Of a stretch of DNA of 64,000 nucleotides, positions 1-64,000 are shown in pieces. The notes beneath the pieces were generated by a model. The model had not been told where the DNA came from, searched no databases, and was given only the letters and a program-made list of their open reading frames with translations. The DNA is taken from the NCBI GenBank assembly GCA_964106645.2, contig OZ067043.1. One strand, written 5' to 3'. The first letter of the stretch is position 1. The number at the start of each line of letters is the position of its first letter. This stretch comes from Podarcis pityusensis. Lineage: Eukaryota. The position numbers and the translations under genes were made by a program.

Positions 1-1109
1 TGGGCGTATGCTTTGAGTGGCAAGATGGTTCAACGCCTTGTTTTTGTTTTCACTCAGAAGCAGATTTTTCACTTAGCACAGCATCTCTCTTATTTACCCA
101 AAATGGCCCTGTTTGGAGATCCACCCATCTTTGACCTCTGTGGCGCTAAGCCCAGCTGTGTCACTTCTTGGCAGACATTTTTATCTAATTAGTTGGCAGT
201 GCCAAGACCAATTTGGCAGGACCATAGCTATATCAATTTATTATAGGACATGGGAAGAAGAGGTGGATGTTTTCTGTAGTCTCGTTTCCTCATTGTTTGT
301 GGTCCCAAGTTGGCTTTGGAAGAGGAGCCTGTTTCTGTTTCCTGCAGCCTAGACAATTGGTATTGCCGACCAGACATTTAGGGCTGTCTGTTGTTCCTCC
401 GGTAGTTCCCTGGGAAAGGGAAATTAAGGAAATTGGACAAGAGAATTTATTTCTCAGTTTGATGTTGCCTGCTGGTTTCCAGAGCAGAATCTGAGACATG
501 CTTTACCAAGGAGCGCCAGCTTGTTCTGCAAATATATCATTATGAAGTTCGCAGAGAGCAGCCAAGCTACTCTGAGCATGTCAGGCACCAGGTCCTCCAG
601 GGAGCCAAAACAGTAATTGGTAGAAGATGTGAGCTGATCTTTACTGTGATCTTTTAAACAGAAAAACCTGGTGAAGGAGTGCCTGGAAAGACTATACGGT
701 GAATTATCCCCTTGGGTGTGATTCCATCCCTAATTTCTATGACAGCGTGTATCTGTGAGCTCATTAGGTTTCCTTTGTGGATAGGAGAACAAGAAGCATG
801 TTTATCGTAAAATGAGTTTCCCTCTCCCAAATAGTAGCAGAATATTTTTATTTAACGACTCACATTTTATTCATTTATTCATTTTCTTCCTGTTTCAAAA
901 AACCTTCTGCTGAAAGATGCCCAAGGGCTATCAGTGGTAGCTAAGGTGGTCCTTCCTCTTCTGTTCACTGTTTCTTAACTCTAGTTTCTTCTTTGTGGTC
1001 TCTGTGCAGGTACACTCATTGCATTCTGCAGATGTGCAGAGTATAATTAGCCTTCTAGAGCTTCAGTCAGTGCATTTTTGGTAGGAGGTACACTCCCAAT
1101 TGTCTAACA

Positions 1110-1230
1110 CAGGCTTCCTCAAACTCGGCCCTCCAGATGTTTTGAGACTACAATTCCCATAATCCCTGACCACTGGTCCTGCTAGCTAGGGATCATGGGA
1201 GTTGTAGGCCAAAAACATCTGGAGGGCCAA
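1110..1230. mobile_element. Palindromic hAT-type MITE (actacaa-tccca family), right end eroded
   Basis: Inverted arms ccctccagatgttttgagactacaattccca / tgggagttgtaggccaaaaacatctggaggg; same family as the copies at 24597, 28656 and 55700. Confidence 0.7.
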
Positions 1231-1451
1231 GGATGTACAAAGTCTCCATTCAGTTGCAAACCAGTATTGGGTGTCGTAGCCAGCAATTAGCTTGCAAATG
1301 AATTTCACATGAGAAAGTCAATCATTTTAAACTGGCTTTTTTTTTGCTTAGCAATTTAAATCATGATGGTTTTGCTCTGTTCACATGTTGTGGTGATCTG
1401 AAAGGTTTGTTGTGTCTTTCGAAAGAAGAGCCACCCGTCACAACAAAACCC

Positions 1452-1497
1452 CTTCTTCTTCTTCTTCTTCTTCTTCTTCTTCTTCTTCTTCTTCTTG
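1452..1497. repeat. (CTT)n microsatellite
   Basis: About 15 perfect CTT units; source of the poly-K/R/L/S ORF artefacts. Confidence 0.97.
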
Positions 1498-2440
1498 GAT
1501 ATGGCTCTGCAGACCCCATCAGCCCATGACTTTCCTTGTGCAATTGATAGGTGAACACACATCACTGCCTGAGTGCTCTCCAGCCCCTTCCTTCCAGTCT
1601 CCAAAAAACAGAAGCTTATCTGCCCACCCACCACTCTCCCATTCCGTTTGCTAGCTGTTTCTGCCACAACAGAAGAGTCAAAGGCACTTGTCCTTCCTAC
1701 ATCCAACCCTCTACTCCAGTCTGCACATTTATTTTCCTCTGCTACCAGTTCTTCCCAGGGTGGTCTCCTTTGAAACCGACCACCAAACCTCCCTCTTAGC
1801 ATGATAGAAGTTTGTATTTCAAAGGGGAACCAGACTTTTATAGAAAGTAACAGAGCCTGACCTTGCATTCTGCAAGCCCCCATTCCACCTGTCGGTCATG
1901 GAACAGTGCCATGTGGCCGCCGGGTGCCAGGTGTATCTGGACACTTAACCAGCATGACTCGCAAGGAGGAGGAGAAAGAATTTGGCATGGTGGGGAGTCA
2001 GTGAGAGCTGGCAGCTGGTTCTCTCATTGCCTCCTTGGCTGTTTTCATTCTCCAAACATTAGTGCCTCTCAAATGCACAGCGACTGAAGTTTCAAAACAC
2101 TGCTCCAGAAGCATGAGGTACACCTCCTGGGCTTTAGCAAAAGTTGTGGCGCTAACTAGATGTGATGTTAATTGTGTATAGTCAAATAATGTGCACTTAA
2201 ATATATAAGGGTGATTTTCTTCAGGGATGTTTGTGTGTATGTAAGGGTTAAAACCACCCACACCATGACCCTAATCCTTCTCCCTCTCATTTGCTATTTC
2301 AGTTTTTCATGTGCCCGCACACAATTACCCTCAGGCCTAGTTGGAACCTCAGTTGCGGGTTTTGAGGAAATGCCAGTGGTCACAACATCTCTCTTCAGCC
2401 AATTCAGGATATTTTGTTGTGTGAAGTTATAGCAGCTACT

Positions 2441-3042
2441 TACCGTATTTTTCACTCCATAAGACACACTTATGGGGAAATGTCTGTGCGTCTTATGGAG
2501 TGAATGCTGGTCCCTGGAGCTGAATTGCCCAGGGGGCACAAAGCAGATCGTGCTTTTTTTTTTTTTTGTGTAGAAAGAGGGAAGGGGGTATTAAAACGAA
2601 GTCGCTGAGCAGCTGATCAGCAAGCAATCGGGAGGGAGATAAGGGACGCTAGCGATAAAGGAGGCTGCCTGGGAGGGGGAGGTAAAAGCACATGGATCCT
2701 CAGGATTTTTGCATTGGGTCACCCCAAATTCACCATCAGATCACATAGCATGTCTATGGCTATAGCCTGCACCAAAAAAACACACACCCATTGTTTCGTG
2801 GGGCCGCAGTGGCGCAAAAAAGGTGGTTACAAAGCACAGATCCACATGGATCCTCAGGATTTTTGCATTGGGCTACCCCAAACTCACCGTCAAATCACAT
2901 ATCATGTCTGTGGCCAAAGCATGAACCACCAAAAATCATACATCCACTGTTTTGTTCAGAATATTTTTTTTCTTGTTTTCCTCCTCTAAAAACTAGGTGT
3001 GTCTTATGGTCAGGTGCGTCTTATGGAGTGAAAAATACGGTA
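2441..3042. mobile_element. Non-autonomous Tc1/mariner-pogo (Tigger-like) DNA transposon
   Basis: TIRs ta-ccgtatttttcactccataagac / gtcttatggagtgaaaaatacgg-ta with TA flanks; internal direct duplication catggatcctcaggatttttgcattggg (~2690 and ~2843). Confidence 0.85.
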
Positions 3043-3187
3043 TATTAGGCCCTCTAAATCCATGCAGCCTACGCTGAAATGCCGTCTTTCATGGTGATCA
3101 TTTTACTTATTTTTGGTTCTTACTCATTTGATACCTAGCTCTCTTACCAATTCATGAACACTCTGGAGCTGTTTGCCCAGCAATGGC

Positions 3188-3231
<44 letters not shown>

Positions 3232-3270
3232 TATTTATGTGGACTTCCCCAGCCACTCTGGGCAGCTATC
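3188..3270 (-). repeat. (AAT)n tail plus short L2-like 3' end remnant
   Basis: (aat)n followed by ttccccagccactctgggcagct; same family as the 51128-51335 and 59065 copies. Confidence 0.7.
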
Positions 3271-3854
3271 TTCCATTAGAGAAGCACTGTGGTGTCAGTT
3301 CCAAGATTTGGAGGTGGGTGGAGAGTTCGAGGGGCACTGTAGCATGTCTTCCTTAGCATAACCAGTTAGCTTAGCCATTCTTGGCAGGAATCAAAAGCTC
3401 GGTTCCTTCTGCAGCTGTTTCTGGACGGGCCTTGAGGGAGTGGGTTGGGACCTGTGCCTGGGATAGTAAGATTTCCAGCTCCAAATCTGCATGGGGCTTG
3501 CATTCTTATAAAAGCTGCAGGGATAAGGAAGACAGGTCCATGTTCCTTTACACCAGCATTGCAGGTTTTCAGACGCATTTCAGAGTGCCAACTAATGACG
3601 CTTTCACAAACGCATAGGAATCATAAGATGAGTCATGCCATTGGTCCACCTTGCTCATTACTGCCTAAACTGACTGGCAGTGGCTCTCCAGAATTTCACA
3701 CAGGGCTTTCTCCCAGCCCTACCAGGAGATGTTGGGGAGAGAACCTGGTACCTTCTGCATGCGAAGCAGATGCTCTCTCATTGCATCGCAACCCTTCCCC
3801 AAAGTAGCCACCGTTGCACTTTGTAGGATATTGCCTAAACAAAGCTCACTGTTT

Positions 3855-4500
3855 GAGCTTGATTGAGCTTGATTATTGAGGGGAAGTGCGTGGAACAGGT
3901 CTCGGTGTTTCGATTTCTGGGAATGGAGTTGAGAGACGACTTAACCTGGGGAGAAAACAGCAAAGACCTGATGAAGAAGAGAGCACAGCAGAGGTTATAT
4001 TTTCTGAGAATCCTCCGGAAAAACAATCTCTCAAAGGACCTGTTGATGGCATTTTACCATTGCACTGTGGACAGTGTATTAACTTATGGTCTGTGTGTTT
4101 GGTTTGGGAGCTGCACGGCCAGGGAAAAAACAATGCTGTCCAGGGTTGTAAAGACTGCAGAGAGAATAATTGGGTGCACTCTTCCCACCTTAGATCAAAT
4201 CTATGCTGCCAGGTGCCATAAGAAAGCTGCAGAGATAGCGCAGGATAGTGCACACCCCGGAAATGATCTCTTTCAGCTTCTGCCTTCTGGAAGAAGGTAC
4301 AGGGTTATACAGGCCAGGACTAGCCACCTGAGAAACAGTTTCTACGCAAATGCAATTCTGGTTCTAAACGCAGCATAAGGGGTCTCTATAGTATAGTGTA
4401 TTTTAAAATGGGGTTTCAGAGTTTTTGGGGGTTTTTGAATGTTTTATGTAGTTTTTCAGTTTCATTGTTCTGCATGGGACGATGGCAATAAAGATATATA
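3855..4500 (+). mobile_element. 5'-truncated Rex1/Babar-like LINE (C-terminal part of ORF)
   Basis: ORF 3863-4378 contains VSVFRFLG..DDLTW...KRAQQRLYFLRILRK and HPGNDLFQLLPSGRRYR, typical of Rex1/Babar RT C-termini; followed by a 3' UTR ending in aataaagatatata. Confidence 0.8.
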
Positions 4501-4667
4501 TCACTGTGAATCCCTAGTGCTCCATGTCCGTTTTCTGCGTTTGTCCTATCTTATGCTGGAGAGCTGGTGTCGTGTCCTATCAAAGAAATCAGGGAGTTCT
4601 TTTTTATACTTGCCTCTGCCACAAACTCACTAGGTAGCCTTAGGCAAGCCACTCTTCCTCAGCCTCA

Positions 4668-4800
4668 GGAATCATAGAATCGTAGAGTTGGAATGGACCC
4701 TGGGGGTCATCTAGTCCAACCCCCTGCAATGCAGGAAACTCAGTTAAAGCATCCGTGACAGATGGCCATCCAACCTCTGCTTTAAAAAACCCCAAGGAAG
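4668..4800 (-). mobile_element. CR1 LINE 3' end fragment
   Basis: gaatcatagaatcgtagagttggaa...ggtcatctagtccaacccc is the reverse of the CR1 (ATTCTRTG)n tail and 3' hairpin. Confidence 0.75.
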
Positions 4801-4982
4801 GTTTTTAAATATACTAATATTGGAAGATAATATTGATCCGCTTTACAGGGATGACATGAGGATTACACTGAAGTAGATGAAGTGCTTTGAATATTTGGAA
4901 GTTCTAATACAATTGCAGAATATTATTAATATTTCATTTTACACAACTAAAATGTTCACCTCTTGACTTCTCTGCTCAATAG

Positions 4983-5101
4983 CTTCCAAGAGAGATTGTA
5001 TAGAGAAGTTTGGCCTGAGGACTGTGGAACGGATAACCAAAGACAATGACGCCATCTGCACCACTGAATACTCCCGAATTGTGCCCTTGGAGAACGGCGA
5101 G
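4983..5101 (+). CDS. LAMA5: LAMA5 exon ~4 (LN domain)
   Basis: ag|CTTCC...GGCGAG|gtaaac; 119 nt; [39 protein letters not shown]. Confidence 0.95.
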
Positions 5102-5557
5102 GTAAACTCTTAAATTTTTTGTCTGGCTGTGCATCAAAGCAGTGATGTGGGTTAGATTTTTTCCCCATGCTTAATTATTCTGCAAAAAAACAAACAAAAA
5201 ACCTGCTTTGTAAGTTCAATAATAACTATGAATGGATTTGACAAGCATAGCAGTTTGAAACTTTTTATCATTCTTTAATAAACGTGAGTAAAATTAGCGT
5301 GCTTAATTTGATCTATAGCACCAGAATCTATGCAAACTGACAATTTTCAGATGCAAATTAGCCTAATTTTTGTAGGATTTCTCCACCCCTCCAAAAAACC
5401 CCACATCACCCAGTTCAAGTCCTGTATTTAAAATGATCGATGCTGAATTAACATAAGGTATGAAGGATAACCCACCAGATTTCCATATGTTGATGTTTCT
5501 GAGAGCATGAGCCTGTAGATAGAGTATTGAATATTATCACTGGGTAACCTTGGTAAC

Positions 5558-5625
5558 TTGGTGTGCTCTGGTCCATGGGGTCACGAAGAGTCGGACACGA
5601 CTAAACGACTAAACAACAACAACAA
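5558..5625 (+). mobile_element. RTE-BovB 3' terminal fragment
   Basis: gtccatggggtcacgaagagtcggacacgactaaacgactaaacaacaacaac. Confidence 0.8.
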
Positions 5626-7390
5626 CCTTGGGCAAACCTATCTATACAATTGGAATTATAGAGTGGGAATAAAATGACTTGCCTTACAGAGTTGCTGTGA
5701 TACTTCATGGGGTGGGGAGGAAAGGAAAGGCACTTCAAATAAAGAGCTGTATAGAGCCTTACAAGCCATTGTAAGTTCTGTCTAGCCTTTGGTTTCTAAG
5801 TCTCCTGCAAGCATTAGCTGTGCCTTTCCAAACCATATTCTGTGGCCATGAGACATAGAAATTAATTTAAGAAATGAAAGATTGGATTCTTGGGATTCCA
5901 AACTCTGTACCCTCTGTCCAATTCCATTCTTGCCCAGAAGAGTCATGGAAATGGAAGATAGGCTCTGCGGCGATATTCCTTTCTCTTGGGAGATAAGCAA
6001 GCTGTCGCCCTGTCCAGTGAACTTTACCTTTCTGAATGTTTCTTGAGTTATCCAAAGCTGATAATAGGCCATGGGATATTGCGCCTGGGAAACTCTGGCA
6101 CATCCTGTTTGCTAAATTCTGCTGTAATCTTGAGTCATGCTGGCGGAACTCCTCCAGCTGTGCCGATGCTGTGTTCCAGGACAGAAACTCTGCTGCAATT
6201 GGTAAAGGGTTGCGGTGGGGTGTAAAGAGTTCATTCAACCACAGATATGCTTGTCCTCAAAGCATTTTATTTAAGCAGGAGGAGGGGGCCATTTTATTGC
6301 AGGGGGGGGGAGACACAAGGTCTGGGAATGCAAGGAAGTGCAGAATTATTTTGGTTAATTTTCACCAAAGGGATTAATTCATTTTTTTAAGGGCATGTTT
6401 GCATTTTCCAGCACTGGGTGAAATAATAAAGAGAGATTTGATTAGCAGCTGCTCAGATTGGAATGGAGTGCAGCTCAGTTGAAACAGATTCATCCATGTA
6501 TGGGATTTTGTTCGTTGCAGCTAAGGTCTCTGTTGCCTTGTGCCTAAAGATGCCTTACTCATTCCCCACATACCCTCTGAGATACCTTGCATTTGTGAAA
6601 ATGGCAGAATGTTTAAATGAAGAAATCCAGAATTGTATGTAATATTGGCATGACATGTTAAGTTTGCCATATCAAATGCTGAAGTGGATTATTGCTGAGA
6701 TATTTTTTTCATTGCTTGGCGACATGGTGTATGTTGAATTGAATCCCTTTGGAATGAATTAGTGGGTCTTAAATCCTGACTAAGTTATCCCACTGATCTC
6801 AATAAGAATGTAAGAACATAAGAACCCTGTGGCATCAGACCAAAAGTCCTATGGGAAGCTCACAAGCAGGACCACAGTCCAGCAGCACTCTTCCCACTTG
6901 TGATTCCTTGTAGCTGCTGTTCAGAGGCCCACCACCTCCAACCATTGAGATAGTACATAGCCATCATGGTTAGTAGCCATTGACAGCGAATGAGAACCTT
7001 CAGCTAACTTAGCTTGGATCAACCTGGTTATACCAACCCCACTTACTTTTCAATGGCAAGCTATAACTGGCTTATCTGTAAAATGGGAGCAGTTGTGACT
7101 TACCTCTGAGGTTTGCTGCATGGAGGAATAAGAGAAGAATATATTGGGCTGGATTCGGTTAACAGGTCCCACTAGCAGAAACCCACTCAGAGACTTCTGC
7201 TAGTGCAATGGGTCTTCCCCCACCCCCTAAATTAACTCTGGGGGCTAGGGAGAATCCCTAGAACAGTATGGTGTGGGAGGAGAGATTGTTCTGTTGTACA
7301 AGCAGAAATGCTTGCACTGATACAATATTTTTAACAGTGTGATGCTGAATTCCTCCCATTGTTACTTGCTCTGAGCATAGTAGTATAGTG

Positions 7391-7620
7391 TACAGTGGTA
7401 CCTCGGGTTACAGACGCTTCAGGTTACAGACTCTGCTAACCCAGGAATAGTACCTTGGGTGAAGAACTTTGCTTCAGGATGAGAACAGAAATCATGCTCT
7501 GGCGGCGTGGCAGCAGCAGGAGGCCCCATTAGCTAAAGTGGTGCTTCAGGTTAAGAACAGTTTCAGGATAAGAACGGACCTCCAGAACGAATTAAGTTCT
7601 TAACCCGAGGTACCTCTGTA
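7391..7620. mobile_element. Tc1/mariner MITE family A
   Basis: ta-cagtggtacctcgggtta ... taacccgaggtacctctg-ta; further copies at 15137, 35980, 40513 and 49478. Confidence 0.88.
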
Positions 7621-7744
7621 ATTTAAATGAGTAGATGCGAATTGTATTGATCCACTGCTATGGTGAAGCATATTTCCGGACTGAGAAACACACACATTTT
7701 CTGTCACCTGAAATATTCCTCTCTTTCTCACTCTGCTTCTACAG

Positions 7745-7915
7745 ATTGTGGTTTCTTTGGTGAACGGGCGTCCGGGAGCCATGAACTTCTCTTATTCTCC
7801 TCTGTTAAGGAATTTCACCAAAGCCACCAACATTCGATTACGCTTCCTGCGGACTAACACCCTACTTGGGCATCTGATGGGAAAGGCCTTACGAGACCCG
7901 ACCGTGACCAGAAGG
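7745..7915 (+). CDS. LAMA5: LAMA5 exon ~5 (LN domain)
   Basis: cag|ATTGTG...AGAAGG|gtgaga; 171 nt; [57 protein letters not shown]. Confidence 0.97.
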
Positions 7916-9830
7916 GTGAGATGCTTCTAGACTCCTCTTTGCTTATTAGGCAAATCTGGGTGGGAGCTGTAGCTTTTGGAAACATTTGAGAGATGTGTAA
8001 ATGTACAGAGTACCATGGTATCCTTCCAAGGGAAAAGGTTTTACACATTTATTCATCTTCCAAATGACTACCGTGAATAACAGTGTTGTATCCAACTAAG
8101 TTTTAGCCAGAGTAGACCTACTGAAATTAATGGACCTTCATTAGCCATATTCATTATTTTCAGTGGGTCCTCTCTGAGTAGTTCCTGTTCAGGACAAGCA
8201 GAAAACAGTTAATCAATGTTGTTATCTGATTAGATTCACTAATGTTTAATAATAATAATAATGCTGAAAAATATATCTCAAGATTAAAGGTAAAATTAGG
8301 GCATCAGCAGCCTGAGTGGTCTACAGGATTTGTTCGTGGGTGACCTGGATTTAAATTGCACTTTGCATGTTACCAGTTTCCCATACGGAAGTGAGGGTGT
8401 GTTGTAATAAATGTTCTGTCATGGACTGGATATCCCTTTGGAATATATGCTCAGTAGCACATTCATATATGAATTTAAGCCTATTCTGAACCTATTAGGA
8501 CCAAAATTATTTAATATATTATAAAAAGAAATTTAATAAAAAAATTAAACTAAAAAAAAGTTCCTTGATCAATTAAAAAGTTCCTAACCCTTTATACATA
8601 TGTGTGATACTTTGTTAGGTAACATTCCCACCCACAAACCCAATTATGCATGACCAACAGCTCAACCCTTCCTATGGAGAGACATTTTGGACTTTGAGAT
8701 CCTTGTTGCAGTCTACCAAACAGCACAGTTGTGGAGAGAGTTATATGCAGATGTCTAGAGTAATAAATCTGCAATCTGCTTGGGGGTTGTGGGGAGAACG
8801 TTGGTTGCCAACAAACAAACAAAGCCACCCACCCGACAACACTTGAGGCACCTGCTGATTGCTACACACAACTTCCTTGGCAAAGTCCAGCATGGGGGAT
8901 ATCCCAGTCTGCTTGTTTGTTAGCTCTGCAATAACTAGCAGGTGTTACTTACTGTAGCCAGCAAAAACTGCACTGAAGAGGCTTTAAGTATGCAGTTGGT
9001 GCTGCCGGACGAAGGAAGAAATGCCCCAAAGTATTATTTAAAGAAATAAAACCCATTGGTTCCCCTTGGTAGGGGTAGGTGTTGTCAAGCTCCTCCCACA
9101 AAAAATGAGAGAGATTAACTAGATTAATCAGAGGCTCTGAAAATTTTCAAAGCCCTGCATGCTTTTATCCAGGCATACAGAAAAAAATTAAAATGTGTTT
9201 ATTGATATTGTTCAGACTGATGGTGGTCTACTTTTAGAACAGAGACAATAAAGAGCAAACTTTGCAAATTGTTTAACCTTGCCTGGCATAATGTCCTGGG
9301 CCTTCAGTTTTACTAAGCCAGGGGGATGGGACTTCAGCCCTAGAGGCTGAATGCCCTGAATGCTTTCTGTCTGGCCCTTGGAGCCTTCATTAGGCCATAT
9401 ACCACATTGGACCTGCTAGTGCCTCTAGCTTGTCTGTTGCTCAGTACACAGCCCATGACGTTTCTGTGATGTCACCCTAAAGCCGCATTGTGATAAGCAG
9501 AGTTATGAATACTGTTGCCATGACACTGTAAGCCTCTGATTCTCTCCCACACTCTGTATAATAGCCAGTGTGGGCAATTACCAGGCAGGGCAGAGGTGAT
9601 AATATTACTCTGCTCTTCCTGTAAGGAATGCTTCTTTGACTGATGCGTCAATCATTCAAGAATAATTTTGTAAAGGATGCGTCAGATAGAATCCTATCAC
9701 TGACAAAGTTTGAGTTATGTATCTTGAAGTAGCTGGGCATTTGTGCCATGAGTTTATTCCTTTGTATGGGAGAGAATATATGGCCGATGTCTCCAAAGTG
9801 ACAAGGACAAACCATTCCGTGATCTTTTAG

Positions 9831-9928
9831 TATTACTACAGCATCAAAGATATCAGCATTGGAGGACGGTGCGTATGCCATGGTCACGCTGACGTCTGTG
9901 ATGCCAAAGACCCTACGGATCCTTATAG
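9831..9928 (+). CDS. LAMA5: LAMA5 exon ~6 (end of LN / start of LEa1)
   Basis: tag|TATTAC...TATAG|gtaaga; 98 nt; [32 protein letters not shown]. Confidence 0.97.
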
Positions 9929-10463
9929 GTAAGACTTCTATTGGAAAACACCATGCCTAGATAGACTGATATGTAAAGAACTGAACTAAGAAGGATAGTT
10001 GGTGAAAGGGAAACAAGGTTCATCATGCAATGGAGGGACTGAAAGATGAATTTTGCTGTAAGTCAGCAGAGCCAGTTGTGCTGAAAGACAAGGTGTAATG
10101 TGATAGATAGACTGGTAGATCGACTGATAGATAGATGATAGCTAGATTAGCTGCATTCTAAAGCAAGATTCTCCCCATGTTAATTTGCACTTTACTTCAT
10201 CACCACCACAACCGCCTCCTAGATTGCCAACATCACCTAGATTATGTTGTCATACTGAGAGTTTAACCAAATACAGTGGCTCATGCAACATTCAAATATG
10301 AGTCAAACCAAATCACTTGAACCAGAGTCATGTGCTACCCAGAACGGTGGTCAGTTAGCTTTTTGTTGCAAACCGAGAACTGTTTATTGAGCTGATATAA
10401 GAAAAAATGTTTTCTTAGTCCTTCAACAGAACTTAAAAGTCTCTGACAAGTAGAAGGAAAGAA

Positions 10464-10708
10464 TACAGTGGTACCTCGGTTTAAGAACAGCCCTGTTTAC
10501 GAACAATTTGGTTTACGAACTCTGCAAAACCAGAAGTAGTGTCCTGGTTTGCGAACTTTACCTCAGTCTAAGAACGGAATCAGAATGGTGGAAGGGCACC
10601 AGCAGTGGAAGGCCTCATTAGGGAAAGCGCACCTCGGTTTAAGATCGGTTTCGGTTTAAGAAGGGACTTCCAGAACGGATTTAGTTCATAAACCGAGGTA
10701 CCACGGTA
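10464..10708. mobile_element. Tc1/mariner MITE family B
   Basis: ta-cagtggtacctcggttta ... taaaccgaggtaccacgg-ta. Confidence 0.85.
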
Positions 10709-13700
10709 GAACATTCAGAACAGAATTTGCAATGATTCAGTTCAGTATATAAACCAGCCTCAGATTGATCCAATTCTGAAATATACACGGTTGATTCCAC
10801 AGTGTGTAAAACAAGGATTTCATGAGAAGATGTGAGTTGGGTGGTCACACTGGCTGTCCAGAGCAAATGGGAGAACATAAGAGGAGCCTTTCTGGGTCAG
10901 GCCAAAGTCCCACCAGTCCAGCATCCTTTTTCTCACAAGCAGCAGCACTATGCTCTCTTGCAGTTTTCAGCAACTGGTATTCAGAGGCATACTGCCCTCC
11001 AAATGCAGGAAGCACATAGCCATCATAGCCAGTAGCCTTCAAATTTGTGACTGTTTACTATTAATGTAACAATTTGCCAGGATAGGCACCTTGAAGAACA
11101 TTGCTAAATATGTTTACTTGCTGCAAATTGACGCTATAAATTTCCTGTCTGTTTTATCTGTGGCTTATTTGGAAGTTCCACACATCCACAACTTCCCATG
11201 TGATCACGAGCAATAAATATTTCTTTGTGAGCATCTACTATTTCACAATTTGCATTGCACTTTGCGTTATATCTGTAGTGTATTATATACCAGTTGCCCC
11301 TTGCTTCCTTTTTTCTCTTTGATTGATCTAGTTCTACCATCTGCATTTGATTTCTTCCTTAGTGATAAAGTTGATACACCATTGTCCTGCTTTTATGTTT
11401 GGCTTTTAATCATTTCATCTACCTTCTTCTTTGTTTGGTTTTCTAAGAACTTCAGCCTTAGGCTTCAATCCTAAATGGATTTACATCTGAGTAGATCTGC
11501 TTAGGATTGCATTGTTTATATCTAGAGTTCACTGTTGCAAAGGTGGCCTTGTTCTCTGCAGTATTGTTCCTTGGCCAGGGGGCAGTTTAAAATACGTTTC
11601 CCAAGAGCAATTGGGGGGGGGGAGTTTTCATTGGCCATTTTTAGCTCTCATAATACCTACTCACAGAAAAGCTTCAAAGCACATGATTAGCGGGAATCAG
11701 AGCCAAAACTTTGTTCTTGAGGACACAGGAGCACAAACTTGGTTCCAGTCCCTGGCCCTCATCATGTCTGGATTTTTAGACACTCACATATGAATGATAA
11801 GAGACGGCTCATATCCCTATCACCTAAATTTGTCGGGAGATAATGAGAATGGAAAATGTTGCCTTATTCCTTGCATTCGGAAAACGAGTAGGGGCTGAAA
11901 TGAGACTTTGCTGTGTAGTTGCCTCCTTTCCTAGAGGCTGCTCTTTTGCTCTTTCTCACTCTGCCTCCCTGTCCCTGCAAACGACAAAAGATTTGCTCCC
12001 CTTTCTGCTTCCCATCAGCACAGTTGTTTGATGTCTACTATGTTGTTTCTTTAACATCATGGTCCCAGATTGTGATCAAGAGCACGACTTAATTCTGGAG
12101 AGGAGAACAGTTGCCTTGAAAGCCTGAGAAGTTTAGTCATAGGTACTGCAGACTCATTTATTTGGTTTATAGCAGACTAAACATAATTAAGAATAGGAGA
12201 GACTGAACTATCCGTTTGTTGGTAAATAATTCTTTCAAGGTCAGAGATTTCATAAATAACTGCCACCATACTTTATAGGGTCCAATATTTCCACCGTGAG
12301 CCTGTCAAAATTAGGATAAGTGTTTGAGCCTCCAAGTTCCATAATATTGGGCACTGTGCCTGGCTATTCATTCAAGTGGACTCTTTCCGTTCATTAGGAA
12401 TGACCAGGAAATGCAATGGTATCTTTTTCAATCTCCTAAATAGGAGCAAACTGTGAGAATTACAAACTCCTTTAAATCCTTTCCTCTCCAGTATGAATCT
12501 CCAACTCCCCCATAAGACACACATGTAAGCACAACATCATATAGGCATATAACTGCAACTACCCCAAACCAGGCTTTTCTTCTTAACCAGTGTTTGAAAC
12601 CAAGGTTTGACTAAGGGCAGCTGTGCTGATCCGCATCTCTAGAGCTAAATGGCCTATACTAGGGATGTGGGCAGGGATCTTCTCTGGTGCTGTTTTCTGT
12701 TGCTGGTACATTGAAACCCCAAGCACCCTGGAGAGAATGGGAGGGCTGTTCATTCCAGCTCTGCTTCCTGAGGTGAAATGTTCCTGGTCTCTGATGTCAG
12801 CCAGCTCATTATGCAGGAGTCCCTATTCCATTGCAGTGAATTGGTGAGAAGCAAGCCTCATTCCTTCTTGGTATGGATGTGGCCGTCCTCAGCATGTATT
12901 TGAGGCCGAAATGGGAACACATTTCATCTGCGTTTTGAAAGAGCACAGACAAAAACAGGGGGGGAAAGTTCTGCTTTCCTTAACACAATACAACTTCAAA
13001 AAGCAGACTTACCTAAAACACTGTGATGAAACATACAGACAAATATTAAGAATGCACTTCTGTATTCTACCTACAGGTCAGATGACATTTAGAAATAAGT
13101 GCTATTTAGATGAATCAGCCAGAAAGCTTTTGAAATAAAGTCCTCTTCAGGGGTCAAGCCTTTGTCATCCATAGGCTTCATTATAAAAAATTCATTAACT
13201 TGAGTAGATATAAAACTTGTCCAAATGGAAGAGATTTAAACACCCTTTGGTTTCTAATCCCAGTGCAAACATCCAAATAAAGATGCTCATGCTTTTCAAA
13301 CATTTTTTAAAAAATCTCTTGCAATGTGTATAGATCATGAGTGTATAACTTATAATCGGATGTTTTACCATAACTCTTTTTGAAAGCGCACTAAGGCAGG
13401 AATTCCTTGCCTCTCCAGAAGGTTTAGCCCAGGACGGCACAGAACCTCCACCCTCTGTTTTGTTGATATGACCATACAGGCAAAGTGTTGGGTCAGGTGA
13501 CTGTTCCAAAAAGGAGCTGTTAACTATGAAGTTTTTGGTCAGCTGTTTTGCAGGGTACATTTTGGCAAGCTGTCCCCACCCCACCCCCTCCCTACTCTCA
13601 GACTTTGCCATGTGCTCATGATAATGAATGGAATTTCCCTTTATTGATAAGAACTGTCTGGCTTTGTAAGTAAGGCCTATTGTCAGTAATAAGCCATAGT

Positions 13701-15086
13701 AGAAACCCATGTGTAGCATTCCAGTTCCAAAAACAGCCTGTGTGTGTATGGTTGCATGTTCTATGAATGCACACAAAATGGCTCAATTACTAGATTTTAG
13801 TACTTTTCTGGAGTTCAGTAGCACGCTGAATTCTGTCGCCTGAGGCACGCTCCCCCAGTTTGCCTAATGGTAGGGCCAGTCCTGACCAGAACTCAATTTC
13901 AATCTAGAAACTCAAGAATTTTCGGACGTTTCTGCCTAACTATTGAGTGAATAAACTTCATTGTTTAAAGCCATAGGCCACCACAATACAAGCGCAGCAA
14001 ACAAACGTTTTGACACATTCAGCAAATCTGTATATAAAAAAGAAACAGAACAATAATACTAACGCTCCCCCAGTGTAAATCATGCATTGCCCTTCTACAG
14101 TAAGCTGTCTAGGTATTCAAAATAACTATTGCCTAACTATTGTTTCGCAAAATTTCCATGGCCTTGTTATTTTAAGAGTTCAGGATAAGTTACCCAGTGA
14201 GTTTTTCAGGGTCTTCACGGTCTAGGCACTGAAAAGGCCCCATCTATTGAGCAAGGCTCAAAGGATTGCACGTTCCTTCCCACAAACAGTGGTTTTATTT
14301 TTCTCCCAGCCATCTTCTAACATTACGACTCTAGTGGTCTCCAGCCAATATTGAATCAGTAAAAAAAGAAAAGAAAATGAAAATAAAGAGAGTTCTTGTC
14401 TGAGTTTGGCACCTCTCCCTACCCTGAAAGAATAAATAAAAAAAGTATTGATTTGATTCCCCCTTGTGTTCTAGCAATGCTTGGATGTATCTCTTAGCAA
14501 TATTGTATAACGAAGCAGCTGCACCACCCAAAAAGATTTCTTGGCAGGGAGAGACCACACTTTACCTGCAGTCTGAATGGCATTTCGGGGGGGGGGGGGA
14601 CTCCAGGGATTCCCTGCTGAACTTGGCAGAGGTTCCACTAATGACTTCAGCAAAATTCGGATGCTACTGTCTATGCATTCCCTGCCCCCAATGGGTGTGT
14701 CTGATCGCAATGTGAAAACGGACATTCTTTTGCGCTGTATTCACGTAGATGTGGCAGGGGTAATACACGGATAATCAGTGCTGTGGGTGGACAAATGAAG
14801 GCATGGAAATGAGACAGAGAGAAAGAGTGCCATCACCCAGCACGAAGATGGACTCAGCCAGTTTTGATTTCTCTGCATCCCAGTCCCCTTCCAACTCTGC
14901 CTACCTCATCTGACGATGGGGAGGGCACTGCTGATTCCAAGCAGCCTTCCTGCAGGGTAGCATATCTCTTTTGGTGCCATTCCCTGCTTCTTATGGGTAG
15001 CCTTTCTGTTAGGGAAGTTAGAGAAATTTTGGCAGGGGCTGTGTGTTTACTTCTTGAAAGAGATGTGTGGCTTATTCATACAGCTG

Positions 15087-15355
15087 TACAGTGGTACCTC
15101 GGTTTAAGAACAGCCCTGTTTACGAACTATTCGGTATACAGTGGTACCTCGGGTTACATACGCTTCAGGTTACAGGCTCCGCTAGCCCAGAAATAGTACC
15201 TCGGGTTAAGAACTTTGCTTCAGGATGAGAACAGAAATCGTGCGGCGGCAGTGGGAGGCCCCTTTAGCTAAAGTGGTGCTTCAGGTTAAGAACAGTTTCA
15301 GGTTAAGAATGGACCTCCAGAACGAATTGAGTACGTAACCAGAGATACCACTATA
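15087..15355. mobile_element. Composite mariner MITE: family B left end (15087-15136) joined to family A copy (15137-15355)
   Basis: Two tacagtggtacctc starts 50 nt apart; the first matches the start of the 10464 copy, the second matches the 7391 copy. Confidence 0.8.
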
Positions 15356-15359
15356 CTTT

Positions 15360-15719
15360 TGTGAATTGTTATTAAGGAAATGATTGTTTTTCTCCTTCCA
15401 ATAAAGTACAGCAGAAAGGTTGTCCAAATATAAGCAGTTTACTTATTAAACCTCACCATAATTTCATAAATATCTGTTTTTGTATTTCTAATAGTATAAC
15501 TAAATCAGTAATTCTTGATATAACTGTAAGAACTACTCTGAAAATTTATTATTAAAAAAATGAAACCTTCACCTGGTTGTAAATATTAAGATTATACCAG
15601 CAAGAATGAGTCTTTCTGTAAAAAATAATAATATTCAAATCAAGTCTTACTGACTAGTGATTTAAATCGTGATGTAAATCGTGATTTACATCTATTTGAT
15701 TTAAATCAAATCCACCCTG
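15360..15719. mobile_element. Probable hAT DNA transposon terminal fragment
   Basis: AT-rich stretch ending in repeated tgatttaaatc motifs and the terminus aaatccaccctg; left boundary is approximate. Confidence 0.45.
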
Positions 15720-16399
15720 AGCCATAGGTAGCAAATACTGGTAGTTATATGGGCCCGTTTTAGTGATTACTTTGCCAGCAGATTTGTTTAGCTTAAAGTG
15801 CAGAGAAAATAAAACTCACAAATTTGCAGAATATATTCAAAATAAAAATGCGGGTTCAAAATGACAGTAACATTATAAACTCATTGATACTGGAAACATT
15901 GGGGAAAAGACAAAAGTCATTTGTCAGAACTCGAGCAAGGATGATGTTTGCAGCACAAAAGCAAATTGCCTTTAAACTGGGTGTGTGTGCTGTGCTGGCG
16001 CTTCAGCCTTTTAAAGCATTTTCATTGCTTCACAGAATGTTCCTGAGTCACATTTCACGTCAATGAGAAGGGCAATGGTAACAGTAAAGAAGTGCATTCC
16101 TGGTTTAGCCCACCACAGTGTATATATTCAATCAATGAAATATGTAAACACTGAAGTAAGCACATTGATGTGTGTAATTCATTACACAGAGCACTTGACA
16201 TATGAGGTGCTATGGAGCTTCAGTAACGGACAGGCATGCTAGACGTCTTTGCTTATCTCCACCAGCAAAGTAAACTATTTCTGGGTTTCTAGACTTCTAG
16301 GCATGTTCTCTGTGCTAAAGACACCAGTCCTTGGATTGAAAGGTAGGAAAGGTATCAGGACTGGTTATAGGTATCTCAGTAAAAGTATTTGGACTGGTT

Positions 16400-17008
16400 T
16401 GCTGCTGTTGTTTAGCCGTTCAGTCGTGTCTGACTCTTCGTGACCCCATGGACCAGAGCACGCCAGACACTCCTGTCATCCACTGCCTCCTGCAGTTTGG
16501 TCAAACTCATGTTGGTAGCTTCAAGAACACTGTCCAACAATCTCGCCTTCTGTTGTCCCCTTCTCCTTGTGCCCTCAATCTTTCCCAGCATCAGGGTCTT
16601 TTCCAGGAGTCTTCTCTTCTCATGAGGTGGCCAAAGTATTGGAGCCTCAGCTTCAGGATCTGTCCTTCCAGTGAGCACTCAGGGCTGATTTCCTTCAGAA
16701 TGGATAGGTTTGATCTTCTTGCAGTTCATGGGACTCTCAAGAGTCTCCTCCAGCACCATAATTCAAAAGCATCAATTCTTCCGTGATCAGCCTTCTTTAT
16801 GGATCACTTCATGGATCACTGCCTTGTCGTGGCAAAGGGGCTTGAATAACTCAGAGAAGCTATGAGCTATGCTGTGCAGGGCCACCCAAGACGGACAGGT
16901 CATAGTAGAGAGTTTTGACTAAATGTGATCCACTTGGAGCAGGAACCGGCAAGCCACTCCAGTATCCCTGCCAAGAAAACTCCATGGACAGTAACAACAG
17001 GCTTATAG
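16400..17008 (-). mobile_element. RTE-BovB element: 3' end on minus strand (16400-16802) plus inverted 5' segment (16811-~17000)
   Basis: Minus-strand ...LEKTLMLGKIEGTRRRG... BovB C-terminus and tail; the forward segment gggccacccaagacggac...ccactccagtat matches the remembered BovB 5' region; flanked by aagtatttggactggtt / aagtattcagactggtt. Confidence 0.85.
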
Positions 17009-17025
17009 AAGTATTCAGACTGGTT

Positions 17026-17369
17026 AAAGGTAAAGGGACCCCTGACTGCTAGGTCCAGTCACGGACGACTCTGGGGTTGTGGCGCTCATCTCGCTTTATT
17101 GGCCGAGGGAGCCGGCATACAGCTTCTGGGTCATGTGGCCAGCATGACTAAGCTGCCTCTGGCAAACCAGAGCAGCACATGGAAATGGCGTTTACCTTCT
17201 CGCCAGAGCAGTACCTATTTATCTACTTGCACTTTGACGTGCTTTCGAACTGCTAGGTTGGCAGGAGCTGGGACCGAGCAATGGGAGCTCACCCCATCGC
17301 TTGGATTCGAACTGCCGACCTTCTGATTGGCAAGTCCTAGGCTCTGTGGTTTAACCCACAGCGCCACCC
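17026..17369 (-). mobile_element. Sauria SINE
   Basis: Reverse (ACCTTT)n tail aaaggtaaaggg, body and tRNA-like head (ggattcgaac...ttaacccacagcgccaccc); TSD attcagactggtt / attcggactggtt. Confidence 0.9.
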
Positions 17370-19250
17370 ATTCGGACTGGTTATGGTACATCAAAAGGGA
17401 TGGTTATAGGTGCATCAGGCTGTTTGCCAGCATAGGCCAGTGTTGTGGACTTTCAGCATAACGATATGGGATGGGTGGCTCACCTTCCCCCCCCCCCATC
17501 AAATCATTCTTACCCATTGGTTGAAGTGGGAATCAAAGGCCATTGGAGGGGGGCATGGGCCCGCTGTGAATCATGCTGGGTGGGTGCAAAGCCCAGGAGA
17601 CCACAGAGGGCATCCCCTGCCATTTCCCCGCTAGATAGATGTGGGAATAGACTATGAGGCTGATGTAGATCATGGGGGACTGGGGACGGGCTGCTGAGGA
17701 GGCAGCAGACTCAGTCTCTAAGGAGCATGTTGCAGCTGTTGTTACCACCATGACAGCAGCAGTGGACAGTGGGATTCTGCCACCCGAAGTGTCCGTCTTG
17801 CCTTGTCCCATGGGTGGTTCAGCCCTCTGCATATACTTAACATATTATCGTTTGTCCTGTCCACATTTGGAAGTGAGGCAGGAATCGTTAGTCCTTATCC
17901 TGGGCAGAATTCTACTCCGGTCTGCTAGCAGATTTCTGGATTTCCTGGCTCTTGCTTACAGAGTTGCAAACTGTCTGATGTTGACTGCCCAAACAAGCTA
18001 ATTTTATTTGCACAAATGCTGCGAATTGTCAACATGGCAAGCTGGGATGGGGTTGTTCATGTTGCAGTAAGAGCGGGGTTTGTTATTAAAGGCATTCATA
18101 GCTTTTTATCGGAGTGCTCTTTTGAATGTAGAGTTATAGCTTTGGTTCGGCAGCGAATGAATCCGCATCATGCAATGCAGTTCCCAAAGGCCCTTTTCCA
18201 AATCTTCAGAGCAGAGTTTTGCAGAGTGCAATGCCCTCCATGCATCATTCTTTTTCTTATTTCTGAATAGGGAACTTCCAGCTCTTCTTGTTCCATTGCT
18301 AATGATGCGAGGCTATTAGCATGACCTTTGCATCCTGCCTGGGAGATTTAGAAGCTTCTGGTTTATTGCTGCTAGAAGCAGAAAGTTAAACCTGGGCAGA
18401 TCCAGGAAGGCAGTTCATGTAATCTTAATTTCTCTCTCTCATGAAGCTCAAGAGTGTGTTTTTTTGTTCCTCTTCTTTGCTCTTAAGGCTCACCATTCCC
18501 TTTTATAAACATTTCTTTATGGGCCAGTTCATATTTATGGGAAATTTATGAATTGAGCTGGACTCCTGCTTTAGGAGCCCACTCACTCTGGCTATCTATT
18601 TTTCTCAATGAGCTCTCACACAGAACTTGACTCAGAGAATGTGCCGGCTTCAGCTGTTCCTTTATTCTTCTTTATGTGGTTCCTGTTTATAATAGGTAAG
18701 CACGTTTCTGCAGATCCTCATTAACGTGTATGAGTTTGCGAAAGTTCTGCAGGTTTTATCAATACTGTTGTGTGCAGCTGTTGTCTGAATTTTGGCCAGT
18801 GAAGAAGGTGCAAGGCATTCAGCTAATGCAACATGTCAATGGAAAACTGCTCATACAATGGGGCCTTTCAAAATTTGTGTTTCAGTCTCAGAAGTGATAA
18901 TCCTTATCCCACTTTTCTTCCACAACCAAACTGCTGAATCTTAAAACACACACTCATTGACAATGGCTGCTTTTGGATGTTACCCTAAATCTGGGATCTT
19001 CATCATGGTGCCCTTCAGATGTTGTGAGCAACAACTCCCACCATCACCTACTATTGACCTTGCAGGTTTTAGCTGTATCCTCTGGTCTGCAGTGAGACAA
19101 GGCATGGTGCCAGGCAGCACTCAGGCTGGATGCAAGGAGAGGTTGAGCAAAGCAAGGCAAGACGTGAGGCAAGGCTCATCCTGTCCTATATGACTGCAGG
19201 GCTCTCGTGTTGCTTCAGCAACAAACTTCAGCTCAGCCCTCTACAGTGGC

Positions 19251-19533
19251 AGCATGCCAGAACCTTGCACTCCACTGTGCCATTTTACCCACCAAACAAA
19301 AATGCTGTCTGTTGTGTCAGACTGATGGGTAATACAGTTTTGTCCCGGCTTTTATCCATGCAATTACTCATTTTCCCCTCCAGGCTTGCCTCTCCCTCCT
19401 ATGGCACACGCACACACTGTTCTCTTGTTCAAAACAAACGGCTTAAAAATACATGCACTTTATTAAAGCTAGCACAAATAGACAGGGAGGTATACAGCCT
19501 GCTTTAGATGCATGCCCATGTCTTTCCATTGAA
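19251..19533 (+). repeat. Unclassified old repeat, copy 1 of an inverted pair
   Basis: Aligns to the reverse complement of 21291-21575 (ttgcactccactgtgccatt...caattactcatttyccc...ccctcctatggcacacgc). Confidence 0.75.
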
Positions 19534-19957
19534 AGCACAAATCACAGTTGTTAGCGCACGTTGCAATGGAAGGGGCTTTTTAAGTTAAATAGGCCAACTT
19601 CAGTGGTCTCCCACTGTGATGGAACAGCAGGGGCCTCTGATCTTACTGGGCCTTCTGCAATGGGCCACCAAGTCTGAGAATGGCAGTGCCATGTTTTTGG
19701 GCTGGAGGGATACTGGCTGCAGAGGCTCATCTGGTGGAAGTGCTTCTGCGACTGGCTCTGTGTGCCCTTCTACTTGTTCAGAGCTCTCAACATCATCCCA
19801 TGAAGAAGGCAAATTGATTCTAGGGTTGTGACAGGTTGATTGGAATGGAGGGCACCATGTCTGCTATCCCTGCGCTAACCATAATTTGGCACAACTAGAA
19901 TAAGTCTAGGTGAGCCTTGGACTCACATCTTCCAAGCTTGTGTTTCCAGTTTTCATC

Positions 19958-20507
19958 TGTTGTTGTTTAGTCATTTAGTCATGTCCGACTCTTCCTGACC
20001 CCATGGACCAGAGCACCCCAGGCACTTCTGTCTTCCACTGCCTCCCACAGTTTGGTCAAATTCATGTTAGTAGCTTTGAGAACACTGTCCAACCATCTCG
20101 TCTTCTGTGTTCCCCTTCTCCTTGTGCCCTCCATCTTTCCCAACATCAGGGCCTTTCCAGGGAGTCTTCTCTTCTCATGAGGTGGCCAAAGTTTTGGAGC
20201 CTCAGCTTCAGGATCTGTCCTTCCAGTGAGCACTAAGGGCTGATTTCTTTGATAATGGATAGGTTTGATCTTCTTGCAGTCCATGGGACTCTCAAGAGTC
20301 TCCTCCAGCACTATAATTGAAAAGCATCAATTTTTCGGCGATCAGCTCTCACTTCCATACATCACTACTGGGAAAACCATAGCTTTAACTATACGGACCT
20401 TTGTCAGCAAGGTGATGTCTCTGCTTTTTAAGATGCTGTCTAGGTTTGTCATCGCTTTTCTCCCAAGAAGCAGGCATCTTTCACCATCTACAGTGATCAC
20501 GGAGCCC
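19958..20507 (-). mobile_element. RTE-BovB 3' fragment with internal deletions
   Basis: Tail tgttgttgtttagtc; minus-strand ...GKALMLGKMEGTRRRG...; highly similar to the 16400 copy. Confidence 0.88.
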
Positions 20508-21290
20508 AGTGTTCATTAGCCACAGTTTATTGTGTCATCTGAACAAGAAACCCCTGTTAATGTTTAGTATGGTGTGCTTCAAAATGTCTTGTGAGTTTAG
20601 ACAACACGACAAGACTTGATAAATCAGAAATCGGAAGCTAAAGCTTCTCCCCATGGTTGCACCAGAGGGGGAGGGTGTAGCATGAGAGTCTAAAAATAAC
20701 AACAGTTTTATTACTTGCACCCCACCCATCTGACTGGGTTGCCCCAGCCACTCTGAAGCTTAACCAGGCTTGTTCTTGTCACTGTAAACTGTGGTTTAGT
20801 GTGATGTCTGAGCGTAGCCAATCAGAATACCAATGATGCAGTATTCTGGTAACCAGAGAGAAATATACAAGATACAGAATCTTTACTAATTACTGTAGCA
20901 TTTGTTCAGTCATGGTGGAAACCTAAAAACTGATGCTGTCAGGCATATTACCTTCCTCCACGCCTGGTGCGAGTGCCACAAAGTTGATGTTGGATGGTAA
21001 TCAATTTAATAGTCCCATTTGCACCAGGATTACTTTCCTCTATCTACTCGTGTACTATCACCAATTGTGCTTCAGGGAGGTGAGGGAACCCCCAGAACAG
21101 ATTTAGGGGGCATGTGAAAGGAGGGGAGAGCATTCTGTTGTGAAATCCCTTGGGCTGATGGAAGTGTAGCCTTGTTGAGTACAGCCCATCGTCAGCTGCT
21201 ACATATGGTGGTTGGGGGACCGTCTTAGATGTTGTACTTTTGCTCTTACCCCTACTGTCTGACTAGTGGCCCTGCATGCAAACCTAGGGA

Positions 21291-21575
21291 CTCAGTGGAA
21301 ATACATGGGTGTGTACCTGAAACAGGCTGTCTACCACAGCTCCCTGTCTATTTCTTACAGTTTTTATAAAATTCATCTATTTTTAAGCCCTGAGTTTTGA
21401 ATGAGCGAACTGTACGGGCGTGTGCCATAGGAGGGTGAGGCATGCCTGGAGGGGGAAATGAGTAATTGCGCAGATAAAAGCTGGAGCAGAACTGTATTAT
21501 CCATCAGCCTGACACAACAGAGCACATTTTTGTTGGGTGGGTATAATGGCACAGTGGAGTGCAAGTTTATGGCAT
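21291..21575 (-). repeat. Unclassified old repeat, copy 2 (inverted)
   Basis: Reverse complement of 19251-19533. Confidence 0.75.
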
Positions 21576-22093
21576 GATGTCACCTTACCTAATAAATCGG
21601 CACCACGGCCCAGTCAGGACAAGATTCTAAGTCTTGCCTGGCGCCTCTAGAGGTGCCTGTTTAGTCAGAGCAAACCTCAGCTAACAAAATCACAGGGAAG
21701 GCGTAATCCGCCAGGAGTTTCTCCTGCAGATTTCCCATTGAAATGAATGGCATTTGTGCAGCAATGTACTGCTCCAACCACTGCTCCCACCCATCCTTTG
21801 GGCAGCTGCCACTCATTTGTCCTTGTCCAGGGGATATTCTTGGTATTAACATTCCAATGCTGTTAAACTGAAGTGCAGTGATACAATAGGGTTGTTGTTA
21901 TTAATTCTTTAAAGAAGTCAAGTGGAAGTTTTTGAGAAGACGCAGTAAGAGAGGAGGAACACAGTTTTCTAGAGATAGTCCCAATACCATTCATTAGTAG
22001 CATGCAAATGACTGTACTGTATAAAAGTATACATGTGCCCTTAAAAGTTTTACTGACCAAAAATGAATTACACAGAGATCATAGTAATACTTG

Positions 22094-22453
22094 TACAGTG
22101 GTACCTCGCAAGACGAATGCCTCGCAAGACAAAAAACTTGCTAGACGAAAGGGTTTTTTGTTTTTTGAGCTGCTTCGCAAGACGATTTTTGCTATGGGCT
22201 TGCTTTGCAAGACGGAAACGTCTTGCAAGTTTGTTTCCTTTTTCTTAACACCGTTAATACAGTTGCGACTTGACTTCGAGGAGCAACTCATAGAACGCAG
22301 TGTGGTAGCCTTTTTTTGAGGTTTTTAAAGACTTTGGTGATTTTTGAAGCTTTTCCAAAACTTTCCCGACACCGTGCTTCGCAAGACGAAAAAAATTGCA
22401 AGACGACAAAACTCGCGGAACGAATTAATTTCGTCTTGCGAGGCACCACTGTA
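22094..22453. mobile_element. Tc1/mariner MITE family C (cgcaagacg-rich)
   Basis: ta-cagtggtacctcgcaagacg ... cgtcttgcgaggcaccactg-ta; further copies at 41000 and 56097. Confidence 0.88.
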
Positions 22454-22869
22454 TTTCCTTTATGGCATTCTTCCTCATAGTTGTCAGATAGGAGCCCAAT
22501 GCATTTTGCTTTTTGTGGCAAAGTATTTGGATCCTGCCCCTTCCCACTCCTTGGCAGTGTGCACCACATCAGAACTTACTGGTGCATTGTGAGATGCATT
22601 AAATAAATAGCCTCACACATCCACTGGGGGCTCTGTTCTGTAGTAATGCTTGTAAACGTAGGATACAGCATTCTCTGACACGCAGTATTGCGTGGACAAG
22701 CTGTCATTACTGTTCAAAATATTTAATTTCTGTGATGCCACTTGCAAAGTAAAGATGTAAGGCCAACGATACTGCTTAGGTTCATTCTTATAATAAAAAA
22801 TCGACATGTTTGGGGCCATTCACTAACCTACTCCAAGAGTAATAAGCACGCTCTGTCTTCACTTGCCAG

Positions 22870-22985
22870 GTTACAGTGTGACTGTCAGCACAACACCTGT
22901 GGAGCATCATGTGATCGATGCTGCCCAGGCTTCAACCAGATGCCATGGAAACCAGCCACAACCGACAGCGCCAATGAATGTGAAT
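22870..22985 (+). CDS. LAMA5: LAMA5 exon ~7 (LE)
   Basis: cag|GTTACAG...GAAT|gtaagt; 116 nt; LQCDCQHNTCGASCDRCCPGFNQMPWKPATTDSANECE. Confidence 0.96.
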
Positions 22986-24152
22986 GTAAGTTTTATCTTC
23001 CTATATACATAAAAATGTAAGGCTGTCATCAGGCAGCCTCCATGGGAGGATTTGTATCTCCTCATCACAATGCTGGATTTGCATGAAGTCAGGGTGGCCT
23101 AGGGGAGCGGAAGAGAAGGCAGCTTGCACAACACCAGTGGGTGATTTAGAAGTTTTGAGTAAAAAAGGGATAGAGAGAGCTGAGAGGAAAGTGGTGGTTT
23201 TAAACAGCAGAGATTGGAGTAAATAACCTTCATTCAGTGGAATATGTGAGGGGGAAAGGTTGAGTATAGCAAGAAGGGAGAGACACTAAAATGAAGAAGT
23301 TGCTTATTTTAAACTGCCATTTTCCTCTTTCTCTGCCACTGCTTTACTCCAACTTCTGCTGTTGTTTAACTACAACAGAAAGGAAGGAATGCTGAAAGGG
23401 GGGGGAAAGTCTGCTTCAAACTTTTCCCTCATGTGAGAGAGATAAAGGATGTGGAGCCCTCAAATATTCCATAGTACTTTCCCACAATCATGTATTCCAC
23501 TCCTAGTATCATGTGTTGTCTTCAACATGAAGCTCCAGTTTTAATGTAGTAATTTGGATGAGATATTTATTAACAAGGAAACAGTTAGTGCAGTGTCCAT
23601 CAACTGAACTTGACCTCTAATTGAACAAGCTAACTGGCAAGCTTGCACTTGAGATTCAGCTCATCTTCAAGATGCAGTAACATATATCAGCATGGGATGT
23701 GCTGTCAAAGTGGGCTGCAGAATAGGAGAGAGGAGGTGGCATGGAAATGGAAGGTTGGTCCATGTGCAAGGGAGAGTTAAGAAGAATGAGGAAGAGGGGG
23801 AAAGGGTGTTGTAGAAAAGGAGGGAGTAGAAGGCATAGGAGGGGGGTTGAAGATGGAAGCAGGGCCATGAAAGGGTCTGAAGAACAGGATGGTGGCTTCA
23901 TAGTTGGGTGGAAAGTGAAAAAGGGAGCTCAGGAGCTGCTGTGTGCGGGCGGAAGACGATGCAGGAGGTTACCACGGGGGCGGTTTGTGTGCCAGGTGGG
24001 GGATTGCACAGAAAGGGGGAGCAGCGTGGAAATGGAGCAAAGGTGAAAACAGGTGCAAAGTAGGACTGAAGAACAGGAGAGTGGATTCAGAAATGGGTTT
24101 GGTCAGGTGCAAAAGAAGCTTAGTAGTTGCATGGGGTAGGAAAGGGAAGCTC

Positions 24153-24272
24153 CAGTGACGTAGGAAGGGGGGTGTGGGTCGCCCTGGGTGTCATCACTGA
24201 GGGGGGTGACAAAATGGCAAAAATATGTGTTTTTGAAAAAATAACTCCTGCACGCCCCTTCCTACGCCACTG
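24153..24272. mobile_element. Short MITE with cagtgRcgtag TIRs
   Basis: cagtgacgtaggaaggggggtg ... cacgccccttcctacgccactg. Confidence 0.7.
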
Positions 24273-24384
24273 CAGGAGCACTCTCCCCTCGAGTGATTTC
24301 CAGAAACCAGAAGCGTTGCTACTCCAACCAGCCTTTATGGCCAGTAGCCTTCGACAGCCCTCTCCTCCATGAATCTGCCTAATC

Positions 24385-24583
24385 CAGAGGCGTAACTACG
24401 TGAGGCGGGGGGCACTGGGTGTCACACCGCGGGGCCTGCAGTGTGCCTGAGCCACGCTTCTCTCCTGAGGCGGGCGGACTGCCTGCAAGCTCGCACTGCT
24501 TTTTCAAGCAGTGTGGGGCTTGCGTCTGCCCACCTACAGCTGAGAGGGAGGCTGCAGAGAGGCTCCACACAGATACGCCACTG
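24385..24583. mobile_element. GC-rich MITE with imperfect cagWggcgta TIRs
   Basis: cagaggcgtaact ... agatacgccactg. Confidence 0.55.
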
Positions 24584-24596
24584 GGAAGCTCTAGGG

Positions 24597-24734
24597 GAGT
24601 GTTTCTCAACCTGTGGGTCCCCAGATGTTGTTGGACTACAACTCCCATCATTCCTAGCCAGCATGATCAGTGGTCAGGGATGATGGGAGTTGTAGTCCAA
24701 CAACATCTGGGGACCCACAGGTTGAGAACCGCTG
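24597..24734. mobile_element. hAT (Charlie-like) palindromic MITE
   Basis: Long inverted arms; perfect 8-bp TSD ctctaggg at 24589-24596 and 24735-24742. Confidence 0.9.
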
Positions 24735-25470
24735 CTCTAGGGGGAATGGAACGAGGGGATTTGGCAAGTGACATAAGCACAGGTACAGCCCCTAGTAGAA
24801 TTTTTTATATATAAAAAAACCCCGAACTGGTTCATTCAGCTGTTTAATGTTACAGGCAGTTGCAGAACCAGAAATGAACGCACTTGATTTACCTGACGGT
24901 CGGTGTTGGCCTGTGTTTCACTCACATGCAGGGTTCAAAGAGAACAGAAATCTGACACTCTCATGCTTCGTTGGCTTTTGTTGGAGTGCAGTGGGGAGGA
25001 TTCTGAAAATGAGTTTAAACTTAACCTCTTGTTCACTAGCCTAGCAGTGTGCGCGCTTCGCCCAGCAGATGCAGCTGATTCATTCTGTAATGGAGTATTA
25101 AATTAAAACAGTCACAACGCAGAGTACTAACCACTATACGATCACAGCCAAAAGAAGAAGAAGCAGAGAGTGGGAAGAAGAAGAGGAAGTTTTCACAATG
25201 GAACAAAAGTAAACAATGGGGTCCCCAAAGCACCTGTATTGGACCCTGAGCTGCTATTTAAGTTATTCATTATACATTATCCGGAGCTTGGTAAGCAGTG
25301 AGGTAGCTGGGTTGATACAAAACTGTTCCAGCTCTAGGAACTTCTGCAATCTGGTTGAATGGGCAGAAAGCATCATTCAAAACCCAGCAGTTAATTCTGC
25401 TACTACAGAAGGAAGAATATGTAAATCAGAGGCTGCTTCCGTTCTAACTCACCTTTTCTTGTCATCGCAG

Positions 25471-25589
25471 CCTGCAATTGCAACGGCCATGCCTATGATT
25501 GCTATTATGACCCAGAGGTGGATCTTCACAAGGCCAGCACAAATCGTGATGGTCAGCTTTCAGGTGGAGGTGTATGCATTGACTGCCAG
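25471..25589 (+). CDS. LAMA5: LAMA5 exon ~8 (LE)
   Basis: cag|CCTGC...TGCCAG|gtaagt; 119 nt; [39 protein letters not shown]. Confidence 0.96.
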
Positions 25590-26030
25590 GTAAGTCTTGG
25601 CTGGAAGTACTGCAGAACAAAGGGCGTTTGTGTCTCTTGGGTTGCTGTTGGCGTTGCCAGTGAAACTACTGCACTGGCCGTGAGAAAGCTGAGACCTGTT
25701 AAGAGGAAATGTGAGCTCTTAACGTTATCAGATTATATCCTAGAGGAAAATAACTGGAAAGGATCTGAAAAGAATATAATGCAGACTCTTATGGAGGCAG
25801 GATCCTTTAGGGATGGCCCATTGATCCTGACACGCAATGCAGATTATAGCATATCTCAAGTATCAAGAGCTGCTTCACTCCTTATGTAATTAGTGAGTGA
25901 ACTCTCACCTCCCAAATGTACTGCTAGAGGACCATGTAATGTGCAAGGCCCATATTAACATAGGCTACCTTATATACCTTATATATACCTTATACACCTA
26001 TATACTTTATATAACTATATACTTATAGAA

Positions 26031-26386
26031 GGACGCGGATGGCACTGTGGGTTAAACCACAGAGCCTAGGGCTTGCCGATCAGAAGGTCGGCGGTTCGAA
26101 TCCCCACGATGGGGTGAGCTCCTGTTGCTCGGTCCCAGCTCCTGCGAACCCAGCAGTTCAAAAGCACATCAAAGTGCAAGTAGATAAATAGGTACTGCTC
26201 CGGCGGAAAAGTAAATGGTGTTTCCGTGCGCTGCTCTGCTTCACCAGAAGTGGCTTAGTCATTCTGGCCATATGACTCGGAAGCCGTACTTCGGCTCCCT
26301 TGGCCAGTAAAGCAAGATGAGCGCCTCAACCCCAGAGTCATCCGTAACTGGACCTAACGGTCAGGGGTCCCTTTACCTTTACCTTT
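26031..26386 (+). mobile_element. Sauria SINE
   Basis: Head ggacgcggatggcactgtgggttaaacc, B-box ggttcgaatcc, tail ctttacctttaccttt. Confidence 0.9.
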
Positions 26387-26843
26387 TTACCTTATATGAA
26401 CTGCCCCAGACCCTGCAATCAGCATCTAAGGCCATTCTTTGTGACCTCTTCCACGAGAGATCTGGAGGGTGGCAACATGAGAACGGGCCTTTTCTGTGGT
26501 GGCTCCCCATTTGTGCAGTGCTTTCCCTTGGGAGGCTCACTTGGCTCCATCATTACATATCTTTAGGCGCTAATCTTCTCTGCATCATTCCAATTTTTAG
26601 TGTATGTGCAGCCGAAGGTGAAAACATTTGTCTTCAGTCAGGCCTTGGGCTGCTTAATATTCTGTGATCCTTTAAATGTGTTTGTGGGAGAGGAGTTATT
26701 CGTTCATTTTTGCTTTATTATGTGTTTTGTTTTCTCGCTTTGCGTTTTTATGTTGTGAACCACCCTGTGATCTTTAGATGAAGGGCGGCACACAAATTTA
26801 ATTTATCATCATCACTGAAAATCCTGGACTTAATATTTTTCAG

Positions 26844-26934
26844 CATCACACAGCGGGGGTCAACTGTGAGAGGTGCAGCCCAGGATACTATAAATCCCCA
26901 GACCATCAAATAGATTCACCATACATTTGCTATC
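26844..26934 (+). CDS. LAMA5: LAMA5 exon ~9 (LE)
   Basis: cag|CATCAC...TATC|gtgagt; 91 nt; [30 protein letters not shown]. Confidence 0.95.
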
Positions 26935-27602
26935 GTGAGTATGCTGCCTCAAGTACATCATAGATACAGTCCAGTATCCAAAAGTGACATGTACAGTGTT
27001 GGGGTCAAGAGTACCTTTGCCTATCCCCCCCCCCCAAATGATGGGGGCCCTGCAGAGCAGAACCCCATAAAGTGCTGTTGAGAGAGAAAAAATGCTGTTG
27101 AGGGAGGGGAAAACTGACTTTCTGCTATGTCTTGTGTGCTCTGAAGCAGTTCTCTAAATCTCCATGTCTTAAGTTTCAGTTACACACTGCCAAGGTAACA
27201 AGCTCTTCTTATGTTCTTACCTTGCCCATAGTTTCTGGATTGTATTCTTAATTGCTGGGGTTGATTATTTCATGCCAAATAGTGGTGGTGATGGGATTAG
27301 GATTTTTCAGAAGCTGTATTGAGACGCATCTGCTGATATTGTGGTTTGACCAGAGTATGTTTTAGGCAATGCAGGAGAACGGGCAAGAAATCTTTGTGGT
27401 TTAGGAAGGGTCAGGATATCATACACCAGATGGGCAGGGTATAAATAATAAATTCTTCTTCTTCTTCTTCACCTTAGCCCATAGTAAATATGGGTCACCC
27501 CGTTGAAGAGCAGCCCCGTTGTGGTCCGCGTGGACCAATGTGTACTCTCTGCCTCTGGTTTGAACTGGAAGAGGAAGTTCATTGTAATTTCTTCCTTTCT
27601 AG

Positions 27603-27737
27603 GTTGCAATTGCGACTCAGACTTCACAGATGGCACCTGTGAGGACCTCACTGGCCGCTGTTACTGCAAGCCAAATTACACAGGGGAGCATTGCGACTCG
27701 TGTGCGGATGGCTACGTGGAGTTCCCGCACTGTTATC
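27603..27737 (+). CDS. LAMA5: LAMA5 exon ~10 (LE)
   Basis: tag|GTTGC...TATC|gtacgt; 135 nt; [44 protein letters not shown]. Confidence 0.96.
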
Positions 27738-28138
27738 GTACGTATTGCTCTCACAGCCCATGAGGCCTTTCAGCATAAGCTAAGCGCTGTGAGTTTCCAG
27801 AGGCCAGCATTCTGGTCCTTGCCATGTTTGTGATGGAGCCTGCTTCAGGCCCTCTTTTTTGGATTACTGCACAGCAGCCTTGGCCTCTGGCTTCCAAAAA
27901 TCCGCTTCTTACAGTGTCTTGCTAAACCTTTTAATGGGATTGCTGGTGGTGGTGTGTGTGTGTGATTTAGAGAGCGATAGAGCACTTAATTTCTGAACTG
28001 TAACAAAAGTAATATTTTGGAACCTAGAAGGGCTTATTTACAGAGGACTGGATTTATTTTAGACTAATGCATAGTGATGAATTCGTTACTTTTCTTGAGC
28101 ATGGAACTAACATTTCCATTGTCTTTCCCTTCATTTAG

Positions 28139-28201
28139 CTGAACCAGTTTACTCATACAATGACACTGGAGAGCAAGTCCTCCCAGCTGGGCAGATAATA
28201 A
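28139..28201 (+). CDS. LAMA5: LAMA5 exon ~11 (linker)
   Basis: tag|CTGAA...ATAA|gtaagc; 63 nt; EPVYSYNDTGEQVLPAGQII. Confidence 0.93.
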
Positions 28202-28375
28202 GTAAGCTCATCTTCCTGTCCCCCCATCCCTACTTTTAAGAAATTACTATGCTCCTTTTACTATGGTTGGTCCCTTAAGATCATTGCAGCAGTAACTTAT
28301 TGGCAATTGGGAGTCCTGGTGTACCATGTGCACATTTAACTTAATCCTTTTTTCTTCCCTCTCGCCACTTTCCAG

Positions 28376-28516
28376 ACTGCGACTGCAATGTTGCTGGGAC
28401 AAGAGGGAACGCCTGCCGGAAAGATGCTCAAACGGGGTTGTGTTTGTGCAAACCCAACTTCCAAGGGACTCAGTGTGACCAGTGTGTGCCTGGGTACTAT
28501 GGACCAGGTTGCCAAC
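28376..28516 (+). CDS. LAMA5: LAMA5 exon ~12 (LE)
   Basis: cag|ACTGC...CAAC|gtgagt; 141 nt; [46 protein letters not shown]. Confidence 0.96.
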
Positions 28517-28655
28517 GTGAGTAAACGAAGCCAATGGGTTCTGCTGAACTCATAGGCAGCCCTCCTGTTTTGAGAGTTGAGATGGTAGGCTTTCTTTTGT
28601 AGTTGTGGTGCTGTGGTTGCAACAGAGCTCTCAGTTTGCAGAGCTTTTCATAAGC

Positions 28656-28791
28656 CAGTGGTGGCCAAACTCGGCCCTCCAGCTGTTTTGGGACTACAGC
28701 TCCCATCATCCTGAGCTAACAGAACCAGTGGTCAGGGATGATGGGAATTGTAGTCCCAAAACATCAGGAGGGCTGAATTTGGCCACCACTT
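28656..28791. mobile_element. hAT palindromic MITE
   Basis: cagtggtggccaaa ... tttggccaccactt; 8-bp TSD tcataagc at 28648-28655 and 28792-28799. Confidence 0.88.
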
Positions 28792-29103
28792 TCATAAGCC
28801 AAAGCTACAACTCTTTGCCTCCAAGGAATGTATAGTCTAAAGGAGAGATGGGCAGGCTTCTGAGATCATAGGAGCCAACTCTTGGGGGCTTCGGCCCCCA
28901 CAATGTAATATTTGAGGGAGCCGGACAACTCCCCCCCCCCCCAGTTGATGGGCATTCCCATCCAAATGGTGTGTGTGTGCTACATCATGTGATTGATTAT
29001 GTGGGGAGGGCTTACTTGGGCCCTTGCAATATTTTATTCAGGTTGGTCCCCCTGTTTGAGATCTACTTCGTTTTTCACTAGAACCACAGGGTCTACCGAT
29101 CAG

Positions 29104-29454
29104 TAAAGGTAAAGGGACCCCTGACCATTTAAGTCCAGTCATGACCGACTCTGGGGTTGCGGTGCTCATCTTGCTTTATTGGCCAAGGGAGCCGGCGTAC
29201 AGCTTCCGGGTCATGTGGCCAGCATGACTAAGCCACTTCTGGCGAACCAGAGCAGCGCACAGAAATGCCGTTTACCTTCCCGCCGGAGTGGTACCTATTT
29301 ATCTACTTGCACTTTGATGTGCTTTCGAACTGCTAGGTTGGCAGGAGCAGGGACCGAGTAACGGGAGCTCACCCCATTGCGGGGATTCGAACCGCCGACC
29401 TTCTGATCGGCAATTCCTAGGCTCTGTGGCTTAACCCACAGCGCCACCCGTGTC
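29104..29454 (-). mobile_element. Sauria SINE with 47-bp TSD
   Basis: Full-length reverse copy; flanking direct repeat at 29057-29103 and 29455-29501. Confidence 0.92.
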
Positions 29455-29803
29455 TGAGATCTACTTTGTTTTTCACTAGAACCCCAGGGTCTACCAATCA
29501 GAGCCTTATGCAAAATACATTGTGGACAATATCCAGCTAAGTCATACTAAGAGCAGGCCCTTTAAAATAAATGGACAAGATACTTAAGGCTATTTATTTC
29601 AATGGACAACTATAATCCACAGTTTAGAATTCGAAGAGCAGGGTACCCCTGAGCCTAGGAATTCATTTTGAGTACCAGAAGTGAAATCTCAAGTTTTGTC
29701 CCTATGGATGTGAAGAAAAACTTGGAATCAGATATGTCTGCTAGTTGCTGTTTTACAGCAAAGTGCAGCCAAATAACCGTTTGTTTGTGTTTTGCTCCCA
29801 CAG

Positions 29804-29941
29804 CATGCCAGTGCTCTGGCCCTGGCTACTATGATGGCACATGTGACAGTGAGACTGGCCAGTGTCTTTGTCGAGCTGGTTTTGAAGGCTACACGTGCGA
29901 TCAGTGTGCCCCTGGCTACTTCAACTACCCACTGTGCCAGC
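29804..29941 (+). CDS. LAMA5: LAMA5 exon ~13 (LE)
   Basis: cag|CATGC...CAGC|gtgagt; 138 nt; [45 protein letters not shown]. Confidence 0.96.
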
Positions 29942-30546
29942 GTGAGTTTTCAGACACATCACCACATTAATCACTGTGGGCTTTGGCAAGTGCATGTTCT
30001 GCAAATGCCTGCATCTTTCTCGGTTCTCACGAGTTCCTATTGGTTGCACAGGGGCATTTGGGTATGTGCAGGCAGCATACAGTGAAGTCTCTCTCATGCT
30101 CAGTGGCTGTACTTGCACCCTTCCTCATCCTTCCACTGTAATCCTGTTTGGGTTTGTTCCTTCCCCCTTGCTCTGCCACTATACCAGTATTAGCCAAAAA
30201 GCTGGACATTATTTGAAAAACACAAAACTGGAAGCAGAACAAATTCTGCTAAGCCAAGTAATTATATGAAAATATTTTTCATTGTCTAATGCCAATAGGA
30301 CGACAAGATTTTCATTTCCTTAGTACAAAATTTGTGTTTATTTTTTAAATGCAGCATAGATTCTTGAGTATGGGTTGGTGGGTGCAGATCCCGATTTCAT
30401 TAGACCTGGCATTGTTCTGTCCCTTGTGTGCTCCCAAACACCTATCCTGTTAGCCTGCTTGGCCCATACTTAACCTTTGCAGTGATGCTCAAGTCCTCTA
30501 TTTGAGACCCCAAAGTTCTGAACCCTGGATATTATTTTCGTTGCAG

Positions 30547-30681
30547 TTTGTGGCTGCAGTGCTGTTGGGACATTGCCAGAAGGCTGCGATGCCTCTGGAA
30601 GGTGCTTCTGCAGGCCTGAATATGTTGGGCCTCACTGCGACCAGTGCAGCGTTGGATATCACTCATACCCTCACTGCCAAG
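30547..30681 (+). CDS. LAMA5: LAMA5 exon ~14 (LE)
   Basis: cag|TTTGT...CAAG|gtatgc; 135 nt; [44 protein letters not shown]. Confidence 0.96.
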
Positions 30682-31844
30682 GTATGCCAGGTTGTGAAAC
30701 GGCTAGCAGGGAAGAGGCAGATTCTGTAATTAATTGACACAAAAGAAAGAAGTCTCTCTTCTATCAAATCAAGACCTAAGGAAAGGGTGTTATCTGCCAC
30801 TGTTGTTGTGAAGAAAATCTCGGAAATGGGTCCAATGCATCTGCTAAAACCTGGGGTATTTCCCCTCCCCCTCATGTGCATTAGATACTTCCAAGTGGAG
30901 CTAGTTTCCTCTATTGCTCGAAGGCAGAGAACTGTGACTTCAAAGGACACTTTAGGCTTTCCCTTCCTGTTGATGTCTCAGTTCACTTCCTGCCTTTGTT
31001 CGGAGCAGAACACAGCTCTCCCTTGTATTTTCCAAATTAAGATCTGCCCTCTTTTCCTTGTGATTCTTCCTTTTGTCTTTCTGACTCCTGTTCTTTTCAG
31101 ATTATCTATACCTTGCCATCCTTTCTGATTCAGTAGTATCGGTGTTCTCTTCAGAAACAGGAATTTTACCAAGCAGTATTTAGGGAACTCGTACCTGCAT
31201 ATTGCCTGTAATTTAAAATGGGGGAGAAGGTATCCAGACACATTAAAGCCCCCTAAAAGTATTTATGTGACAATGCCAGCTATCACATGGTCCTGCCACC
31301 CAATAGCTACAAAGGTTCATAAATGCTAGTCAGCTGTGTGTATGGACATGGCTATTGGAACCTGCTTGTTCTACAACAGTGTGAGGAACCTTCACCCCTC
31401 CAGGTCTTGTTGAATGACAGCTTACATCATCCCAGGTCCTTGATCCGGCTTGCTGGGTCTGCTGGGCATTAAGAGTATAGAATAGAATCATGGAAGGGAC
31501 CATGAGGGTCATCTAGTCCAACCCCCTGCAAAGCAGGAATCTTTTCCCCAACGTGAGGCTTGAACTCACGACCCTGAGATTAAGAGTCTCATTCTCTTCC
31601 AACCGAGCTGTGGTTCAGCAACATCTGGAGGGCCAAGGGTTCCTTCTACAAGGAAAGATAGCTTGTCTCGGAAGGGAAAGTTCAGCTGCCTATTAAGAGA
31701 CTGTGGCATTTGGTTTGGAATGAAATAATTAATTTTACAAGCAGACAAAATAATCAATATTCCAAGCGTTTCCAATGTATGTTGGTGCCCTCGCCTATTG
31801 ACTTCTGCAACCTCTTTCTGTGCTTTCCCCCCCACCCCCCACAG

Positions 31845-31979
31845 CTTGCTCCTGTGACCCCCGGGGAGCTCTGGACAACGACTGCAGCCCTGTTGGTCAG
31901 TGCCATTGCCACTCAAATTATATAGGCCACACATGCAACCAGTGTGCCCCAGGCTTTTATGGGTACCCTACCTGTACAG
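31845..31979 (+). CDS. LAMA5: LAMA5 exon ~15 (LE)
   Basis: cag|CTTGC...ACAG|gtgagt; 135 nt; CSCDPRGALDNDCSPVGQCHCHSNYIGHTCNQCAPGFYGYPTCT. Confidence 0.96.
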
Positions 31980-33050
31980 GTGAGTCATGTTGCTATACCA
32001 ACTCTGCAGTTCTTTGTGTTCACAAGGGTCTTTGACTTCAGTCCCTTTTGGTTCACGTGGCAGGGGTATGTATGCTTTATTACATGAGTTTTTTGTGTTT
32101 GCTTCTTTGAAAATGATGCGAAAAAAGGAGTGGAGAGGTTACACAGGTAAACGGCTGGAAAGGTCATAGGATTAGGATGCTATTCTCCATGCATTATTAG
32201 CCATCCTCATTCCATTCAAGATGGCATACAATGCAAATATGCACATGTGGTTCCTGGTTAGATTTCATTGCTCGTTATCAAAGAATTGCTGTAGGATGCA
32301 CTGTCCCTGAGTCACACAGCTGATAGATTCTAACATTTTTTATATTCTCTTCCTCTGCTAAATGTGGAAAACATGAGCTCTGGCCAACTGGCTTAGCTTC
32401 CAGGGCTGATATTGGCAGTGTGTTTTTGAAGAGGCTGGAAGCTTAGATCTCACAGACCTGGTGGAAGAAGGCTATTCATTTATTTTGTTACGCATTCATT
32501 AGCACCTAAAAAATGCATGGTGCAATAGAAACAAGTATTGAGAGAGGAACGTAGGCACGATGCCGTGCAAAGTCTTAAAGGCCAGAAATTGCCTTACTAT
32601 AATAAAACAATCAAACATTTCCTTTTCTTAGGTGGCAACAGTTATGTTAAGCATTTCCCAGTTTAAAGTCTTTGTTGGCCTAAGAAGCTCTTTAGGTGTT
32701 AAATGTAAAAACTAAAATAAAAAATTATTGCATGCCCATTTTAGAGTTTCTTTCACTCAAGGCAAGGGGGAGAGAACCTTTCCAACCCCAAGGGCCGTAT
32801 TCTCTTTTATGCAACCTTCCAAGGGCCACATACAATCATGTGTGAGGCTAGAGGCAAAAGTGAGCAGAATATTAGATGTGAATTATACCTTTGTGCAGCA
32901 GGCTAGTTGCTTCACTTACACACATCCCTCTCTCTCTCATACAGGCAAATAAGAAGCATTATTAGAGTTCAAGGACACATTCCAGCCAGGCAGAAACCCT
33001 CAAGAAGGGTACAAAGCAGGGTTGATGAGGAGTGTGGTCTAGGGAGATTA

Positions 33051-33404
33051 GGTAAAGGTAAAGGGACCCCTGACCATTAGGTCCAGTTGTGGCCGACTCT
33101 GGGGTTGTGGCGCTCATCTCGCTTTATTGGCCAAGGGAGCCGAAGTACAGCTTCCGGGTCATGTTGCCAGCATGACTAAGCCGCTTCAGGTGAACCAGAG
33201 CAGCGCGCGGAAACGCCGTTTACCTTTCCGCCGGAGCGGTACCTATTTATCTACTTGCACTTTGGCGTGCTTTCGAACTGCTAGGTTGGCAGGAGCAGGG
33301 ACCGAGCAACGGGAGCTCACCCCGTTGCAGGGATTCGAACTGCCAACCTTCTGATCGGCAAGTCCTAGGCTCTGTGGTTTAACCCACAGTGCCACCCGCG
33401 TCCC
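33051..33404 (-). mobile_element. Sauria SINE (apparently nested in an older MITE spanning ~32760-33470)
   Basis: ggtaaaggtaaagggacccctgacc ... cagtgccacccgcgtccc. Confidence 0.9.
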
Positions 33405-34081
33405 CTCAGGGCCAAATAGAGAAGCCTGGAGGGGGCTGCATTTGCCTCCTGGTCCTGAGTTTCCCGTATTTGACTAAGGGTTTGCTTAGAAAGGAGAAGT
33501 GTCCAGGCTGCTATCTTTTGTTAAACAACAGCAACAACCCCAAAACATGTGATCCTACCCAGAGGACATGAGCTGCTCTTGGGTTGCATGGTGTATACAA
33601 CTGAGGTTGCAAAAATGCATAAATGTTGAGTTTGTTTATCTATACCCTTTCCCCAAGGGTGTAAAGCAATGCTTTGGAATGAAGAAAGTACTATGTACAG
33701 CAGGTGCTGTTTTTAGATAAATGTGCACACGAGTTAAGGCACGCACCATGTTAGAATAGACTTTCCCTTGTGCATGATAAAACGGGAGAGTGCCTTTCTT
33801 CGTGATGGTGGAAACAAAGGGAAGAGGCACCTTGGATCGCCATAAAAAAAAAGAGATAAAATATCCACCAAGAAGGGGATGGGAAGCGTGCATTTAAGGT
33901 CTCCCCGCCCCAAGAGCTTCTTAAGCCAAACAGCCCCTGAGCCAAGAAGTCATTATTGACATCTGTTCCCGAAGAAGGAACTAATCCTTTCTAGAAATGT
34001 GTCGGCCACCCAGTGCTTTTTTTTCTAGAAAAAGAGGTGCCAGTACACACCATGAAGTTGTTATAGTAAGTGCCACACTTT

Positions 34082-34455
34082 TTAAGGTGCTGGTTTTGAC
34101 CTTTAAAGCCCTCTGCGGCCTAGGACCCACGTACCTACGGGACCGTCTCTTCTGGTAAGCCCCACGGAGGACCTTTTGGAGGTCCCAAGTCGCAAGGTGG
34201 TTAGATTGGTCTCAGCTAGGGTCAGGGCCTTTTCAGTACTGGCCCTGATTTGGTGGAACACTCTGTCACAAGAGACTAGGGCCCTGCGGGACTTGACATC
34301 TTTCCGCAGGGCCTGCAAGACAGAGCTGTTCCGCCTGGCCTTTGGTTTGGACTCAGTCTGACCCTTATGTTTCCCTCCCCTTATGGTTTTGATCTATGGG
34401 CTACTTTTAAAATGAAGCTGCATTTTAAATTGTATTTTAACCTGTATTTTAAATT
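34082..34455 (+). mobile_element. L2-clade LINE ORF2 3' fragment embedded in a small MITE (~34011-34540)
   Basis: FKVLVLTFKALCGLGPTYLRDRL ... RAFSVLALIWWNTL ... FRRACKTELFRLAF; the flanks match the two halves of the element at ~43138-43287. Confidence 0.75.
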
Positions 34456-34693
34456 GCCCCCCCCCCCCAATTCGGTGCCAGTACTGCATTCCCTTGAGTA
34501 CCTTCTGGGGGGAGCACTGCAGGCACCTATATAAAAAACAGACAGTTCTTAAGAAAAAACAGTTGTTTTCTCTCCAGTTTTTGTGGCCTTTTATGATGGT
34601 GCCGCCAACTATGGTTGACATGGGTCCTTACTTTAAAAGTCTTACTGTCTGTCCTAATGCTTTCTGGCCTGTCTTTTTTTACATCCTCCTCAG

Positions 34694-34831
34694 CTTGCCA
34701 CTGTTCCCCAGAAGGCTCTCTCTATGGCACCTGTGATCAGGAGACGGGACAGTGCAGTTGTCGGCAGAGAGTAATGGGGCAGCGCTGTGATACCTGCATT
34801 CCTGGGGCTTACGGTTTCCCGCAGTGTGAAG
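34694..34831 (+). CDS. LAMA5: LAMA5 exon ~16 (LE)
   Basis: cag|CTTGC...GAAG|gtagct; 138 nt; [45 protein letters not shown]. Confidence 0.94.
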
Positions 34832-35664
34832 GTAGCTCCGCCTATTCCACTTGCTGTGCAGCTTCTGTGTCACACAAGCATGAACTCTTTATGTACCTCA
34901 GTACCCAAAGCCCCAGGCAGCATCAGCATTGCTTGATTAAAAACAAAAAAGTAAATAAACGTGAATAGTGTGGAAACGAAAAATTGCTAAAATTAATGGA
35001 TTTTAATGCAGAGCTCATCCGCTAACTTCACTTGGCAGATCAATTTGCTTTTCACTTTTTTTGTAATATTTTTTTATTGGTTTTCAGCAGTGTATAAACA
35101 CAACAGTAAGTTTCCCCCATGCTTTTCACTTTGTTAAGTGCTGCTTTGGAGTGGTTTTTCCTGAGCTCTGATACCACTTTTTCTTTTGCTCAGTGCCAAT
35201 CACAACCCGGTAGCTGCCCCACCAGATCCACAATACAGTTAAAGCACCATCCCAGAAAACTCTGCATTTATTTATCCTGCTTTATATTGAAATCATTTAT
35301 ATACTGCTTAACATTTCCAAAAAACAAAACCCATTTCCTAGGTGGTTTAACACCCTGTTTTAAAAACATCAAACAGAACATTGGAAAATATTAGAATAAA
35401 ACAAATGAAAATCGAATATAAAATTAAAAAATCCCACAAATTTAAAGCATTATAACTATCAGGAAAACAAAAAAAATTCTCTTAAACATAAGGAACAATC
35501 AATACACGTAAACTCTAAAAACAAAAACACAAAAGAAAATCCACATATAAAGTATTAATAGTGACTAAACTGCATCTAATCTTTTCCCTCTTAGCTGATT
35601 CCGTTTGTTATATGAGTGCTGGCTCTTATCTGTTTGTGTGGTTGTTTTTCTCTCTCTGCTTCAG

Positions 35665-35717
35665 TGGGCTCTTGTAATCCAGCGGGGCTTGCAAATGCAG
35701 ACCCTTCCCTACCAGTG
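35665..35717 (+). CDS. LAMA5: LAMA5 exon ~17
   Basis: cag|TGGGC...CCAGTG|gtgagt; 53 nt; GSCNPAGLANADPSLPV. Confidence 0.92.
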
Positions 35718-35979
35718 GTGAGTACTTCCTGTTTCTGTTGGATCTTAGTTTTGATTATTTTATTTTTTTATGCATCATGTTAAATTTTTAAAATTTATTA
35801 TACACCTCATTGAGCGTAATGAAAACTGGCATCTCCGCCTCATCCAAAAGAGTAGATGCTTTGCATGCAGAAGGTTCGAGGTTCATTCTCTGGTGTCTCT
35901 GATTGAAAGACCAGGTAGCAGATGATGGTGAAGAACTTTGGGCCAGATTCCTCTACCCGATTCCATAAGCAGAAACCAG

Positions 35980-36108
35980 TACAGTGGTACCTCAGGTTAA
36001 GTACTTAATTCGTTCTGGAGGTCCGTTCTTAACTATTTCTGGGTTAGCGGAGTCTATAACCTGAAGCATATGTAACCTGAAGTGTATGTAACCCGAGGTA
36101 CCACTGTA
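35980..36108. mobile_element. Tc1/mariner MITE family A, internally deleted
   Basis: ta-cagtggtacctcaggtta ... taacccgaggtaccactg-ta. Confidence 0.85.
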
Positions 36109-36349
36109 CAAGGATTCCTGCTAGTGCAGCAGGGTTTTGCTGCCACCAGAACCGAGCACAAGGGGAAGAGATGGGTCCTTTGGGCAAGCAGGCAGATCAA
36201 GGAAATGATCTTCTTAGCGCAACGTTCAATTCCATCCTCTGCCTGAGGCTCTGAATGGTGCCACTGCCAGAGAGTAAACAATACAGGTCTAGATGGACAT
36301 AAGGCAGCTTCCTGTGTTCCTAATCTGCATTGCCTTTGATTGTCTTGAT

Positions 36350-36577
36350 CATGGGTAGGCAAACTAAGGCCCGGGGGCCAGATCCGGCCCAATCGCCTTC
36401 TAAATCCGGCCCGCGGACAGTCAAGGAATCAGCCTGTTTTCACATGAGTAGAATGTGTGCTTTTATTTAAAACGCATCTCAACCCAGAGATGTGGGGCAT
36501 AGGAATTCAATCATTCCGCCCCCTCCAAAATATAGACCGCCCCCACCCCCCCAGCTGAAAAAGTTTGCTGACCCCTG
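36350..36577. mobile_element. hAT MITE
   Basis: catgggtaggcaaact ... agtttgctgacccctg; TSD gtcttgat/gtcttgag; same family inverted at 53350. Confidence 0.82.
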
Positions 36578-36646
36578 GTCTTGAGCCTTAGTACGCGATT
36601 TCAGATCTCTCTCTCTCTCTGCCTCCCCCTTTCCCCTCCTCCTCAG

Positions 36647-36746
36647 GGGTCCTGCGAATGTCGAGCCTATGTGGAAGGTGAAGCTTGTGATAGGTGCAAA
36701 CCGCTCTACTGGAACCTGACTCCAGATAACCCATTTGGATGCATGA
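36647..36746 (+). CDS. LAMA5: LAMA5 exon ~18 (LE)
   Basis: cag|GGGTCC...ATGA|gtaaga; 100 nt; GSCECRAYVEGEACDRCKPLYWNLTPDNPFGCM. Confidence 0.95.
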
Positions 36747-37020
36747 GTAAGACCCTTCCCATGTCATTCTTCCAGGAAGCTGCTCATCCAAGCCACTCTG
36801 GTGATTTAAGGAGAAGAGGCTTCCCATTTCTCCTCTTCATTTTCTGAACACATTGCGGAGGCGAAGCTATGGGGGCAGGGGAAGCCTTTGGGCGTGGGCC
36901 ACAGCCAAACAGAATAGTTGAGGTGCTCTGGTATCCTTTAATGCTGAATGGAAACAAGGATCAGCAGAGCAAGTATGGGAAGCCAGCAAAACTTGTGCTA
37001 TCTTAAATTAAAGTGGGATA

Positions 37021-37382
37021 AAGGTAAAGGTACCCCTGCCCGTACGGGCCAGTCGTGTCCGACTCTAGGGTTGTGCGCTCATCTCACTCTAGAGGCTGGG
37101 AGCCAGCGCTGTCTGAAGACACTTCCGGGTCACGTGGCCAGCGTGACGAAGCTGCTCTGGCGAGCCAGCACCAGTGCAGCACACGGAAACGCCATTTACC
37201 TTCCCGCTATAAAGCGGTACCTATTTATCTACTTGCACTTAGGGGTGCTTTCGAACTGCTAGGTGGGCAGGAGCTGGGACCGAAAGACAGGAGCTCACCC
37301 TGCCGCGGGGATTCGAACCACCGACCATACGATCGGCAAGTCCTAGGCACTGAGGTTTTACCCACAGCGCCACCCGCGTCCC
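37021..37382 (-). mobile_element. Sauria SINE (different subfamily)
   Basis: aaggtaaaggtacccctgccc ... cagcgccacccgcgtccc; TSD taaagtgggataa. Confidence 0.88.
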
Positions 37383-37787
37383 TAAAGTGGGATAAGTTGC
37401 CCTTATTTGAAACTCTATTCAGGAGTGCTGGCAGAGTTAAAACAAGATACTGCAGTCAAGTTTGATTTACTCCACTATTTTTGCCACTTTCTCTCTGTCT
37501 GTCTATATATCTTGGGGGAGCCACCAACTGTCCTGGGGTAGATTAGTACACAGTGTTAGTTTAGACCAGCTCATTCCAAGTTTTTGCTGAATGTCCTCTT
37601 TGCCCTTACATAGCAGATCAAGAGTTTACAACCACGACTGTGACTTCATTTGGGGGCCTTTACTGTCCTACTGACTTCTGCCATTTTTGCCTGCCTGCCT
37701 GAGGATTAGCTGGCATCCAGCTAACTTCAAGTTAATTGCTGGATAGACTTGAGGAGTCATCTAACTACCCCTTTCTGTTTCCCCTAG

Positions 37788-37840
37788 GCTGCCAGTGCGA
37801 CACCATGGGGACAGTTGCAGGTGTTGCTGAATGCCAGCAA
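37788..37840 (+). CDS. LAMA5: LAMA5 exon ~19
   Basis: tag|GCTGC...CAGCAA|gtaagt; 53 nt; CQCDTMGTVAGVAECQQ. Confidence 0.94.
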
Positions 37841-38708
37841 GTAAGTTTCACACCGTGTGATGAAATCCACTCTGAGGTCCCGGCTAGGACCAAGGTCCTG
37901 CCAGGAGAAACACTCGCCTTGATGCCTTTTTTACCTTGAAACATATCATCCCAAGTGGAACAAGCCATTATAAATCTCATCTTAACTCCTGCTCTACAGA
38001 GCTGTTCTGCTGCTTCCTGACTGTTTACCAGTGCATTTTGGCAACTGCACACTAGATGACCAGAAGCATTCTGGAGATATTTTAATTTTCATGCAACAGC
38101 ATTATTACAACACTGATTTATTTAGAAATTTGTTGCCTGCTTTTCATTATCAAGTAATCCCCAAACTGGGGGTAATAAAACACAATCTGATTGTACAACC
38201 AATCAGAACAATGAAGCTGTCAAAACAGGCAAGAGCACAAAGATAAAAACTAAGTGCAGCGTCACATATGTAATCAATAGCCTGAGTGAATATGTTGATC
38301 CTCAACTCACTTGGCGCAAAAAGCTTATAACTTTGTGCCAACTGTCTTTAAGGTGGGAGTTCCGTGATCGAGGTGCCTCTTGAATTATACTCGATTTATT
38401 CCAATGCAAGGCATGGGCAATAAAACAGACATTGCTTTTATTTTCTATTGCTTTCATGAAGTTTCAGTAAATGACACGATGTTCTTCTAATATTTCTGTG
38501 AGCATTAGGGCTACAGCAGAGGTTTCTGGTTGTTGTTTTTAGGGCAAAGCAGAGCAGCTGCTGTTGCAGTTCGCAGCCTTTGTCCCCTTTCTCATTCTTT
38601 CACTCCTCATCTTTCTTTGCCCATACAAGAAAAGCCAGCTAAGGACAGGGAGGTTAATTTTGGGGAGCTGCCGCAGGCTGATTTTAACATGTGGCCTGTG
38701 TCTCCTAG

Positions 38709-38814
38709 GGCGACGGACACTGCTTCTGCAAGCCCAATACCTGTGGTCAGTTCTGTTCAACTTGTAAAGAAGGATACTACAACCTGGAGAGCGGGAATTA
38801 CTTCGGCTGTCAAG
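38709..38814 (+). CDS. LAMA5: LAMA5 exon ~20 (LE)
   Basis: tag|GGCGAC...CAAG|gtgtgt; 106 nt; GDGHCFCKPNTCGQFCSTCKEGYYNLESGNYFGCQ. Confidence 0.95.
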
Positions 38815-39510
38815 GTGTGTTCTTTTTTTTCTGTATCATGCTGCTATCTGTTAGCCATTGTGTGGGGACAAAAGTCACAGAGCCCATTAGCTGGAACAGT
38901 TGTCCTGTCAACATGGGAAGCAGGGTTCCGGTGCAGGGAGGACATATTAAGGGAAAGAACAGATTTACTCAAGACTTGGTCTCTGTTAGATTAAAAATAA
39001 TGATAGAGTGAATCTTTCTCTCTCCATCCTTCTGAAATTTTGACTGGCTATATGCTGTGTTGTCCTTCCTCCCAGGTATTTCTTTGCATTTTGTGGGTTG
39101 GCTTAGAAATCGTTTCCCCCTCCTTTCCAATTATTGCCAAATTTGTGCACAGCCAGTCATGCACTTCTTTTATATACAGATACATATATACACCTCCAAC
39201 CCTCATACACACCTAGCTCAAACCTCATCAAGGTAGTTAAAAAAAGGCGTGGGGGGAGGAAGATCTTGACACCTTTTAAGGAGGTCAGCTGTAGCATCAG
39301 ATCAAAGGAAAGGAAGGAGGTAAAGAAGTCTCTTTAGAGAAGATTGATGGAAAGGTTGGAGGTGCAGTCACTCAGGCTTTAAAAATCAATTTCAAAAAAG
39401 TCAAAAAGGTAGAGGAAAACGAGCAAGCCCAGATGAAAGGAGTTGAAAAAGGTTTATTGAAACAGGCATTACTGAGAGACGTTGATTAAACTGGTACCTA
39501 TTTTATGATA

Positions 39511-39686
39511 TACTGTATTTTCCGTGTATAAGACTAGGTTTCCCCCTAAAAAATAATGTCAAAAATTAGGGAGCATCTTATACACAGGGCCATCTCTCCC
39601 CCCCCCCCCATTTTCTTAAATCTGAGTCCCCCAAAATAGAGGACGTCTTATACATGGGGGCATCTTATAGACGGAAAAATACGGTA
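39511..39686. mobile_element. Tigger/pogo-like MITE
   Basis: ta-ctgtattttccgtgtataagac ... cttatagacggaaaaatacgg-ta; related to the 2441 element. Confidence 0.8.
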
Positions 39687-40167
39687 CTTTATTTTTAGAC
39701 CAAGAGAATGGAAGTTGAGCTTAGATCAAAGCCGGACACTGTATTGGGTACAGATTGCGCAGCTTCTTGATCTACAACAGAACAAAGCGTGCTAAAATTG
39801 GCTGGGTTGTTGTCCTTCATCAGTAATACAAACAGATACATCTATGGCACTGAAAGGACCGGGAGTATCCATTGCTGTCTATTTTTATTAACTATGCAAG
39901 GCTGTATCCTTGGATGAGTTAGGATTATGAGGAGTGGTCTGCAAACGGTGATGGGGAGACTGCCTGGTAGGGAAACAGCAGGCATAGCTTCTGAAATAGA
40001 ACAGGGAGGCAGTGGAAACGGATCCAGGCAAGGCCAGAAGCCAACGCGAAAGCAGATACAATGGAATAAAAATAGTGTGCCATGCCACTGCAACTCCCTT
40101 TGGTGCCAGGCTATTTGGGGCCCGTTAGCAACTGCAGAATGTAAAGACGTGTGCTTCCTATCTACAG

Positions 40168-40267
40168 GATGCCACTGTGACATCGGTGGGGCAGCCGGAC
40201 CGGCGTGTGACGAGAAGACTGGATCCTGTCGCTGCAGGCTGAATACGCAAGGCCCCACTTGCACTCA
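40168..40267 (+). CDS. LAMA5: LAMA5 exon ~21 (LE)
   Basis: cag|GATGC...ACTCA|gtaaga; 100 nt; CHCDIGGAAGPACDEKTGSCRCRLNTQGPTCT. Confidence 0.95.
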
Positions 40268-40512
40268 GTAAGAGGCTGGCTGCAGCTGTGATGGGCAAAC
40301 CTGTGGCGTTAGCTGCCTTGTTGTCTTGGGTTTCAAACCCAGCATTAGCCTTCTGTGTATTCAGTGGGTGGGGTGGAGAATGTGAATGGGTCATTTGGGG
40401 GAACAGACTAAGTGAGATGTGCATAGATGATGTAAAAGGTTCTTCACCTATGTTTGTGGTTCTGCGGGTTTTTAAGTGGGGGCAGGGGGAAGCTGACTGA
40501 AGGGGAACATGA

Positions 40513-40725
40513 TACAGTGGTACCTTGGGTCAAGAACTTAATTCATTCTGGAGGTCTGTTCTTAACCTGAAACTGTTCTTTAGCTAATGGGGCCTCCTGC
40601 TGCCACCATGCCACCACAGAGCGATTTCTGTTCTCATCCTGAAGCAAAGTTCTTAACCCGAGGTACTGTTTCTGGGTTAGTGGCGTCTGTAACCTGAAGC
40701 GTCTGTAACCCGAGGTACCACTGCA
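40513..40725. mobile_element. Tc1/mariner MITE family A
   Basis: tacagtggtaccttggg ... cccgaggtaccactgca. Confidence 0.85.
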
Positions 40726-40999
40726 CAGGTTTATAAAATTATGAAAAGAATTCCTCTCTCCCCCCCCCCCCTTCTGCCAGCAATCTTGTGAAGTTGTTTG
40801 GTTGGAGAGGTAGGGAGGGAAAATATCCTGACGGTCATCTATTCCAATCCTCTGCAATGCAGGAATGTGTCTGTGGCCTGTGTATAAAACATGAAAAGCT
40901 GCATGTCATTTATGTAATCATTCTGGGCAGATGATCGGTATTTTCTTGGGGTATGGATGCAAATGTCCTAAGCTAGAGTGACTGACTGCGTTGACTAAA

Positions 41000-41351
41000 T
41001 ACAGTGGTGCCTCGCAAGACAAAATTAATCCGTTCCGCAAGTGTCTTCGTCTAGCGGTTTTTTCGTCTTGCGAAGCAACCCTATTAGCGGATTAGCGCTA
41101 TTAGCGGTTTAGCGGCTATTAAAGGTTTATCGGCTTAACGGATTAGCTGCTAAAAGGCTATTACAGGCTTAGCGGCTTAGATAAAGGGGGGGGGGAGCGG
41201 AAAAAAAATCTCAAGACTCGCAAGACATTTTCGTCTTGCGAAGCAAGCCCATAGGGAAATTCGTCCTGCGAAGCAACTCAAAAACGGAAAACCCTTTCGT
41301 CTAGCGGGTTTTCCGTCTTGCAAGGCATTCGTCTTGCGGGGCACCACTGTA
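41000..41351. mobile_element. Tc1/mariner MITE family C
   Basis: ta-cagtggtgcctcgcaagac ... gtcttgcggggcaccactg-ta; internal (ttagcgg)-like repeats. Confidence 0.86.
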
Positions 41352-41470
41352 CTAGTTTGGGTTTTTGCTTGCTTAGTTCATCCCAGACATGTTGAAGCTG
41401 AGTCTTTCCTACATTGTGGTGCAGATGGAAACCCAGGCTGTTAAGAGTGTGCCTCACTTTTTATCTGCAG

Positions 41471-41627
41471 ACCAGCAATAGACCATTATATCCCTGACCT
41501 TCATCACCTGAAATACGAGCTGGAAGAGGGGACTACACTGGATGGACGGCCTGTTCGATTTGGCTACAACCCCTTGGAATTTGAGAATTTCAGCTGGAGA
41601 GGATATGCACAAATGTCTTCCATCCAG
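41471..41627 (+). CDS. LAMA5: LAMA5 exon ~22 (start of L4a/IVb domain)
   Basis: cag|ACCAGC...ATCCAG|gtaggc; 157 nt; [52 protein letters not shown]; ends in phase 0. Confidence 0.96.
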
Positions 41628-43481
41628 GTAGGCCTTAACTCCCCACCTCTTTCCTTGGGCAGATAGTAAAGGCAGCTTCAAATGTTATGGATTTCACAAG
41701 AGCAAAGCACTTCCACACAGAGAAAAGGATAAAAAATATATGCATGCTGAGAAGCTGCAGTCAGCTGCAGCTACTCATCATCTGTACTCCAAATGTTCCT
41801 GCAATGAAATAATGCATGATCCATGCATGAGTTTCAAGATTTTAATATGTGTAAGTGCTTGCACTATTGGAAATATGTGGTGTTTGAAGTGACTTTCAAG
41901 ACGAGAGATCTCCTATGCATTTTACCCAAAGGGACTCCTAAAAACAGACAGAGCCCAATGCAAGCAGTCGCTCCATATTTGTGTGCATATGCTTCTACAC
42001 TGAAAGCCTGTTCGTGCTAATGTGCTCTTTAGGCTTAGAAAGAGAACAGCGGGATGATAGGAGAGGTCCCAAGTCCTGGAACCGCTTCATTATGTCAGCC
42101 TTAGTTCATTTAGGGGGAGATGGCCAGGCAGGAACTATATAAGGGGACTGCCAGTTAGAAAGACAACACACAAACAGGTCTCCTAAAGGGCTATTCTCCC
42201 TCTTCCTGTTGCAACTCTGCATAACATCTCCCTGCTCCTCAAAGGAAAGGAAAACCCTCTTTGCTTTTTCCTGTGCTGCATGTGGCTTTAGTTGCTCTTT
42301 CATCTGTTGAAGAGGGTGGCTTGTTTATTTCAGGCTTTTGTATGCTTGAATGACAAGAGAATGAGACTGTAACATCTGCTGAGCTTGCTCCCACCTGAGA
42401 TGTTGTTACTCTCTGAAATCTGGAGACCTCACAGAGAGAAAGTGTTTATGTGTGGTCTGTGTGGTTCATTTGAAACTCTCTTATATGACTTTATTCTTTA
42501 GGAGAGGGTTCTTAGATTAAAGATTATTTTTGTTTTATTTCTGCCCCTTAGGAAAATGAGCTTAAGGACAGACTTTCCTTGTTCTCTTTAAATTTTTTTT
42601 TTATGGTGCCTGCTCTCTCATTCCTTGTGCCATTGTTACAGTCCCACTCTTAGCCTTTAATAGCCAGAGGCTCACAAAAGTGCTCATTCGACAATTTAGT
42701 TACTGTCTGAAAGGTGCAAATGAACCTTTGAAGGTAGTCTTTTGTCTTGCTATAGAAACCCCCAGCTTTCTTGGAGAGAGGTACATGCCTTGCTTAGCCT
42801 TCTCGGAAATGTCAGCTTGAACTGGAGCACCACAGCTAATCCGCATATTCTGTTTGCACGTGGTTAATCTGATTTGCATGGATTCTTGATGCCAGCCCAT
42901 TGGTGTGGACAACTCCCAGTCTTTCCACTTGCATTTTCCAATCAGTTAATGTCTCAAACATGGCAGTCTTTATAAATGCCAGGAGATACAAGAGCAAAAT
43001 TAATTTTAGGCTCATAATGCCCACACATTTTTTATGATGTAGTGATGATTTTGAGATTTTTGAAAGTTTGCATGCAGTCTTAATATCACAGAGAGTTGTG
43101 TGTATGTGCACATCTGCTTTCAAGAAAGATACATGCCGTGCTTCCCCCCCCCCCCCGCTAGAAAAATAGGTGCCAGAACTCACCATTAAGTTGTTACAGT
43201 AAGTGCCACACCTTTTAACCAAAAAAAGAGAGGTGCTGGTACTGCGTACTTTTGAGTACCCCCTGAATTAAAAAAACAACAACACTGGATATAGGTGTCC
43301 TTAACCACCCATTGGCATTCCTATCCACATCTTTCTCACAATCAGACTGATGTGTAAACTTTTCCCATGTTAGTGTTAGGAATTATTTGCAGGGCCACTT
43401 TTGTGATTTTTACTTGCAAAATAGGAAGCAGCCTTCCTAAGGACATCAGAGCCCTGTTGAATCAGACCCTGTGATTTTGCC

Positions 43482-43830
43482 TAAAGGTAAAGGGACCTCT
43501 GTCCATTAGGTCCAGTCGTGACTGACTCTGGGGTTGCGGCGCTCATCTCGCTTTATTGGCCGAGGGAGCCGGCGTACAGCTTCTGGGTCATGTGGCCAGC
43601 ATGACTAAGCCGCTTCTGGCGGACCAGAGCAGCGCACGGAAATGCCGTTTCCCTTCCCGCCAGAGCAATACCTATTTACTTGCACTTTGACGTGCTTTCG
43701 AACTGCTAGGTTGGCAGGAGCAAGGACTGACTGAGCAACGGGAGCTCATCCCGTTGCGGGGATTCGAACCGCCGACCTTCTGATCGGCAAGCCCTAGGCT
43801 CTGTGGTTTAACCCACAGCACCACCCGCAT
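43482..43830 (-). mobile_element. Sauria SINE
   Basis: taaaggtaaagggacc ... ttaacccacagcaccacccgc. Confidence 0.9.
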
Positions 43831-44222
43831 CTCCTCCCCCTTTAATGGCATCTAAGCGGCAGGCCATCACTGCACCTTGTGGCAATGGGTTATGAATTTT
43901 GTATGCACTCGGTGTGCTTCTCTTTAGAAGTCATCTTCTCTCGTCTCTCCCTTTTCTCCCTTCGGCTCTTGACTATGGAATGTCTGTTTCTGGCTGGATA
44001 GATAGCCTTAGTGGAATGTGCAGCGAGTGTTTCAGAGGCATCTTTCCAGGCCATCCCATTAAGAGCAGGATGGGGCTGGCTTGATTTCCTCACCTGCTTT
44101 GGCATGCTGCTTTTGGGAGCAGGAATACGGGAGTGCTGTGCTTGAGCTGGTGGCTGGTGGCAGGTGACGGTGGAGGTTTATTTAAGGTGTGCTCTGCTTC
44201 TCTCCCCTTTCTCTCCCACCAG

Positions 44223-44361
44223 CCCAAGGTAGTGGTGACCCTCAGTGTGACCTCCCCTGACCTGTTCCGCCTCGTCTTCCGCTACGTCAACCGGGGGCCT
44301 GCAAATGTGGAAGGGAGGGTCTCAGGCCTTGAGGAAGGAAAGTTTAATGTTTGTGGCAACT
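44223..44361 (+). CDS. LAMA5: LAMA5 exon ~23a (canonical, human-like)
   Basis: cag|CCCAAG...AACT|gtaagt; 139 nt, phase 0/1; [46 protein letters not shown]. Confidence 0.95.
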
Positions 44362-44662
44362 GTAAGTGCATTTTTCACTTCTAGACTAACCCCTTTCGAA
44401 AACCAGTTGATAAAGGAGCCGACCTTTGCTTTTTCTTGCAAAGCAGCGTTTTTCTTCTCCCTCCCCAAAAGCCACCACCACCACCACTCATTTCGTAGAT
44501 TTTGGATCTCCTCAAGCAGTTTGCTCTTAGGAACCACAAAGGGTGGGGAACCTAGCGAGGCAAAGAGAGAGACAGAGAGAGAGAGACAGGCAGGGCAGGT
44601 AACAGACTCGCTGTCTGCCCTGCAATGATAATGTGCCCGATGTGCTTTTTCACCTTTTGCAG

Positions 44663-44792
44663 AACAAAGTCAAAGTCACAGTGCGGGTCAGAGAAGCGGA
44701 GATCTATCTCTTCCATGTCATCTTGAGATATATTAACTCAGGAAGTGCCACTGTGTACGGCAAAATTACAGCTTATCAGCCACGAAGGAGAG
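44663..44792 (+). CDS. LAMA5: LAMA5 candidate mutually exclusive exon ~23b (tandem paralog of 23a)
   Basis: tgtgctttttcaccttttgcag|AACAAA...GGAGAG|gtaagg; 130 nt, phase 0/1, no stop; NKVKVTVRVREAEIYLFHVILRYINSGSATVYGKITAYQPRRR; shares the KVxVT...LF...RY.N.G.A.V.G pattern with 23a. Confidence 0.85.
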
Positions 44793-45337
44793 GTAAGGAC
44801 CCCAGATTTCTCTTGTCCCCCCAATTCCATAATTGATCTGTTGTCGCGGTTTCCATTCTCAAGCTGCTCTGTGTTGCTGATCAAACAAAGCATTTTCTGA
44901 AGCAACCTATTTTCATATACTGTTCTAGAATTGAGGAGAAAGCCCAATAATTGTTATGCTTTGTATTCATACCTCTCCTCACTCAGGCTTTTGCTTAAGT
45001 GTGCCTTCAAACCAGTGAACATCCTCAGCAATTCAGTTTGTTTTGTTTTCTGCAAATGCTTATTGTATATAAAACTGTGATAATTGATCATTGTGACTGG
45101 GAAAATATGATGAGGTAGGATTTTAGTGCTAAACTGTTAAGTTACAGCTTGAGTCCCATTTTTTGAGCCTGTTGACCAGAGGATGTTAAGAGGGAATTTG
45201 TTTCTCTTTGGTGTTAAACAAGGCAAAGTAACATTTAGATGGCTTTGATCCAGCAGGCTATTATTATTATGTTCTTATTTTTCTTCCAAATCATTACAAT
45301 CGTCATTCACAGTGAATTGCATTCTGAAGAGGTGAAG

Positions 45338-45601
45338 TACAGTCATACCTCCGGTTACAGACGCTTCAGGTTGCGTTTTTTCGGGTTACGGACCCGCCGA
45401 AACCCAGAAGTATCAAACGGGTTCCTTCTGAGTTTCGGGGGTCACGCATGCGCAGAAGCGCTAAATCATGCTTTGCGCATGCGCAGAAGTGCTGAATCGC
45501 AACCCGTGCATGCGCAGATGCACCGCTGTGGGTTGTGAATACTGCAGGTTGCGAACGCGCCTCCCGCACGGATCATGTTCGGAATCCAAGCGTCCACTGT
45601 A
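45338..45601 (+). mobile_element. Tc1/mariner MITE family D
   Basis: ta-cagtcatacctccggttacagacgc ... gcgtccactg-ta; inverted relative copy at 49067. Confidence 0.8.
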
Positions 45602-47001
45602 TAGGGAGAAGACTTTAAAACAAATAAAATCGTCTATGGATTGTATTCAATGCTCACAGTAGACCCATCGAAATTAATAGGCATGGCTGACTTAGTTTTA
45701 TCGATTTCAGTGGGTGTGGTCTGAGTAGAACTTAGTTGCCTGCAATCCTGATAAAACAAACAAGCTTAACTAGATCATATCCCGTATGTCTGAAAGATAA
45801 GGAAAATATTGTTTGAACCCCGTGCTTTGATTGCAGTAGCAGTCAGGAAGGATTCCACTGGCAGCCTGTGGAATGGGATGTACTAATGGGATGTAGTTTT
45901 AGTTCTTTGCTGCTTTAGCCACACTGTGGCATATATATGCAAATGTGGAATGCAAGAAAGCTGGTCAATTTTATGTCTAGCCTGGTGCATGGTAACTCTT
46001 CCAGTTCCTCAGCTCACTTTCAAATCCTCATTCATGCTGACAGCAGAGTTAACTGCAATTGCTACCGTAGTGCTAGCCTTGAAATATTATGTTTGGGCAA
46101 TGGAAGGCTTTTCTGAAAGTGGGGCGGGGAGGCAATTTTGTTAATAGAGTTCATTTTTAGCCATATAACTTTTACCTTCAGGGGTGCCGATTTTCACTTT
46201 TATTGATTCAGAAGGGGAGCAACTCTTATCTCAATAGGCGGCTGCAGTAGCTGATTTATTAAAAAGGAATTCACGATTTAGTCCGTGGAGCACTGCATTA
46301 TAGCACTGTTGCTGGCAAAGTCTGCACAGAAGTGGCATTTCCAGGCACTGTTGGGAATGTTTTCACTGAACTTAAAAGGACATTTTTATGTCATTAAAGA
46401 GGCGCTTTTTACATGCATTTATAAAACACAAGTTTATTTCATTAAAGAAATGCAGCTAACGTATTTCAATATGAAATTTATGATATTATTTCAGGAAACA
46501 TACAAATTTAACAAATAAAACATACAAATAAGTTGAGGCCCCCCACCCCCACCCCAGCGCTTCTAGAATTGAGTTTGGCCATTCTCTTGAGCGCTCAGGG
46601 ACAAGATGCACAAGTCACCAGTGCTTCCTGTTCCTTCTGTGACGTTACCACATTGGAAATTGGAAATTGTGTTGGTTCCTGAAGTGCCGACAACTTGCTC
46701 ATCTTCTGGACCTGGGTGGGGAAAATGTGAAGTTTACCTTTTGATATGATGCTATCTGAACAGGAAGCATGAGAAAGGTGTGTAACAGCAGTGATTTTGA
46801 CCAGTAGTGACTGGTCCAATTTCAGTTCACCTTCAGCCAGCCACCAACTGCCTTCTTAGTTACAACCAGAAAGGAGTGATACTGTCCGTCAGCTTCCTAT
46901 GCCTTCGTCTCTGTGTGGTCCTTGCAGAACTCAGCAGGGAAGAAGATGGGATCTGCCTATCAATCGGCTGTAGCTCCAGTTACTGTAGGGTCCCCCTGCC
47001 C

Positions 47002-47468
47002 TAGAATCATAGAATCATAGAGTTGGAAGAGACCACAAGGGCCATCGAGTCCAACTCCCTGCCAAGCAGGAAACACCATCAGAGCACTCCTGACATATGG
47101 TTGTCAAGCCTCTGCTTAAAGACCTCCAAAGAAGGAGACTCCACCACACTCCTTGGCAGCAAATTCCACTGTCGAACAGCTCTTACTGTCAGGAAGTTCT
47201 TCCTAATGTTTAGGTGGAATCTTCTTTCTTGTAGTTTGGATCCATTGTTCCGTGTCCGCTTCTCTTGAGCAGCAGAAAACAACCTTTCTCCCTCCTCTAT
47301 GTGACATCCTTTTATATATTTGAACATGGCTATCATATCACCCCTTAACCTCCTCTTCTCCAGGCTAAACATGCCCAGCTCCCTTAGCCATTCCTCATAA
47401 GGCATCGTTTCCTGGCCTTTGACCATTTTGGTTGCCCTCCTCTGGACACGTTCCAGTTTGTCAGTGTC
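47002..47468 (-). mobile_element. CR1 LINE, 5'-truncated
   Basis: Minus ORF ...LERVQRRATKMV...YEEWLRELGMFSLEKRRLRGDMI...FLTVRAVRQWNLLP; tail tagaatcatagaatcatag. Confidence 0.93.
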
Positions 47469-48639
47469 CTCTGCCCCACAAGTCCCCAAAGGCACTAATC
47501 ACCACTGCTTTCTGATAGCACCCTCAGTCTAGGCTCCTTCCATGTGGTGGTCATTCTGACAAGGTATGAGAACTGGAATGTGAACACCTCTGGGGATCAT
47601 GTGATACACGTCTGTCGCAGATAGCTTCTGTGCCTTGAAAAGAGTTAGCTTTTATGATGGAAAAGGAGAACATGTTATAAGATCTTGGGTGTTTTAGCTC
47701 TGCTGTGTTGACACACGTTTTACCGCTGATTGTTTTATTTAGTTAGTTTTGCAGTTGGTTTCATTCCTTTTGATTTTTGGGGATTTTTTTTTTAAACCTT
47801 TTATTGTTACCTGCCCAGGGGAGAATGTTAATTGGGCCATATGCTAATGATTTAAATACAATTTATCTCCATGTTTGCTGGCTGATTTGCTTTCCTTGTG
47901 GCCAGGTTGTGCAGTGTGATGTGTGTGATACACTCAGATGAAGTGGAGGATGAGTGCATGCCCCACCCCCACCCCCAAAAAGGATCCTAACTTGATTAAA
48001 AAAATCTTTTGCTTCTTGGAAATAAATGGCTTTATTCTTAAGGCTATCTGATATGATAAGGATTGTTTGTGCAAGAGACTTCACCTAAATGCATTGACTT
48101 TGCTAACAGGGACACTTATTTCTGCTAACTTGATAATCCCTTAAATTTCCCTGAATATGTTTTCATTATTGACTGTTCTTTATTAATGATACTTTAAGGA
48201 CAGCGTACAGATTGGCCTTTATCGTCTGTGCTCTTGCAGCAATCACTTCTGCTAGTATTCATTATAGGACTGCAATCACTGAGGAAAGTCAGTATCCCTT
48301 TACTCTTTTCTCCCCGTTTGCAAGATGAATATATACCACATCTCACTGTCTGTTAAGGTTGCCCTACTTTGTGGGGGGGGGGGGGAGAGAGATGGGGAGG
48401 AGATTGGACCTGGTTCTGAAGGGGTACTATCTCTTGTTCCTGTTGTATGTCTCTCTGCAAATGTTTTGTTTGTTTGTTAGATTTATACATCACAACCTTC
48501 AGCACAGCTGCTCTCAAGGCAGTTAGCAATAAGATGAAATAATACCATCAAATGGTTTAAAAATAAATAAAACAGGAAAAGAATATTGCAAACCATGCAG
48601 GCAAAACAATTGTGTGGGTCTTTCTAATGCAATCCGCGC

Positions 48640-48942
48640 CATGGCGTGTGCTCCCGTTGTCCTGCCCCAGATTCTGCCAACCTAGCATTTTGAAAGCATA
48701 CCAGTGCAAGTAGGTAAATAGGTACCGCTATGACGGGAGGGTAAACGGTGTTTTCATGCGCTCTGGCACTCGTCACTGTCCTCCGTGTACCAGAAGCAGT
48801 TTAGTCATGCTCGCCACATGACCCGGAAAGCTGTCTGTGGACAAATGCCGGCTCCCTTGGCCTGAAAAGTGAGATGAGTGCTGCACCCCACAGTCAAATT
48901 GGACTGGACTTAACTGTCCAGGGGTCCTTTACCTTTTACCTT
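48640..48942 (+). mobile_element. Diverged Sauria-like SINE
   Basis: gtgcaagtaggtaaataggtaccgc...ttagtcatgctcgccacatgacccgg...ggggtcctttaccttttaccttt; left boundary is approximate. Confidence 0.75.
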
Positions 48943-49066
48943 TACATCATTGGAAGAGTATGACCCATCCATCCAGCTTCTTTTATGTGTTGAAGGACAG
49001 CAGCAATATAAAACAATAACAAGTAAGGAGGCATCCAGGGTACAGTAAAGATTAATTTTACTCGTT

Positions 49067-49324
49067 TACAGTGGGCGCTCGGGTTGCGAACGTGATCCGT
49101 GCGGGATGCACGTTCGCAACCCACAGCGTTTGCATCCCGCAGGGGTGCATTTGCACACGTGTGGGTTGCGATTCAGCGCTTATGCGCAAAGCGCAATTTA
49201 GTGTTTCTGTGCATGCACGACTGCTGAAACCCAGAAGTAACCTGTTCCGGTACTTCCAGGTTTTGGCGGGTCCGTAACCCGAAAAATGCAACCTGAAGCG
49301 TCTGTAACCTGAGGTATGACTGTA
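49067..49324 (-). mobile_element. Tc1/mariner MITE family D
   Basis: Approximate reverse complement of 45338-45601; TA flanks. Confidence 0.8.
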
Positions 49325-49477
49325 TTTTATATTCAGTTTATTTTGTTTTGAGTGAATGTTTTTCATCGGGGGCAGCTGTAGACATTGTTGCAAAGAATTC
49401 AGTTTTCAACAATGGATACAGAACACAGTTTTCAGCTAGAAATAACAGTGGGCTCCAAACAAGCTATGCATTCCAAG

Positions 49478-49723
49478 TATAGTGGTACCTCGGGTTAAGG
49501 ACTTAATTAGTTCCGGAGGTTCGTACTTAACCTGAAACTGTTCTTAACCTGAAGCACCACTTTAGCTAATGGGGCCTCCCGCTGCGGCTGCACCACTGGA
49601 GCACGATTTCTGTTCTCATCCTGAAGCAAAGTTCTTAACCTGAAGCACTATTTCTGGGTTAGCAGAGTCTGTAACCTGAAGCGTATGTAACCTGAAGCGT
49701 ATGTAACCCGAGGTACCACTGTA
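49478..49723. mobile_element. Tc1/mariner MITE family A
   Basis: tatagtggtacctcgggtta ... taacccgaggtaccactgta. Confidence 0.87.
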
Positions 49724-49844
49724 TACTTCGACTGTAAGCTTCCTCCTTTCTTTGCGAAGCTGAGACACCTGGATATTGCAAAGTTTGCAACATCAACCTG
49801 TTAATGGAATCTTTTGAGGGTGTGTTGAGACACAAGGTCTAGAC

Positions 49845-50027
49845 CAGGGGTCAGCAAGGCTTACCAGGAATGGGCCGGATTACTCCCTCAGAGATCCTCC
49901 ATGGGCCAGACCGGCGCAGCGCCACGCCAGAAATAGCATTTGCACATATCCGCAGCGCCAGAAATCGCTTCTGTGCATGCCCAGATGCCGAAAATCATAC
50001 CCATGGGCCTTAGGTTGCTGACCCCTG
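49845..50027. mobile_element. hAT MITE
   Basis: caggggtcagcaa ... ttgctgacccctg; perfect 8-bp TSD gtctagac at 49837-49844 and 50028-50035. Confidence 0.9.
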
Positions 50028-50400
50028 GTCTAGACACATGCATATGGAACATGGCAAGCTGCTCACCAGGTGCACATGGTCTCCTTTTCCACGAGGAAGA
50101 CGAAACCACAGAGAATTAACTTGGAAACTCTTCCTCCGTTCGACTATGGTTGCAATTTGTGGGCAGTCATTTAATTTTATCCTGATTCTAATTTTTAAGC
50201 TGTATTTTAATCAATTGTTTGATTGTGTTTTAATGTATTTGATATTTGATGTTAGCAGCCCTGAGCCCAGTCTTGGCCGGGGAGGGCGGGGTATAAATAA
50301 AAATTTACTTACTTACTTTTGAAACTCCTCGGAACCACTCCAGAAATCTCGCACACCTTCTAGATGGAAATGAAAGCTGATTTTTTCCCCCCAATTGCAG

Positions 50401-50543
50401 ATACAGAACAGACAAAGCAGATTGTATTTGTGCCCACAAAAGAGCCGGCTTTTGTCACTGTTCCTCAGAACAGCTTTGGGGAGCCGTTTGTGCTGAGTCC
50501 TAATGTGTGGTCTCTGGTCATTGAAGTCGAGGATGTACTACTG
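50401..50543 (+). CDS. LAMA5: LAMA5 exon ~24
   Basis: cag|ATACAG...CTACTG|gtaagg; 143 nt, starts in phase 1; TEQTKQIVFVPTKEPAFVTVPQNSFGEPFVLSPNVWSLVIEVEDVLL. Confidence 0.96.
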
Positions 50544-50632
50544 GTAAGGGTGGCCGTCCTCCCCTTTTCTCCCCTTTGGGTCAGGACCGTGGCGAGAAAA
50601 ACTAAGTCTTGCATTTTTACCCTTCCTTCCAG

Positions 50633-50739
50633 GATTACATGGTCCTGTTGCCCAGTTCCTACTACGAGGCTCCTATATTGCAGCTCAGAGTCTCAGATCC
50701 TTGCACCTACGGCCCATCTCCTGAACAAGTTGGTCAGAA
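50633..50739 (+). CDS. LAMA5: LAMA5 exon ~25
   Basis: cag|GATTAC...CAGAA|gtaagg; 107 nt; [35 protein letters not shown]. Confidence 0.96.
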
Positions 50740-50878
50740 GTAAGGCTTCCATTTTCATCTTTGCTATAGGATTAGATCGTACTGGAGCCGATTTCCTTGG
50801 CTCAGATTTCCAGTACTTCATTCTAGCAGACACCTTTATACTGAGAGAGAGAAAAAAGCTATTCCTCTTCCTTTCTAG

Positions 50879-51032
50879 CTGCCTCCTGTATAAGTACGTG
50901 CCTGTGGAGCAGTTCCCCTTTGGGTCAGGAGACGATGCTATATGTAAGGTGGACAACAGCTTGCCGAGACCCTGTCCGAAAGTGCAGGTTTTGCCTACGT
51001 ACCCTGAGATGGTGGAATGCAATGGAAGAGAT
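50879..51032 (+). CDS. LAMA5: LAMA5 exon ~26
   Basis: tag|CTGCC...AGAGAT|gtaagt; 154 nt; CLLYKYVPVEQFPFGSGDDAICKVDNSLPRPCPKVQVLPTYPEMVECNGRD. Confidence 0.96.
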
Positions 51033-51067
51033 GTAAGTGGTCCTGCTCACACTGATGCCATTCTAAA

Positions 51068-51243
51068 GGCAGCCCTGTTTAGGGAAGCTTTTAATATTTA
51101 ATAGGTTATTGTATTTTAGTGTTTTGTTGGAAGCCGCCCAGAGTGGCTGGGGAAACCCAGCCAGATGGGCGGGGTATAAATAATAAATTATTATTATTAT
51201 TATTATTATTCACCACTGAAAACTTGTAGTGCTGCTCTCTAGC

Positions 51244-51274
<31 letters not shown>

Positions 51275-51355
51275 TTATTTGTACCTCACCCATCTGGCTG
51301 GGTTTCCCTAGCCACTCTGGGTGGCTTCCAACAAAGATTAAAAATACATTAATTG
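51068..51355. mobile_element. Two L2-like 3' end fragments, tail-to-tail
   Basis: + copy ...gccgcccagagtggctggggaaacccagccagatggg...(tat)n, then - copy (aat)n...cccatctggctgggtttccctagccactctggg. Confidence 0.8.
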
Positions 51356-51703
51356 TATTAATTAAGAAGCATTGCACTCTTCTCCAGGTAGCATGAATTT
51401 CTTTCTCCCCATTGGTCACCTCGCGTTAATCTAAGCACTGTCCCTGATGCCTTTTGGGAAGTACTTTTAACTGGCCAGATCTGTTGATGATACATAATGG
51501 CCACATGAAATTTCCATGTTGAGAGGCAGAACGCCACTGAATTATGGGCAGCTGGGGAGCAACAGCAAGGGAGGGCTGTTGGCGTCATCTCCTACTTGGG
51601 GGCTTCCTGTTTGGGAATCTATAGATGCTGGACTTAGATGGACCCAACTGGATCCAATCCAGCAGGGCTCGTCTTAGGTTCTTGAGATGTGGGGAGTGCA
51701 TCT

Positions 51704-51957
51704 GGGAGCCAGTGTGGTGCAGTGGTTAAGAGCAGTAGACTTGTAATCTGGTGAACCGGGTTCGCGTCCTCGCTCCTCCACTTGCAGCTGCTGGGTGACC
51801 TTGGGCTAGTCACACTTCTCTGAAGTCTCTCAGCCCCACTCACCTCACAGAGTGTTTGTTGTGGGGGAGGAAGGGAAAGGAGATTGTTAGCCACTTTGAG
51901 ACTCCTTAGGGTAGTGATAAAGCAGGATATCAAATCCAAACTCTTTTTCTTCTTCTC
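51704..51957 (+). mobile_element. tRNA-derived SINE (Squam3-like)
   Basis: A-box tggtgcagtgg, B-box-like ggttcgcgtcc, core gctgggtgaccttgggctagtcac, tail ctcttttttcttcttc. Confidence 0.8.
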
Positions 51958-52508
51958 TTAAGTTCAGACTAATAGCCATAGTCCAGACACCTCAGAGGCA
52001 ATTGTTAAACAACTATAGAATTCATAGATCATGAATTCTGTTTCTTGGCCTACAAACAGAAGAGTCAGATGCAGAAGGGTTGACTGCAATTCTGCTTGCT
52101 TATTGTGGAATAAGTCCTAAGTGGGACTTAGCTTCCAAGTAACTGAAAATAGGATTGTACTGCTAGGCTGATTCTAATTTAATGTTTTCTTCTGCAGGAG
52201 TGCTTTCCCCCAGAAAATGCAATGCTGGCGTTGAAAAACATGGCTTCTGGCTTCTATCGTGTTTCTGTCCCGTTACAACAAAAGATACACATATTTCAAT
52301 TCTGGTTTAATTTCATATATGTGTCTTAATGCACCATAATTCCCCCCAAAACATTTCCTGGAACATGGAAGATGACATGCCAAAAGTTGACTTGTATGAG
52401 ATTTCATAGTGTGCTTGTTTCGAAGCATAGATTTAGATTTATGTCAGGACCTCCTGAGCCCCAGTATAATGTGCTTTTCTCCTAATATCTGCTCATTCTT
52501 GTGTGCAG

Positions 52509-52669
52509 GTGGAAATACAGCTGTCAATTGCCATACCCCAGCCAGGGAAGTATGCGCTCCTGGTTGAATATGCCACTGAGGATACTCCACAAACAATCAA
52601 TGTCGCGGTCAGCTCACCGCAGCTTGCCGTTCAGCAGGGCACTCTCCTTATATACACCTGCAAGTACAG
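52509..52669 (+). CDS. LAMA5: LAMA5 exon ~27
   Basis: cag|GTGGAA...TACAG|gtatgc; 161 nt; VEIQLSIAIPQPGKYALLVEYATEDTPQTINVAVSSPQLAVQQGTLLIYTCKY. Confidence 0.96.
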
Positions 52670-53349
52670 GTATGCCCTCAAGATGAAAGACAGAGTGCGG
52701 TCCTAATGGAGGAACAGACACTCCTCATTATGTTGCATAGTTTGTGACTCGAGCTTTCTTGCTATTTCATTTTACTGTTGTTATTGTGGGGGTTGTCTCA
52801 GAATTAGCAGTTAGCCTTCTTGAGCTGTAAGCATCTGTTTAAATTTCCTTGGTTATAACTGGGCCAAAACAAAGATCCGTCCCATGCAATTAACTTGCAT
52901 TATCTCTTTCAAAGCAGCTGAGTGAAGGAAGACCAAGCGAGAGAGATCAAGGCTGTGGGGATCTTCAGCACACTTCTAAAGTGTCTGCTGGAGACTTTGC
53001 AGGGAAATTAACAGGGATTTAGTAAAGAAGCCACAGAAATAGAGAGCAGGACAATGCAGCCTATGGTTATTGCTCAACTAGGGAGGGGAGGCAATGAGTT
53101 GATAGTCTGCCTGTCCTGTTACACAGTATAATAACTACTTCCTGCTTTGCCGAGCCAATGTAGCATATAGAGGTTAGAGTACCAAACTTAAGACTGGATT
53201 GATGAAGGTTCAGATCCCCACTCTGGGTCAGTCACAGCTTTGGGTCAGTCACAGCCTCTCAGCCTGACCCACAGGGCTATTGTGAGAATAAAAGTGGAAT
53301 GGGGGAGAGTAACTTATATGAAGCCTCTACCTCCTTTGAGGATATACAG

Positions 53350-53674
53350 CAGGGGTCAGCAAACTTTTTCAGCAGGGGGCCGGTCCACTGTCCCTCTGAC
53401 CTTGTGGGGGGCCGGACTATATTTTTTGGGGGAAATTAATAAACGAATTCCTATTCCCCACAAATAACCCAAAGATGTATTTTAAATAAAAGCACACATT
53501 CTACTCATGTAAAAACACCAGGCAGGCTCCACAAATAACCCATAGATCCATTTTAAATAAAAGGACACATTCTACTCATGTAAAACACACACTGATTCCC
53601 TGACTGTCCGTGGGCCGGATTTAGAAGGCGATTGGGCCAGATCCGGCCCCCGGGCCTTAGGTTGCCTACTCATG
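53350..53674. mobile_element. hAT MITE with internal tandem duplication
   Basis: caggggtcagcaaact ... aggttgcctactcatg; duplicated cacaaataaccc...ctcatgtaaaa unit. Confidence 0.82.
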
Positions 53675-54117
53675 ATATTGTACAGGATACAATAAGCAAG
53701 GACTGAATGGTCTGAAGTCAATTTGCGTTCCATGCAGTTGTGTGAAAGGCACGGGCTCTTAGTATTGCATATACCAGTGCCAGAAACCTGGACCAAGAGT
53801 CCATGTTCTCAGAATAAGGAGGGGTGAAATTGAAAATAGCAGGAGCATCCTAAGCCTTGGTGCTCTATTTAAGCAACTAGACAGTATTTATATAAATGAC
53901 AGATTTATGGAATTGTCTGGGAACTCCTTCAACTTCAGCCCATGAACTTAACGATAGGAAACGAAGACCTGGATATCCTTGGGAAACACCCCGATGCTAT
54001 TACTCAAAGAAAGCAATTCAAAGAGTTACAAGGGAAACCACCAAGGGGGTGGGGTGGGGAAGAGTACTTGGCAGGATAAGACTATCCTTGAGCTTGACCT
54101 CTGCTTTTGTCTTGCAG

Positions 54118-54226
54118 TTTCCTCTGCCGTGGGATAGTTTTAGATTCGCTAAATCGCTTGGCAGCTTTCGATCTGGCCACCAAAGCTACGATTCAGTTCT
54201 CTGCAGATCAGGCCCACTTTTTCTTG
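54118..54226 (+). CDS. LAMA5: LAMA5 exon ~28
   Basis: cag|TTTCCTC...TTCTTG|gtaagc; 109 nt; FLCRGIVLDSLNRLAAFDLATKATIQFSADQAHFFL. Confidence 0.95.
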
Positions 54227-54374
54227 GTAAGCCTTTGAAGCAAAGCATTGCCAGACTGTGGCAAAATGTCTACAGCAAACCTGACAATTCGAAGGTGGGG
54301 GCAAGTGGAAGAGGAGGAATATTAGTGGCTGTGGGGTGGGGAAAGATTGGAGATGGGAAACCAACTTTGGACAC

Positions 54375-54669
54375 TGAAATATACTCGGAGTCGAGTGTGG
54401 ATTTCATGCTCTTTATTCAGCTCATAGTAGTGAGGAATGGAAGTTCCCCTGAAATGTCTGCTTTATATACATTATTTACACAATGGGCCCCTTGTGATTG
54501 GCTAGTTCCAGGATTCTTCTGTAGGCCAATCAGGTTGCGGATTCACTTCCACCTGGAGTTGGATTGGGTGGCTCCTGCGGACCAATCAGACTGCTGCATT
54601 CTGGATCCTATTGTTCTAGGACCAATCAGACTGCTGCAATTTGGATCCTATTCAACTCAGTACATAGCA
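54375..54669 (-). mobile_element. Solo LTR (295 bp)
   Basis: TG...CA ends; perfect 5-bp TSD GACAC at 54370-54374 and 54670-54674; minus-strand TATATAAA followed by AATAAA; repeated CCAAT boxes. Confidence 0.85.
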
Positions 54670-55387
54670 GACACAGTCTGAGCCAAGGAGTAGGAAGGCA
54701 TGATGCAAGCTCTGAAAGAGATTTCTGTGTTTATGTTCTCAGTTCAGTGACAGGAAAAGGTTTCTTTTGCTCTTGAGAAGCAGTCAAGATGAATAATGTT
54801 TTTTGCTTTGGCAAACTTGGTGGGTCTATCCCACTGTTAGTCTATGGCCTTAGTCTTCCCATTTCCCCCTTACTAGGAAGGGAATCTATTCATCCTTCCC
54901 TTATATTTTCATATCATAGGTAGCACCAGAATTATTTCAATTTAGTTTCTGGGAAATAATTATGGAGTTTGCATCAGAATTATCTAGATCTAGTTTCTGG
55001 AGGAATATGGAAGTTCACCACAATAAAAAGTCACTTTCTTGGCAAAGAAGCTTTTACTAGGAAATGCTGATGCAAACATCACAGCATCTGGTGATATGAG
55101 CCAGTAACCATTCTCGTAACATATCTTGTGAGGACACAGAGTAGACTGCAGCTGTTAGTTCTGGGACTAGACAAAATGTGAAACAGATTTTGTCTCATCA
55201 CACAGACACCTGCTGCATTCCTCCATAGGTGGGTGTTTTGTTGTGTGAACAGCAAATGTGAGAGTTCTAAATTGTCCTACATAAAATGTTTCTAAAAGTA
55301 ATATTTGCACAGACCTAGAAGCAAAAGCACGAGTGGTTCTCCTCTCCACCATGCCCAACCTTGTTTTCCCTTCTCTTCTGTCTTTAG

Positions 55388-55485
55388 CACAAAGTGTACC
55401 TCATCCCATATGAACAATTCACATTAGAGTTTGTGGAACCAAATGTTCACTGCATCAGTGTCCATGGAGCATTCTCACCAAACAG
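55388..55485 (+). CDS. LAMA5: LAMA5 exon ~29
   Basis: tag|CACAAA...AACAG|gtaaag; 98 nt; [32 protein letters not shown]. Confidence 0.95.
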
Positions 55486-55699
55486 GTAAAGATCTTTAAA
55501 AAATGTATTATGCTTAAAACCGGAGCTTCCATTGGTCTCTCACCCAGGCAATTGACCAAGTCTAGTTTTAACGGTGCTACAGTGCACATTAAATGCTTCA
55601 AAAACCATTCACTAGATCCTGTTAATGGCTTAAAGAGTTCTCAAATGATTGAAGACGAACGTGCCCCAGAGTAACTGCCATGGCGCCTTGTGTTATGCC

Positions 55700-55840
55700 A
55701 GGTGTGGCAAATGTTTGGCCCTCCAGATGTTGCTGTGCTACAGCTCCCATCATCATCCCTGTCCACTGGTCATGCTTGCTAGGGCTGATGGAAATTGTAG
55801 TTCAGAAACATCTGGGGGTCCAGAGGTTCCCCACACTTGT
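55700..55840. mobile_element. Diverged hAT palindromic MITE
   Basis: caggtgtggcaaat...ccctccagatgttg...aacatctggggg...cacacttg. Confidence 0.65.
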
Positions 55841-56096
55841 GTTAGGCTTTATATGCCATCGTCTTATTTTAATGGGTTATGGGTGGTATTGTATTTTAAT
55901 TAGTTAATAAGGTCAGCATGTATGGTGCTTTACAAGAGTTAACATAAACAAAAGACAAGTGTGAAGGACAGGAGAAGAAGCAAGGGTAACCTTGAATGAC
56001 TGGATCAGAGCAAGTGAAGTCACATTATGCTTCATTTCACTTGCAGGTAGTATCTTGCAAGACAGTGTAAAGAGTGCTCAAGCACCATTTAACTAC

Positions 56097-56444
56097 TACA
56101 GTGGTACCTCGCAAGATGAATGCCTCGCAAGACGAAAAACTCGCAAGACGAAAGAGTTTTTCATTTTTTTAGTTGCTTCGCAAGACAAATTTCCCTATGG
56201 GCTTGCTTCGCAAGACGAAAACGTCTTGCAAGTTAGTTTCCTTTTTCTTAAAACCGTTAATACCCAGGGTGCATTGCTTGAAGAGGTGCAGTTGCGACTT
56301 GACTTCGAGGAGCAACTTATAGCACGCGGTGTCATAGCCTTTTTTGAGGTTTCCTATGGGAAACCATGCTTCGCAAGACGAAAAATTCGCAAGACGAAAA
56401 AACTCGCAGAACGAATTAATTTCGTCTTGCGAGGCACCACTGTA
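56097..56444. mobile_element. Tc1/mariner MITE family C
   Basis: ta-cagtggtacctcgcaaga ... tcttgcgaggcaccactg-ta. Confidence 0.88.
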
Positions 56445-57134
56445 TCGGGGTCAGGTGTGGGTGTCCAGGATTCTCCACAGCTAATTCTCAAATTCCATTA
56501 GAGAGTCCACTTGGAATGATCTGTGGAATTTTGTATGTATGGTATTTGTATGCTTTGGTCTGAACATTGTCATCAGTAGCCCTTGGTATCTGTTGAATCT
56601 AGGTATCCCAGTGGGCAGCTGCAGTAGCTAATTCTTGCCAGGAATTGGAGACTATATAATATTGGGAGGGTAGCTAGTACTTGGCACAGGAGAGTAGGCA
56701 CTTGAGGCTATGAAGGAGAAGAGGCACCACGTATTTTCCAAAGGAAGTATGGAGAAAGGTCCATCTAAGTGAGCGTCCTGTTCCCTGTGATAGCTAATCA
56801 GATGTCTCTGGGAAGCCTCTGAGCAGAACTTGAACCCAACAACTGATTCCTGGTGACCTACTTCATCTGATCTTGAATGGTTAATAGCCCTTGCTAGACC
56901 TACCCTCCATAAATATGCTTAGCCCCTTGTAAATGTATATTCCCACTCAGAACTAGGAGGACACCCTATGATGGGGATTCCTATCATGCAGATTCTTAAA
57001 CCTTAGTTCTCTTATTGTTTCTTCATCCTAGTGGATGAAGCTCAACTAAAAGGATGCAGTATCAGTTTACAGTTGAACTCCTCCCTTCCCCATCTCTTAT
57101 CCAGACTAGGTGAAGCTTGACTAAGTTTTAGATT

Positions 57135-57321
57135 CTAGATTCAGGTAGGTAGCTGTGTTGGTCTGACACAGTTGGGGGGGGGGAATTGTCTAGTAGCCCC
57201 TTATAGACCAGCTAAGTTTGTTCTGGTCTAAGCTTTCGTGTGCGTGGTATCTGAAGAAGTGTGCATACACACAAAAGCTTATACCAGAACAAACTTAGTT
57301 GGTTTATAAGGGGCCACTAGA
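57135..57321. mobile_element. Penelope-like element remnant (inverted pseudo-LTR hairpin)
   Basis: Arms tctagtagccccttatagaccagctaagtttgttctgg / ccagaacaaacttagttggtttataaggggccactaga; flanking 13-bp repeat taagttttagatt. Confidence 0.75.
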
Positions 57322-57508
57322 TAAGTTTTAGATTGTATATAGGAGCCAGGAGAAAGATGCTGTCCCCTATCTAATAAAGTCTTCCTGTAATCCTGTAGAA
57401 GGCATGCTTTGCATTATGGGCATTTGAATTCCCTTCCTTGCTGTGTTCCCATGGGACTTTTGTTTGACTCCAGAGCCCATAAAATTCTTCTTCTTTTCTC
57501 CTCCAAAG

Positions 57509-57710
57509 TAGTTCCTGTGTCCCATCAAGGTATCAGAAGATTTCGCAGTCAGTTGTCTTGGAGGAAGGGCAGTTACTACCAGTCGCTCCAGGCTTCCCCC
57601 TGATTCATGCCTTCAGTGTCCCCCCAGTGGCTATTCCACCTGCAGCTCCACTTCAGCCTCCTACCTTATTAGACTCCTCTGCAGAGCTCATCCTGCTAAA
57701 GGCTCCCCAG
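57509..57710 (+). CDS. LAMA5: LAMA5 exon ~30 (acceptor at 57509 or 57512, NAGNAG)
   Basis: ctccaaag|tag|TTCC...CCCCAG|gtaagt; (S)SCVPSRYQKISQSVVLEEGQLLPVAPGFPLIHAFSVPPVAIPPAAPLQPPTLLDSSAELILLKAPQ. Confidence 0.92.
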
Positions 57711-58822
57711 GTAAGTGTGATGAAGAGGAAATTAGAAACTAGCATTTGTTGAGATCAGGCCCAATTGCCTTCAGGATCCGGCCTGCGGACTCTCCGTAGA
57801 TCAGCGTGGGGATTCTGTTTGTTTGGGCTGCGCCATCCCCCCCCGCCATTCCATCCCCCCCCCACACCACAGCGGTGCCTCCTCCCTCCCTCCCTCCCTC
57901 CCTCCCTCCTGGCTTCGGCCCGCCCTGCCTAGAGGAGGAAGGGGGCTGGGCTGGGCTGGGCTGAGCTGACTGAACGCCATTTTAAGCAGCCCCTCTCTGG
58001 GGCCAGCCCTTTCACGCTGTTCATCTTCCCTCTGCTACTGCCGCCACCACCCTGGTGCTCCTGTGGGCCAGAGAGCGGAGCAGACAAGCTCGCTCTGCCT
58101 ACCCACGAGAAGCAGCAGCAGTGGTGGTGGTAGTGGTGGTGGCAGTGGCAGCCCCAGGGAAGACATTATGAGCTAGACATTATGGGAGGTATCCAGTGCT
58201 CCCGTTCTGGAGTATTATCCTCCCCTTCTCCCATGCATGCTGAGCATCCTCAGAATCAACTCTGGATGGTTCAGGGACCCTCCAGAGAATATTTTGGGGG
58301 CATGCTGGGAGAGGAGAGGGAATGAAAGTGCCATTGCACCAGTGGAACTTGGCCAGTGCTGCTTTAGAGACAACACAAAATCCATAGTGTAAGTGTTGTT
58401 GTTTCTTTAATGCGAAAGGAAATGCAGCCCTAGGACTCCTCTGCAGTGTGTCAGGAAGTCCATATGTGAAGGAGGTTTTGGTTCTGATGTTTGTTTGTGG
58501 GCATCACCCTCTTCCTCTAATTGAAGTGGGCCGCAGCAGGTGGGCAGAGAAGCAGCAGCACAGAAATGTTGGCAGTGCCTCAGATGTAACAGGAGAGTAT
58601 TTCACGGCATGTGCCCCTGCTGACTTAGCAGTCTTTTCTTGTGGAGGTACCTTTATAGGGAAAATAAATACCAGCAGAAATTCTTATATCCCAGTCTTTT
58701 CCTTTGGGGTGGCTGGTTCTGACATAAGCGGGACTGAAGTCGCGGACGCATCCTGAAATTTAAAAATCAGCGACACGAGGAAACAATAGTGTTTAGGATT
58801 CTGCCCGTGTGCTTTCTTGTAG

Positions 58823-58949
58823 ACAACTATTGTGTTGAATGGCCACATCCAAAGTCTGGGGCGTTATGCCTTCATCCTGCACTGTTACCAGCCCAGTCAC
58901 CCAACTTTTCCTGTGGAAGTGTTGATCAACGGTGGACGTATTTGGCAGG
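58823..58949 (+). CDS. LAMA5: LAMA5 exon ~31
   Basis: tag|ACAACT...GGCAGG|gtaagt; 127 nt; [42 protein letters not shown]. Confidence 0.96.
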
Positions 58950-59064
58950 GTAAGTGATCCTCCGGTTTGTGTTGGGGCTTGTAGGGCTGCAAGCGAAGCA
59001 GTATTAATAGTAAATTAAGGGTGGGGTTCAATGAATGAGTCCCATCAGCGGAAGTCTGTGCAAT

Positions 59065-59179
59065 GGGGCTTTTGTTTAGGGAAGTTTTTTAATGTTTGAT
59101 TGTTTATTGTGCTGCTAATTCTGTTGGGAGCCACCCAGAGTGGCTGGGAAGGCCCAGCTAGATGTGTGGGGCATAAATA

Positions 59180-59220
<41 letters not shown>

Positions 59221-59222
59221 GT
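59065..59222 (+). mobile_element. L2-like 3' end with (TAT)n tail
   Basis: gccacccagagtggctgggaaggcccagctagatg...(tat)n. Confidence 0.75.
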
Positions 59223-59352
59223 ATTACCATCCCCTGCACGCTCCCCCCACAAAAAAACTTGTCTTGGGGGGTGGTCTGGAGAATCCCCAGAACTGTATGT
59301 GGGGGTGGGGGGAGAAAGTGGGGGTTGTTCTGTCTGGCAAGCTGAAATTCTT

Positions 59353-62300
59353 TTCTTTTTTTTTTAATGATATTTATTGAGAATTTAAAATTACAGAGGG
59401 AAAAAAAAGGAAAAGGAAAAAAGATAGACAAAAAAAGGAATTAAACAATACAAGTCAATAAAAAGAAAAAAAGGAAAAAAACAAAACACACAATACATCC
59501 AAACCAAAAACAAAAACAAACAAAAAATTTAAAAACAAATCCAATATTCCCAAATCTTTATCTTTCGTTAACTTGTTTCATCGACCTCCTCACACCTCCC
59601 TTTTTTGTATTCTAGTTATTAATTATCTCAGCAAATCCTTTCCATCTTTCACTATATTCTGTCATTAAATTACCTTAATTTATTTTAACCTTATCTTACC
59701 ATAAAAAGCCCTACAGCTTAAAACTTAAAACTTATTTATACATAATTCCTTTTAGCATTTCTACTAAAGCCAAATAGTTTCATTCCAACATTTTTTCTAA
59801 CACTCATTAATTTACAATAATTCTCTAAATGAATTTTTAAACTTTCTTCCAATCTTCATCCGTCGTCTCTTCTTCCTGGTCTCGGGTTTTGTCAGTCCTT
59901 TCTATCCCTTCCATCTAGTCCATCAACCTGGTGACCTTCTATCCGAGGCTCTTAAGTCTTTTCCATGTCCCTTCTGCAGGTCTTCTTCCTGTTTATACCT
60001 GCACTTTACTTTGTCTTCTGCTGATCTTATTCTTAATTTCCTTCCTTTCTCACTGAGGGGTAGATCTCGGGGAGACTCCAACTTGACAATGTCTTTATCC
60101 CTTCTCGACAGGTCAGCCCATTCTCCATAGTCAGCGCTGAAATCCAAAAAATATTTGAAGGCATGTTTCAAAGTCCCTCCGAGGTTAAGGGCCCCCACAA
60201 CTCCAAACTCCCCCTGGCCCAAAACCAGATCCCAAAAGTCGAAACATCCCCGCATAGGGGGATCTATCCAACTTCCCATCTCCAAACCAAACAGTACTCC
60301 ATCTCTCCAAATCTGACTTTCTCCAGGTTCAGTCGTCAGAAACAACAACTTATGTTCCTGCAAGGCCTCGGCTCTCTCCATTTCTATTACTTGAGGTTCA
60401 GCAACAACCTCCTCCTTTGTCTTCTGCACAACTTGCCCTGTCAAAGCAAATTCCTGGGTTGGTTCCTGAGTGGTTTCTATATAGGTATTCACTGTTTGTC
60501 CAAAATTGCTAACTGTGAAAACAGTCCAAGGGATAAAGCTCAAACCATATGACCAAATTGAAAAGATGTTAACAGGGTGGCTGCAATACCATCAGATCAG
60601 TGACTTATTAAAGGAAGACAAAAAGAGAAATGGGTTCGAAGATAAAAAATCGAAATTCCAAATCGACTTAATAGATTGTAAAGATAAAATTTTATCAAGA
60701 ATGTATAGTTTATTGCTAGAATGGTATACAAAAGACGAAGAAGTAAAGGAATCAATGATAAAATGGGCAATTGATATTGGGCATAACATTGAATTGGATG
60801 CGTGGAAAAGATTATGGAAGGAGGGTTTGAGATTTACAGGATGCATGGCTTTAAAGGAAAACTTGCTAAAAATGATGTATAGATGGCATTTGACGCCAGT
60901 AAAATTAGCTAAAATGTATAGGAAAAAAGAAAGAAAGTATTGGAAATGCAAAAAGGCAGATGGGGACTATTTCCATATGTGGTGGACCTGCGATAAGGTA
61001 AAAAATTTTGGGGAATCAATTTATAATGAACTCAAAAAAATATTTAGATATACTTTCCCCAAAAGACTGAAAGTGTGTCTGTTAGGCTTAATAGGAACAG
61101 AAATTAAAATAGAAGATCAAAATTTGTTCATGTATGCTACAGCTGCCATGAGGACCCTTCTGGCCCAAAGATGGAAAATACAAGATATACCAACTATACA
61201 GGAGTGGCAGGCGAAGTTGACAGAATATGCAGAACTTGCCAAACTGTCAGGGAGGATCCGGGACCAGGGAGATCAAAGATACCAAAATAACTGGAGTAAA
61301 TTTATTGAATATTTAAAGAAGAATTGTAAAGAGGTCAAGACACTAGCAGGATTGACATAATACCTCCAATGTATAATAGTACTAATATGAGAATGATGTG
61401 TGTGATGGAAAGAGGATAAATATACCAGTTGTGGGGAGGGAGGGGGGTCGTGACTCGGCAGAGTCAAAGGGAATGTATGGTGCTATTACAATTTGTTGGA
61501 AAAGAATATGTAAGGAAAACAATAAAAATTCACTTGGGGAAAAAAATTGCTAACTGTAACAGTCATCAAATCCATCTTCTCATGTAGCTGTTCCAGTAAA
61601 GCGCTTGTCTTGCAAAAAGCAAGCACTAAGGCTTCTTCTGGGCACATTCTTGTTCAAGGTCAATGTCTGGTTCTCATGATCTTTAATCTCTACAGCTGTA
61701 GAATTCCCCAGATCGACTCCAGCAACAGTTTCACAAGCTCCCTCTAGAGGAAACAATTTCTGTTTGTATCCGTCTTTTTAAAAGCAGATCCAGCAACAAA
61801 ATTCCTTTCGTTTTTCAGATATTTTGTTCCTTTCAAATGCAAAAGGAAACATTGGACTCAATATGTTTCTCTTTTTTAACTATCTGTCAAAAAACGTTTT
61901 ATTCACAGTCAATGAACTTCCCCAAAGCGTCTGTCTCTGACACCCCGTTCCCAGGTTCAAGTCGGTGGAAATTTATCTTTCTTTACTCTCTCTCCTGCAG
62001 GTTTAAACAGTTTAAGATTTCCCCCCTCTTCTCCTGCTTCCAAGGGGGGTTTGGTAGTTTTAACTGATGGAAATTTAGTCCTTTACAAACGACTTTCCAG
62101 ACTTTAGCTTGCAATGTCTTTGCTTCAATCTATTTACAAAAGTGGAAGGCGGACTTCCTGTTTAGATCTTCCCGCTTCGGTGCCAAATTAAGATGTTTCA
62201 TAGTCCAATTTTCTGTTCTACTCACGGGTAGTTGTTTAAAGTCCAATTGTCCACAGGAAAAAGTCAGTGCTCTCCGGCAACAGCAATGCGGCTTCACTTC

Positions 62301-62553
62301 GTGAAAAGAGCAGTCGATTCGAAGCACCGCGCCGCTCACCCCACGTCGCTCCGGATCCCCGAAACCGGGTTTCCCCGTGAGTAGGGGAGGCGCAAAAGGT
62401 GCCAGCCGAATCCCACGTCCACAGGCTTCTCCCGCCTGTGGTTTTTGGTGGGTCTCTGCCTAGCCGTGGCGGTCCAGACCCTAATTCCCACGAAGCGGAT
62501 TCCTCCCGATCAGAGGAAATCCGCCATTGCCGGAGGCGCTAAACCGGAAGTCC
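59353..62553 (-). mobile_element. Non-autonomous L1-derived (half-L1/HAL1-like) element interrupted by a nested L1
   Basis: Minus strand starts GGACTTCCGG with a CpG-rich 5' region and ends AATAAA plus A-tail; TSD ctgaaattctt / ctgacattctt; about 2.16 kb once the insert is removed. Confidence 0.75.
60517..61542 (+). mobile_element. 5'-truncated L1 LINE (ORF2 C-terminus, 3' UTR, A-tail)
   Basis: ORF to 61360: KENLLKMMYRWHLTP..YWKCKKADGDYFHMWWTC (degenerate CCHC)...; perfect 15-bp TSD aaaattgctaactgt at 60502-60516 and 61543-61557. Confidence 0.9.
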
Positions 62554-63073
62554 CTGACATTCTTGCCCTGCTGGGACGATGGGCATAGCATAATGTTGAC
62601 TTCCTCCCTAAGAGTGTTTTGCATATAAGCTAGCCAGACTCTAGGAGGATGCTTCCTACAGTGTCAGCTGCAAAAAGGAGCCCCATGACACCTTAAAAGA
62701 CTGAACAGAGTTATTGTGGCAGAAGGTTTCATAGACTAGAGCCAACAGCATAGGAGCTGCCCTTAAATAGATAATAATAATAGTCATTATAGCACCAGCT
62801 CTTCCATTTCTGCTCATGTTCTGCTAGGACTTCCTTCTGCAACCTGGTACCCTTCCAAGTGTTTTGGACTACAACTCCCATCAGTCGCAGCCAGCAAAGC
62901 TCAGAGATAATAGGAGTTGTAGTCCAAAAGTTCTAGACAGTAATAAATTGGGAGAGACTATTGTAGAACATTAAGCTTGTGTGAGATGACTGCTGTCAAA
63001 GGGGAATACTTCCAAGGTATGAAAGCAGAACCTGATGAACTTAAGGTGACATGTACTCTCTGGCTTTTTCCAG

Positions 63074-63213
63074 GACAGGCTAATGCTACTTTCTGCCCAC
63101 ATGGATATGGTTGCCGGAATCTGGTAGTTTCAGAAAATCAAATTGTTTTGGACATTACGGATAATGACTTGAGTGTGGTCATTCGTGTGCCAGAGAATAG
63201 GTACCTTTGGCTG
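63074..63213 (+). CDS. LAMA5: LAMA5 exon ~32
   Basis: cag|GACAG...TGGCTG|gtatgt; 140 nt; [46 protein letters not shown]. Confidence 0.96.
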
Positions 63214-63479
63214 GTATGTTCCTATCTTAATTTTGTGTGTGTGTGTGAGGTCTGCAAGAATGACTGCAATAACTAATGGGGAATTCTAAAATATGTTCTC
63301 TCCCACTTATAGAACAGCATTTCTCTGTATGAGGTGAAGGAGGCATCCATTATGCTAGCCCTTCCACCTTGTAAAGGCAGGGAATATGTGATTTTCTTTT
63401 GTGGTGTAACAAGGGTCATCTGACTCATCCGCCTCCCCAGTTCGTTCCCAGTTTGTTTATTTGCTGTTTGATCTTTTAG

Positions 63480-63595
63480 GATTATATCCTCGTGGTTCCT
63501 GAAGACAGTTATGGTTCCAGCTACCTTTCAGAAGAACCACTAGACAAGTCCTATGATTTCATCAGCAACTGTGGAGTCAACAGCTTTTATATCAA
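63480..63595 (+). CDS. LAMA5: LAMA5 exon ~33
   Basis: tag|GATTAT...ATCAA|gtgaga; 116 nt; [38 protein letters not shown]. Confidence 0.96.
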
Positions 63596-64000
63596 GTGAG
63601 ATACAAAAAATGGGTGCCACTTTGCAAAACCATAATAATAAAGTAATAATAATTTATTTTTACCCTGCCCATCTGGCTGGGTTTCCCCAGCCACTCTAAA
63701 ATCTAAACCCTCTACTGGGCTTTGGGTAACTTGACGAATACATCCAGGATTTCATCTTTAACATCAGTTCCCATTGTTGATGTGAAATTTATTATCATCA
63801 CCACCACCATCATTTTATTTTTATGCCGCCTTTCCACAGCCAAAACCACCATCAAGGTGGTTTACAATATGAAAAGGTTCATACAGTTACAAAAATAGCA
63901 AAGTAGTTGTAAACAATTAACAAAACACATCAAAAGTGCACAGCCGTAATTGAACAAATTCCACATCGATAATACAATCCGAAATAAAGATACAAAAAAT

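What the first reader, a model, noticed from the sequence alone, without database searches (positions are those of the whole stretch)
44223..44792. Tandem duplicated, apparently mutually exclusive exon pair (23a/23b) in the LAMA5 L4a/IVb domain
Seen in sequence: two intact exons lie between exon 22 (ends phase 0) and exon 24 (starts phase 1). They are 139 nt and 130 nt long, 301 nt apart, both phase 0/1, each with a polypyrimidine-CAG acceptor and a GTAAG donor. They are homologous: about 14 of 40 residues are identical (KVxVT..V...LF....RY.N.G.A.V.G), while the DNA is strongly diverged. Joining 23a to 23b gives T|AA, an immediate stop. Skipping both shifts the frame to a TGA inside exon 24. 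Only either/or use gives full-length protein. Established knowledge: this is the classic architecture of NMD-policed mutually exclusive exons, and the human LAMA5 protein I remember has only the 23a-type segment. Inference: this animal makes two laminin alpha-5 chains with different short-arm globular domains. 23b is basic at its end (QPRRR) and lacks cysteine. I am not aware of this switch being described, but I cannot search the literature.
Basis: partly seen in the sequence, partly recalled or inferred. Interest (0 to 1): 0.93.

Follow-up and report, generated by a model that had tools for sequence, protein, structure and literature searches.

The report
Ancient either/or exon in laminin alpha-5
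Lizards, birds, fish and sharks can build the basement-membrane protein laminin alpha-5 with either of two old copies of one exon; this switch is older than the split of the alpha-3 and alpha-5 genes, and mammals appear to have kept one copy in each gene.

Summary
Confirmed. Two intact homologous exons (23a 44223-44361, 23b 44663-44792, both phase 0/1) lie in a lacertid LAMA5 gene; using both or neither gives a stop. RNA-derived contigs show 22>23b and 23a>23b joints; 22>23a was not seen. The pair is not lizard-specific. Database LAMA5 proteins carry either exon from chimaera to birds, and bird and chimaera DNA keep the same layout. LAMA3 has the same pair (coelacanth, paddlefish, turtle, snakes), and an exon tree groups a with a and b with b across both genes (100/99), so the switch predates the LAMA3/LAMA5 duplication. 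All mammalian LAMA5 proteins seen are a-type (squirrel DNA lacks b); all mammalian LAMA3 proteins seen are b-type (not tested on DNA). In this lizard 23b looks like the main exon, and the 23a form has lost its paired cysteine, so 23a may act partly as a poison exon. The exon swaps three strands of a CBM-like beta-sandwich. Known kind of event; isoforms sit in automatic annotations, but I found no paper. Another first-reader note on this same stretch guessed the LAMA3 link; no note on other DNA was found.

The parts
41471..41627 (+).
   Evidence: covered by RNA contigs
44096..44222 (+). Conserved intronic element upstream of 23a, TGG/GGTG-rich with one GCATG; likely splicing-regulatory
   Evidence: 86% to godwit over 298 columns including the exon; motif counts; partial conservation in chimaera
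44223..44361 (+). Exon 23a, 139 nt, phase 0/1, mammal-type segment ending in the first Cys of a CxxC
44362..44391 (+). Conserved start of the a-b intron, with a branch-point-like CTAAC at +28
44610..44662 (+). Conserved 3' end of the a-b intron (branch point region and pyrimidine tract of 23b)
   Evidence: (82% over 212 columns including the exon)
44663..44792 (+). Exon 23b, 130 nt, phase 0/1, basic, no Cys, no N-glycosylation sequon; orthologous to the usual LAMA3 exon
50401..50543 (+). Exon 24, constitutive; its first two bases complete a codon shared by both isoforms (Tyr after 23a, Asp after 23b; Cys and Gly in other vertebrates)

Best explanation
23a and 23b are tandem-duplicated, mutually exclusive exons. 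They arose before the duplication that made LAMA3 and LAMA5 and are chosen by regulated splicing, with nonsense-mediated decay removing transcripts that take both or neither. Each exon supplies three strands of the first of three CBM-like beta-sandwiches in the short-arm globular domain of laminin alpha-5 (old domain IVb). The a form typically adds N-glycan sites and a CxxC loop; the b form gives an unglycosylated, strongly basic surface, most plausibly changing binding to acidic partners such as heparan sulfate. Lineages then resolved the switch differently: mammals kept a in LAMA5 and b in LAMA3, most other jawed vertebrates kept both in LAMA5, and squamates appear to favour b in LAMA5. Shown: sequence, frames, RNA joints, distribution, exon tree, purifying selection. 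Inferred: NMD, tissue regulation, binding differences.
For: Frames and stops. RNA contig joining 41627>44663 with GT..AG, 1477 nt, depth 9.55. a/b isoform pairs in the same species for LAMA5: chimaera, three sharks, zebrafish, axolotl, alligator, two turtles; for LAMA3: coelacanth, paddlefish, softshell turtle, two snakes. Same order, lengths and phases, with TAA on co-inclusion, in godwit and chimaera DNA. Exon tree a|b split 100/99. Lizard-godwit pN 0.049 and 0.082 against pS 0.17 and 0.42; constitutive pS 0.69; Fisher p 2e-9 and 0.004 for synonymous constraint. 57/57 mammalian LAMA5 a-type with CxxC; squirrel intron 23a-24 is 186 nt with no b trace. Charge +5 to +9 and no sequon in LAMA5 b, against -3 to +5 and 1-2 sequons in a. 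Strand placement in both models; fold matches.
Against: No 22>23a or 23a>24 joint was seen in lizard RNA, and one run showed 23a>23b, so exclusion is leaky. Runs X1 and X5 were picked for holding 23b; raw reads gave only a handful of exon reads. The tree has 44 columns and no invertebrate root; the AU test against a LAMA5-only origin is marginal (p 0.0496). Loss of a from mammalian LAMA3 rests on proteins only, found with a b-type query. No binding or tissue data.
Confidence: 0.85

Rival explanations
1. In lacertid lizards specifically, 23a no longer makes much protein. It works as a poison exon: when included it is spliced on to 23b, creates TAA and sends the mRNA to decay, so the lizard makes essentially one (b-type) chain. 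This refines the best explanation for this lineage rather than replacing it.
For: The only RNA on 23a in four runs is a contig joining 23a>23b. Podarcis, Zootoca, Rhineura, Elgaria and Varanus RefSeq models listed are all b. The a|24 residue is Cys in 198 of 199 scorable a-type proteins and Tyr only in Podarcis. Residue 35 of 23a is Gly only in the two lacertid models among 223 proteins. 23a has the strongest synonymous constraint (pS 0.17), so DNA-level selection could hold it.
Against: The frame is open, the peptide differs from Varanus 23a at two residues, and pN is still below pS against godwit (p 0.03). The a>b contig starts 28 nt inside the upstream intron, so it may be a splicing intermediate. 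Tissues are unknown; an a-only form may be confined to unsampled tissue.
Confidence: 0.4
2. Exclusion is hard-wired by a distant branch point close to the 23a donor, as in OGDH 4a/4b or alpha-tropomyosin, so a and b cannot be spliced together.
For: Branch-point-like motifs at +28 of the a-b intron in lizard and godwit and at +22 to +38 in chimaera; the intron stays short (225-301 nt). OGDH uses branch points at +25 to +41 (PMC7969005).
Against: The intron holds 12-29 AGs and an AG-free zone of only 29-55 nt, not the long zone that OGDH shows. 23a>23b splicing was seen.
Confidence: 0.1
3. The LAMA3 and LAMA5 pairs arose by separate exon duplications, or one exon is a dead remnant.
For: Short alignment; marginal AU test.
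Against: a groups with a and b with b at 100/99; same order a-then-b in a sturgeon LAMA3 model; both exons are conserved from chimaera to birds.
Confidence: 0.05

Closest known systems
Tandem duplicated exon substitutions / mutually exclusive homologous exons (PMC9741552, PMC4494069)
   Same: Two homologous exons in tandem with the same phases, either/or use, ancient origin, swap of part of one folded domain.
   Different: Those catalogues start from human genes; neither main text mentions laminin, nor do the two supplements held for PMC9741552. Mammalian LAMA5 has only one exon, so a human-based list would miss it.
Splice isoform separation after gene duplication (CALU, U2AF1, MARVELD3 and others; PMC4494069)
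   Same: Each paralog keeps a different ancestral exon (mammalian LAMA5 a, LAMA3 b).
   Different: Both paralogs kept both exons long after the duplication (snakes, turtles and coelacanth still do in LAMA3); separation came late and by lineage. LAMA3 loss is not yet shown on DNA.
FGFR2 IIIb/IIIc switch (own knowledge)
   Same: Regulated pair of 3n+1 exons in an extracellular beta-sandwich, co-inclusion removed by NMD, UGG-rich intronic elements nearby.
   Different: No regulator, tissue or ligand difference was tested here.
Known laminin alpha-chain variants: alpha3A/alpha3B promoters and LaNt alpha31 (PMC9788559, PMC11260871)
   Same: Variation in the short arm of alpha3/alpha5-type chains.
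   Different: Those truncate the chain; this swaps about 45 residues inside a full-length globular domain. The passages I searched in both reviews do not mention it.
OGDH exons 4a/4b (PMC7969005)
   Same: Ancient pair with a short intervening intron and a branch-point-like motif near the upstream donor.
   Different: No long AG-exclusion zone here, and co-inclusion was observed.

Membership tests
Mutually exclusive homologous exons | Two adjacent exons homologous to each other | tested here: met
   Score 66, 0/10,000 shuffles; same three strands in both models
Mutually exclusive homologous exons | Same phases; both or neither breaks the frame | tested here: met
   (lizard; co-inclusion TAA also in godwit and chimaera)
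Mutually exclusive homologous exons | Each exon used alone in mature mRNA, across vertebrates | tested here: met
   Isoform pairs in annotations; full-length proteins from 11-13 kb Logan contigs with a (P0174-P0178) or b (P0027, P0076, P0082, P0096)
Mutually exclusive homologous exons | Each exon used alone in this lizard | tested here: inconclusive
   22>23b seen, 22>23a not seen, 23a>23b seen; low depth, biased run choice
Mutually exclusive homologous exons | Purifying selection on both exons | tested here: met
   pN below pS for both, lizard vs godwit; not resolved for the lacertid branch alone
NMD-policed exon pairs | Co-inclusion product rises when NMD is blocked | not testable with these tools
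   Stop far upstream of the last junction is shown; decay is inferred
Splice isoform separation after gene duplication | Exon pair older than the gene duplication | tested here: met
   Exon tree 100/99, AU p 0.0496, unrooted
Splice isoform separation after gene duplication | Paralog 1 lost one exon (mammalian LAMA5 lost b) | tested here: met
   Squirrel DNA; 57/57 proteins; monotreme and marsupial DNA not obtained
Splice isoform separation after gene duplication | Paralog 2 lost the other exon (mammalian LAMA3 lost a) | tested here: inconclusive
   All mammalian LAMA3 proteins seen are b; no DNA could be fetched
Distant-branch-point (steric) exon pairs | Long AG-exclusion zone from a branch point near the donor to the acceptor | tested here: not met
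   AG-free zone 29-55 nt, 12-29 AGs in the intron
RNA-structure (docking/selector) exon pairs | Conserved long-range pairing between flanking introns | tested here: not met
   No duplex beyond shuffles in three species; local folds z -1.1 and +0.3

The most novel reading that the evidence does not exclude
An undescribed splice switch in the laminin alpha-3/5 ancestor toggles a glycosylated, disulfide-looped surface against a basic heparan-sulfate-binding surface. It was resolved several times long after the gene duplication: reciprocally in mammals and, in parallel, in frogs (LAMA5 a, LAMA3 b), and the opposite way in lacertids, where 23a is turning from a coding exon into a poison exon. Part of the functional difference between mammalian alpha-5 and alpha-3B would then be a frozen splice choice.
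Probability: 0.3. Interest if true: 0.78.

Novelty: new member of a known kind. Interest (0 to 1): 0.6.

Why it matters
The short-arm domain that this exon builds has no solved structure among the hits and no function that I could find in the reviews searched. A natural swap kept from chimaera to birds marks one of its surfaces as important and gives two forms to compare. Zebrafish has both lama5 isoforms, so the switch can be tested directly. It also offers a case of late, lineage-by-lineage partition of splice forms between whole-genome-duplication paralogs, which human-centred catalogues cannot see.

Tried and rejected
Pfam and PDB sequence searches with single exons: nothing. A third copy of the exon between exons 22 and 24: the splice-site scan found no further candidate resembling 23a or 23b. 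A tblastn extension at 22739-22870 suggesting another duplicate exon: spurious. RNA-structure control: not supported. Distant branch point: not supported. ESM Atlas: laminin clusters under 0.9, lead only. Nine paper searches (less the general ones) and passage checks found no description; subscription papers are not covered. I did not send any joined model of the window's exons to a search or fold tool: window exons were searched one by one by reference, frames were checked locally, and structure jobs used stored database proteins (alligator isoforms X1 and X3). No human contig was fetched. The human-labelled protein P0409 and the unlabelled P0378 were left out of all comparisons; the unlabelled primate-like P0321 was scored once and then dropped.

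Full report
Observation. The window holds part of LAMA5 from a lacertid lizard; the Podarcis raffonei protein matches its exons closely and the 23b segment exactly. Either exon alone keeps the frame from exon 22 to 25. Both together give TAA at the junction, and neither gives TGA at 50494. The peptides share 14 of 38 aligned residues, far above shuffles.

RNA in lizards. Fourteen contig runs guessed to be RNA, from four studies, hold 0.7-0.9 of the 23b words. In run X5 a 1477-nt contig joins exon 22 directly to 23b with GT..AG ends and has no 23a. In run X1 a 659-nt contig joins 23a to 23b and starts 28 nt inside the upstream intron. No 22>23a joint was seen. Two raw-read runs not chosen for 23b had a few reads on 23b and none on 23a. 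Exon 24 lay outside the stretch laid, so joints into it were not seen directly. The depth is low and cannot give ratios. So 23b is spliced, exclusion is leaky, and use of 23a alone is unproven in this animal.

Distribution in LAMA5. Database proteins fall into a-type and b-type at this position. Both types occur as isoforms of one species in chimaera, three sharks, zebrafish, axolotl, alligator and two turtles. Godwit DNA has a (139 nt), a 260-nt intron and b (130 nt); chimaera has 136, 225 and 130 nt. Co-inclusion gives TAA in both. Proteins called on 11-13 kb Logan contigs, the size of the mRNA, carry a in zebrafish-like runs and b in a squamate and three fishes. All 57 mammalian proteins checked, monotremes included, are a-type, as are 15 marsupial cluster members and 15 Xenopus proteins. 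In squirrel DNA the intron after 23a is 186 nt with no trace of b. Most squamate RefSeq models are b-type; a appears in UniRef models for Varanus and Podarcis, in a gecko, and in a Lacerta model with an odd junction.

LAMA3 has the same pair. Of 112 segments from the LAMA3 search (six of them LAMA5 proteins that came up with it), 110 scored as b; the query was b-type, so this count is biased. The two exceptions were a corn snake protein with an a-type segment and a sturgeon model with a then b. Cluster members then showed a/b isoform pairs in coelacanth, paddlefish, softshell turtle, vine snake and rattlesnake LAMA3. In a tree of 51 exon peptides all a exons of both genes stand against all b exons at 100/99; holding LAMA5 a and b together is rejected only marginally (p 0.0496), the alignment is short and there is no outgroup. 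The simplest reading is one exon duplication before the LAMA3/LAMA5 gene duplication. Mammalian, bird and amphibian LAMA3 proteins seen are all b, but I could not fetch their DNA, so loss of a there is not shown.

Selection and regulation. Between lizard and godwit, both exons have pN below pS, and both have strongly reduced synonymous change (0.17 and 0.42 against 0.69 in ten constitutive exons). About 130 nt upstream of 23a, 30 nt after it and 50 nt before 23b are conserved, while the rest of the introns between exons 22 and 24 is not. This is the usual signature of regulated exons (own knowledge). The element upstream of 23a has more TGG and GGTG than 17 other acceptors in the window, and one GCATG; these resemble ESRP and RBFOX sites, which is a lead only. 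A steric branch-point lock and RNA pairing were tested and not supported. Regulated choice with NMD clean-up is the best fit; NMD itself is inferred.

Protein effect. AlphaFold2 models of the alligator a and b isoforms (mean pLDDT 73.5 and 71.9, low pTM) show three beta-sandwich modules. The exon gives three strands of the first module in both forms; in a it ends in a low-confidence loop holding the CxxC. The modules match CBM35/CBM6-like folds and the laminin beta2 LF domain (Z 12.3); most matches cover the second module, one covers the first (Z 9.8). Across species LAMA5 b has net charge +5 to +9 and no sequon, while a has -3 to +5 and one or two sequons. A change in binding to acidic glycans is my inference; nothing was measured.

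The lacertid twist. Exon 24 starts with AT here and with GT or GC in godwit, squirrel and chimaera. That one base turns the shared codon into Tyr after 23a and Asp after 23b. Cys is kept in 198 of 199 scorable a-type proteins; Asp occurs only in lacertid and amphisbaenian b-type proteins. 23a also has Gly at a position that is hydrophobic in nearly all other species. With the RNA result, this suggests that the a isoform is decaying as protein in lacertids and that 23a may serve as a poison exon. I give this about 40%.

Known or new. The kind of event is well known (PMC9741552), as is partition of such exons between paralogs (PMC4494069). Neither paper mentions laminins in the text held, and no search found a description. 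Both isoforms are already in automatic annotations, so the sequences are not new; their recognition as one ancient switch shared by LAMA3 and LAMA5 appears to be.

Limits and handling. No human contig was fetched, and human-labelled proteins were left out of comparisons. Verdict: real, ancient, a new member of a known kind, interest 0.6.

Noticed in passing
window 43482-43828: A high-copy repeat (probably a Sauria-type SINE, from memory) in intron 22, covered by thousands of RNA reads from other loci; a second, smaller repeat near 43167-43267.
   Followed up: no
window 44772: C>T in 3 of 3 reads of run X23 changes Ala to Val in 23b; RefSeq Podarcis muralis has Val there, while a contig from the same organism code has C. 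Probably a polymorphism.
   Followed up: partly
window 44588-44622 (a-b intron): A local hairpin around a CAGGT donor-like motif about 65 nt before 23b; CAGGT motifs also occur in the godwit and chimaera introns. Folding is no better than shuffles.
   Followed up: partly
proteins P0380, P0493-P0506 and other frog entries: All frog LAMA5 proteins seen are a-type and all frog LAMA3 proteins seen are b-type, whereas axolotl LAMA5 has both: possibly a parallel loss to that of mammals. No DNA checked.
   Followed up: partly
proteins P0457, P0466, P0471 (LAMA3 a-type): Turtle and snake LAMA3 a exons have no cysteine at the end, while coelacanth and paddlefish ones keep two; the CxxC is specific to LAMA5 a in its usual form.
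   Followed up: no
proteins P0012, P0032-P0034, P0036, P0051, P0054-P0057, P0180, P0211, P0275: Several gene predictions stitch a and b together through invented splice sites or intron read-through; these are annotation errors caused by the hidden pair.
   Followed up: no
L001 and L002, 3' ends: ADRM1 lies tail-to-tail with LAMA5 in godwit and squirrel, confirming orthology of the loci used.
   Followed up: yes

Follow-up and report, generated by a model that had tools for sequence, protein, structure and literature searches.

Two adjacent homologous exons in the LAMA5 gene of the lizard Podarcis pityusensis, one of them resembling LAMA3, raise the question of when the pair arose and how its two members came to be distributed between LAMA3 and LAMA5. 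A preliminary description of the window (the whole stretch of 64,000 nt analysed here, from contig OZ067043.1) had proposed that the duplication predates the LAMA3/LAMA5 split, with LAMA3 keeping exon 23b, mammalian LAMA5 keeping exon 23a, and the present lineage keeping both. The explanation that we consider quite probable is that an exon pair of an ancestral laminin alpha-3/5 gene was inherited by both paralogues, that later losses occurred separately, and that double inclusion of the two exons ends in decay of the transcript.

The LAMA5 gene occupies the + strand, with about 28 exons inside the window and 81-100% identity to Podarcis LAMA5 records. The Podarcis flanks were placed in the LAMA5 clade of a flank tree, and Pfam returned the domain order of alpha-3/5 chains, identifying the gene as the LAMA5 orthologue. 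Exon numbers are nominal, the first LAMA5 exons falling outside the window. The upstream constitutive exon 22 (41471-41627, + strand) starts the LF region and ends in phase 0, and the downstream constitutive exon 24 (50401-50543, + strand) begins with A. Between them, on the same strand, lie exon 23a (44223-44361, 139 nt) and exon 23b (44663-44792, 130 nt), separated by an intron of 301 nt (44362-44662). The splice sites of 23b are canonical (pyrimidine-rich CAG acceptor and GTAAGG donor), and together with the translation they bear out the earlier reading of 44663-44792 as the exon encoding the 23b peptide. Both exons run from phase 0 to phase 1 and are 3n+1 in length, so that either alone preserves the frame. 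The reading frame is open for 22-a-24 and 22-b-24 and meets stops in 22-a-b-24 and 22-24; after skipping of both exons the stop falls in the next exon, and the a-b junction itself creates TAA.

The peptides of these neighbouring exons are identical at 14 of 41 positions. Exon 23a carries the hallmarks of what we call type a, a Ser-Pro motif and an end of Cys-Gly-Asn plus the junction codon, and 23b those of type b, namely a 2-residue insertion, a basic C-terminal loop and no Cys. With A as the first base of exon 24 (50401-50402), the junction residue is Tyr after 23a and Asp after 23b instead of the usual Cys and Gly, a feature common to Podarcis, Zootoca and Rhineura records.

The ungapped resemblance of 23b to LAMA3 proposed in the preliminary description was reproduced with a fetched primate-type LAMA3 (P0202, which shares a 90% cluster with named primate LAMA3s): 18 of 38 residues were identical, and VILRY and G.IT.Y were present. 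Identity to 23b was 16/38 in mouse lemur LAMA3, 25/43 in snake LAMA3 and 21/43 in an elephant-shark LAMA3-clade protein, the last two without gaps. LAMA5 counterparts of 23b reached 36/43 in turtle, 37/43 in bird and 27-28/43 in cartilaginous fish. The proposed match of 23a to mammalian LAMA5 also held (32/46 against mammal-type LAMA5), and 23a was identical to its turtle counterpart at 43 of 46 positions and to a catshark LAMA3 isoform at 24 of 46. Since 23a also reaches 15/40 against P0202 with one gap, identity alone discriminates weakly between the two exons, and the weight of the argument falls on the tree and the indel. A PDB sequence search with 23b gave no match, and a protein search with 23b alone was insensitive, returning one protein among four candidates and missing a Gekko record.

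The LAMA3/LAMA5 split is probably a product of the early vertebrate genome duplication. An exon tree of 27 vertebrate rows and 45 columns, a subset of 38 rows with close relatives thinned and with three LAMA3-a rows, separated types a and b with support of 100/100 and grouped the exons by type, not by gene; the exon itself is short. Exon-level phylogeny was the check that the preliminary description had named, and in it 23b joined LAMA3 b rather than 23a. Forcing LAMA5 a and b together cost 28.5 log-likelihood units and was rejected (AU p=0.000494). In a 54-row exon tree the a/b split recurred in 200 of 200 bootstrap trees; the a clade had support of 94/83, with the bootstrap unsettled. When the exon was left out, a flank tree (27 rows, 447 columns, quick method) recovered a LAMA3 clade (95) and a LAMA5 clade (99), with tunicates and then amphioxus outside both. 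The exons thus group by type and their flanks by gene, and therefore the duplication predates the LAMA3/LAMA5 split.

Profiles and an indel agree with the trees on this age. Profiles built from LAMA5 only assigned all three LAMA3-a exons to a and all 11 LAMA3-b exons to b. The 2-residue insertion (Tyr at 23), scored by presence or absence of position 23 only, occurred in 12 of 13 LAMA5-b exons, 9 of 11 LAMA3-b exons and a rough lamprey model, and in none of 14 type-a exons or 56 more distant segments. A Cys pair within the last six residues was found in 13/14 type-a and 0/24 type-b exons. Exon 23b is orthologous to the LAMA3 b exon, and the antiquity claimed for the duplication is upheld. The lamprey model (Lampetra planeri, P0095) has the type-b insertion, and the profiles do not separate a from b in it (16.4 vs 19.0 bits).

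Among LAMA5 genes, both types are widespread. With a b-type Varanus region as query, 764 protein hits were obtained, and the best 120 were typed as 76 b, 32 a and 12 both; a b-type query favours b, and the 76:32 ratio is uninformative on usage. The 12 records with both exons are frame-repaired gene models, which are evidence of the a-then-b order and not of double-exon proteins. LAMA5-b was present in chimaera, sharks, bichir, sturgeon, many teleosts and lungfish, as well as in axolotl, turtles, alligator, birds and squamates; spanning sharks to birds, 23b is not restricted to one recent lineage. Varanus, Callorhinchus and axolotl each have a and b LAMA5 isoforms with shared flanks, most a/b isoform records being automatic annotations. 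In two frogs, Xenopus and Bombina, only type a was found, and in lungfish only type b, which may reflect further losses. Lizard LAMA5 does keep both exons, as had been proposed, but this is the general state of non-mammalian LAMA5 and not a property of one lineage.

LAMA3 genes also carry both types. In the catshark Scyliorhinus torazame, LAMA3 isoforms X1 and X2 are of type a and X3 of type b, with the same flanks, and the lama3 models of the teleosts Denticeps and Pangasianodon are of type a; the flanks of all three genes fall inside the LAMA3 clade. Type-b LAMA3 records came from bichir, sturgeon, anchovy, cod, snake, bird and primate. The Callorhinchus protein XP_007895420.1 (P0045) is named 'alpha-5-like' in its source, yet its flanks lie in the LAMA3 clade. 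The proposal that LAMA3 kept b when the genes separated is contradicted by the catshark gene with both exons and by the two type-a teleost models. Its counterpart, that mammalian LAMA5 kept a, stands in so far as the mammal-type LAMA5 records in hand are of type a, and falls as a partition at the gene split.

Two other histories of the pair were weighed against common inheritance with later losses. Tandem duplication could have occurred independently in LAMA3 and LAMA5, with the similarity of the b exons being convergent or ancestral: an exon that is short and rich in beta strands is under constraint, the single exons of many invertebrates obtain similar scores with the two profiles, and convergent tandem exon duplication has a section of its own in Martinez-Gomez 2022 (PMC9741552). 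However, the AU test (p=0.0005) largely refutes this history, and the derived b insertion and the a-type Cys pair with the Ser-Pro motif are common to both paralogues, which leaves it very improbable. We give even less credence to a partition at the gene duplication itself, in which LAMA3 would have had only b from the start and LAMA5 both. Every named amniote LAMA3 record sampled is indeed of type b, but type a occurs in the catshark, Denticeps and Pangasianodon genes with their LAMA3-clade flanks, and this history is refuted unless these genes are mis-assigned.

Under the preferred history of common inheritance, tandem duplication of one exon in the ancestral alpha-3/5 gene created an either-or pair ahead of the separation of LAMA3 from LAMA5, as the tree and the indel show. 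Both exons then passed to both paralogues, as is shown by sharks, where LAMA3 and LAMA5 each have a and b isoforms. Going by the sampling, LAMA3 a would have been lost somewhere on the line to amniotes and LAMA5 b on the line to mammals, so that human alpha-3B and alpha-5 may be two frozen states of one old switch. Complementary single exons are not the state of sharks or of lizard LAMA5, and the mammal-type protein records are consistent with them: in hand, LAMA3 is of type b and LAMA5 of type a. From these sequences the partition looks like a late, staggered reciprocal loss that is complete only in mammals on limited sampling, and reciprocal loss in mammals is likely. It should be noted that the absence of mammalian LAMA5-b is drawn from the best 120 of the 764 protein hits, where no record was mammal-named (4/120 had no name), and from a few ORFs, and not from genome inspection; the mammals sampled include no monotremes or marsupials. 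For amniote LAMA3, the lack of a is drawn from a single snake model, a bird model that is partial and a few mammal records.

Two mammal-type ORFs bear on these losses. In a LAMA5 ORF, the reading runs from 23a to exon 24 across ~174 nt and then on through the next intron; if this is contiguous DNA, there is no room in the gap for a 130-nt exon and two introns. In an ORF of the mammal-type LAMA3 cluster (P0108), the tail after exon 22 starts with Pro, not with the Val of intron read-through, contains Thr-Ser-Pro and stops after 33 residues. This tail, chosen by eye ahead of scoring and represented by protein sequence only, scored 5.0 bits on the a profile; 4 of 1000 shuffles scored as high, and the best of 47 other non-exon tails reached 1.5. 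It is a weak candidate for a 23a relic still spliced after exon 22 in mammalian LAMA3.

RNA contigs showed how the lizard exons are used. Four runs were mapped to 41400-50800; the RNA status of X1 and X2 was guessed by the tool and is supported by exon joins. The contigs of X1 and X2 included pieces of exons 22, 23a and 23b, and repeat-free intron bins had little or no depth; in the raw-read runs X23 and X24, coverage of the exons was close to nil. In X1, contig 3, the only full multi-exon contig, consists of 28 nt of intron 22 and 23a joined to 23b, exon 24 and exon 25; the intron sequence at its start means that it may represent a transcript still being spliced. In X2, separate contigs covered exon 22 (depth 10.4), 23a (6.3) and 23b (5.1), and the exon-22 piece is shifted by 3 nt at its end, in keeping with a 22-b join; the contig ends fit an a-b join. 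No a-24 join appeared among the X1 and X2 contigs displayed, which are a minority of the rows in joint tables dominated by repeats, and contig assembly drops rarer splice paths. Both exons are used in transcripts.

Since the a-b join is present in RNA, splicing by itself does not make the two exons strictly exclusive. Double inclusion would be physically possible since the intron between the exons is 301 nt long and each exon is 3n+1. A stop far upstream of the last exon, such as the TAA of the a-b junction, triggers nonsense-mediated decay by general rule. Given that the a-b join seen in RNA carries an immediate stop, exclusivity is probably finished by decay of the a-b transcripts, nonsense-mediated decay being the most likely route.

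The squamate records suggest that 23a may be losing ground in lacertids and Rhineura. Among the 34 records tallied, 26 were of type b, seven of type a and one had both. The roles may have changed further in lacertids, with 23b as the working exon and 23a mainly a poison exon that joins 23b and triggers decay. The a-b join in X1, and the contig ends in X2 that fit it, would agree with such a role, as would the type-b state of 14 of the 15 listed members of the Podarcis cluster, the change from Cys to Tyr at the Podarcis junction, the loss of the other Cys in Anolis carolinensis and one decayed-looking squamate-type a exon. In these last two records (P0046 of A. carolinensis and the squamate-type P0080) the type-a exon is without its first Cys, and P0080 also has a deletion. 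However, the 43/46 identity of 23a to its turtle counterpart points to constraint at the protein level, contig 3 of X1 may be an intermediate and contigs drop the rarer paths, and the a exons of Varanus and Eublepharis keep both Cys residues. We regard the role change as unlikely, and take 23a to be one member of an either-or pair whose double inclusion probably ends in decay.

The intron separating the exons contains two candidate regulatory elements. ACTAAC (44385-44390, + strand), 24 nt past the 23a donor, is a candidate QKI site or branch-point-like element, which we take to fit both the QKI motif and the branch-point consensus. ACTAAY occurs 18 times on the + strand of the 64 kb, and 0.08 occurrences are expected per 301 nt. 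Steric exclusion through a branch point at 44385-44390 is not favoured, as many AG dinucleotides separate that site from the 23b acceptor and the a-b join exists. A purine-rich tract (44560-44605, + strand) is a candidate conserved regulatory element; at its end is a cryptic donor (CAG/GTAACA at 44599), which lies 64 nt ahead of 23b. The lizard frame at this tract ends in RQAGQ, and in all four bird double-exon models the linker before 23b ends in (R/Q/E)AGRQ. The same intron holds a 100-nt AG..GT candidate (44499-44598) that ends at the cryptic donor, and a comparable donor immediately upstream of 23b is used in bird ab initio models. Two pairs of inverted repeats, ~70-93% complementary, also lie in the region: 45335-45601 with 49067-49327, located between 23b and exon 24, and 43483-43717 with 48674-48936, whose copies lie on either side of the two alternative exons and could anneal in the pre-mRNA.

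Structural models indicate what the exon choice changes in the protein. AlphaFold models of the a and b forms of Varanus, and not of the window's own sequence, had pLDDT values of 86.1 and 84.6. The modelled exon forms three consecutive strands of the first sandwich in the LF region plus two loops. The module matched CBM35 domains best (Z 15.1, rmsd 2.4, 123 aligned) and the laminin beta-2 LF region (PDB 5LF2) with Z 13.9 (rmsd 3.2, 140 aligned); Foldseek gave weaker, consistent matches for the same module. Its likeness to the CBM35/CBM6 beta-sandwich and to beta-2 LF is one of fold only and does not imply sugar binding. The net charge of the last 12 residues was -2 to 0 in 11 LAMA5-a and +2 to +4 in 13 LAMA5-b exons. 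In the models, a neutral-to-acidic Cys-x-Asn-Cys loop (a), predicted with low confidence (65), is swapped for a short basic loop in LAMA5-b. Our best guess is that the choice acts as a switch on the protein surface, with a loop closed by a disulfide in one state and a basic loop that would bind polyanions in the other; matrix or glycan binding may change with it.

The pair may extend beyond vertebrates. Five of six Styela clava alpha-5-like isoforms have an exon ending in CPNC, the only terminal Cys pair among the 56 distant segments, and X4 has a different exon with Gly at the junction. These junction residues match those of vertebrate LAMA5 a (Cys) and b (Gly). The best tree placed three tunicate exons together (77/88), and grouping Styela a with vertebrate a was not rejected (p=0.41). 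The LAMA5 profiles fail to assign the Styela exons (10.2 vs 10.4 bits; 18.0 vs 14.6), and Styela b is without the 2-residue insertion. A shared origin of the tunicate and vertebrate pairs is plausible. Amphioxus, a hemichordate and two echinoderm clusters contributed one record each. A metagenome scan aimed at vertebrate host DNA yielded six loci, of which the four readable ones were invertebrate-like with one exon copy each within the fetched DNA. Two of these (L001:10001-10300 and L003:342-750) have no intron at the exon 22/23 boundary, and L002 and L004 have a phase-0 intron at the vertebrate exon 22/23 position. We tentatively entertain, at somewhat less than an even chance, a single ancestral switch of tunicates and vertebrates, older than the vertebrates, that alternates a disulfide loop with a plain or basic one. 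Both paralogues would have kept this switch in operation until each became fixed in one state in mammals, and at least one LAMA3 of a mammal would still splice in a decayed 23a.

The pair belongs to a known kind of system, in which homologous either-or exons become divided among paralogous genes. Separation of mutually exclusive homologous exons after gene duplication has been described for CALU, MARVELD3, CACNA1S/1F, the FYN family and U2AF1 (PMC4494069). Like laminin, the cases of Abascal et al. 2015 combine an ancestral pair with an exon tree ordered by type; their paralogues end up with complementary exons, as is likely for laminin in mammals, and MARVELD3 in that set shows a staggered, lineage-wise separation (PMC4494069). 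The laminin case differs in that separation appears to have come long after gene duplication. Laminin is absent from the table of 11 cases in that paper (PMC4494069), whose set starts from pairs in human genes and would not include a pair that, as appears to hold here, is intact in neither human paralogue. Ancient tandem exons in a human catalogue of tandem duplicated exon substitutions (PMC9741552) and in a multi-species study of mutually exclusive exons (PMC7954323, Lam et al. 2021) likewise swap part of one folded domain. No LAMA term was found in the main text or text supplements of these two papers, full gene tables of which may lie elsewhere, or in section 7 or the searchable supplements of PMC4494069. 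Laminin alpha isoforms are known from the alpha-3A/3B promoters and from LaNt proteins arising by intron retention (PMC9788559). Like the exon pair, these add isoform variety to the short arm of LAMA3/LAMA5; however, they truncate or omit domains, whereas the pair swaps a homologous piece of LF at near-constant length (PMC9788559). Literature searches over titles and the starts of abstracts, with subscription papers and splicing databases outside their scope, found no description of the pair, which is already in automatic annotations and apparently undescribed in print.

The basement membrane has alpha-5 and alpha-3B among its core chains, and in this pair reciprocal loss between two old paralogues appears to have been delayed. 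Catalogues of either-or exons that start from human genes would overlook it, as neither human gene appears to keep both exons. If the single ancestral switch is real, part of the difference between laminin-511 and 3B would trace to an old splice choice, and the alpha-3/5 LF region, which is little understood, would gain two natural states that can be tested against each other. The LF-module versions with the Cys-pair loop and with the basic loop, both found in LAMA5 of fish, amphibians, birds and lizards, form such a pair, and studies of lama5 in fish or chick may average over two proteins.
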